Assembly (NCBI RefSeq): GCF_009914755.1
Contig: NC_060947.1
From: the human T2T-CHM13v2.0 reference genome, Homo sapiens
Strand: one strand, 5' to 3'
DNA: 64,000 bases
In this document: positions 1-64,000 of the stretch, piece by piece
How the letters are laid out: each line of letters begins with the position of its first letter
Numbering within the stretch: position 1 is the first letter of the stretch
Position numbers and translations under genes: made by a program
Notes under the pieces: generated by a model
What the model was told of the DNA's origin: nothing
The model's input: only the letters and a program-made list of their open reading frames with translations
Databases searched by the model: none

Positions 1-83
1 ATATTTAATGTATTTCCTTCTGGTTAAATTTTTTATCTATTTATATGCCCATATTTTAGTAAAAATGGTACAATAATATCAAT

Positions 84-200
84 AATATACTTTCTATTTT
101 TAACCCCTGTTCATTTAATATATTATAAATATACTATTTTTTATATTATAAATATACTTTCTATTTTTTAACCCCTGTTCATTTAATATATTATAAATAT
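84..200. repeat. Local ~50-bp direct duplication (84-132 / 151-200)
   Basis: aatatactttctattttt(t)aacccctgttcatttaatatattataaatat occurs twice. Confidence 0.85.
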
Positions 201-285
201 CTTTCTGTGTCATTACTTTTCTACTCATTCATCTTAACAATTGTACATTATCCATTGTATGTGCATGGCTTCACCCCTAACCACC

Positions 286-611
286 TTTTCTTCTTTTTTC
301 TTTTCTTTTTTTTTTTTTTTTTTTTTTTTATTGAGATAGGATCTCGTTCTATCACCCAGGCTAGAATGTAGTAATGGGATCATAGCTCACTGCAGCCTCG
401 AGTTCCTGGGCTCAAGCGATTACCTCTTCTTCAGCCTCCCTATAGGCATGTGCTACCATGATCAGCGAATTGCTAAATTTTTGTTGCTGTTGTTAGGGAT
501 GATGTCTCACTATGTTGCCCAAGTTGGACTTGAACTGCTGACCTCAAGCAGTCCTCCCACCTCAGCATCCCAAAGTGGTGAGGTTATAGGCATAAGCAAC
601 CCTACTTGGCC
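286..611 (-). mobile_element. AluJ SINE
   Basis: Poly-T then diverged antisense Alu body; J-type catagctcactgcagcctcg...ctgggctcaagcgat. Confidence 0.9.
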
Positions 612-1514
612 TCAAATTCTTTTCTTAACAAGAAAAATAATTTAAACGGCATTGGAATTGCATATATAAATGCTTGCAAAATAAGTTTTTTTCATGACAT
701 TTGTATATTTTGTCTCCTTCTCATGCCTTTCTCTACAGATGTACATACTCACACATACACACTTTAACAATTTGCTATCAAGTAGACTAATTGAGTGCAT
801 CTTAAGTCCAGATCCAATGGTATACAAACTCCCAATCTGATTTATACAAGGTATTATTAAAGAGTTATTGTTGAGAAAATATATTACAGTGAAATTATTT
901 TTTAATGGGGCTATGGTTCGCATAAAGTATGGTAGTAATATTCAAAGAAATAAGAAAAAAATTTCAAAATAGACTTCTTTAGGAATCTTATTTAATTCTG
1001 TGGTAAAGTAAATCTGACTAACATACAGTAGAATGGGAACTTCAAAGGTCTTTTCCTAGTTTTTAAAGCTTGCCAGAATTAAGTGCTGCTGATTAGTGCT
1101 AAATTGACTGGAACTGTGGTTGGGAGTGAAGATCGGGGTCATGTTAGGAGCTGAGACCAGAGAAATATATGACAGAGCTCTACACTTATTTTGTGTGCCC
1201 ATGGACAAATAATAAAAAAGAAAAGACAGAGTGGAAAGTTGTGGTTTCCTAATTGCAAATTGAGCTTCGATGCTGGGGAGAACTAATGTGATCCTGACAC
1301 CAAAAGTCATTCCAACTGACTTGATATATATACAAATAACAGTATAATTTGGATTTTTAAAATGCAGCTGCAACCTGTCCATTGAATCTGAGAACATTTT
1401 CATTTTCACTTGAAATCAAACACAACACTATATAGTCTATTGGTACACATGTCTAAAATATTTACCTTAACTACATGACTACAAAAACATCTCTTAAATA
1501 TCAAATTATAAACT

Positions 1515-1761
1515 ATTCAGTGTATGTATATATATTTATAAAGATAAATCAACTATTCAATATAGATATCTGTATACATGTATAGTATATAGATATCTAT
1601 ACTGAATAGATATCTATACGGAATAGATATCTATACAGAATAGACTGAATCTATACTTAATCTATACAGTATAAATGTATATTGAATATAGCAGTATAGA
1701 TAACTTTACTGAATAGTTGATTTATCTTTATAAAAAATATATATATATACATATACTGAAT
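1515..1761. repeat. AT-rich inverted repeat with internal 17-bp tandem palindromic units
   Basis: 1535-1559 and 1710-1734 are perfect 25-bp reverse complements; spacer holds repeated gaatagatatctatacN. Confidence 0.85.
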
Positions 1762-2209
1762 TGCTGATAGTTGATTTTTTTTACACTGATTACCTCCTAT
1801 TTTTATTTTCCTAAATTTGGTGATTAAAATAAAATTCAGACCCAGAGCTAATTCAATAAAAATTAGCTCATTTTATGTATGAACTTAGCTTAACTTCAAA
1901 GTCTTGGTCATAGTTTTGAATACATTTTCTTTTAACAACACAATTGCTTTTCATTCAAAAGGGAAAAGTACTGAAAAACAATTGATCTATCTGGAGGATT
2001 CTGGCTCCTTTGAATCTTTGGATGCATCATGAGTGTTTTTTTTATTCTTTTGCTTGCACTTTTTCCAAAAGAAGCTAAATAAATTAATTAGAGAAAGAGA
2101 TGCTCTTCGTCTCTCTGTTGGCCTAGTCATAAGAGAAACCATCAGATATGAGGCTTAATGGCTAGTCATGGAGGCAAAAAATGTAATTAATACTTAGATA
2201 AATGTCTGC

Positions 2210-2513
<304 letters not shown>

Positions 2514-3069
2514 AATTGTCTGCTTTGAAAGCACTGGTTAAACACTGTGGAGTGGCAAGATTTCTCATTGGCATGCTCATTCAGTTTTCGCTGGAGATTA
2601 GACAGTGCTCCAGCTAAATCAGTTAGAATGCATAACTGATTTTCTAATTGGATGCATCTAATTGGCAATTAGAAAATCAGGGCAACATTTTAGACATGGG
2701 TTTGTGGTGATTCTCATGTAAATGAACCTGTTGCACTGTCATTCGTATAAAAGGGCAGCACATATGATTATATGCAGTACATAATAAATGATAACGATAA
2801 AAAACCCCTATGGTTTATGTATTCACTCTTACCAAGAGTTGTTCACTAATTTAGAGAATCACATCACTGAAGGAAATGCTACTTGTGATATTTGAGTTGT
2901 CAATACAATATACTTACATCAGTCTGCATTCCTAGCTGTCATATTCATGGTGATTCTATTTATGGATGCAAGCACTTTATAACTTCCTTACTTCTAGTGT
3001 TATTGTGACTAATCATTTATATATTGAGAGGTTTATTATTTTGAAATGAAATACTTCATTTCATATACT

Positions 3070-3238
3070 GAAAAACTTCTCAACAAATAAAAATCCAGGA
3101 TCAGATAGTTAAACTAGTGAGTTCCATCAAATGTTTAAAGAAAAGTTAAAACCAACACTTCTCAAACTCTTTCAAGAATGTGGAGAGAAAAAAAACACTT
3201 CCTAACTTAATCTATGGAACCAGAATTTCCCTGATCCC
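3070..3238 (+). mobile_element. Old L1M ORF2 fragment
   Basis: Degenerate match to the [14 protein letters not shown]...[10 protein letters not shown] coding region. Confidence 0.7.
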
Positions 3239-3270
3239 TGATTTTATCATTAACATTTGTAATTTTATCT

Positions 3271-3633
3271 TGTCTTTGTTCAGGCTGTTGGAACAAATCA
3301 CTATAGACTGGGTGACTTATAAACAACCAAAATTTATTTCTTGCAGTTCTGAATGCTGAGAAGTCCTAGATGAAGGTGCTAACAGAATCAGTGTCTGGTG
3401 AGGGCCCACTTCCTGGTTGAGAGACAGCTGTCATTTTGTTGTGTCCTCACATGGCAGAAGGGACTAATGAGCTCTCTGGAGCCTCTACTATCAGAACACT
3501 AATTCTATTCATGAGAGATCCACCCTCAGGACCTAAACACCTCCCAAAGGCCCCATCTCATAATACTATCACATACGGTATTAGGATTTCAACATATGAA
3601 TTTTGCGGAAACACAAACTTTCAGTTTATAGCA
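3271..3633 (-). mobile_element. MaLR solo LTR (MLT1A/MLT1A0-like)
   Basis: tagactgggtgacttataaacaac...gtgtcctcacatggcagaag...aggatttcaacatatgaatttt typical of antisense MLT1A. Confidence 0.85.
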
Positions 3634-4574
3634 TTTATTTTTAGCATTTTATATTTTTCAACAATCCTGTGAGGTAGGCAGGCCTAGTGTTACGTATTCT
3701 ATTTTATGGGACCCAGCTCCAAAATTATAATAGAACTCAGAAGGAAGGTCCTGACTTGGTGAATAAGTGATCATTTCATTTATAAAAAAATAGAAATGTA
3801 TTCAATGCATAAAATGAGCTCAGTCTGTAATACATTATAAATAAATGCACTTCTTAGATTATTTAGTCTATGGGAAGCCTGCACAATTTAACTCCACTCA
3901 CATGGATCATTAAGCTGTAACTGCACTCAAATAAGTAAATTGCAAATTATGGAATTCTGGCAAGCAATATACCAAGTAGTTTCATAGAAAATCATGAAGT
4001 TCATGACTTTTGAATCAATTTGAGGAATTTTTATTTATGAATAGTTGTTTTTTTTGTCCTACAATAAGAACATCTAGAATAGTTATAATAATAGCACTAA
4101 GAAGGGACCGTTAAGAGGTCTCTGGTGATCATTGATCAGACTCTTAAAACCCTCTAACTTTCCTATTCTCATGAACTCCATGAATATTTATTCTGCAATA
4201 ATTTGTATTTATCAAGTGATATCTTGCATTCTCACAGTAATTCATCAAAAACATGTAAAATTTTCAGTTTTTAATATCTGACTACCATGGCATAACCTGG
4301 ACTGAAGTTGATACAATTTGAATCAATAGCAAATACATTTAATATGTTAGCTAATAAAATATGGTTTTGTCTTATAAATGATGAGAAGTTTAGTCCAAGT
4401 TTTATAATGGGTGATATTTTTGGACAAGCTTATATAAATACTAGGGAGATAGATTATTATGTAATGTTCAATGGATGTTTAAGTTTAGTAAATCATATCT
4501 TAATTTCTAAAGAGACTTGTCATATAATAATAGTAGTTGTTTTAGAAATATATATATCTGGATATTTTTTAGTT

Positions 4575-4601
4575 ACACACACACACACACACACACACAC
4601 A
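4575..4601. repeat. (CA)n microsatellite
   Basis: Direct reading. Confidence 0.95.
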
Positions 4602-5685
4602 CTGTTACCCACTTACTCATTAACCATTAGAATAAGAAAGACAATCTTTTTGTTTTTTAAACTCACCAAGTACATGTATCAGCACAGCAGCTAGTCTGGC
4701 AGCTATAAAAATACAATTATGCAAATTAGGTATGTGTTCCCTGAAGAGTCCTAATAGGATGATTGACCTATATATGGCTTAATTTGCTTTCATGAGCCCT
4801 CTTTATTGTCTTTCATTTGCACAAGAAATTAAAACCTGTTAAATTCTATTGCTCCCCAATTACTTATCAAAGGTGCTTTGTCATTCCATGTAAAAAATAA
4901 TCAATAGCTTTTTCATGCTATTTTCTCTGAAAATGCAACTATGGTGCTAGAAGATAGCACAATTTCCAACCATACATTTGAATAATCTCTTTTTTAATCA
5001 ACATATCACTTATGAAATGACAGTGAGTTTTAAAGGTATGTGGTTGAGAGATCACAGAATCACTAGGTTACATAGACAATTTGCTTGCTAGTGTTTTTGA
5101 TCATATGTATATAATATCTACTATTTGGAAATCTGTTCATCTCTAAGCAGGAAAAACTATTTGGTTATAGCCACATGGGCATTCTACTGGTTTAGCTTTT
5201 GGCATCACTAAAAATCTTTATAGTGATAAGGTTTGATTTCACTAAGCAGACCAAAACTTAGTGCAAAGGAAAGTATCTTGGTTGCCTCTCAGTCATAAAA
5301 ACAGCTTTCTCAAAGCCTAACTTACGTGAAGGATTCACTTTTTCTTATTATGCTGCTTAGCGTAAACAAAAATGTATTGCCAATACAGTGTTTCCAAAGT
5401 AAATTAAACAACTCTATGTTGTTTCATAAAGAGGAAAATGCTTCCACTTTATGGAAATAGAAATACAGAATGTGAGTACTTTTAAATCCCTTTTCTCCTC
5501 GACTTACTAAAATTTTGGAAACTTTAACATTTATTGAGAGATGGGTCCAGTATTCCAGGATTGGACAGCCTCATGACAAGGTTTCCTATAAGGTCCCTTG
5601 CCCCCATATCACTGTTAAAAGATAAACTGGGTTGGAAGTTGCTGCTCTTGGTCTACTGCTTTCTGCTTTTTTTTTTTTTTTTTTT

Positions 5686-6492
<807 letters not shown>

Positions 6493-7383
6493 GGAGGAGG
6501 AGCCAAGATGGCCGAATAGGAACAGCTCCGGTCTACAGCTCCCAGCGTGAGCGACGCAGAAGACGGGTGATTTCTGCATTTCCATCTGAGGTACCGGGTT
6601 CATCTCACTAGGGAGTGCCAGACAGTGGGCGCAGGCCAGTGTGTGTGCGCACCGTGCGCGAGCCGAAGCAGGGCGAGGCATTGCCTCACCTGGGAAGCGC
6701 AAGGGGTCAGGGAGTTCCCTTTCTGAGTCAAAGAAAGGGGTGACGGACGCACCTGGAAAATCGGGTCACTCCCACCCGAATATTGTGCTTTTCAGACTGG
6801 CTTAAGAAACGGCGCACCACGAGACTATATCCCACACCTGGCTCAGAGGGTCCTACGCCCACGGAATCTCGCTGATTGCTAGCACAGCAGTCTGAGATCA
6901 AACTGCAAGGTGGCAACGAGGCTGGGGGAGGGGCGCCCGCCATTGCCCAGGCTTGCTTAGGTAAACAAAGCAGCCGGGAAGCTCGAACTGGGTGGAGCCC
7001 ACCACAGCTCAAGGAGGCCTGCCTGCCTCTGTAGGCTCCACCTCTGGGGGCAGGGCACAGACAAACAAAAAGACAGCAGTAACCTCTGCAGACTTAAGTG
7101 TCCCTGTCTGACAGCTTTGAAGAGAGCAGTGGTTCTCCCAGCACGCAGCTGGAGATCTGAGAACAGGCAGACTGCCTCCTCAAGTGGGTCCCTGACCCCT
7201 GACCCCCGAGCAGCCTAACTGGGAGGCACACTGACACCTCACACGGCAGGGTATTCCAACAGACTTGCAGCTGAGGGTCCTGTCTGTTAGAAGGAAAACT
7301 AACAACCAGAAAGGACATCTACACCGAAAACCCATCTGTACATCACCATCATCAAAGACCAAAAGTAGATAAAAACCACAAAG
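6493..7383 (+). promoter_or_regulatory. L1 5'UTR: internal sense promoter and antisense promoter, CpG-rich
   Basis: YY1 site ccaagatggccg at ~6503-6514; L1HS 5'UTR sequence. Confidence 0.9.
6728..6943 (-). CDS. ORF0: LINE-1 ORF0, 71 aa (MAGAPPPASL...VRHPFL)
   Basis: ATG at 6943 (L1 nt ~451); last 71 codons of the 6728..7012 ORF; position and length match primate L1 ORF0. Confidence 0.85.
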   Translation of the reverse strand: MAGAPPPASLPPCSLISDCCASNQRDSVGVGPSEPGVGYSLVVRRFLSQSEKHNIRVGVTRFSRCVRHPFL

Positions 7384-8400
7384 ATGGGGAAAAAACAGAA
7401 CAGAAAAACTGGAAACTCTAAAACGCAGAGCGCCTCTCCTCCTCCAAAGGAACGCAGTTCCTCACCAGCAACGGAACAAAGCTGGATGGAGAATGACTTT
7501 GACGAGCTGAGAGAAGAAGGCTTCAGACGATCAAATTACTCTGAGCTACGGGAGGACATTCAAACCAAAGGCAAAGAAGTTGAAAACTTTGAAAAAAATT
7601 TAGAAGAATGTATAACTAGAATAACCAATACAGAGAAGTGCTTAAAGGAGCTGATGGAGCTGAAAACCAAGGCTCGAGAACTACGTGAAGAATGCAGAAG
7701 CCTCAGGAGCCGATGCGATCAACTGGAAGAAAGGGTATCAGCAATGGAAGATGAAATGAATGAAATGAAGCGAGAAGGGAAGTTTAGAGAAAAAAGAATA
7801 AAAAGAAACGAGCAAAGCCTCCAAGAAATATGGGACTATGTGAAAAGACCAAATCTACGTCTGATTGGTGTACCTGAAAGTGATGTGGAGAATGGAACCA
7901 AGTTGGAAAACACTCTGCAGGATATTATCCAGGAGAACTTCCCCAATCTAGCAAGGCAGGCCAACGTTCAGATTCAGGAAATACAGAGAACGCCACAAAG
8001 ATACTCCTCGAGAAGAGCAACTCCAAGACACATAATTGTCAGATTCACCAAAGTTGAAATGAAGGAAAAAATGTTAAGGGCAGCCAGAGAGAAAGGTCGG
8101 GTTACCCTCAAAGGAAAGCCCATCAGACTAACAGCGGATCTCTCGGCAGAAACCCTACAAGCCAGAAGAGAGTGGGGGCCAATATTCAACATTCTTAAAG
8201 AAAAGAATTTTCAACCCAGAATTTCATATCCAGCCAAACTAAGCTTCATAAGTGAAGGAGAAATAAAATACTTTATAGACAAGCAAATGCTGAGAGATTT
8301 TGTCACCACCAGGCCTGCCCTAAAAGAGCTCCTGAAGGAAGCGCTAAACCTGGAAAGGAACAACCGGTACCAGCCGCTGCAAAATCATGCCAAAATGTAA
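7384..8400 (+). CDS. L1 ORF1: LINE-1 ORF1p RNA-binding protein/nucleic acid chaperone, intact 338 aa
   Basis: MGKKQNRK start, coiled coil, REKG, ARR and YPAKLS motifs; canonical length. Confidence 0.97.
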   Translation: MGKKQNRKTGNSKTQSASPPPKERSSSPATEQSWMENDFDELREEGFRRSNYSELREDIQTKGKEVENFEKNLEECITRITNTEKCLKELMELKTKARELREECRSLRSRCDQLEERVSAMEDEMNEMKREGKFREKRIKRNEQSLQEIWDYVKRPNLRLIGVPESDVENGTKLENTLQDIIQENFPNLARQANVQIQEIQRTPQRYSSRRATPRHIIVRFTKVEMKEKMLRAAREKGRVTLKGKPIRLTADLSAETLQARREWGPIFNILKEKNFQPRISYPAKLSFISEGEIKYFIDKQMLRDFVTTRPALKELLKEALNLERNNRYQPLQNHAKM

Positions 8401-8439
8401 AGACCATCGAGACTAGGAAGAAACTGCATCAACTAATGA

Positions 8440-12290
<3,851 letters not shown>

Positions 12291-13050
12291 ACAATGAGAT
12301 CACATGGACACAGGAAGGGGAATATCACACTCTGGGGACTGTGGTGGGGTCGGGGGAGGGGGGAGGGATAGCATTGGGAGATATACCTAATGCTAGATGA
12401 CACGTTAGTGGGTGCAGCGCACCAGCATGGCACATGTATACATATGTAACTAACCTGCACAATGTGCACATGTACCCTAAAACTTAGAGTATAATAAAAA
12501 AAAAAATATTATTAACTCACAATATTAGCTCACTTAATATTAGTAGCTCACAAATTAATTCTTCATATATTGTGCCATTAACATAGATTTATACTTTATT
12601 TATGTATTTTGTTTTTTAAATTCTGTAAAAAATTCAAAAATGGTGTGACAAACCAAAGTTATCATGATATTGTATTTTAACTGTTTTTATTTATTTACCT
12701 TTATTGGAAACTTTATGTTATATATAGGATACATGTGAATATTTTTTACATGCATAGAATGTGTGATAATTAAGTGAGAGTATTTGGGGTAATCATCACC
12801 TTGGTTATTTATCATTTCTATGTGTTGGTATTATTTCAAGTCCTCTCTAATAGCTACTTTACAATATACAATATATTGTTGCTAACTATAGTCACCCTAC
12901 TCTGCTATTGAATATTGGAGCTTACTTATTTTAACTGTATATTTGTACCCACTAACCAGCCTCTCTTTATCCCCTCCTCATACCCACAGACCCTTCTCAC
13001 CCTCTGGAATCTATTATTTTATTGTTGATCTCCATGACATCACCTTTTTA

Positions 13051-14677
<1,627 letters not shown>

Positions 14678-15021
14678 ACATCACCTTTTTAAACTCCCAT
14701 ATATAAGTGAGAACATGTTTTATCTATCTTTCTGTGCCTGGCATATTACCTTAACATCATTACCTTCAGTTCCATTTATACTGCTGCAAATAATATGAAT
14801 TTACTTTTTTCTATAGCCAAATACTATTTCATTATGTATATATATCACATTTTCTTTATTCATTTATCTGTCAATATACACTTTGTCTGATACCATATGT
14901 TGGATATTGTGACTACTGCTGCAATAAACATATCAATGCAAGTATCCCTTTGATACAGATTTATTTTCCTTTGTATAAACACCCAATACTGGGGTTGCTG
15001 AATTGTGTGGTAGCTCTAGTT

Positions 15022-15352
15022 TTTTCGTCGTTGTTGTTTTTTATTTTGTTTATTTATTTACTTATGTTTTGAGAGAGAGTCTCACTCTGTCATCCAGGCT
15101 GAAGTGCAGTGGCAGGATCTTGGCTTAGTGAAACTTCTGCTTCCTGGGTTCAAGCGATTCTTATGCCTCAGCCTCCCAGGTAACCGGGATGACAGGCATC
15201 CACCACCACACCTGGCTAATTTTTGTACTTTCAGTAGAGACTGGGTTTCACCATGTTGTCCAGGATGGTCTCACACTCCTGACCTCAGGTGATCCACCTT
15301 CCTTGGCCTCCCAAATTGCTGGGACTACAGGCTTGAGTCACCGCGCCCAGCC
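15022..15352 (-). mobile_element. AluS (Sx-like) SINE
   Basis: Antisense dimer; short TSD tctagtt. Confidence 0.88.
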
Positions 15353-18300
15353 TCTAGTTCTGTTTTTAATTTGTGAGAAATCTTCAAATTTTTTTCTATA
15401 GTGTTTGTACTAATTTAAATTCCCAACAATGTATAAAAGTTCCCATTTCTTTGCATTATTGCCAGCATCTGTCTTTTTTTTGGTCTTTTTAATAATATAC
15501 ATTCTGAATATCTCTTAGTGTGAGATAATATCAGGTTTTGATTAGCATTTCCCTGATGCTTAGTAATATTAAGCATTTTTTCATATACCGGTTGGCCATT
15601 TGTATGCCTTATTTTGAAAAATATCTATTAATGCCCTTTGCCTTATTTTCAATAGGATTATTATTATTATTATTTTACCATTGCGTTGTTTGAGTTTCTT
15701 GTATATTCTAGATATTAGTCTCTTTTTGAACAAATTGTTTTTGAATATTTTCTCCCATTCAAGAGGTTAATTGTTTTGTTGATGGTTTTCTTTGCTGTAC
15801 AAAAGCTTTTTAGCTTAGTATCATCCCATTTGTCTATTTTTGTTTCTATTGCCTATGTTTTTGAGGTCTTAGCCATAAAATCTTTGCCTAGACTAATGCC
15901 CTAACATGTTTCTTCTATGTTTTCTTCTAGTAATTTTATATTGTTTGGTCTTAAATTGAAGTCTTAATTCATCTTGTGTTGATTTTTCAATATGGTGGGA
16001 GATAGAAATCCAGTTTTATTTTTCTGCATATAGGTATCTATTTTGCAAGTACCATTTATGGAAGAGCATGTCCTTTTCCCAATGCATGTTCTTGGGGCCT
16101 TTCTTGAAAATCATTTGGCCATAAATACATGGATATATTTCTGTGTCCTGTGTCTATTGTTATGCCAATACCACGTTGTTTTGGAAACTCAAGACTTGTA
16201 ATACATTTTAAAATCAGGTAGTGTGATGCCTCTAGCTTTATTCTTTTTTATTCAGGTTTGCTTTGAATATTTGGGCCTCTTTTGGGTTTCATATGAATTT
16301 TATAATTGCTTTTTCTTATTTTGAAAAAAAATTTGTATTTTGATGGGGATTTCACTTAATCCACAAATTGCTTTGAGCACTATGGTCATTTTAACAATAT
16401 TAATTTTGCTGATCCATGAGTATGGATGTCTATCATTTGTTATTGTCCTCTTCAATTACTTTCATCAGTGTTTTATAGTTTTCCTTGAGGAGATATTTCA
16501 CACCCTTGGTTAAATTTATTCCAATGTGTTTTTTGTAGCTATTGTAAATAGAATTGCCTTCTCGATTTCTTTCTTACCTAGTTCATTATTGGTATACACA
16601 AACATTATTGATTTTTGTATGTTGATTTTGCATCCTGCAACTTTACTAAATTTATTTATCAAATCTAGAAGTTTTTTAATGGAGTCTTTAGTTTTTTCTA
16701 GATATAAGATTATATAATCAGCAAAGAAGCACTATTTGACTTCCTCTTTTCTAACTTGGATGTTTTTTATTTATTTTCCTTGCCTGCTTGCTCTAGATAG
16801 AACTTCAACTACTAGGTTGAACAGGAGTGTTGAAAGCAAGCATCATCATCTTGTTCCAGATCTTTAAAAAAGGATTTTAACTTTTCCTCATTCAGTACGT
16901 TAGCTATGGGATATTCACATATGAGTTTTATTATATTGAGTTATATTTATTATATATATTTATTCTATTCCTAGTTTTTTGAGAGGTTTTACTATGAAGG
17001 AATGTTGAATTTTATAAAATGGTTTTTCTGCATGTTTAAATGATCATATGTTTTTTGCTAATTCTGTTGATGTGACATTTATTGATTTGTGTATGTTGAA
17101 TCTTCATTGTATCAGTGGTCTAAATCTCACTTGGTCATAGTCTCTTATCTTTTTGATGTGCTACTGGATTTAGTTTGCTAGTATTTTGTTGGGGATTTTC
17201 ATGTTTTTGTTCATCAAAGATATTGGCCTATAGTTTTCATTTTTTGTTGTGTTCTTATCTGTTTTTGGTATCAGAGTAATGCTGGCCTCATAGAATAATT
17301 TAGGGAGAGCTTCCACCTCCTCAATTTTTTGGTGTACATTCAGGAGAACTGGGATGAGTTCTTTACACATTTTGTTGAATTCAGCCATGAATTCATACAG
17401 TCCTGGGCTTTTCTTTGTAGAGATTATTTTTATTATTAATTCAATCTTGTTACTCATTGTCTGTTCATGTTTTCTATTTCCCCTGATTTAATTTTGATAT
17501 GTTGTATGCTTCTCAGAATTTATCAATTTCCTCTAGGTTTTTCAGTTTGTCAGCATATTTCTTCATAATAGTCTCTGATGATGTTTTGTATCGCAGTCTT
17601 ATCAGTTGTAATGTCTACTCTTTCACTTTTGATTTATTGATTTTTGGCTTCTGTCTTTTCTTGGCAAGTTTAGTTAGTGTTTTACCAACTTTATGTTTTC
17701 ATATAACTAATTTGTTATTTTAGTGATTTTTTGTATCTGTTTAGTTTATATTTTAATTCTGCTCTTATTTTCATTGTTTCTTTTCTTCTACTAATTTTGG
17801 ATTTTTTTTTTTCTTCAATTCCTTCAGGCGCATCATTAGGTTGTTTGTTTGAACTTTTTCTACTTTTTTGATGTAGTCATTTGTTGCTACGAACTTTACT
17901 TTTAGCACTGTTTTTGGTGTATTCAGTAGTTTTTATTATGTCGTGTTTCCATCTTCATTTATTTCAAGAATTATTTTTATTTTTATTTGTTCATTGAACC
18001 AATGATTTCACAGAAGCATGTTGTTTAATTTAAATGTATTTCTATATTTTCTAAAGTGTCTCTTTGTATTGCTTTTGAGTTTTATTTTATTGTAGTCTGA
18101 GAAGATACATGATATGATTTTAATTTTTAAAAATTTGTTGGGACTTACTTTGTTACCTAACTTATAGTCTATCCAGGAGAATGTTGCATGTGCTGATGAG
18201 AAAAATGTATATTCTCTAGTCATTGAATAAAATGTTTTGTAAATGTTTGTTAGGTCTATTTGGTCCAAAGTCCAGTTTAAGTCTAATGTCTCTGTATATA

Positions 18301-20994
18301 TTCTGTCTAGATCATCTGTCTAATACTGAGAGTGGGATGTTAAAATATCCTTCTAGTTTTGTTTTGAAGTCTATCTTTCTCTTTAGATCTAGTAATATTG
18401 GCTTTATTTATATGGGTGCTCCAGTGTTGGGAGCATATGTATTTATAAATGGTATATTCTCTTGCTAGATTAACCACTTTATTATTATATAATGACTTTC
18501 TTCAATTTTTTTCTATTTTGACTTAAAGTCTGTTTTATCTGATATAAATGTAGGTACTCCTGCTTGCTTTTGGTTTTTATTTGTGTGAAATATGTTTCCA
18601 TTCCTTTATGTCTCTATGTATCTTTATAGGTAAGGTACGTTTCTTGTAGGCAGCATATACTTAGATAAACTTTTTTTTAAAAATGTGTTTTATGAGACTA
18701 CATCTTTTAAGATGAGAATTTATTCCGTTTACTTTCAAGGTTATTATTGATATTCAAGGTTTTGTTTTTATCATATTATTAATTGGTTTCTAGTTGTTTT
18801 TATATTCTTTGTTTCTTACTTTTTCTCTGATTATTTTTTATTGTGGTTTCGTGGTTTAATGTACTAGTTCCATTTGAGTCTTTTCTCCTCCTCATTTGCC
18901 TGTTTGATTTACCAGTGAATTGTACACATTGAGTGTGTTCTCATGATGGTAATTGTCTTTTCACTTCCAAGTTCAGGTCTCCCTTGAGAATGTCTTGTAG
19001 AGACAGTGTAATGATGATGAATTCTCACAGGATTTGCTTGTCTTGGAAAGACTTTATTTTTCCTTCATTTGTGAAGGATAATTTTGCTGGATATAGTATC
19101 CTTGAGTGGCAATTTTTCTCTTTCAGCACTTGGAATATGTTATCCCATTCTTTCCTTGCTGGTTAGGTTTCAGCTTGGACATCTGCTTTTAGTCTAATGG
19201 GAGCTCCTTTATAGGTAAATGGATGCTTTGCTTTTGCTGGTTTTAGAATCCTCTCATTATCTTTGACTTTAGGCAGTTTGACTATAATGTGCCATGGAGA
19301 AGATCATTTTTGCATTATATTAGTTTGGGTATCTTTGTGCATCCTGTATCTGAATGTTTAAACCTTTTGCTAGACTTGAGAACTTTTCATCTATTATGTT
19401 GTTAAATAGGTCTTCTAAGCCTTTTATTTTTTTCACCCTAGAGAACATCAATAATTTGAATATTCAGTTACTTTATGTTGTCCCAAATGTCATGAAGTCT
19501 TTGCTCATTCTTTTAAAAATTTTTTAAATTTATTTTTTATCTTACTACATAATTTCAAAGCTTTTTTTCAAGTTCTGAGATTCTTTCTTCTGTTTGATAT
19601 ATTCAATTGTTCACTATTTCAAAGGTATTTTATTTTTCATTCAATAAATTTTCATTTGCAGAATTTCAATTTTTTTAATGATCTCTTTGGTAAGTTTCTC
19701 ATTCATATAGTCAATTGTTTTACTGATTTCTTTGTATTATTTCTCAGAATTCTTTTATATTTTGTTGAGCTTTAAAATCAATATTTTGAACTCTTTGTGA
19801 AAGATTTTGTGAATTTATTTTTATTGATATTTTGCTGGGGAATTATTGTGGTCCTTGGGAGGTGTCATATTTCCTTGCTTTTTTAATGTTTTCTGTGTTC
19901 TCACATTGATCTCTGTGTATGTGTGTGACAGTGATCCTTTCAATTTTTTAAATTTGTTTTCTTAAAGGAGATCTTTTTCCTGAAGATGTTTGTATAGTGT
20001 TGGTTAGGTAGTGCACTTTGGCTTTTATTTTGGATGCATACAGCAGTGTAGTCTCTGTATCTTTTTTGGGGGGGGGGGGGTTGTAAACAGCATCATTTGT
20101 ATCTGTGGTTTTCTTGGGGGCTTAGTGTATGTTAGTAGTGGAGGCTGTGAAGAGGTTTTACTGGGGATTGGGAAGTCAGGTGGGCCAGTCTATGGGTCTC
20201 AGTTGTGGCAGTGGTGGGATGAGTATGCCAGTCCTTGAGCCCCAGAGCAATGTATTCTGACTCTGCTATTAGTGAGTCCAGGCCTATTCCTGGGCCTCTG
20301 GCAGTGGTATCAGTAGGCCAAGCCTGTGGACATGTTCTCAGATCTCTGGGCAGAAGGCATGCTGTCAGCAATGGAAGTGAAAGTGTCGGGGCAACCCAGT
20401 GTAACCCACATGGTCCAACCTGGTGTTCATGGAAGTGATGGGTTGGGTGAGCCAGGACCCTAAATCACAGGTGGCATGTGAATTTGGGAGCCAGCTGTGT
20501 AGGTACTGGCATGTTTGTTTGGCCCAATATCAGACCCTGAGAGGAGTACTTAGGTGCCGAGTGTAGTGGACTGGATTGAGCAATCCTCAGGTCTCTGAAT
20601 GACATGCTTGCATTCTGGGGGTATTAGATCAGTTGATGGACTTGTCCTCAGACCCCCCTGGTAGAATTCTCAGGTGTTGGCTGTGATATGTAGTGGTGGG
20701 GTGGTCCCCAGTCCACTGGTGAAATGCTCAGGTTGGGCAGTGGCAGCTGCGCTGCAGGCCTGCCATCAGGGAGGATGGAGTCACTCTCAGTGGGAGCAGC
20801 ATAAACAGGAAGTTTTGAGGCACATGGTTTGCTCATGCTTTGGTCCCATAGAAGCCCTCAGCAGAATCTGTTGGTGGTATTTGTCTTTGGGGTGCATGAT
20901 AGTGTCCGGCCTTCTGCTTTTCTCCTTTGCCCAATGGCAAGAAGGGTGGTGTCAGCCCTAGGGAAGGACTTACTCATTTGAGGGCTGGCCTTTC

Positions 20995-22954
20995 AGAATC
21001 CCTTTAGCATATTCTTATAGGGACAGCTTAATAATAAAATCCCTTAGCTTTTGTATATCTGGGAATGTATTCATTTCTCCCTTGCATGCGAATCACAGTT
21101 TAAGTAGATATAGAATTCTTAGTTGACATTTTATTTTCCTTTCAGTACTTTAAATATATCATTCCATTACTTTCTTGCCTGAAAGATTTTAGCTGAAAAA
21201 TCTACTAATAAACTTACCGTATATTTCTATTATGTGATCAATCACTTTTTTCTTGCTGCTTTCAAAATAATCTCTTTGTCTTCTGACAGTTTGATTATAG
21301 TGTATGTTGGTGTGGGTTTCTGTGTTTATCCTACTTTCAGTTTATTGATACTCCTGGATTCTTAGATTGGTGTCTTTCTTAGAATTTGGGAAATATTTAG
21401 CCATTATATCTACAAATAAAATCTTTGCCCTGTTTTCTTCCTCTTCTCCTTTTGGGAATTTCATAATGCATATTTGTATCTTCTTGATGGTGTCATGTAA
21501 ATCTTTCAGACTCTGTTACCTTCTTCTTCTGTTTTAGACTCAATAATTTTATATAATTAGTCTTTAACTTTTCTGATTCTTCTGCCTGTTTGAGTCTGCT
21601 GTTTAATTGCCGCAGTTAATTTTAAAATTCACTCATTTTATTTTTCAGCTTTAAAATTTCTTCTTGTTTTTTTTTCTTTTTTAATTTTAATTTTTGGAGA
21701 TGGAGTCTTGCTTTGTCAACCAGGCTGAAGTACAGTAGCACAATCATAGCTTACTGCCGACTTGAACTTCTTGGCACAAGTAATCCTCCAACCTCAGCGT
21801 CCCATGCAGCTAGAACTATAGTCATACACCAGCATGCCCAGCTATTTTTTTTAGAAGTTTTTTCTAGAGACTGTGTCTTGCTATGTTGCCCATGCTAGTC
21901 TCAAACGTCTGGCCTCAAGTAATCCTCCCATTTCATCCTCCTGGTTCTTTTTTCATAATTTATATCTCTGTATTGATGTTGTAATTTTGTTTCTATATAT
22001 GTGTATATATATATTTATATTTCTGATTTTCTTTAGTTCTTTGTGTTTTTCTTTGGCTCTTTAAACATATTTAAGATGGTTGTTTTCAAGTCATTGTCTA
22101 GTGTCCCGTGCCTGTGTTTATTCAGGGACAGTTTTGAAAATTTATTTTACTTTTCTTGGGTATATTTTTCTCTTTCTTTGTATGCCTGCAATCTTCTTCG
22201 GAAAGCTGAATATATTAAAAAACCACCAATTCTCACACTTTTTGCAGACTGGTAGAGAAGGCCTTTACTAATTAGTTGGGTCCTGAGTCTTGTGATAAGC
22301 CTGGGGCAAAGGCTTAAGGTCTTCTCAGGTCTTTTCTGGGCATCAATTTCCCCTGGGATCGCATGTGTGCTTTTTTTCCACCAATTTCTTCTGTGTACCA
22401 GTCTGCTTTAAAATGTTTTAATTTCCCAAAGAGCTTAATTACATCTTCTTCTTATGACCTTAGATGTTCTATTTCATTCCTCTGCTTATAATCTTGTACC
22501 CAGAGGTCAGTGGGTCTTCTGTCTTCATGTGGTTCTCATGTTCTGGAGCACCTGCCAATGCCTTTCATTGGTTCTATAAGACTGAAATCCAAAGAATGCT
22601 GACATTTTCCATCTAAGCTCTGAATCAGTTGAGATAGAAACAAAACTTCATGCAGCCCACGGAAAGGTGACAATGTTGTAAACATGTTTCACTTTGCTAC
22701 TTCCATTCCATGAAATAAAACTGGGAAATGGGCTGCTTTCTTCTGACTGCCATGCCAGGGAGGGTGTGGGGAAAGGGAGAGTAAAAGTGCCACAAAAACC
22801 ATTTTGAATGTGGCTTCTTATTTGTGTTTTGTTTGATTGCTCTAGATGTTTTAGTAGTTTTCAGAGCTCCTATGAAGTTGTTTCAATGTCTATAGGTTTT
22901 TAAAAATATTTATGTGGGGGAATGAGCACCTGTAGCTTCCAGGTCTGCCATCCT
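20995..22954 (-). mobile_element. Old L1M ORF1/5' region (continuation of the host element at 5686-12725)
   Basis: tccctttagcatattcttataggg ORF1-end motif; 5' terminus reads aggatggcag on the minus strand at ~22954. Confidence 0.65.
21665..21941 (-). mobile_element. AluJ, 5'-truncated
   Basis: Diverged antisense Alu, caatcatagcttactgc J-type. Confidence 0.85.
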
Positions 22955-23054
22955 AAATACATGAAAATATCCATTTTCAGATTTTTCACTCAAGTGATAT
23001 CTTGCATAACAGTCAGTAAAGCATAACAATAGCACTTTAGATTGTTCTTAATAG

Positions 23055-23435
<381 letters not shown>

Positions 23436-24257
23436 TAACATGTTGGCAATTTTTAAGTTCTGAACACAGAAGTTAAAGACCTGTAGTTCTCTGTGATTGT
23501 TAGTATATGCTCAGATTTTCAGGTCTTTTCACTTGGTAATTATTTTTTAATTTCTGTCAAGAATTCAACACAGCTAAATGACTTAGAAAATTTTTCTCGT
23601 CTTTTCCTTTTATGGCATAGCTGCTTTATTTTGGGGAGTGGGGGGCAACGTAAAGTTCTTGTCCTTGGATTGTATCTCTTCTCTTGTTTTAATGGCTCCT
23701 TTTTTATATATATATAATTTCCATCGTGTTAGCTTCTCCCAAGTTAAGGTCTTAATTTCTGCAGCTTTTGGGTGGCTATATGTTGTTCTTCTCATTATTT
23801 TCTTAGTGTAACAATAACTTCTTCTTATCTTACCACTATAGAAAAAACTGCTCTCAGCAGCTACCACTTTATTGCACCCTATCTTATATACACTGTTGTA
23901 TCCAAGTCTCATCTTGCTAGATATACTGTAAGTAATGATTTCTTTTTAAAATATTTTCTAATATTCAGCACACTACTATGACTATTGTAGTGAACAATTG
24001 TTTATTACTATCATATTATTAGTGAGGTATTCTGCTATGCACATTTTTAATATATTATTTAGACATTTTTCTCTTCATAATGCAGACAGACAACTCAAGC
24101 CAGGAGAGGCTAAGTGACTTGACAAATGGCACTTCCTGACTAAGTCTAGCTGACTATAAAGCTGGTTTTGTTAATAAACTTTCTAAGCTAGGTCTCAGAT
24201 AAGTACTCAAATATTTATTCTTTGTTATCTTATTTAACCAATTAAAAAAACAGCAAC

Positions 24258-24260
<3 letters not shown>

Positions 24261-24296
<36 letters not shown>

Positions 24297-24302
24297 ACAC
24301 AC
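24261..24302. repeat. (CA)n microsatellite
   Basis: Direct reading. Confidence 0.95.
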
Positions 24303-24769
24303 GCCAAGTTAAAATTTCTTCAAATAAAAAAGCACCATATTAATGTGTGAAAGTCTAACTTATGAACAGTTGTATCTTCAAGTTGATTTTAATTGTGAAA
24401 TTGAGATAGAGAAGGTAGAACATTGCTTAGCAAGGCCATCTGCTTCTCTCATTTGCACTGGCTTTTCTCTTTCCTCATATATCAGAGACCATGTGTGTGT
24501 GGGCATGTGATACTCCCTGAATACAAAAGCTTCATAAGGAGCTTTTAATGGAAAAAAGTTAACATTTTCCTAACATAAAATATAACTGATGCTTCATTAG
24601 TCCAGGCTTTTGGGGCCTAGGTTAATCTCCCAATCTCCTGCAATGCATGCAAATCCTATGATTTTACAGACTTACAAATTTATGAATATGATTTATAAGG
24701 ACATTTGATTACTTATTGAAGATCTCATTATATAAGGAAACATACATGAAAAATTCTTATTATACTATC

Positions 24770-25050
24770 AACTGCAGGAAATATACAGGACAGTGGAACA
24801 TGTGTACTATGGGAATGTGATCTGCAAAATCTGTGCTGTAGGATATTACAGAAAAAATAATCCAGTATCTTCAGTTACACAGAGGAAAAAGAGAAGGAAA
24901 TAGAAGCCTATTGATTGAAAGAGACTTAAAGGAAATATGAAAGTAGGTAAAACCAAATTGGACTGTTTAGTGATAAAAACTTATAGGATAAGACTGTAGT
25001 CTTAGACTACAGACTTTGTAGTCTTATAAAGAAAAGTAAGGAAGTGATAA
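24770..25050 (+). mobile_element. Old L1MC/ME 3'UTR fragment
   Basis: gcaaaatctg...gattgaaagagacttaaaggaaatat resembles L1MC/ME 3'UTR. Confidence 0.5.
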
Positions 25051-25053
25051 GTG

Positions 25054-25217
25054 CAGGTTGAGGAACTCTAATCCAAAAATCTGAACTCCAAAATGCTCCA
25101 AACTCCTAAACTTTTTGAGTGCAACATAATACCACAAGTGGAAAATTTCATACCTGACCTCATGTGACAGGTTACAGCCAAAGCAAGTCAAAACTTTGTT
25201 TCATGGACAAAATTATT
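25054..25217 (+). mobile_element. Tigger4/MER46 (TcMar) DNA transposon, left part only
   Basis: caggttgag TIR; aaatgctccaaa...ccacaagtggaaaatt...cctgacctcatgtgac. Confidence 0.8.
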
Positions 25218-28200
25218 ACAGTCAGCTGCAAGTATTTGGCTTTATTTCTGGGTTCTCTATTTTGTTCCATTGGTTTACATGCCTATTTTTACACCAGTAC
25301 AATACTGTTTTGTTAACTATGGTCTTGTAGTATAGTGTGAAGTCCAGTAATGTGATGCCTCCAGATTTTTATTAGTCTTGCTTTGGCTATTCAGGCTCTT
25401 TTTTGGTTCTATAATTTGTTGTTTTTTCTAGTTCTGCGAAGAATGATAATGATATTTTGATGGGAATTGCACTGAATCTGCAGACGGCTTTGGGCAGGCA
25501 GTATGGTCATTTTCACAATATTGATTCTACCCATCCATGAGCATGGCATGTGTTTCAATTTTTGTGTGTGTCATCTATGATTTATTTCAGCAGTGTTTTG
25601 TAGTTTTCCTTGTAGAGATCTTTTACCTCCTTGATTAGGTACATTCCTAAATATATCTCTCGTTTTTTTTTGCAGCTGTTGTAAAGGTGATTGAGTTCCT
25701 GATTTGATTCTCAGCTTGGTTGTTGTTGGTGTATAGCAGTGCTACTGATTTGTGTACATTGATTTTGTATCCTGAGACTTTAGTGAATTTGTTTATCAGA
25801 TTTAGCAGCTTTTTTGATAAGTCTTTAGGATTTTCTAGGTATATGATCATATCATCAGTGAACAGCAACATTTGACTTCCTGTTTATTGATTTAGATGCC
25901 CCTTATTTCTTTCTCTTTGTCTGATTGCTCTGGTTAGGACTTCCAGTACTATGTTGAATAGAAGGGGTGAAAGTGGGCATCATTGTCTTTTTCCAGTTTT
26001 CTGGGGGAATGCTTTTAACTTTTCCCCATTTAGTATAATTGGCTATTAGTTTGTCATAGATGGCTTTTATTACCTTGAAGTATGTCCCTTCTATGTGAAT
26101 TTTGCTTAGGGTTTTAATCATAAAGGATGCTGAACTTTGTCAAAGGCTTTTTCTGCATCTATTGAGATGATCATATGATTTTTGTTTTTAATTCTGTTTA
26201 TGTGATGTATCACATTTATTGACTTGTGTACATTAAAGCATCCCTGGTATGAAGCCCACTTGATCATGGTGTATTATCTTTTTGATATGCTGTTGGATTT
26301 GGTTAGCTAGTATTAAGTTGAGGATTTTTGCATCTATGTTCATCAGGGATATTTGGTCTGTAGGTTTCTTCTTTGGTTATGTCTTTTGCTGATTTTGTAT
26401 TAGGTTGATACTAGCTTCATAGAATGATTTAGAGAGGATTTCCTCTTTCTCTATATTTTGAAATATTTTCAGTACAGAAATAAGATCAGTACAATTATTT
26501 GAATGCCTGATAGAATTCAGCTATAAATCCATCTGGTCCTGGACTTTTTTTGTTGGCAATTTTAAAATTACTGTTTCAATCTCACTACTTGTTACTGGTC
26601 TGTTAAGAGTTACTATTTTTCTTGATTTAATCTAGGAGAGTTGTATATTTCCAGGAATTTATACACCATCTCTAGATTTTCTAGTTTGTGCATGTAAAGG
26701 TGTTCATAGTAGCCTTGAATAATCTTTTGTATTTCTGTGATATCAGTTGTAATATCTCCCATTTCATTTCTAATTCAGCTTATTTGGATAGTTTATCCTC
26801 CTTTCTTGGTTAATCTCGCCAATGGTCATTGGATTTTGTTTACCTTTACTAAGAACAAGCTTTTTGTTTCATTCATCTTTTGTATTTGTTTGTTTCAATT
26901 TTGTTTAGTTCTGCTCTGATCTTTGTTATTTCTTTTCTTCTGCTGGGTTTGGGTTTGGTTTGTTCTTTTTTCTCTAGATCTTTGAGGTGTGACCTTATAC
27001 TGTCTATTTGTGCTTTTGCAGACTTTTTGATGTAGGCATTCAAGGCTATGAACTTTCTTCTTAGCACTGCTTTTGCTGCATCCCAGAGTTTTTGATAAGT
27101 TGTGTCACTATTATCATTCAGTTGAATATTTTTAATTTTTATTTTAATTTTATTGTCGACCCAAAGAGCATTCAAGAGTAGATTATTTAATTTCTGAGTA
27201 TTTGTATAGTTTTAAGTGTTCTTTTTGGAGTTAATTTTCAGTTTTATTCCACTGTGGTCTGAGAGAATACTTAATATAATTTTGATTTTCTTACATTTAT
27301 TGAGACTTGTTTTGTGGCCTATCATATGTTCTATCTTGGAGAATACTCCATATGCTGATGAAAATAATGTGTATTCTGCTGTTATTGTGTAGGAATGTTC
27401 TGTAAATATCTGTTAAGTCCATTTGTTCTAGTGTGTAGTTTAAGTCTATTGTTTTATATTGACTTTCTGTCTTGAACACCTGTCTAGTGCTTTCAGTGGA
27501 ATATTGAAGTCACCCACTATTATTGGGTTGTCATCTATATCATTTCTTAGGTCTAGTAGTAATTGTTTTATAAATTTGGGAGTGCCAGTGTTAGGTGCAT
27601 GTATATTTACGACTGTGATATTTTCTTGTTTGACTAATCCTTTTATCATTAAATAATGTCCCTTTTTGTCTTTTTTTACAGTTGTTGCTTTAACATCTGT
27701 TTTGCCTGATGTAATAAGAATAGCTACTCCTGCTTGCTTTTGATTTCCATTTTCCTGGAATATCTTTTTTCATTCCTTTACCATAAGTTTATATGAGTCC
27801 TTACGTGTTAGGTGAGTCTCTTCAAGACAGCAGATACTTGGTTGGTGGATTTTTATCCATTCTGTTATTCTGTATCTTTTAAGTTGAGCAATAAAGCCAT
27901 TTACCTTCAACATTAGTATTAAGATGTGACATACTGTTCTATTCATCATGTGAGTTGTTGCCTAAATAACTTGTTTTTTAAAATTGTATTATTGTGTTAT
28001 AGGCCCTGTGAGATTTATGCTTTAAGGAGTTTCATTTTGGTGTATTTCAAGGTTTTATTTGTTTCAACATTTAGAATTCCTTTTAATATTACTTGTAGTG
28101 TGGGCTTGATAGTGGCAAATTCTTCCAGCATTTGTTTGTCTGAAAGACTTTAACTCTCCTTCATTTACAAAGCTTAGTTTTGCTGGATACAAAATTCTTG

Positions 28201-30311
28201 GCTGACAATTATTTCATTTAAGGAGGTAAAGATTGGATCTCAATCCCTTCTGGCTTGTAAGGTTTCTGCTAAGAAATCTACTGTTGGTCTGGTAGGTTTT
28301 CCTTTATAGGTTACTTGATGTCTTTGTCTCACAGCTCTTAAGAGTCTTTCCTTTGTCTTGACTTTAGATAACCTGATGACTATGTGCCTAGGTGCTGATC
28401 TTTTTGCACCGAATTTTCCACATGTTCTTTGAGCTTCTTGTATTTTGATATCTAGATCTCTAGCAAGGCATGGGAAGTTTTCCTCAATTATTCCCTCAAA
28501 AAAGTTTTCCAAACTTTTAGATTTCTCTTCTTTCTCAGGAACACCAATTATTCTTAGGTTTGGCTATTTAACATAATCCCAAATTTCTTGAATACTTTGT
28601 TTATTTTTTGAAGTTTTTTTGTCTTTGCTTGGGTTAATTCAAAATCCTTGTCTTTAAGCTTTGAAGTTCTTTTTTTCTACTTATTCTAGTCTATTGTTGA
28701 AACTTTCCAGTGCATTTCATGTTTCCCAAAGTGTGTCTTTCTCATTTCCAGAAGTTGTGATTGTTTATTCTTTATAACATCTCTTTCTCTGGAGAATTTT
28801 TCATCCATATCCTGTATTTTTTAAAATGTATTTAAATTGATTTTCCCCTTTCTCTGGTATCTCATTGAGTAGCTTGATAATCAACCTTCTGAATTATTTA
28901 TCTGGCAATTCAAAGATTTCTTCCTGGTTTGAATCCATTGCTGGGGAGACAGTGTAATCTTTTGGGATTTCAATGGTGGAAACCTGTTTTGTCGTATTAC
29001 CAGAATAACTTTTCTGCTTTCTCCTTATTTGGGTATACTTTTACTGTGGAAAGATATGGAACTCAAGGCCTGCTGTTCAGATTATTTTGTCCCATGGGGT
29101 GATCTCTTGATGTGATGTTCTCTCCTTCCTCTGGGGATGGGGCTTCCTGAGGGCCAGACTGCAGTGATTATTGTGGCTCTTCTGGGTCTAGCAACTTAAT
29201 GGGGCTACTAGGCTCTGAGTTTGTGCTGGGGAATGTCTGCAACGGGTCCTGTGATGTGATCTATCTTCAGGTCTCCCAACTGTGGATACCAGCACCTGCT
29301 TTCATGGAGGTGACAGGGGAGTGAAGTAGATTCTGTGAGAATCCGTGATTGTAGATATTCTTAGTGTGCTGGCTTTCCTGAATGGTGGTTATTGTAGCAG
29401 TGAAGTGGTCACTTGGACAGACTCAGGAACTCTGGGTAGCCAGGATGTTGCAGTCAGTTGTATTAGCTGTTCATTTGTTCTTTCTGAAAGTAGGGTTATT
29501 CTGTCATGAGCTGCTGTAATGGCCTGAGTTCATTGGCCTCCAGCGAAGAGGTGGCACTTTCAAGAGAGTACGAGCTGCAGTAGTATTAGGGGGATATAAA
29601 TTTGCCCTATGTTGGCCAAGGTAGGTATTCTGCTTTATCAGGTAATGGGTGGGGCCATAAAGCTCCCAAAAGTTTATGTCTTTTGTGTTAAACTACCAGG
29701 GTGGGTAGACAAATAGCATCAAGTGGGGTAGGTTAGGCTGGTATGAGCTCAGGCTCTCTTTGAGTGGGGCTTTCTGTGGCCACTGTGAGGGATGGGGGGT
29801 GGGCAGCAAGGTTGGCCTCGCTCCCACAGTGCCCTGCTAACACTGCTGAGTTTAGATCCAGGCAGACTGCATGCAGAACTCAGACCTTGCACCAGGCCAT
29901 AAGCTTCCCTGCTGAGAAAGCAAGCATGGCTTTCAGGCCTCACTTCTCCCCATCTGCCCACAATGTCAGTGGTGGCTCTTGTGCTCCTATCTGTTGCATT
30001 TCCCATTCATCCTCTGGATTCTGCTCAAAAAGTTTGTGCCCCATAGAAATTAATTTTAAAAATCAGCTGGAGTCTTTTTTTACCCTGTGACCCCTTTCTA
30101 ATTTCTCCGTCTGCCTTCCCCAAGGGCCCTGTGAGATATGTCAGGGATGGCTTCACTGGGCTTGAGCTGGAGACCGGAAGTGCCAACAACACTCTTCCTG
30201 CAGCTCCTTCTATTTTTATATATCACGTGGCTCCCTAAATTCGTTTTGGCTCTAGGTAAGGTTAAATCCAAATGGGAGCTGCATGTTGCCCTGTCTCCTA
30301 TCTGCCATCTT
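25218..30311 (-). mobile_element. L1PB/L1P4-like element, 5'UTR through most of ORF2, 3' end missing
   Basis: ORF remnants FTDD (25647..25871), EN (27446..27649), ORF1 (28240..28512); 5' start aagatggcagatagg on minus strand. Confidence 0.85.
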
Positions 30312-30724
30312 TCCAACTTTTTTTGACTGATAGGTTTTATTTTTACATTACTTAAAAGTAACATTGACACTTTTTAGATTAAATTGACTTTTACGTTTTT
30401 TCATGGAGTCTTTCTTTTGCTAAATCCATGTTGCTAGTTCAAGAACAAAGTTTCTTAAGTGGCACATAGGTTTCATTTCTTATAAATCTACATATATTAA
30501 TAGGTTGTTAAATAGCTTGTCAGTTTCACTGACACTTTTTTCCTATGTAAAAAGTTACTTCTAGAATACCACTGGGCATTGTAATGTACACATAATTCTG
30601 TCATTATATCTCACTTATATTACCCTTCAAAATAAGATGTGTATTTAATGTTCAAATAGATCCTGAGGAAAGAAACATACATTAATGTCTCCATCACGTT
30701 AGGAACCAAATCATTACCTTTTGA

Positions 30725-31101
<377 letters not shown>

Positions 31102-33034
31102 AAGAAGTCACATTTATTTTATAAAATGTTTTCTAGTTCAGAATAGAAGTAAGCCTATCAGCTTCAGAATGTGATGTACTGTAGAAGCTCTTCCCTTTGG
31201 TTATAAAATATAAATATCCCTGATAAGATTAGTATTGCAATTAGTATTTAAAATCCCTAAGACCTAATACTTCTGTTTCATTTTGAAGAGCGTACGTAGA
31301 TTAATAATACTGGTTATATTGACATACCTTTCTATAAGATGCATTATTGAAAAACCATAAGGAGTATCAAGGGAGTTACTAGTAAAGATCATTTAAAAGC
31401 TCATTAATCAACGATGTAGTAGATTATGAAAGCTCAAAGGAGTAATTTAGATAATAAGAACTAAGAAATGATAGCTAACCTGAACAAAACATAAGAATAT
31501 ACTGGAAAGAACAGTATGAACCTGCCTGTCTTTGAATTGGGTAACTTACTATGTTGGTTTCAACTCTACTTTCTATGACTAATTATACTGCATTTTGGAT
31601 TGATCTGTACAAGGAATAGCTACCTGAATCAATGTTTCAATTTGGCATGGTAATGAAATGTGAAAAGTAAATCAATGTCTCTTTCTTGTATTATATATCC
31701 AACTCTAAAATGGTTATAGGGAATATGTCTATTCACTTAACGTAGGTCAGATAACTCACTTAGTATTATTTACATGGCAATTGCAATATAACTAAAAACA
31801 AAGAGACAATAGAAACTCAAGGTGAAACATGTTGCATAAAAAATATAAAAATAATTCTTTGCCAGCACACTTTTGATAAAGAAGTAAATGATTCACTGAA
31901 CAGAGAACCTGAGTTCTGTCAAAACAAGATAGATAAAAATATTTTTTCTATAAAATTATGTTTTTATTTAATCAGCTTCTATTCCTGTGGTTCTTTATAG
32001 TACCTCATACCCAGTAAGGCCAAGGACATGTGTAGAGTTCTGATGTTTCTAAAACAATGGGTTCAGCTCTTTAAATACATAGTTTCATTACATAAGAGGG
32101 ACTGCAACCAATTGGATAGTAGACACTCATAGCAATTAAGTGTGTATGAAAGTAGAAAAAGATAATTTAAACTTCTAATCATAAGCTTAAACTTGATGTA
32201 GTTGTGAGGCGGAATGCTAATAGAAAGCCACTATGTGTTGTGGACTTCTGTCCTCTATTTCACAAAGGCCTCATTGTGCTGTTCTTTCTCCAGAATTGTT
32301 GTTTGTCATGTTGAAAGCAAGATAAAGTAGTCCCTTTTTAAAAGTAATCTAAAGATATCAATCAAAGAAAATGTATACCTTCCATAGAAATTCTAGAAGC
32401 TGTATTTTTTTAACTTCTATAAAATTTCAGAAACCAAGTGAGAAAACTGTAATACTTTTTTTTCCTACTTACATAACTATTATAAAAAAGAAATTGCAAA
32501 ATTCCAATATAAAATACATTTCTTTCTTTGGTGGAAATTGTATATTTCTAATCATATGAGCCTTAGAGGATTCAAAAGGTTTTCAATCATCTCCATATGA
32601 AAATACATTCTCTATTAACTTTAGTTAACTCAAATTACATGTTCTGCATTATTAGCCACAGTATACAACTCTCATCTGCTGTAACTAAATGATCATTCAT
32701 TTCTTTCCGCTTTTGCTATGAATATACTCTTCCTGAAGGTAATGAAGATAGTGTCTACTTTGGTATTTGTTTGGGGTGGGATTGGGCCTGAAGATGACTA
32801 TTTCATAGCTTTATTATTATGTTCTAATTCTCAAATGTATTTAAAGAAAAAAAATTGATAGATTATTGCCGAGCACACCTGAAAGTCCAGCTTTGGGATA
32901 TGGACAAATTTTGATGTTAAGTCACTTGTTGCAAATCTTGTTTTATTTTCCTAAATTTCTCTGTTATTACACCATATGACATCGTTTTCTTGTCCTACTT
33001 TACCCATGAGCTGACAATACTAAGTCAAAACAAT

Positions 33035-33290
33035 CAGCACTTTGGGAGGCCGAGGCAGGTGGATCACAAGATCAGGGGTTCAAGACCAGCCTGGCCAACA
33101 TGGTGAAACCCCGTCTCTACTAAAAATATAAAATTATCCAGGCATGGTGGCGCACCTGTAGTCCCAGCTACTCGGGAGGCTGAGGCAGGAGAATTGCTTG
33201 AACCCAGGAGGCAGAGGTTGAATGAACGGAGATTGCGCCACTGCACTCCAACCTGGGCGACAGAGCGAGACTTTGTCTCAAAAATAAAAA
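33035..33290 (+). mobile_element. AluS (Sg-like), 5'-truncated
   Basis: Starts at cagcactttggg; A tail. Confidence 0.88.
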
Positions 33291-34469
33291 ATCAATACTT
33301 GTAATTAATTATTAAATAGCGCAAGAGAAACTTTCAAAAACTAGAAACTGTGATTTCCCAAAATTTCTCAGCTCTGTTTGCTTGTTATATTCTGTTTTAC
33401 TCCAGGCATTTAACTTTTTAGATTCCCAGTGTAGGTTTCTTCAGAATCCTCATGAAACTGCTGACAGTTCAGAAGAAATAGGAAGAACAACCAAACTCAC
33501 CACATAGCATTGAGCTTAATGAATCCTCTGGTTAAAAAAATATATACCTTAAAACTTGAGAATTAAAATCATATTTCTAAAGAGGAGCCAGGTTAAAATG
33601 CATAGTTCCTTTTAGAGAACACCTAGTAACATTTTACTTCCTTTTCTTTTTTCAGTAATAACTTTTTTATATTTTTGCATTAGTAGACTTCTTGGGAATG
33701 CTGAAATTCTCAAGAGTCTTGAGTAAAGGAAAAATTAGGCTACTGTCTAAATAGATGTGATAAGGTTGTATTTTCATAATATTAAAGTGACCATAGGCAG
33801 ATACCACAAACTGCCATTATAATTTACGGTAATTACTACAATTGAATAATCATATTCTGAAAGATTGAAAGTAATAAGAATCACCATTTACTGTAAAACT
33901 GCTATGACGTAGCCAGTATAACCCATAAATTAGGTGCTTTATATATGCTAACTTATTGAACTTTCCATCAAATCTACAAGGAAAGCATGATTATTCTATC
34001 TAATCCAGGGTTGTAAGAGCAACTGTACTCGGATTGGCAAAATAGATCTATCTACAATTTTAATTAATTTAGTCTTAAGGCGTTTTCATCAGAATTAAGG
34101 GAAATATTTTAAATGCTTAAATGGTAGAGCTCTGGAGTCAAAGCTGCTTTGTTTAGGTATTCTCCCATGTTCTCTAAGATGAGGCAAAGTTGCAATTCTG
34201 TGTCACTCTGAATTTCTTCAGTTTTTAAAGTGTATTCTCTGAGTCTTCGCTCCAGGTCAGAATAACATAGATAGTTTTGTTTATAATAGATACAGATGGT
34301 CCTACCCAAGAGACTCTAATTCTGCAGCTGTGAAGGTGCCCTGAGATGTGTCCTTGGAACAGAGCTGTCATGATAAATAGCTGGTACAGAAAACAATAGT
34401 ATTACCAGAGCCAGCTGTTGATAATCTATACTCCAATTTTTGTGTAATATTTTGCACAGTCCTATGGTC

Positions 34470-35043
<574 letters not shown>

Positions 35044-35542
35044 TAGTACTTCTGGAAAAAAAGAAAGTCCCTTCAATGGATATTGTCAATATTGCTATAC
35101 CCTACCATCACCTATGCCACCAGTGTGAGGTTGTTAAAATGATAGATTATTTTGCTTTATTTTCCCACAAATTTATTGCCAGAACATATTACCCAATCTT
35201 TCTTCCAAAACATGGTTGGGATTTGTACACTGACTAAATAGAACTCTGATGCTGACATTTCTTTGATGTCTTTGCTTACATTATATTTTAAAAGGCGACG
35301 TAGACAAATTTATTAAAAATATAAGCGTTTTGTTCCTCTGTTGGCCCAGTCATAAGAGAAACTATTAGCTTAATAGATTGTCATGGAGACTAAAAATATA
35401 ATTAACATTTATATGAACATCTGCTTTGAAAGCACTGATGGAATTTTGTAGAGTGTTCAGATTGCCATTTAACATGATGATTCAGTTTTCAAACTCGGAT
35501 GGGACAACACCCCAGCTAGAAAAGATGACTCAAGAATTAGAG

Positions 35543-35690
35543 ACAGTGTTTTTCAAAGTGTGGCCGAAAGTGAACCAGGCGCTTCAAAAAATGCAAAATC
35601 ATGGGCCCCTCTCCAAGTCAGAGGGAACCTAGCGAGTCATAGGGAATCGCTGTAGACTGGGCCTGGAAACATGCATTTTCACAAGCAGGT
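35543..35690. mobile_element. MER5-like hAT MITE
   Basis: cagtgtttttcaaagtgtgg...aaaatgcaaaatcatgggccc...gggcctggaaacatgcattttcacaagc. Confidence 0.6.
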
Positions 35691-36469
35691 ACAAGGAACA
35701 TTATACTGTGAGGATGGCTGGACAGGGCAAACAGCATGGATATCATCACTGAACTTGGGCAAAGTCCCAGCTCTTTCAGTTCCTAGTTGGGCCCACGGTG
35801 CATATCCTCTTGTGTGTCACACTCCTCCTTGCTGTGACCTTTTTCTCCCTCTGTTATGTGACTATCTCCCACCTTCACAAGTTTAGTTTGCTTGTTTCCT
35901 GTTCTCCTCTTCTCAGCCAGGAAAAGCCCCTCAGTAGGTTTATTACCACCAGTCACTCACTGCGTCTATCTTCTGAACATGTGCAGAGCACTTATCCAAC
36001 TGCCAGCCCTTTGGTCATGCATCCTGTCCCATACTTCCCAGCTCAGCTTCCTGGCCTGACATGGCTTCTGGTCCTTCTCCTTGGTTATGGTTACCATCAG
36101 GTTGCTGCTAAGTCTTCTGACCTTTCAAAGGCACTGTATTGGGTATTTTGTAATTCACCCAGTTCTAGCCCTTGTACATTGAACTAAAGGAGCTCTAAAG
36201 TTTTATTTCAAAGCAAGACTTCAGTGCCAAACTTCTAGCCTCTGCTCGTTTTCTACTCGGCAGCTCCATTCCAGCTCTCTTCCCACATACCCTGATTCCC
36301 ACTGCCAATGCCTCTCCATACGGCTCCAGTCCCACAATGTAGGGCAGAAGAGATCACATGATTCATGAGTGGCTGTCATGGATCAGGGATGCCTTCACAA
36401 GTAGCACAATTTAAGCCTGGCTTTGGAGGACAAGTGGGATTTCCACAGGCAGATATAAAGGGACTAGAC

Positions 36470-36615
36470 ATTTCCAGTGGTGCTTATTTAAAGTGCAGAT
36501 ACTTGCACCTCTCCTCAAATCTACTGATTCAGAATTCTAAGGGTGAGGCCAGATGATCTGCATTTTTATAAACTTCATGGGCATTTCTGTTGAATATAAT
36601 GATTGATAACACTGT
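36470..36615. mobile_element. MER5-like hAT MITE
   Basis: aagtgcagat...ctactgattcagaattct...atctgcattttt. Confidence 0.6.
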
Positions 36616-36849
36616 TCTAGCTGACAAGTATTTTTAGAGGCTATAGCAGGGCATAAGAGCACTGATATTACAAAATACTGAGAGCTGATAAAGTAGATAA
36701 TATTTAAACTTATCAAAATAACTAAAGCCCTGTCCTGATCTTAAGGCAGTCTTTAGTCTTTGATGAGAATGCAAATTTTTGATGAATTTATATATCTATT
36801 TATATATATATATAGACACACACATATATACATATACATAAACATAAAT

Positions 36850-38215
36850 ACATAAATAGCTAGATACATGAATATTGATACACATGCATATGTGGAATAG
36901 TGTAAAAATATATATTTTGAGTTCCTGGGAACAATCATACCCTAGTAGTCACCAGCACATTCATTGTTCAGATCTTTGATTCTAAATACCATTCTCCAAT
37001 AAAAGAAACTAGGGTTCCTTGGAGAAATGGCTGATTCCAGGAATGGAAGAGTAAAAATAAAAGATTAACTTGAAGAATCTTATTGTGCCAACAACAACAA
37101 AAAAGGCTTGAAAATTAAACGATAAGGGCATGTCCAAATGACACAAAAGCCAACCTGAAAGAGTTCCCAATTGCCAAGACTGAAACAATGTAAGAAACAT
37201 AGTAATCAACAATATTATTGGCATATAACCCTAATAATAAATATCCATGAGTCCATACTGCAATTAATAAATGTTTTAATAATTAAGTAAATGGGGAAAA
37301 TGGGCAGATATTCTTTGTAGGATAATTCTGACTAATAAATGTAGAAAGAATGGGAGAAATAGGAAAGCACCATTAAAACACCACAGTGATAATTACCACA
37401 GGCAAGATCCACAGGTGAATGATGCAATCAATAGGGAAAACTTTGAGAAACATTTTGTTTGCATAGCCTCAAAATACTCCCCCCAACACAAAAATATTTA
37501 CTAACTTCTGTAGTGGTTTGAACATACACTCCAAATATATCTGATACTCCTCCCCAAAGGAGGTAGAACTTAATTCACCTTCCTTGAATATGTACTGGAC
37601 TTAGTGTCTCCCTTCTAATAAAGTATAGAAAGAGAAAAATGTAATTTTACATTGGACGATTCAGGTAAACATCATCTAAAGTAAGTATCAAGTTTAGCTT
37701 CACAAATAATAATTAATTTTGATAGGTAAACCAAATATAATGTGACAGCAAAGGAGATATTCCATCTCTGTTCTTGTTCCCAATAATCTATAATGTCAGG
37801 CTAATCATAAGACAACACCAGACAAATTGAAAATTGAGTAACACTGTATTAAATACCTAACCATTATTCTTCAAAAGTTTCACAGTCATGAAAGACATGG
37901 AAAGACTGAGGAAGTATCACAGATTGGAAGAGGCTAAGGAGACATGTCAACCAAATGTAAAATGGGACACTGGATTAGATCTTTGAACAAAGAAAGGGCA
38001 CTAGTAAAATTTTAAAAAACTAGTATAATATGAATAGTTTGCTGTTTAGTTAATAGCAACATACCACTGCTAAATTCTTAGTTTTGATAAATGTACCCTG
38101 ATTATGTAAGCTTCTGTTAAAGTTAACAGAAGCTGGGCAAAGAGTATACAGGAATTTTGTATGCTGTCTTTACAACTCTCATGTAAACCTACAATTATTT
38201 TGAAATAAAAAGCTA
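36850..38215 (+). mobile_element. L1MC3/4-like 3'UTR
   Basis: tctaaataccattctccaataaaag...ccttggagaaatggctgattcc...aaatatccatgagtccatactg. Confidence 0.8.
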
Positions 38216-38475
38216 AAAAAGCATTATAAGCCAATGATGCAATAGACTACTTCTCAGTAATTAAAAAAAAACTATTGATGCATGCAACAACATGGATGGA
38301 TTTTCTTTTTATTGTTGTTGTTATTTTTATTTTTTATTTATTTTACTTCAAGTTCTGGGATACATGTGCTGAACGTGGAGGTATGTTACCTAGGTATACA
38401 TGTGCCATGGTGGTTTGCTGCACCTATCAACCCATCATCTAGGTTTTAAGCCCTGCATACATGTAGGACAAATAC

Positions 38476-38574
38476 ATGTTATCTAGTTGAGGGATTCACT
38501 GTAGAGAGGTGAAGATCCCCTCAGTCTTTAACTTAAGAGGTGAATGCTGGGTAGCTTTACAGTGATATTATAGT
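38476..38574 (-). other. NUMT: ancient mitochondrial fragment (COII 3' end/spacer, tRNA-Lys, ATP8 5' end)
   Basis: Minus strand actataatat-CACTGTAAAGCT...ACAGTGA-atccctcaactagata follows the mtDNA order COII-K-ATP8; human ATP8 begins ATGCCCCAACTAAATAC. Confidence 0.88.
38496..38564 (-). pseudogene. MT-TK: Mitochondrial tRNA-Lys pseudogene (MT-TK-like, 69 nt, anticodon now CTT)
   Basis: cactgtaaagctacccagcattcacctcttaagttaaagactgaggggatcttcacctctctacagtga; 7-bp acceptor stem cactgta/tacagtg; similar to human CACTGTAAAGCTAACTTAGCATTAACCTTTTAAGTTAAAGATTAAGAGAACCAACACCTCTTTACAGTGA. Confidence 0.88.
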
Positions 38575-38718
38575 GCATTAGGACAAATACCTAATGCATG
38601 CAGAGCTTAAAACCTAGATGACGGGTTGATAGGTGCAGCAAACCACCATGGCACACCAAGATCTGTGCTTAATGAAAGAAGCCAGACCCAGAAGAAAATT
38701 CCATTGATAAGAAGTTCT

Positions 38719-38952
38719 GCAATGAGAACACATGGACACAGGGAGGGTAACATCACACACCAGGGCCTGTCAGGGGGTGGGGGACAAGGGGAGGGAGAGC
38801 ATTAGGACAAATAACTAAAGCATGCGGGGCTCAAAACTTAGATGACGGGTTGATAGCTGCAGCAAACCACCAGGGCACATGTATACCTATGTAACAAACC
38901 TGCACGTTCTGCACATATATGTCAGAACTTAAAATAAAAAATAAATAAACAA
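38719..38952 (+). mobile_element. L1PA7/8 5'-truncated 3'UTR insertion
   Basis: L1 3'UTR plus A tail; TSD ataagaagttct at 38707-38718 and 38953-38964. Confidence 0.92.
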
Positions 38953-40949
38953 ATAAGAAGTTCTAGAACAGGTTAAATAATATGTATTTATGGAAATCAG
39001 AATAGTGGTTGCTGTTGGGGGTGAGAATTGATTGAATAAAAATAAGAGAGAACTTTCAGGGGTGATTGGAATGTTTTATATCTTGATTCAAGTGCTGGTT
39101 ACATGTGTGCTTATGTCTGTCAGGAGGGATCATCTGTTCTCGTGGGATATTTGAATTTCACTTTATGTAAATAGTATATCCTTAGAATGGATTAGATGCC
39201 TTGCTTTTAGCAAAATGTGAACCCTACAAAGTGTTAGGATGGTTGAAATTGATATTTATTGCCGTATCTTGCCTGTAAGTCAATTTTTTAACATCAATTA
39301 GTAAGCATCATCTACTCTCCACAATTTCTATATTGTTGGTCAATAGAAAATAGACTCCCATGGCAGTATTCACACTTCACCAGTCTATTGAACTTATTTC
39401 AACTACGTGTATTCTATTGTGTTTCCACTCTCAGGCTCATTCATGGATTTCTATTCAGATGAATGCTTTCTGAGCATTCATTTCATTTCTTTTAATTTTT
39501 TCCCTCATAGCCCTATTGTAATCTATCTTACCAAATAATTGCTTTATCCACCAAATCATTATAATAAAATGTCAAGTTCACTTGGCTAACTGTATATCGA
39601 AAGTCACCATCATTTGCAATAGTTTGTGCAAGAATTATGTTAGGAGACTAAGGAGTTTCATATATATGACACATATTCAGGCCATAACGGCCTTGCAAAT
39701 TTTAGCTTTTCAGTTAAATAGTTGTGTATGTGAGGATGCCATGCTTTTTTAAATATGGTACAATAAAACCACATTGTAAGATGCAGTAAATCAGCATCAT
39801 TATTATTTACATTCTTATGTGCACTTGAAAATATCTCAATAGAATGTTGCAATGACTCAGCAACAATAGGAATCATGACATTTCTTTGACAATTTAATTT
39901 TAATGTGTCATTAATTTTCAGATATGCGTTTAGTTAAAAGCAATTAATGCTTAATTGCAGCATAACCTGAATAATTTAGAAATGCAAATTAGTACAGAAA
40001 GCAAACGTGTGTGTTCATTAATTTCTTTGATATCACCATCTGTTTAATTTAAAAATTGCATTTTGCTGAATGACAGCTTGCTAACTGTATAAATGGTTTT
40101 CTGAATGGAAAATATCTATTGCAATGGAGGTCAGCATCTGATAAAATTTAAGTTTGTACATAATTGTGTTATATAAACAAATTAGACTATTTTCGAATTT
40201 GAGAAAATTTATGAGAAATTTATTGAGAATTTATGAGTTTTTTTATTTTTGAGAAATTTTTGACAAAATTATTGACAATATATATAATTTTATATAGTAG
40301 AAAACATAACTTTATCATTTAAAGAAAAATACTGCTCATTAGACAAAATACAACAATTATAATGCACTGCTGCAATTTTAAACTTTAGGATTTTCAGTTA
40401 CTTTATTATTTGTTTTCCTTTTGTTTTTATTTTTGCATAATTAATTTTTATGTATTTATTAAATTATAACTAGAAAGTGGATATTAAAATTTTAAACCTG
40501 GAAGGAAGAAAGAGCAATAAGTGGTTTTAGATTCTTGTGATTTTAAAACTATAGATTATGTAATTGAAGATATTTGAAACCTTGTGGAAATTATTCATAC
40601 CTTGGGGATTCTTTCTAACTCATACTCTTTTAAGAATCAAAGTAGAAATAAATTGTCTTGCAGGTTTGTGATGTATAAAATAGGGGGATTTTTTGAAAAG
40701 AACCCAGAAGCATTAAACAGAAGCAGATATTTCTTATCAGTGCTGTATTGTGTATCATTGATCTTGTTAATGTTATAAAACAATCAGAGTTTTAAAATTA
40801 CTATGAAATTAGAACATGCATATTATAAAAATTGACATAGCAAATACACATAAATTAGATCAAGTCCATAAAAATGTCACCATACATATTATACATGTAG
40901 TATGCGTATATGTGTATGTGTGCACATGCACATGGACAGAGGGTTGTTG

Positions 40950-41530
40950 TTTTTTATTTTTTCACTTGATGTAATTTGGAGAGATATTTAACTACCAGCT
41001 CATATATTTCTATGTCATTTCTCAATAGTATTCTATTGTATGGAAGTTTCAAAATTTATAGCTAGTATTTTATTGATGAGACATTTACTTGTTTCCATTT
41101 TTCCATTACAAAGATGCAATAAATAACATTTATGGGTAAACATTCATGCATGTGTGCTGGTATATCTATAGAATAATCCCCCCAAAAAAGTAAATTACTG
41201 GGGCAAATGGTACAATGGATTTAACATTTCGGTAGCTATTCAAGAGTTTTTCTACACAGTGCTAGCAACAATATAAACACCTATCGATAGGAAATAATAA
41301 CATTTTCCCCCCAACCTTGCTGACATTAGACATTTTCAAGCATCTCAATTTTTGCCTGTGTAAGAAATGGAAAATGTATCTCATCATTGCTTTAATTTTT
41401 TTATTTAATTATGAATGAGGCTGATCATGTTTATTGGCCACATATTTCTTTGTGTGTAAATGTAGCTGTACTTTGTTTTTCTAATTGGGATTTTTACTTA
41501 TTGTTTTGTAGGACTGTTTTACGTGTTTTC
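40950..41530 (-). mobile_element. Old L1ME 3' fragment
   Basis: tagtattctattgtatgg...tattgatgagacattt...gcaataaataacat...aattactgggg. Confidence 0.6.
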
Positions 41531-42433
41531 TTTTTTTTTCTTATGACTCGATCCTCTAAAAACGTAGACTCTTCATTTAAAAAAATAAAGGCAAAATCTT
41601 CAGTTGGTGTCAATTGTCAAAATTCATGCACCCAATTTTTCCTACAAGCTATGTTTGGTAAGTCTTTGCTGTGTATACTTTAGAATTTACTTTCTGTATT
41701 AGCATAGAGAGGAAAGATAAAATGATTTGAATCTAATTATTATTCAGTATGCAATGTGGAGAAAATAATATATATAATATTTCATATTAAATATGTATGC
41801 TTATATAAATTCATATATATGTATTTACATATATATGTATGTATTAACATATGAGTTCCATCTAGGAATAAATCTATTCTGTATCCTATAATTCCTATAT
41901 CTGCAGTTTTTGATGATTTTAATCTGCAATTCATTTCTGCTAATTCTTTTCTAACTTGTCATATTTTCTCTTGTGCTTTTAAATTTTTACTTGTATTTGC
42001 CTTTACTTTATTTTTTAAAATCAGTGTGGACACTTTGCGGTATGTTTTATCAAAGAGAAGCTGCATTAACTACATCCACATAGTGGATGTAATACCTGGG
42101 AGCACAGCCCACTCAGGACCTATTTAAATTAAATTTTGATGTAGATGTTCCTTGAAGGGATGGACAAATAGAGTGAATTCTAGTTCCAAATCCGTGTGAG
42201 GATTAGCTCATGGTTAAGATTTTAATGTGTCTCCTTTACGTAGAACCAAGCCTGAGATATGAAAGTGTCTCCACCATCTGGTTTTGTGGGATGGGTTTTG
42301 AAAAGTCACCTAGATTTCTAAGTCAGCAGTAGAGAATGGTTTCTCCAGATAACTAGTGTGGCCTCCTGTCTAGTATGTCTTTGTTCCTTGTCTTATGCAT
42401 TTTAGTGCACGGTTAGGATTTCTGAGTATATAT

Positions 42434-42804
42434 TGATATGGTTTGGCTTTGTATCCCATCCAAATCTCATCTTGAATTGTAATCCCATAATCCCCACATG
42501 TCATGGGAGAGACCTGGTGGGAGGTAATTGAATCATGGGGACGGTTACCCCCATGCTGTTCTCATGATAGTGAGTGAGTTCTCAGGAGTCCCCATGGTTT
42601 TATAAGGGGCTCCTCCCTTTGCTTGGCACTTATCCTTCCTGCCATCATGAAAAGAAGGACGTGTTTTCTTCACCTTCTGCCATGATTGTAAGTTTCCTGA
42701 GGGCCTCCTTAGCCCTGCTTAACTTGTGAGTCAATTAAACTTCTTTCCTTTATAAAGTACCCAGTCTTGGGTACTTATTAGCAGCTTGAGAAGGAACTAA
42801 TACA
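42434..42804 (+). mobile_element. THE1D-like MaLR solo LTR
   Basis: tgatatggtttggct...actaataca termini; gagtcaattaaac poly-A signal region; TSD tatat/tatac. Confidence 0.9.
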
Positions 42805-43335
42805 TATACTAAACAGAGACAGAACAATTTTGGGATTTTTTGGGGGTACTCTGTGAGTTTTCTTTTAAAGTCATAATTGTAAAAGGTGTGTTTAAGGTAA
42901 AACACAAATATATGCTCATTCTGTTTTTGATAAAGCTCGAGATACAAGCTCATGTGAAATATTTAGTCTATATAAGTAAAATAGTTTAAGCTCTTGGCCT
43001 CCTGCTAATATATGCTTTAAGATGTTTTAAACTATCATAATGTTCATATAATTACATATCAGAATTCTAGGATGCCTGTCTACAGGAATATCAATCTTTT
43101 AAAATAGTACTTAATATTATATTATTAATGTTTCCTGTATAGCTACATCAAATTTTTATTTGTTGAGTTCTCATTCAAGGAAAATAATATTTTACTGAAA
43201 TAAATTGAAGAGTGATGAATTGAGGCAGTATATATTAATATATTATACAGAATATGACATAAATTTGACTGGGAATGACACAATCATAGTCTTTTTTTCT
43301 TTTTAAACATCCTTTATGTGATCACGGTTGCTGAC

Positions 43336-43352
43336 TTCACTAGATGGCAATA
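43336..43352 (+). promoter_or_regulatory. Candidate CTCF-binding motif
   Basis: ttCACTAGATGGCAata matches the CTCF core C(C)ACTAGATGGC in non-repeat DNA. Confidence 0.45.
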
Positions 43353-43919
43353 TTGCATTACATGTACATTAAAAATAAACACATCTATAAAATCACAGTC
43401 CTCCTCTTCTGAGAAAATGATGCTCACAGAGAAGTTTAAACATATTTTCTGTCCACATTTTTCAACCTTATTTGAATTTACGACAAAAAAATTCTGGTTT
43501 TCAACTCTATAAAAGCCAATATACCTAAATTCTTATGTCTTTGTTTTTATTCGTATTCAATATTCAAGTTCCTTGAACTTTCCCTCTGATCACACTGTTT
43601 TGGTGTGAATGTCAAACTGACACATTATTAGTGGCATGACATTATTATGCTGCTCAGGAAAAATATTTTCTTTTTAAAAACTGCTTTAAGCTAACTATCC
43701 CGAGCCACCTGATGGTTTTCCTCATCTATCCTGAATCTCTCTGCATTTAAAACAGATGACTTTCCTTAATAAGGCTCTCATTTCTTGGCTTTTATGAGAA
43801 TACAAGCTTGTGACTTCTTCTTTCTACTGCTATTCAATTATTTTGCTCATTTTTTCCTCCTCTAACTTACAGTTTAAAGTTCCAAACTTTCCTCAAGTGA
43901 TGGTATCTATTTTTATGAG

Positions 43920-45605
43920 TTTACTTTATTTCTTTTTTACTTGTAAGTTCAGAGGTACATGTGCAAAATGTGCATGTTTGTTACATACGTAAACGTGTTA
44001 CGTGGGAGTTTGTTGTACAGATTATTTCATCACCAACATGTTAAGACTAGTATTCATTAGTTATTTTTCCTGATTCTCTCCCTCCTCCCACCATCCACCC
44101 TCTGATAGGCCCACCTGTGTCCACGCGTTCTCATCATTTAGCTCCCACTTATAAGTGAGAACATGCAGTATTTCGTTTTCTGTTTCTGTGTTAGTGTGCT
44201 AAGTATAATGGCCTCCAGCTCCATGCACATCCCTGCAAAGAACATGATCTCTTGATTTTCTATGGCTGCATAGTATTCCATGGTGTATATGTATCACATT
44301 TTCTTTATCCAGTCTACCTTTGATGGGCATTTAGATTGATTTCTTCTATTTGCTATTGTGAATAGTGCTGCAGTGAACATGCACGTTCATGTGTCTTTAT
44401 CATAGAACAATTTATACTCCATTGGGTACAGACCCAGTAATGGGATTACTGGGTCGAATAGTATTTCTGCCTTTAGGTCTTTGAGGACTAGTCACACTGT
44501 CTTCCAAAGCATTGCTTTTTCTTCACAATCTCGCCAGCATCTGTTAAATTTTTGACTTTTTAATAATCGCCATTCTGACTGGCATAAGATGATATCTCAT
44601 TGTGGTTTTGATTTGGATTTCTGTAATGATTAGTAATGTTGAGCTTAAATATGATTGTCAGCCACATGTATGTCTTTTTTTGAAAAGTGTCTGTTTGTGT
44701 TCTTTGCCCAATTTTTAATGGGGTTGTTTGTTTTTCTCTTGTAAATTGATTCAAGTTTCTTATAGATGGTGGATATTAGACCTGTTTCAGATGCATAGTT
44801 TGCAAAAATGTTCTCTCATTCTGTAGGTTGTCTGTTTACTCTGTTGATAGTTTCTTTTGCTGTGCAGAAATTTGTTAGTGTAAATAGATCCTATTTGTCC
44901 ATTTTTGCTTTTTTTTGCAATTACCTTTTGGCATCTTCATCATGAAATCTTTGCCCATGCCTATGTCCTGAATGGTATTGCCTCAGTTGTCTTCCAGGGT
45001 TTTTATAGTTTTGAGTTTTATATTTAAGTCTTTAATTCATCTCGAATTAATTTTTGTATATGATGTAACGAAGGGGTCCAGTTTTAATCTTCTGTGTTTG
45101 GTTAGCCAGTTATTCCAGCACCATATATTATATAGGGAATTCTTTTCCTTTTACTTGTTTTTGTCAGATTTGTCAAAGATCAGATAGTTGTAGATATGTG
45201 GTATTATTTCTGAGTTCTTTATTCTGTTCCATTGGTCTATATGTCTGTTTTTGTATCAGTACCATGCTCTTTTGTTTACTGTAGCCCTGTAGTATAGTTT
45301 GAAGTCAGGTAGCGTGATGCCTCCAGCTTTGTTCTTTTTGCTAAGGATTGTCTTGGCTATACAGGCTCAAAATAACGGGATGGAGGAATAATTACCAAGC
45401 AAATGGAAAGAAAAAAAAAGCAGGGCTTGCAATCCTAGTCTTGATAAAACAGACTTTAAACCAACAAAGACAAAAAAAGATAAAGAAGGGCATTACTTAA
45501 TGGTAAAGGGATCAATGCAACAAGAAGAGCTAACTATCCTAAATATATGTGCACCCAATACAAGAGCACCCAGATTCATAAAGCAAGTTCTTAGAGACCT
45601 ACAAG
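43920..45605 (-). mobile_element. Older L1PA (PA8-PA13 range) 3' part with an inverted endonuclease-region segment
   Basis: Minus 3'UTR/ORF2 to ~45368, then plus-strand EN-coding sequence 45363-45605; aggctc shared at the junction. Confidence 0.85.
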
Positions 45606-47744
45606 GATAAACCTTTTATAACACTATGAATATGTAACTATTTCTTCTTTTTTTTTTCAGAAGATTTAGTGCTACCTTTAGGAAAATGTGAGTCACTACT
45701 ATTCATGAGTTACATATAAAGGAATATTTTAAATGTTTTGCAATGTCAAGAATAATAAAACAAAAAGCAGACAAAACTCCTAAGCTTCCATTAACTGTAA
45801 TGTTTCTTTCTGAGAGAGCAAAGAGCTTCTGGATTGACATGGTTATGGTAGACCTGAGAAAGTTGTACTATAATGAAGAGGGATATTAATTAATGAATGT
45901 CGTAATTTTCTCAAACAAGTGGCAGTGTAATTGCTTTAGTAGCACTCGTTGAATTAGATCTGCATCATTGTCTTTAGGATGATAAACACTTTAAAGTATT
46001 ACTGAATTAAAATGTTTTATGAACATATAAAAATGTATGTTTTATATAACTTTATGTATTACCTTATTCTGTTTTTTCTGTAGGTGGAAGTATATCATAT
46101 ACACTTCTGTACCTTTTATTTTTCACTTGATTACAATTTTGAGATGCTTCCAGATCAGAACATGTAGATTCACCTTATTTTCAACGCTGTGTAGTATTTC
46201 CAGTATGGATTCAACCATTGCTATCAATATAAATTTATTTTTTTTCTGATTTTTTCAGTCTTATAATCAGTTATGTTGTAATTAATAACATATATATGTT
46301 TTTTGCATTTTACTGCTAGTATATCTATACAATAGAATCTTGGAAATAAAACTGCTGTACTAAAGGGAAAAAAGTATTACTGAATCATATAAAACCATTT
46401 GATTAACATCTCTATCGGGTCATTAGAATGGTCAGGCTCCTTTACATGAAATAAATTTCTTAAAATTAGTGTACTGTAAAATCAAGTTCTCAACGGACTA
46501 AAATAAGCAAGTAGTTCACTTCAGAAAATACATGCAAATACATAGAAAAATTTTCTACACAAAAATGTCTCTGAAATCTAGAGGGTCATTTAGGTTATGT
46601 CAAGTTAACATAAGGATATATTTCTGAGTAATAGGAGCTAGCATTCTTATGTGAGGGATCAGAAAATGCTAACTTTGGAATAGACTTTGTATTGTTATTA
46701 AAATATTATTTTACAATTAAAGAAGCTGATTATCTGTCATATTGGATTAAAACCAAATAAAAAATAAAAAAGAAACTGAGACACAGAAAGCATAAATGAC
46801 TTGCTCATGTTGACAGTGCTCATCATCCTCCTGTTTCTCAGGTCAATGAACTTTCCATTGCACTGCCTGGTTTTCTTATCCCTAAGCAGTTTATAAACAG
46901 TGTCACTGCATCGAGTTGTTTAGGTTGTTAACTGAACAAAGATACCAGGCTAAAGAGGCAAATAGGGACAAAAATTCAGCCTACACACTACTTGCCAAGC
47001 TATGTGCTCATGGGATGTACCTATCTTTTTAGTTCACTAAATTTCTCCCAGGGCTAGCCAAGTCCTTGTTTACAAGTTCTAGGAGAACTTCTGTTTTTCC
47101 CCCTGAATACATAAGAAGCAGTGGGTTTCGGCTGCTCCTATTCTCCTATAAAAAGCAGTAATTTTTAAGGAGTATGTACTATGGCTGTAGTGGGAGAATG
47201 AAGATCCACAGTTTCACTTTCATATTGTGGATTATAAGAGCTAAGGATTATGCCTAGTCTCTTACACATTGGAGGGTGACTTTTTCCATGTCTCCATATG
47301 AAATATATAGCAGAGCTTAAAGAGTAGGTGTGTGTCTTCTCTGAGCTTGTGAGTCTGTATTACTCTCTGATGATGAAGTAACTGAGACATTAACAAGCAT
47401 ATCAAAAGAAAATCAAGATCAATCTGAAATGGCATCAGTATAAAAGTTTTCAATTTCCATCTAATTCCTGTTTCAAGTTTTTAGAGAATACCTTCTGTAA
47501 ATTACCTGAGTGTTTATAAATTAGTAAGTAAAATACTGACGTGGATGTTTCTAGAAAGACAGCTAAAACACCATTTCAAAATGCCATGCCTTAATTTTGT
47601 AGCTCATTAAAGCTAAATAAGGCTACTAATGCGTATTTTATAAATCGCAAAAGTCACAGTAGTTTTCAGGTGCAATAAGATGAGACTCCATAAAATTCGC
47701 TGTATCTTTATAATCAACAGCAACAGCAGCAGCATCATTATCTC

Positions 47745-48970
<1,226 letters not shown>

Positions 48971-49159
48971 CAGTATTGTACCTATAAATAGACCACTTGC
49001 TTCATAAAAGAGCAACAGTGTTTTGCAATTACTTCTCATAGTAAATTCAAACTTCCCAGTCTGCTTTTCAATGTTCCTTTTCAATTAACTTTCCCCATCT
49101 GGCAGTGCTTACTTGCAAAGAAGAGAAGCAGAGATTAAAAATAACATGTAGACAGAGTC

Positions 49160-49345
49160 TTCCAAGTGCCAGGCCGTGTGCTAGATACATTTACCTACAG
49201 AATCTAATTTAAACCTCACCATAATCTTCCTGAAAGATGCATTATTGTCGCTGCTTTTACAGATGAGAAAACTGAGTTTGAGATGGTAAGTGATTTATGT
49301 GAAATCTAGAATGTAAACCCAAGTACAAATCATATCTCATGGTCT
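49160..49345 (-). mobile_element. MIR SINE
   Basis: Core ttttacagatgagaaaactgag; gtgccaggc...tgtgcta. Confidence 0.8.
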
Positions 49346-49489
49346 TTTTTCCTGCATTGCAGGCAAACTAGGCTGCTTGCCTTACCTTATACACCCATGA
49401 CTCATATAGGAGCATTTCCCCCTTCTTATCAGAAACACTGAAGAGTTTAGGGATGAAGCATTACCATGTATGAAACCTATTTTCCAATG

Positions 49490-50050
49490 AGTTAGCAAAA
49501 ATGTAAAAAAAAGAATATATAAAGGGAGAGCAGACAAATGTGAAACATTAATAATTATTGAATATAAATTAAGGGTATATCACTGTTTATTGTACTATTC
49601 CTCCAATTCTTTTCTGCAGGGTTGAAATATTTTAAAATTAAATGTAAGAAACAAAAAAGAAGAGATGCATAATTATATTCATTCTATGCAATAGATAGGT
49701 TTTGTTTAGTTCCAGATGAAAACAAAAAGAATAAAGAAGTCAGCTTTTAAATAACTGGGGAATTTGAATATTAATGGGCTAGTAGAAGATATTCACAAAA
49801 TATTATTTTGTTAAGCATAATAAGGCTGCGGAAAAGAGAAATTTTACCTCAGTGATACATATTGAAATATTCACAGGTGAAATAAAATGTCTTGGATTGG
49901 CTTCTAAATAGAGTAGTGTAGGGGTGAGGAGATTAAATTAAATTGGCCATTTGTTGATTAATTTTTAAGCAAGGAGATGAGTACCTGAAGGTTCATTACA
50001 TTAATCATTTTGTTTTTTGTATGTTGGAAATTTTTCATAATAAAAATTTA
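49490..50050 (+). mobile_element. Old L1MC/ME 3'-end fragments
   Basis: ctgtttattgtactattc...gttgaaatatttt and gggttcattac-like...tttttcataataaaa termini. Confidence 0.5.
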
Positions 50051-50629
50051 GAAAAAATTCATTTACCCTGAGCCTCAAATAATTCGAATGACCCACATAA
50101 CATCTCCATTTTAGAGTCCTTTTTAAAATTGCCAACAGTGTAAAGCTAACAGGCACAATTTCCAAATTGTGTTTGGCAATATGCTGAAAATGTCAGTGTA
50201 CTAGTAGTGATGTTTTTTCAAGGTAAGGTGCTATATAAATTGAATTTGCTGCTGTTAAAAAAGACTAGAAGTACTTATGTTCACTCATCTGAAGAATATA
50301 GAAAAAAATCAACTTTTGAAAAATGAAAAAAAGAAGAAATAAGGCAAGGCATCCAAGTTTTTCAGCAATTAGACTGAAGATCAGAAATTCTTATGTGCCT
50401 AGGCACATGATATTTTGTAATGATAAAAGTAGTGAGATATTTCTTGTTATAAAGATTATATTGATTTTAGCAGAAACATAGTTATCAGTACAAAGATAAA
50501 ATTTACCAACTTTATTTGCATAAAGTTTCATATTATTTTAATTGATAAATTTGGATCAAGTCAATGAGAATACTGGAATATATTAGCATTAACTATTCTC
50601 AATTGCAGTGAGTTGTATTTAGTGAGGCT

Positions 50630-50708
50630 ACATTTTGTTCAGGGTTCTCCACAGAAACAGAACCAATAGGACAAATATAGATAGAACAAATATAGATAGA
50701 TGATAGAT

Positions 50709-50744
<36 letters not shown>

Positions 50745-51241
50745 CATAGATAAAAGGTATATATAATGAGAATATACTCCCACAGTTATGGGAGCTGAAA
50801 AGTACCATGACATGCCACCCACAAGCTGGAGAAACAGGAAAGTCAGTGGTGTAATTTAGTCCCCAAAGCCTAAGAACTAGTGGAACCAATGGTGTAACTC
50901 TCAGTCTGAAGCCAAAGGCGTGAGAACCAGGTGAAGGGGGAAGCCAGTGTAAGTCCTGGAGTCTGAAGTCCCCTGAATCTGAAGCTCTGATATCTAAGGG
51001 TGAGAGAAGACGGATGACCGGGTTCCAGAAAAGAGAGAAAATTAACCCTTTCTTCATTGTTTTGTTCTATCTGGACTCTCAATGGATTGGATGATGCTTG
51101 CCCACACTTCTTTACTTACTCCACTGTTTCAAATGATAATCTCTTCCAGAAACATCCTCATGGACACATCCAGAAATGGTTTCATTGCTTACCTGGGTAT
51201 CCTTAACACAGTCGAGTTGACACATAAAGTTAACCATCACT
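50630..51241 (-). mobile_element. MLT2B-like ERVL solo LTR
   Basis: agggttctccacagaaacagaaccaatagg...gttgacacataaagttaaccatcac. Confidence 0.88.
50693..50752. repeat. Compound (TAGA)n tetranucleotide STR inside the MLT2B LTR
   Basis: (TAGA)2 TGA TAGA TGA (TAGA)8 TACA TAGA. Confidence 0.95.
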
Positions 51242-52679
51242 GGTTACCTCTCAGTTTAGATCCAAAGTTAACATAACTGACTGTGGGTTGATCTAAGCTT
51301 TGATTTTCGCAGTTTCATAAATAAAGTTATTTCACATAGCCAGGTGGACTGAAATATTGCCTAGTGTTTGCTCATAGGCTCAGAAATACCAGTATATATA
51401 CAGGACTCACTCACACATTCAGTTCTGCAATTCCAAGATTGCCTTGTTTCTTTGTGTCAAAAAGTTGGCATTTAAGTCCATTAGTTCCTTAAGAAACTGT
51501 AAAACTGAGAGGACAAATTCTTGATTATTTTAACATAGCCTGAGATTTGCAATACAAAGTCAGCCACAGAAAATTAAGCGTGATTCATATACTCATCAAA
51601 ACCTGAATCTTCACTAAAATTGTGGCAATTTAACAAATAGCTCTGCATTTTAAAAAAATCTTATTTTTTTTGTATTTGAAGCAGTTCTGCAAGAAAAAAT
51701 AAATTGTTTCTAGCTCCCATCTAGTTGATCAACCTGTCTAGGTTTAGTAAATTTCTACACTTTTTTTGTAGTAAGAAATAATATTTTTAAGTTCTTTGTA
51801 TTCTAATGTCTTCTTATATGAGTTAAAAAGTAAGATATTCTATGTTTTTAGAAATTTTCTCATATGAGGAATAAATTATGATGTTGTAAGTTACTGGAAA
51901 AGACTGACAAATTTGGGCTTTCTAATGCGCTGTTTTTTTTTCTGCCCAAAGTACTTCCTCAACTCTTCTTAATTTGTACTCAGCCTTCTGGTTTTAGCTT
52001 AATTATTAGCTCCTCAAAAAGTCCTCTACTCAGAGAGGCCACTCCCTCTCTGTACCATTATACTTAGCAAACTCTACGATAATTACCTATCTATGTCTCT
52101 ATATTCCCTCCTGGACTGTGAAGTCATTGAGGATGGATTCTATTTCTTATTTTTTCCTTATTCTCTTGCATATAACTTTAAGCTTAAAAAAATAGCAAGC
52201 GTTCAATACATTTTAAGAAGGTAACACTTTTTAAAACCAATGGATTGACAATGAGTTTCAGCCATCATAGCAGATAAATTAAAATGATATTTCTGAATAA
52301 GAAGAAGCATGTTTTAGTGCTCTTCAAAATATGCTATTTGAGTGAGTACTTTGTCTGTAATTAATGTCAGTCCTGATTACTTTTACATCACTGTTAGCAA
52401 AATATTTGTTATTCTACCTATGTCACCATGGTGACTGGCAACACTGATATGTTACCATGTTTACTGGTGATACCATAATTTTTTCTCAGAAGAATACTCT
52501 CTTTACAGTTGATTATAAGATGCAAAACACATAGATGTTTCTACTATCCAGCTGAGAGGTAGTGTATAAATGACTATTCATATCTAAATATTAGGGCTTA
52601 GAGTTGGCCTTATGTTTTATACAATTTAAAAATTCCTTTAATGGCAAGACATAATGTACTGACTCTTGGATAGATGAAA

Positions 52680-52981
52680 GGCAGAATTGGGATAGGGTAA
52701 GAGCAAGCTACAGTTAGAGAAGGCAGTTCACATATGGCAAGCTGGTTGACGTTAGCTGTTTTGCAGGCTCCCTATGGATTGACTAATTTGAATAATTCCA
52801 TGGGCTTCAGGGCATAGGGGCTGTCCATAGTTGTCTGGTACTTGGCTCTGAAATAATCAGAGAGGGTGCATAGTGGCCAGGAGTATGAGAGTTCACTAAG
52901 GGCAGTACTTGAGGTTTGGACTTCATGAGCATCTCAGAAAAAGGACAACTCTAGCCAGGGCCTCAAAACTGGGTCGAGACA
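52680..52981 (-). mobile_element. ERVL-class LTR (MER54/MER74-like)
   Basis: gactaatttgaataattcc...ggcataggggctgtcc...gttgtctggtac; terminal CA at 52980-52981; left boundary uncertain. Confidence 0.55.
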
Positions 52982-53224
52982 ATATTTTAAAAAACCAATA
53001 TTATGCATTAGATCAATGACTTATATAGAATTTAAGTTGATTACATAGCACATAATCTGTATTAATGAATGGGAAGTAATTATATGAAAAGTAATGATAA
53101 TTGGCTATAACAAATTACATACTAAAGGCTACCTTTTGATGACAGAATTTTCCTTTAAAGTCTTTCAGTTACTTTTCATCCACCTACTTTGCAATCATTC
53201 CTTCTTAAGCTTTTCCCCTGAAGC

Positions 53225-53428
53225 CTTATTGAGTTATAATTGATAAATTAAAACTATACCTATTTAAGATATACAACTTGATGTTTTATACACATTTACA
53301 TTGTGAAATGATTACCACAATCAAGTTAGTTAACCTACCTACCATCTCACGTAGTTATGTTTTCTTGGTGTTGAGAATATTTAACATCTACAATCTTAGC
53401 AAATTTCAAGTATATAATACAGTTTTTA
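53225..53428 (-). mobile_element. L1MA8/9-like 3' end
   Basis: acattgtgaaatgattaccacaatcaag...cttagcaaatttcaagtat. Confidence 0.8.
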
Positions 53429-53589
53429 CTCATCTTTATTTTTGTCTGAAAGCTTTCTTTTACTCAAATATTAAACCAAGTCGTAACTTATATCCCTATG
53501 CATTTTAATCCCCTCCTTTTGCTTCTGGGAGTCAGCTTCCCCTCAGTCCCACCATCTTTATTCTTATAATATTTTATTATTGGTTTAGG

Positions 53590-53755
53590 AAAGTGTCCTT
53601 TCAAACTTAGTATAAGAGTGGCTTAGAGGAACTTATTAAAATTGCAGATTCCTGTGCCATACTCCCAGATATTTTGATTCTACAAGTCTGTGGAAATTCT
53701 CAGGCATCTGCATTGCTAAAGGGTTACTAACTTTTTCCAGACTTACTAATGTTAA
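53590..53755. mobile_element. MER5-like hAT MITE
   Basis: cttattaaaattgcagattcctg...cagatattttgattc...caggcatctgcatt. Confidence 0.55.
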
Positions 53756-53812
53756 AGAGACACAAACTGACATCTATCATCATTATTAGTTAATGAAAGA
53801 AAGGGCATTTTA

Positions 53813-54136
<324 letters not shown>

Positions 54137-55502
54137 TTAAGGAAGTAAACAAAGGAAATTTCACTAACTTGAATATATCTAACTAATGAAAAACTTGCCA
54201 CATTATATTCCAAAATGATGAAAATATCTGCCTTCTAACAGCAGTCTCAGAAGATTATAATGCAGATGGTCTGTTTTAGGTCTTGTCTTTTGCCATCTGA
54301 TGCCAGAACACCACATCAAGCAAATCATTTAGTCTATACTTACATATCACTGTGGTCAGAAAACGTTTTTTTCTGTAGTAGCCAACCACCTTTCAAGGAG
54401 TTATCTGTCAGAAGAGGGCTTGGGCTGAGATCAGAAGCCTAGGTATATTTGAGGTCAAATAAAAGTGAGACGTGTGAGTACAATAAGGCCAAGGGATATG
54501 CCCTTTAACAGACTGGAAAAGACAGTTGTTAATTGAAAGTTCCAATAAGTAAGGGCCAACTTTGGGAAGAAAGGACAAAGAGCACATATGCACCATCACT
54601 AAATGGACAAATCCACATTGCTATCTCATGGGTAGTAAGCTGACAGAAATTTAAGCAGCAAATAATCACAGGAGATATGGGCAGATAGTAAGAAAGGATA
54701 CTCTGGTAAGATCTGGTTGATACTGGTGACACAGTAATGGGGATACAAAAGATCAGGAGCAGAAATCTAAATAGAATGACAACATGGTATGAGCCTGAGA
54801 AAATGAGATGCCAATCTCAGGGAAGGTCCAGCATCATGACTGATACTACTGACCTGTTAAGCAACTATCTCATATTTTATAGGACTAGTCACAGATTTTT
54901 CGAGGAGACAAAATTTTCAGACTGGTTCAGTTAAGGTTACCCCAGCTTAGAAGATTTGAGTACTACAGAAACAAGGTACCAAACAGGTGTTTACAGTTGC
55001 ATTCAATATATTCCAAACTGTCGCACATATTCATTCAGTTGGTCAAATTGAATAATTAAACCTTTACTGATTGAAAATCAGTGCATTAGAAGATGTATAC
55101 AGAATAACATATTTTAGTAGAAGTATCAAATGTTCGATAGTAATTACAGTGCAAGGCATAGGGGCAAAAACTCTAAGAGAGTTACATATAAAATTGCATT
55201 GTAATCCAAATGAAAGATTTAAAACAGTAAACCATACTGTCATACTCTAGTAGATGATATACATGATCTGATTAGGACTAAATGTACTGATATGAACAAC
55301 TAACTGAGAAGCTTCAGAAACAAGAGGATTCATGGATGGACAGAGGAAAGAATAGATGGATTGTATGCTGTAAGTTAAATATAATTAAAGGTTAATTGTA
55401 GAATCTAAGAGGTAGGTGTATGGGTGTTCACTGTACAATTTTTTTCTATTTTGAACATTTTCATAGTAAAAAGTTAGTAAATTGACATATAGGTGTTGTT
55501 AG

Positions 55503-57156
<1,654 letters not shown>

Positions 57157-57479
57157 GAAAAACATCTAGAATATTTGGGTAATGTAGGAGAGTAGGCTAA
57201 AGAGTAGTTGAAAATGAGATCACATCATGTAGGGTTTTGATTCTTTAATTATTTTTTAGATATTAGGAATTAAAATAATTAGTTCGTTGGCAATAGCTGA
57301 CTAATATACTCAATCCTGTTACCTTTTTCTCACTTTATTTATATGACCATGCCTCACATTTTTCCTGAAAAAAAGATAAACGTTAGTATAGTTTAGTAGC
57401 TCATCATTATCATTCCTGTCTAACTGTATCTTCAGAATCTATTCCCATGCCTCATCTTGATAGGACAAATGAAAAAAAA

Positions 57480-57783
57480 ATAACCATAGCAGAGCACTTT
57501 GACAATTGGAACCATGGAGAAGAACCTGCCTCCTGAGAGCTATAGTCCTGAAGAAATGCAGCCAGTACTATTAAATGTGGCACTGAAGTAGGGAAGGGAT
57601 GAAAAAGAAGTATTCATACTTACTTCTCTACCTGTCTTCCTAATAGCTGCTGCTTCCAAGTGGTCAAACCTAATCAGATGTTATTCAGTAAGACAGCTCA
57701 ATTAAGGGAAACCTCCCAGAGCACATAACACAAGAGAGAAGAACTGAAAATGCATGGGGTGTGCAGATAGAGAACAACCTGCA
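57480..57783 (-). mobile_element. Very old MaLR LTR fragment (MLT1K/L/N-like)
   Basis: ctgctgcttccaagtggtcaaacctaatcag...acctcccagagcaca...gagaacaacctgca. Confidence 0.4.
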
Positions 57784-58129
57784 TGTTACTACTTTCCTTC
57801 TCCTTTTAGAGAAAGAAGCGTTCCTTTCTCCTTTCTTTTGCCCTGATGAACAAATTTAGTTCTGTCCTTAAATCCACAAGCTCCTATCTGCTTCAGGATC
57901 TTAGACCATCAATTATTTTTAAGGTTTTAATTGAACGATTAATACGTTATTTATCCTGGTTTCAAAGAACACCCAGATTACTCTCCCCAAAGAAAAAAAA
58001 AGTATTATCAGTATTCTGTATGTCCTTCCGAACCTTTAACCTCTTCTTTTTCTATATCTTTATACTTTATTTTTATACTTAAACACAAATACACACACAC
58101 ACATGTGCAAACACAAATCCATAATAACA

Positions 58130-58358
58130 TACAAAATTTAGTAGCATTTCTATATGCCAATAGTGAACAATCTGGAAAAAAAATTAAAAATTAATTCCAT
58201 TTACAATAGCCACAAATAAAATTAAATACCTAGGAATTAACTTAACTAAAGAAGTGAAAGATCTCTACAATGAAAACTATTAAACACTGATGAAATAATT
58301 TAAAAGGACCTAAAGAAATGGAAATTCATTTTATGTTCATGGAATGGAAGAATTATTA
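58130..58358 (+). mobile_element. L1MA ORF2 fragment
   Basis: gtagcatttctatatgccaa...aaatacctaggaattaacttaac...gaagtgaaagatctctac. Confidence 0.8.
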
Positions 58359-59105
58359 AGCAGGCACCCATCCCCAAAGGATGTGGGGTATTTAGACATT
58401 ACCAGGGACTTATTAGCGTCTGTCCCTTCAGTGAACCAATGGACAGGGGAAAGTTTAGAGGTCATCTGAGCTGGTCATGTAAAAACAAGTATAAATCTCA
58501 GGGAATATCCACAAGAGAGCCTGTCTCTTCTCTTCCAGGCAAATAAAGCAAGAGCCACAGGTGCACAAATAACAAACAGTGAGTGTGTGTTTAAGGCAGA
58601 GAAGGAAGTCGTGTGGCATGCAAAGTGAAAGCAAAGAAAAGCAGACTTGCTCCTGAGGTGTACAGTCTGGTGGGTGCACAAGGCCATTTCAGAATACACA
58701 CAGAGAAAACAGGAGAGGAGATTGTGAAGGGTTTTGGAAAAGAGCCAATTTTAGATGAAAAAGCAGAGGAAGCCCCAGACATTGCACAGCTTTAGGCTTT
58801 AGCGCTACCACTATCATGAGCCTTCCTATCCAGGAGGGCCATTAGTGTCTCAGGTCTACATGGTGCAGACTCCAAGGTTCTTCCCACCCCTGCAAACCAC
58901 CCATCAGGGTCAGCTGAGAGATCAGCTGGGAAAACCAGAGTCACTATGGCTGAAATCAATAGTTCTGGGGGTTTGTTAGTAAGTAGAGCAGTGAAAGAGG
59001 AGGAGAAAACTGTGTATGGGGGGTTGAACACTTCCAGTGAACAAGGTGAGGTGTAGAGGTATCTTACCATTAGGGAATGTATCCCAGTCACAAGGCACCA
59101 AAGTA
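58359..59105 (-). mobile_element. ERV1 (MER50-like) 5' internal/leader region with tRNA-His-type PBS at 59081-59100
   Basis: Minus-strand tggtgccttgtgactgggat next to the LTR vs His PBS TGGTGCCGTGACTCGGAT. Confidence 0.65.
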
Positions 59106-59799
59106 TGTTAGCAGCAGCGAATTTCTATGGATCTGCAGCAACTCGATTCTTGCCTCCTCGAAGGAAATAATTCACATGAGGGGCATAAGGCAGAGTGAGA
59201 GACCGAGGCAAGTTTTGAGCAGGAGTGAGAGTTGATTAAAAAGTTTTAGAGAACAAAAGGGAAGTACACTTGGAAGAGGGCCAAGCAAGCAACTTGAAAT
59301 ATCTAAGTGCTCTGTTCAGCCTGTGACCTGGGGTTTTATACATTGGTGTGGTTTGGAGTTTGCATTTCCCCTCCCTCGATTTTTCCTTGGGGTGGGCTCT
59401 CTGCATGTGCGGTGGCCTGCCAGCACTTGAGAGGAGTCGTATGCACAGCGTGTTTGCTGAAGTTGTGTGCGTGCTCATTTTAGGTGTTTTTTTTCTTACC
59501 AGTTAAGTGTTCCTAGAGGAAGGTCATATATCAGTCAGACTCCACCATTTTCCCTCTTAGCGTGCATGCCTGAGCCTATTTTCCCAACTCCCGAGATCTT
59601 ATCAGGAAGCTGTTGATCACCAGCTTCAGATGTTTTTTATCTATTCGGAAACTGCCTTTCCCTGGCATCAACTATGACCAATTCTTATTTTAGAGAGACA
59701 GTTTAAAAACCATGACTATCACCTGGTGGTCACCTGACATTTCTGGTGGGGGGTGGTGCCCTCTCCTGCTCTGCTCATGGCTGCCTCGTTACTCTAAAA
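59106..59799 (-). mobile_element. MER50-like ERV1 5' LTR
   Basis: tgttagcagcagcgaat...attcttgcctcctc...gaggggcataaggcagag...gtacacttggaagagggccaagc. Confidence 0.8.
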
Positions 59800-59859
59800 A
59801 TATCAATTAATCTAAAACACTGTGTTCATTTCTAAGAATATGCTATCACAAGAATAATA

Positions 59860-60515
59860 AAAGAGGGAAAAACTAATCTACTAGTTTCTGGATGAACATA
59901 CGGAAACATATAAACTCATAAAACTACAATGGCGCCACATACATATGTCTAATGGTATAGAATGAAAATGTAACTGGCTAAGAGTGCTATAGAACAATTT
60001 GTGTCCAATAAATGACTAACCTGACATAGAGGTGACCCCTCAGTAGCCAGACTAAAAGATCAAAACTAGAAGAAAAAAAAAAAACGGATTCAGGACAAAG
60101 GAGGTTACATATTGCAGGAAAAATATTTGCGCAATCAATTCTGCAAAATCATTAAAGAAATAAATGAAAAACCAACCAACAAGCAACAACACCACGACAA
60201 CAGTAACCCCTTAATGTTATAAGTTTTCAGCTTGCTACAATATATTATCTAAATTGTCTCTTTTTGAACAAAAATTTGGAGACAGGCTGAGACTGAAAAG
60301 TGTGATACATACCAATGGAGAGGGGGGAAGCAGGCAAAAGAAACTGTCTGCAAAAGGGGCCAGGTATCAGATTTTTAAAATGCTTTAAAGTAGCCATTAT
60401 AAATATGTTATAAGAACTAAAGGAAATAATGCTTAAAGAAGTAAAGGAAGGTATGAAAACAATGTCTTATCAAATACAGGATATTGTTAAAGAGGTAGAA
60501 ATAAAAATAATCAAT
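59860..60515 (+). mobile_element. Old L1M 5'/ORF1 fragment
   Basis: ctttaaagtagccattataaatatgtt...agaactaaaggaaa typical of an L1M ORF1 start. Confidence 0.55.
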
Positions 60516-60524
60516 AAAAAATAT

Positions 60525-60958
60525 TTTTTATTTTATTGTAAATTGACACTTTATAATTGTATATATTTATGGGATAGAACATGAGGTAATGATTTATGAA
60601 TACAATGCAAAAAAACTAAATCAAGCTAATTAACATGTCTATCACCTCAAATTCTTCTGCTTGTGATAAGAACATTTGGGATTTACTCTTGACACTTTTG
60701 AAATGTATAGTATACAATTGGTAATGATACTAATTGTGTTGTGCAATAGATCTCAAAAAAAATTGTTACTCCTTACTGAGGTTTTGTACAGTTTGATCAA
60801 CATTTTTCCATTTTTCCACTCCCCACCCTCTGTAACCACTTTTGTACTTTCTATGCTGTAGGTATGAGATCAATTATTTTAGATTCCAAATATAAATGAG
60901 AATATGTGGTAATTGTCTTTTTGTCCCTGGCTTACTCCACTTAGTATAATGTTTTTCA
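60525..60958 (-). mobile_element. L1MA5/6-like 3' end
   Basis: aatcaagctaattaacatgtctatcacctca...gtgcaatagatctc...tagattccaaatataaatgag. Confidence 0.8.
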
Positions 60959-60961
60959 CTT

Positions 60962-61420
60962 TGATAAAACAAAAAATTAAGCCGAGTTAAATTTAAAGGA
61001 GTTTAATTGAGCAATGAGCGATTAGTGAATAGAGCAGCTCCCAGAATCACAGCAGGTTCACAGAGACTCCAGTGCAGCCACGTGTTGGAAAAAGATTTAT
61101 AGACAAAGAAAGGAAAATGACACACAGAAATTAGTAGTGAGGTACAGAACAGCAGGATTGGTTACACGTTGGTGTTTGCCTTACTTGAACACAGTTTAAA
61201 CATTCAACAGGGTATGAATGGTGAAAGTACCACTGCTGGGATTGGCCAAGACTCAGCTATTGTTACAGGTACATACTCCTAAGTTAGGCTTTCAATCTTG
61301 TCTACCTATTAAGTTAGGTTGCAGTTTGTCCACAAGGACCTAATATAGAAGTATGGAGTCCTTCTCAGGCCATATTTAGTTTCCTTTAACAATTTCCCCC
61401 TTTTGGTCATTTTCTCAATT
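60962..61420 (-). mobile_element. MER57A-like ERV1 3' LTR (60962-61391) plus polypurine tract
   Basis: Minus strand tgttaaaggaaactaaatatggcctgagaaggactcc; preceded by PPT aaaagggggaaat. Confidence 0.85.
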
Positions 61421-64000
61421 TACTGTCCTACCTTAGGGGTATATCAGCTCTCCGGCTTTGTGTCATAATCTTGTTTGAAGAGACCCTGATCGATTTTTGC
61501 TTCCACAAGGTATCACACTGGTCCATTACATTAATTACATTATGCTGATTGGATCCAATGAGCAAGAAGTAGCAAACACATTGGACTTATTGTTGAGACA
61601 TTAGTGTGCCAGGGGATGGGAAATAAATCTGACTAAAATTCAGGGACCTTCTACCTCAGTAAAATGTCTAGGGGTCTAATGGTGTCAGGCTTGTCAAGAT
61701 ATTTCTTCTAAGGTGAAAGATAAGTTGCTGCATTTGGCCCCTCCTATAACCAAGAAAGAGTCACAATGCCCAGTGGGCCTATTTGGATTTTGGAGGCAAC
61801 ACATTCACCCCTTGAATGAAGGTGAGGCCTGGTACCCTTGATGAAAGACCCCACTACACTACTGACTATTTATGCTATTAATCTTTCTCCCACCCTTCCA
61901 CAAGGACACCTCTGGCCTTTTACCAGGGTAACTGTCCACTGGGGAAAGAGAAATGATCAGACATTTCAGGGACTGCTAGACACTGGCTCTGAGCTGATGT
62001 TGATTCCAGGGGACCTAAAATGTCACTGTGGTCTTCCAGTTAATGTAGGGGCTTATGGAGATCAGGTGTTTTAGCTCAGGATGTTTTAGCTCAGCTCTTA
62101 ACTTTCAGTGGGTCCAGTGTGTCCCTGGACTCATCTTGTGATGATTTCCTCTGTGGGAGAATGCATAATTGACATAGGCATTTTTAGCAGCTGGCAGAAC
62201 CGCAATATTGGCTCCCTAACTGGTAGGGTGAGGGCTATGGTGGCAAAGACAAAATGGAAGCCATTGGAGCCGCCTCTATCTAGAAAAATAGTAAATCAAG
62301 AACAATATCACATCCCTGAAGGGATTGCGGAGATCAGTGCCACTATCAAGGACTTGAAAGGTGCAGGGGTGGTGATTCCCACCACATCCCTGTTCAACTC
62401 TTCCGTTTGGCCTGTGAAGAAGATGGACCTTGGAGAATGACAGTGGATTACCATAAGCTTAACCAAGTGGTGACTCCAATTACAGCTGCTGTACCAGATG
62501 TGGTTTTATTGCTTGAGCAAATTAACACATCTCCTGGTACCTGGTATGCAGCCATTTACTTGGAAAATGCTTTTTTCTCCATTCCTTTCCATAAGGTCCA
62601 CCAGAAGCAATTTACCTCCAGCTGGCAAGGCCAGAAATAAACCTTTACTGTCCTACATCAGGGGCATATCAACTCTCTGGCTTTGTGTCATAATCTTAAT
62701 TGGAGAGACCTTGACCGCTTTCACTTCCACAAGATATCACATTGGTCTATTATATTGATGACATTATGCTGATTGGATCCAGTGAGCAAGAAGTAGCAAA
62801 CACGCTGGACTTATTGGCGAGACGTTAGTGCGCCAAAGGATGGAAAATAAATCTGACTAAAATTCAGCGATCTTCTATCTCAGTATAATTTCTAGGGGTC
62901 CAGTGGTGTGGGGACTGTTGAGATATTCCTTCTACGGTGAAGGTGCTGCATTTGGCCCCTCCTACAACCAAGAAAGGGGCACAATGCCTATTGGGCCTAT
63001 TTGGATTTTGAAGGCAACACATTACTTATTTGGTTGTGTTACTCTGGCCCATTTATGACTGCCAGTTTTGAGTGGGGTCCAGAACAGGAGAAGGCTCTGC
63101 AACAGGTCCAGGATGTTATGCAAGCTGCTCTGCCACTTGGGGCATATGATCCAGCAGATCCAATGGTGCTTGAGGTGTCAGTGGCAGTTAGGGAAGCTGT
63201 TTGGAGACTTTGGCAGGTCCCCATAAGTAAATCACAGTGGAGGCCTCCAGGATTTTGGAGCAAAGCCCTGCCACCTTCTGCAGATAACTTCTCTCCTTTT
63301 GAGAGACAGCTCTTGGCCTGTTACTGGGCTTTGGTGGAAACTGAACGTTTGACTAAGGTTCATCAGGTCACCATGTCACCTGAAACACTTATCATGAACT
63401 GGGTGCTTTCTAACCCATCTAACCACAAAGTGGGTCATGGACAGCAGCATTCCATCATCAAATGGAAGTGGTTGTGATTGGAAATATATGTGATTGGGCT
63501 TGAGCAGGTCCCGAAGGCACAAGTTACATGAGGAAGTGGCTCAAATGCCCATGGTCTCCACTCCTGCCACCCTGCCTTCTCTCCCCCAGCCTACACTGAT
63601 GGCCTCATGTGGAGTTCCTATGATCAGTTGACAGAGGAAGAGAAAACTAGGGCCTGGTTCACAGATGGTTTTGCACAATATGCAGGCACCACCTGAAAGT
63701 GGACAGCTGCAGCATGACAGCCCCTTTCTAGGACATCTCTGAAGGACAGCAGTGAAGAGAAAGCTTCCCAGTGGGCAGAACTTTGAACAGTGCACCTGGT
63801 TGTGCACTTTGCATAGAAGGAGAAATGGCCAGATGTGCGATTATGTACTGATTCATGGGCTGTAGCCAATGGTTTGGCGGTATGGTCAGGGACTTGGAAG
63901 AAGCGTGATTGGAAAATTGGTGACAAAGAAATTTGGGGAAGAATTATGTGGATAGACCTCTCTGAATGGTCAAAAACTGTGAAGATATTTGTATCCCATG
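61419..64000 (+). pseudogene. ERVL (HERV-L/ERVL-B4-like) internal pro-pol remnant, many stops and frameshifts
   Basis: Protease GLLDTGSE; [14 protein letters not shown] and YIDD (~62751); connection FEWGPEQEKAL; RNase H AWFTDG (~63650). Confidence 0.9.

What the first reader, a model, noticed from the sequence alone, without database searches (positions are those of the whole stretch)
38303..38655. Mitochondrial tRNA-Lys fragment captured between inverted L1 3'UTR arms
Seen: poly-T and antisense L1PA7/8 3' end (38303-38462), 12 bp of sense L1 (taggacaaatac, 38464-38475), ~100 bp mitochondrial COII-end/tRNA-Lys/ATP8-start (38476-38574), then sense L1 again (38575-38655) repeating taggacaaatac. 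Segments 38401-38462 and 38594-38655 are ~62-bp inverted copies, so the tRNA lies in a hairpin loop. The host L1ME rejoins with no visible TSD. Established: L1 twin priming, template switching to cellular RNAs, and NUMT capture at double-strand breaks. Inference: a single event in which L1 integration or repair captured mtDNA, or an unprocessed polycistronic mt transcript (no CCA, flanks retained). That would be a physical link between retrotransposition and NUMT formation.
Basis: partly seen in the sequence, partly recalled or inferred. Interest (0 to 1): 0.8.

Follow-up and report, generated by a model that had tools for sequence, protein, structure and literature searches.

The report
Mitochondrial DNA patch inside inverted L1
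A 98-base piece of ancient mitochondrial DNA carrying the tRNA-Lys gene sits exactly where two oppositely oriented copies of an L1 retrotransposon tail meet, which is a neat fossil of messy DNA-end joining but not proof that L1 insertion and mitochondrial DNA capture were one event.

Summary
Between the two halves of an old interspersed repeat lies one inserted block, about 38305-38655. It consists of a T-rich tail and an antisense L1 3' end (to 38462), then G, a 12-nt sense L1 word, ATGT, and 98 nt of mitochondrial sequence on the minus strand (38480-38577). The 12-nt word then recurs and sense L1 runs to 38655. The mitochondrial piece holds the last 10 nt of COX2, a 2-nt spacer, tRNA-Lys and the first ~16 nt of ATP8.

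The arms are 62 nt and 95% complementary. The host rejoins with at most 1 bp duplicated or lost.

The NUMT (nuclear copy of mitochondrial DNA) is already catalogued by Tsuji 2012 as older than the human-rhesus split. No other nuclear NUMT is a plausible donor; the best match is 90.5%.

New here: the inversion junction lies on a hairpin intrinsic to this L1 3'UTR. Without the NUMT the locus would be a ~66-bp-arm palindrome with a 7-nt loop, and the 12-nt repeat covers that centre.

All junction features also fit ordinary NUMT capture. I lean slightly to one complex event (~0.47) over a later break at the palindrome centre (~0.40). Primate orthologues would decide; they are not available here. 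Interest is moderate.

The parts
38130..38304 (.). Left half of the host repeat. It is an old interspersed repeat which, from recall, looks like the 3' end of an L1M element. It ends in ...GGATTTT.
   Evidence: The genome search returned 39 other matches at 75-92% identity (40 rows including the window itself; 42 candidates, 40 scored). Paralogues L041, L044 and L047 align up to the break.
38305..38345 (-). Degenerate A-rich tail of the L1 insertion, seen as a T-rich run on the + strand. The left boundary is uncertain by 1-2 nt because it merges with host Ts.
   Evidence: Read directly. It lines up with the A-tails of 29 genomic L1 3' ends.
38346..38462 (-). L1 3' UTR end bearing the tail (the 'left arm'), antisense on the + strand. 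This is the product of the first cDNA.
   Evidence: It is 93-96% identical to the 39 scored genomic copies (1894 candidates). It is 78% identical to the 3' end of the full-length L1 in this window. It differs from the majority of 29 copies at 5 of ~117 positions.
38463..38463 (.). One extra base (G) between the left arm and the 12-nt word. It forms a bulge in the inferred palindrome.
   Evidence: Read directly and compared with the canonical L1 order.
38464..38475 (+). Copy 1 of TAGGACAAATAC, which is sense L1. It comprises 4 nt of the intrinsic L1 hairpin stem, the 7-nt loop and 1 nt more.
   Evidence: D2. The hairpin GCATTAGG/ACAAATA/CCTAATGC is visible.
38476..38479 (.). ATGT, of unassigned origin. 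One option is a snap-back copy, since ACATGTA at 38459-38465 and TACATGT at 38473-38479 are reverse complements. The other option is ATP8 sequence that later lost 5 nt.
   Evidence: The fold shows the 7-bp stem. The alignment shows CATGT in the NUMT homologues 5-6 nt further into ATP8.
38480..38495 (-). First ~16 nt of mitochondrial ATP8. The start codon position reads ATC here and ATG in all 20 aligned NUMTs (21 loci tried).
   Evidence: 38493 is private. ATP8 is identified in L003 by Pfam PF00895.
38496..38565 (-). Mitochondrial tRNA-Lys pseudogene with the anticodon changed to CTT. There is no CCA.
   Evidence: ARAGORN -mtmam and -mt both call it at 38495-38565. In one search, 38537 G is private and all 20 other NUMTs have A there.
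38566..38577 (-). A 2-nt spacer plus the last 10 nt of COX2, including the stop codon (TAA, 38568-38570 on the minus strand). The final GCA also matches L1 (GCATTAGG), giving 3 nt of microhomology.
   Evidence: There is an ungapped 96-nt match to L003, whose COX2 frame stops at the aligned position. L007 and L008 read GTGCAG here.
38578..38655 (+). Sense L1 3' UTR segment (the 'right arm'). It starts with copy 2 of the 12-nt word at 38579-38590, ends at GGCACA with no tail, and joins directly to the host.
   Evidence: D1 is 89% identical to the neighbouring L1, and I2 is 95% complementary to the left arm. It has 2 differences in ~84 nt from the majority of 29 copies.
38656..38718 (.). Right half of the host repeat. 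It is interrupted again at 38719 by a separate L1.
   Evidence: it aligns to paralogues L041, L044 and L047 directly after the point where the left half stops.

Best explanation
One complex integration and repair event.

Proposed steps:
1. A break in an old repeat opened at a T-rich site, with ends blunt to within 1 bp.
2. L1 RNA bridged the break. The left end primed on the A-tail (first cDNA). The right end primed internally at ...GGCACA (second cDNA), so the two L1 pieces face each other.
3. The two cDNA tails could pair only through the 8-nt stem of a hairpin intrinsic to this L1 3' UTR (GCATTAGG / CCTAATGC). This fixes the inversion junction on that hairpin.
4. Joining was by microhomology-primed synthesis that started, aborted and restarted. 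First, 8-12 nt were copied from the second cDNA, giving copy 1 of TAGGACAAATAC. Then 4 nt were added. Then 98 nt of mitochondrial nucleic acid were taken in as filler, more likely a DNA fragment than RNA.
5. The end re-paired through GCA with the tip of the second cDNA and was extended to completion, giving copy 2.

The result has no function. It is a neutral fossil, and the filler widened the spacer of a would-be palindrome from 7 to 131 nt.

Shown: the anatomy, the mitochondrial origin, the intrinsic hairpin, the lack of a donor, and an age older than the rhesus split. Inferred: the order of steps, the single event, and the enzymes involved.
For: - The whole block sits at one host break, with at most 1 bp duplicated and nothing lost. 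The NUMT therefore lies inside an insertion whose junction had to be made by end joining anyway.
- The L1 event is itself non-canonical. It has no target-site duplication, and 62 of the ~84 nt of the inverted segment duplicate the other arm. Complex joins tend to carry filler.
- Ten of 90 published NUMT insertions carried a second captured DNA at one fusion point (PMC2567098, passages).
- The loop ACAAATA is in sense orientation in both copies of the 12-mer. This rules out simple snap-back of the first cDNA and requires a second, independent cDNA.
- The junction lies on the intrinsic hairpin. Two other genomic copies of this L1 type carry inverted duplications at the same hairpin: L082 with 38-nt arms, 95% complementarity and a 7-nt loop, and L083 with 18-27-nt arms.
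- The direct repeat of 12-16 nt is longer than the 1-11 nt reported for NUMT target duplications. It looks like aborted templated synthesis.
- Private changes are few and similar in both parts: 3 of 98 positions in the mitochondrial piece and 7 of ~201 in the arms.
- The mitochondrial sequence type matches a star-like burst of seven NUMTs with terminal branches of 0.063-0.108. L1 copies of this type lie about 4-10% from their majority. The two ages are therefore compatible.
- The mitochondrial piece has the same orientation as the tailed L1.
Against: - No feature excludes a later insertion. NUMT capture with a flanking duplication (17 of 71 events), microhomology and a few added bases is the published norm.
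- Where timing could be resolved, the neighbouring retrotransposon predated the NUMT in 93 of 103 cases and shared its branch in only 10 (PMC3467031, passages).
- Taking in 98 nt between two single-stranded cDNA tails is long for templated end joining.
- Dating has almost no power with so few sites.
- The largest catalogue of L1 chimeras does not mention mitochondrial partners in its main text (0 occurrences).
- 0 of the 21 other tRNA-Lys-bearing NUMT loci fetched has an L1 3' end within 1.5 kb, so there is no second example.
Confidence: 0.47

Rival explanations
1. Two steps. A twin-primed L1 insertion first produced a near-perfect palindrome with ~66-bp arms and a 7-nt loop. Later, whether within generations or after millions of years, a staggered double-strand break opened at its centre, by chance or because short-loop palindromes are fragile. 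Ordinary end joining then patched it with a free mtDNA fragment. Filling in the 12-16-nt overhangs gave the direct repeat.
For: - The duplicated 12 nt are exactly the centre of the inferred palindrome: 4 nt of stem, the 7-nt loop and 1 nt more.
- All three junction features are standard for NUMT insertions. These are a target duplication (1-11 nt in 17 of 71), microhomology of 1-7 bp, and short added bases (PMC2567098).
- In resolvable cases the retrotransposon came first in 93 of 103 (PMC3467031).
- Rough expectation, using my own assumption of about 1e5 L1 inversion junctions together with the 610 NUMT events of Tsuji 2012: 0.01-0.3 chance co-localisations genome-wide. This is not negligible for a genome-wide scan.
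Against: - The duplication of 12-16 nt is at or beyond the top of the published range.
- NUMTs lying inside retrotransposons are rare, 10 of 557.
- A palindrome of the same L1 type with the same 7-nt loop and 38-nt arms has survived unbroken at L082, so a centre break is not obligatory.
- It needs a second break within ~16 bp of the first join.
Confidence: 0.4
2. RNA version of the single event. The L1 reverse transcriptase switched template from the L1 intermediates onto an unprocessed mitochondrial H-strand transcript (COX2-tRNA-Lys-ATP8), copied 98 nt and switched back. This probability is contained within the single-event figure above.
For: - On the + strand the piece is the complement of the sense transcript. 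That is the polarity expected if the growing first-cDNA strand copied RNA.
- The mitochondrial piece is co-oriented with the tailed L1, as in template-switch chimeras (PMC13174262, passages).
- A reverse transcriptase is by definition at the site.
- Mitochondrial cDNA as a break patch has been raised as a speculation (PMC5110952, passages).
Against: - The piece crosses both tRNA processing sites.
- It has no CCA and no A-tail, and it does not end at any RNA end.
- Orientation alone is a coin flip.
- Mitochondrial RNA is enclosed in the organelle.
- No mitochondrial partner appears in the main text of the L1 chimera catalogue.
Confidence: 0.1
3. The filler was copied from an existing nuclear NUMT, either its DNA or its transcript, and not from the organelle.
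For: Eight larger NUMTs are 87.5-90.5% identical. That level is what a copy made tens of millions of years ago would show today.
Against: - The piece shares none of the private variants of any of the 20 aligned NUMTs (21 loci tried; L034 gave no hit), and none shares its 3 private bases.
- The seven closest form a star with very short internal branches of <=0.011. A donor would have had to be copied right after its own insertion, or since lost.
Confidence: 0.05

Closest known systems
L1 twin-priming inversions (Ostertag & Kazazian 2001, recalled, not held; duplications at the internal breakpoint are noted in PMC12350158, figure legend passage)
   Same: A tailed 3' segment sits at a T-rich site, with a second L1 segment in the opposite orientation on its 5' side. 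The junction shows microhomology.
   Different: There is no target-site duplication. Most of the inverted segment (62 of ~84 nt) duplicates the other arm instead of lying upstream of it. Foreign DNA sits in the junction.
L1 chimeric insertions with cellular RNAs (U6, 5S, tRNA halves, 28S and others; PMC13174262, passages)
   Same: A non-L1 sequence is fused to an L1 3' end. Template switching or twin priming is invoked to explain it.
   Different: In those chimeras the partner sits at the 5' end, shares a 9-19-bp target duplication with the L1, and matches known RNA ends such as tRNA halves. Here the partner is internal, mitochondrial and unprocessed, and no target duplication frames the block. 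The main text of that paper does not mention mitochondrial partners.
Ordinary NUMT capture at double-strand breaks by end joining (PMC2567098, passages)
   Same: The mtDNA piece is short. There is microhomology at one side, a few extra bases at the other, a flanking duplication of target sequence, and no loss of target.
   Different: The target is the exact centre of an L1 inverted repeat. The duplication is 12-16 nt against the published 1-11 nt.
Templated insertions of polymerase theta-type end joining (PMC4912351, search listing and start of abstract only)
   Same: There are direct and snap-back copies of nearby sequence at a junction between 3' tails, made by repeated priming at microhomologies.
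   Different: A 98-nt stretch templated or captured from another molecule is much longer than, from recall, is usual. No enzyme can be assigned from the sequence.
Association of NUMTs with retrotransposons (Tsuji et al. 2012, PMC3467031, passages and supplementary table)
   Same: This very NUMT is in their list. They proposed, as speculation, that L1 endonuclease breaks mediate NUMT insertion.
   Different: They report flank statistics, not a junction-level chimera. They list this NUMT as 85 bp, intergenic and unique, with no mention of its L1 context.

Membership tests
NUMT (nuclear copy of mitochondrial DNA) | Significant sequence homology to mtDNA | tested here: met
   The test is indirect because chrM is not in the held genome. 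The piece is 87.5-90.5% identical over 94-99 nt to eight loci. One of them, L003, carries COX1, COX2, ATP8 and ATP6 under genetic code 2. The genome-wide E-value is 7e-29.
NUMT (nuclear copy of mitochondrial DNA) | Colinear with the mitochondrial gene order across gene borders | tested here: met
   COX2 stop, 2-nt spacer, tRNA-Lys and ATP8 start appear in the same register as in the larger NUMTs. ARAGORN calls an mt tRNA-Lys.
NUMT (nuclear copy of mitochondrial DNA) | Listed in a published NUMT catalogue | tested here: met
   The row reads hg18 chrX:86995039-86995123, mt 8296-8382, minus strand, age (a), unique. Age (a) means after the mouse split and before the rhesus split. The match to this window is inferred from the same mt segment, strand and length. 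It is also supported by an hg18-to-T2T offset of ~0.71 Mb, close to the ~0.70 Mb of a second chrX NUMT.
L1 twin-priming inversion | 3' segment with an A-tail at a T-rich nick site, plus a 5' segment in inverse orientation | tested here: met
L1 twin-priming inversion | Target-site duplication framing the whole insertion | tested here: not met
   At most 1 bp is duplicated. The host spacing equals that of paralogue L041.
L1 twin-priming inversion | The inverted segment comes from L1 sequence upstream of the 3' segment, with only a small overlap or gap | tested here: not met
   62 of the ~84 nt of the inverted segment overlap the 3' segment (I2).
L1/cellular-RNA chimera by template switching | The partner is derived from RNA, shown by processed ends, CCA or an A-tail | tested here: not met
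   The piece spans both tRNA processing sites and has no CCA.
L1/cellular-RNA chimera by template switching | Partner and L1 appear on the same branch in orthologous loci | not testable with these tools
   No primate genomes are held. The locus was not found in the supplement of PMC13174262 when searching four coordinate prefixes. Those prefixes rest on my approximate coordinate conversion.
Ordinary NUMT insertion by end joining | Microhomology of 1-7 bp and/or up to 5 added bases at the fusion points | tested here: met
   GCA is shared by L1 and the COX2 end at the right junction. Four unassigned bases sit at the left junction.
Ordinary NUMT insertion by end joining | Target duplication within the reported range of 1-11 nt | tested here: inconclusive
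   It is 12 nt exact, or up to 16 nt if CAT/GCAT is counted. This is just outside the reported range.
Endonuclease-independent L1 insertion | No target duplication, plus a missing tail or 3' truncation, at a site unlike the L1 endonuclease motif (criteria recalled, not read here) | tested here: inconclusive
   No duplication: met. However, an A-rich tail is present and the site ends in TTTT.

The most novel reading that the evidence does not exclude
The L1 reverse transcriptase, while resolving a twin-primed insertion, jumped onto an unprocessed mitochondrial polycistronic transcript and copied 98 nt of it. This NUMT would then be a retro-copy made by L1, and part of the primate NUMT burst would be L1-dependent rather than simple mtDNA capture.
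Probability: 0.1. Interest if true: 0.75.

Novelty: new variant of a known kind. Interest (0 to 1): 0.4.

Why it matters
NUMTs are thought to enter chromosomes as DNA filler at double-strand breaks. A statistical association with retrotransposons has prompted the speculation that L1-made breaks are involved (PMC3467031).

A locus where the mitochondrial piece lies inside the joint of a single L1 insertion would be the first junction-level example of that link that my searches found. It would also suggest that catalogues of L1 chimeras should screen for mitochondrial partners. If instead the NUMT came later, the locus is an ordinary NUMT that happened to hit, or stabilised, a small palindrome.

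There is also a by-product. This older L1 3' UTR carries an 8-bp-stem hairpin that seems to be a recurrent site of strand switching: three loci show inverted joins there.

Tried and rejected
- **Chance resemblance to a tRNA.** Rejected. Default ARAGORN and Rfam (its one match, Bacilli-1 at E 9.9, is noise) find nothing. Mitochondrial-mode ARAGORN does call it, and homology to NUMTs flanked by COX2 and ATP8 is strong.
- **Snap-back of the first cDNA on the intrinsic hairpin as the origin of the right arm.** Rejected. The 7-nt loop is in sense orientation in both copies of the 12-mer.
- **Snap-back of the second cDNA.** Rejected. The left arm runs on past GGCACA to the tail.
- **Right arm copied from the neighbouring L1 at 38719-38952.** Rejected. 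It is 89% identical to that L1 against 95% to the left arm.
- **Retro-copy of a source locus that already held the chimera.** No other genomic match covers the L1/mt junctions (only the self hit spans 1-127).
- **Dating to separate one event from two.** No power. The arms differ from the majority of 29 copies at 5 of ~117 and 2 of ~84 positions. That majority is biased towards the query, because the copies were chosen by likeness to the left arm. The NUMT has 3 private sites in 98.
- **Looking for bare palindromes at the same hairpin.** The exact pattern gave 2 hits, which are one PAR1 locus on X and Y. It proved to be an L1 with a flipped loop, not a palindrome. A 35-place pattern with 2 mismatches gave 2 loci. 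These pattern searches are narrow and are not a census.
- **A second L1-NUMT case.** 0 of 21 other fetched NUMT loci have an L1 3' end within 1.5 kb. No genome-wide scan was done.
- **Ostertag & Kazazian 2001.** Not held.
- **Print searches for an L1-NUMT chimera.** Searches found no description of one.
- **Not used.** Complex prediction, protein searches and structure tools were not relevant and were not run.

Full report
**What is there**

The window is human T2T chrX:86,242,001-86,306,000. The held genome has 24 contigs and lacks chrM. Reading 37800-39200 and the repeat scan give this order on the + strand:

- Host repeat, up to about 38304.
- A T-rich run, 38305-38345.
- Antisense L1 3' end, 38346-38462.
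- One G.
- TAGGACAAATAC, 38464-38475.
- ATGT.
- A 98-nt foreign piece, 38480-38577.
- T, then TAGGACAAATAC again at 38579-38590, running on as sense L1 to GGCACA at 38655.
- Host repeat again.

The arms 38401-38462 and 38594-38655 are 62 nt and 95% complementary. As a single strand the region would fold at -84.7 kcal/mol, against -28.4 +/- 3.4 for 200 shuffles.

**The L1 parts**

The window holds a full-length element at 6490-12518. Its open frames carry the three L1 ORF1p domains, the endonuclease and the reverse transcriptase.

Its 3' end, just after the ORF2 stop, aligns to both arms and to a third L1 tail at 38719-38952. The arms are therefore L1 3' UTR.

They are of an older type. They carry about 17 nt (GCATGCAGAGCTTAAAAC...) that the young element lacks. 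The genome search found 1894 candidates, and the 39 scored copies were 93-96% identical to the left arm. I could not verify the name L1PA7/8, because no repeat library is held.

**The mitochondrial part**

- A search of the own genome with 38464-38590 gave 22 other matches. All of them start inside the foreign piece and none covers the L1/mt joints.
- Eight are 87.5-90.5% identical and six more are 80.6-83.7% identical.
- One of the eight, L003, read with the vertebrate mitochondrial code, gives COX1, both COX2 domains, then the homologous segment, then ATP8 and ATP6.
- ARAGORN in mitochondrial mode finds tRNA-Lys with anticodon CTT on the minus strand at 38495-38565. Default ARAGORN and Rfam find nothing.
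- The ungapped alignment to L003 places the COX2 stop at 38568-38570. The ATP8 start codon falls at 38493-38495, where it reads ATC here.
- The piece is therefore 10 nt of COX2, 2 nt of spacer, tRNA-Lys and about 16 nt of ATP8. It has no CCA and both flanks are present.
- It is the only piece from the mitochondrial regions carried by the four NUMT loci used as queries (COX1-ATP6 in L003) found in the window.

**It is a catalogued NUMT**

The hg18 table of Tsuji et al. 2012 lists chrX:86995039-86995123, mt 8296-8382, minus strand, age (a), intergenic, unique (supplement 3, part 4). Age (a) means after the human-mouse split and before the human-rhesus split.

The identification with this locus is an inference. 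It rests on the same mitochondrial segment, strand and length. It also rests on an hg18-to-T2T offset of about 0.71 Mb, close to the 0.70 Mb of another chrX NUMT seen in both lists. Their entry misses the 12 nt on the COX2 side and says nothing about the L1 context.

**Host and boundaries**

The flanks are two halves of one old repeat. The search returned 39 other diverged matches.

In paralogue L041, 11 nt separate the motifs GAAT and TGTGC. In the window, after removing the block, 11 nt also separate GGAT and TGTGC. The block therefore went into one break with at most 1 bp duplicated and nothing lost. The left host end finishes in TTTT, a plausible primer for the A-tail.

**No donor, and the age**

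In a 98-column alignment with 20 NUMT homologues (21 tried; L034 gave no hit), the piece has 3 bases found in none of them: 38493, 38537 and 38542. It shares none of their private variants.

Seven of the closest NUMTs form a star. Their terminal branches are 0.063-0.108 and their internal branches at most 0.011. The piece belongs to that mitochondrial sequence type.

L1 copies of the arm type lie roughly 4-10% from their majority in 394 columns that were not used to select them. The arms differ from the majority of 29 copies at 5 of ~117 and 2 of ~84 positions. That majority is biased towards the left arm.

Everything is compatible with one epoch before the rhesus split. The counts are too small to separate one event from two.

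**The key structural point**

This L1 3' UTR contains an intrinsic hairpin: GCATTAGG, a loop ACAAATA, then CCTAATGC. The inversion junction sits on it.

Without the mitochondrial piece and one 12-mer, the locus reads left arm, G, TAGG, ACAAATA, CCTA, right arm. That is a palindrome with about 66-bp arms and a 7-nt loop.

The loop is in sense orientation in both 12-mers, so it belongs to the right arm. This excludes self-priming of the first cDNA and calls for a second cDNA primed from the right host end, that is, twin priming. The two cDNAs have the same polarity and can pair only through the 8-nt stem, which explains where they joined.

Two other genomic copies of this L1 type have inverted duplications at the same hairpin:

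- L082 has 38-nt arms, 95% complementary, with a 7-nt loop.
- L083 has 18-27-nt arms.

An exact-pattern hit in PAR1 turned out to be an L1 with a flipped loop, not a palindrome. These searches are narrow.

**The joints of the mitochondrial piece**

- Right joint: GCA is shared between the COX2 end (L007 and L008 read GTGCAG) and L1 (GCATTAGG).
- Left joint: ATGT is unassigned. It may be a snap-back copy, since ACATGTA and TACATGT form a 7-bp inverted repeat. Or it may be ATP8 sequence that later lost 5 nt.
- The 12-nt direct repeat extends to 16 nt if CAT/GCAT is counted. It covers the palindrome centre.

**One event or two**

For one event:

- The joint had to be made by end joining anyway.
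- The L1 insertion is itself irregular. It has no target duplication, and 62 of ~84 nt of the inverted segment overlap the other arm.
- 10 of 90 published NUMT insertions carried a second captured DNA.
- The repeat is longer than the published 1-11 nt.
- An aborted and restarted templated synthesis explains the repeat without extra assumptions.

For two events:

- Target duplications occur in 17 of 71 NUMT insertions, alongside microhomology and a few added bases, so these features are the norm for NUMT capture.
- The retrotransposon predated the neighbouring NUMT in 93 of 103 resolvable cases.
- A short-loop palindrome is a plausible fragile site.
- With 610 NUMT events and an assumed 1e5 L1 inversion junctions (my assumption), chance alone gives 0.01-0.3 such co-localisations genome-wide.

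Against fragility, L082 shows that a smaller palindrome of the same kind has survived. I put one event at about 0.47, of which about 0.10 is the RNA-templated version. Two steps gets 0.40, a nuclear NUMT donor 0.05, and the rest is other.

**RNA or DNA**

Orientation fits copying of the sense H-strand transcript by the growing first-cDNA strand. However, the piece crosses both tRNA processing sites and has no CCA or tail, so I favour a DNA fragment.

**Literature**

The following are passages only unless stated otherwise.

- PMC3467031 reports retrotransposon enrichment near NUMTs and finds only 10 of 557 NUMTs inside retrotransposons. It speculates on a role for the L1 endonuclease.
- PMC2567098 describes the junction patterns.
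- PMC13174262 catalogues L1 chimeras. Its main text has 0 occurrences of 'mitochondri' or 'NUMT', and four coordinate prefixes were not found in its supplements.
- PMC12350158 notes twin-priming insertions with duplications at the inversion breakpoint.
- PMC5110952 raises mitochondrial cDNA as a possible patch.
- PMC4912351, PMC3300023 and PMC4189335 were seen only as search listings.

Searches found no description of a NUMT at an L1 inversion junction.

**Verdict**

The NUMT is already known. The L1 context and the hairpin-centred junction are new descriptive detail. The single-event reading is plausible but unproven, and the interest is moderate.

Noticed in passing
window 38707-38964: A separate, canonical 5'-truncated L1 3' end lies at 38719-38952, sense on the + strand, with an A-rich tail. 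It is framed by a perfect 12-bp target-site duplication, ATAAGAAGTTCT (38707-38718 and 38953-38964), 63 bp downstream of the chimeric block. It forms a 138-nt, 83% complementary inverted repeat with the left arm.
   Followed up: partly
window 6490-12518: This is a full-length young-type L1. It has an ORF1 frame of 343 aa open from stop to stop. ORF2 is split into two overlapping frames of 711 and 640 aa. The endonuclease and the start of the reverse transcriptase are in the first, and the rest of the reverse transcriptase is in the second.
   Followed up: partly
L082 (G000:C12:11119991-11120025) and L083 (G000:C16:25746778-25746812): Two other L1 3' ends of the older type carry inverted duplications centred on the same intrinsic hairpin, GCATTAGG-loop-CCTAATGC. 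L082 has 38-nt arms, 95% complementary, with a 7-nt loop. L083 has repeated 18-27-nt arms. This suggests the hairpin is a recurrent site of strand switching during L1 reverse transcription.
   Followed up: partly
L080/L081 (G000:C23:1498041 and C24:1560958, i.e. PAR1 on X and Y): This L1 3' end has the 7-nt hairpin loop in the opposite orientation to the canonical copies, and about 8 nt missing beside it. There is no palindrome.
   Followed up: no
L002-L007 and L009 (seven autosomal loci): Seven multi-kilobase NUMTs covering COX1 to ATP6 form a star-like group. Pairwise distances are 10-16%, terminal branches 0.063-0.108 and internal branches at most 0.011. This looks like a burst of insertions or early duplications from one mitochondrial sequence type. 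L008 is a distinct, later type at 19-21%.
   Followed up: partly
window 38109-38134: A perfect 12-nt inverted repeat with a 2-nt spacer (AGCTTCTGTTAA / TTAACAGAAGCT) lies inside the host repeat (I8).
   Followed up: no
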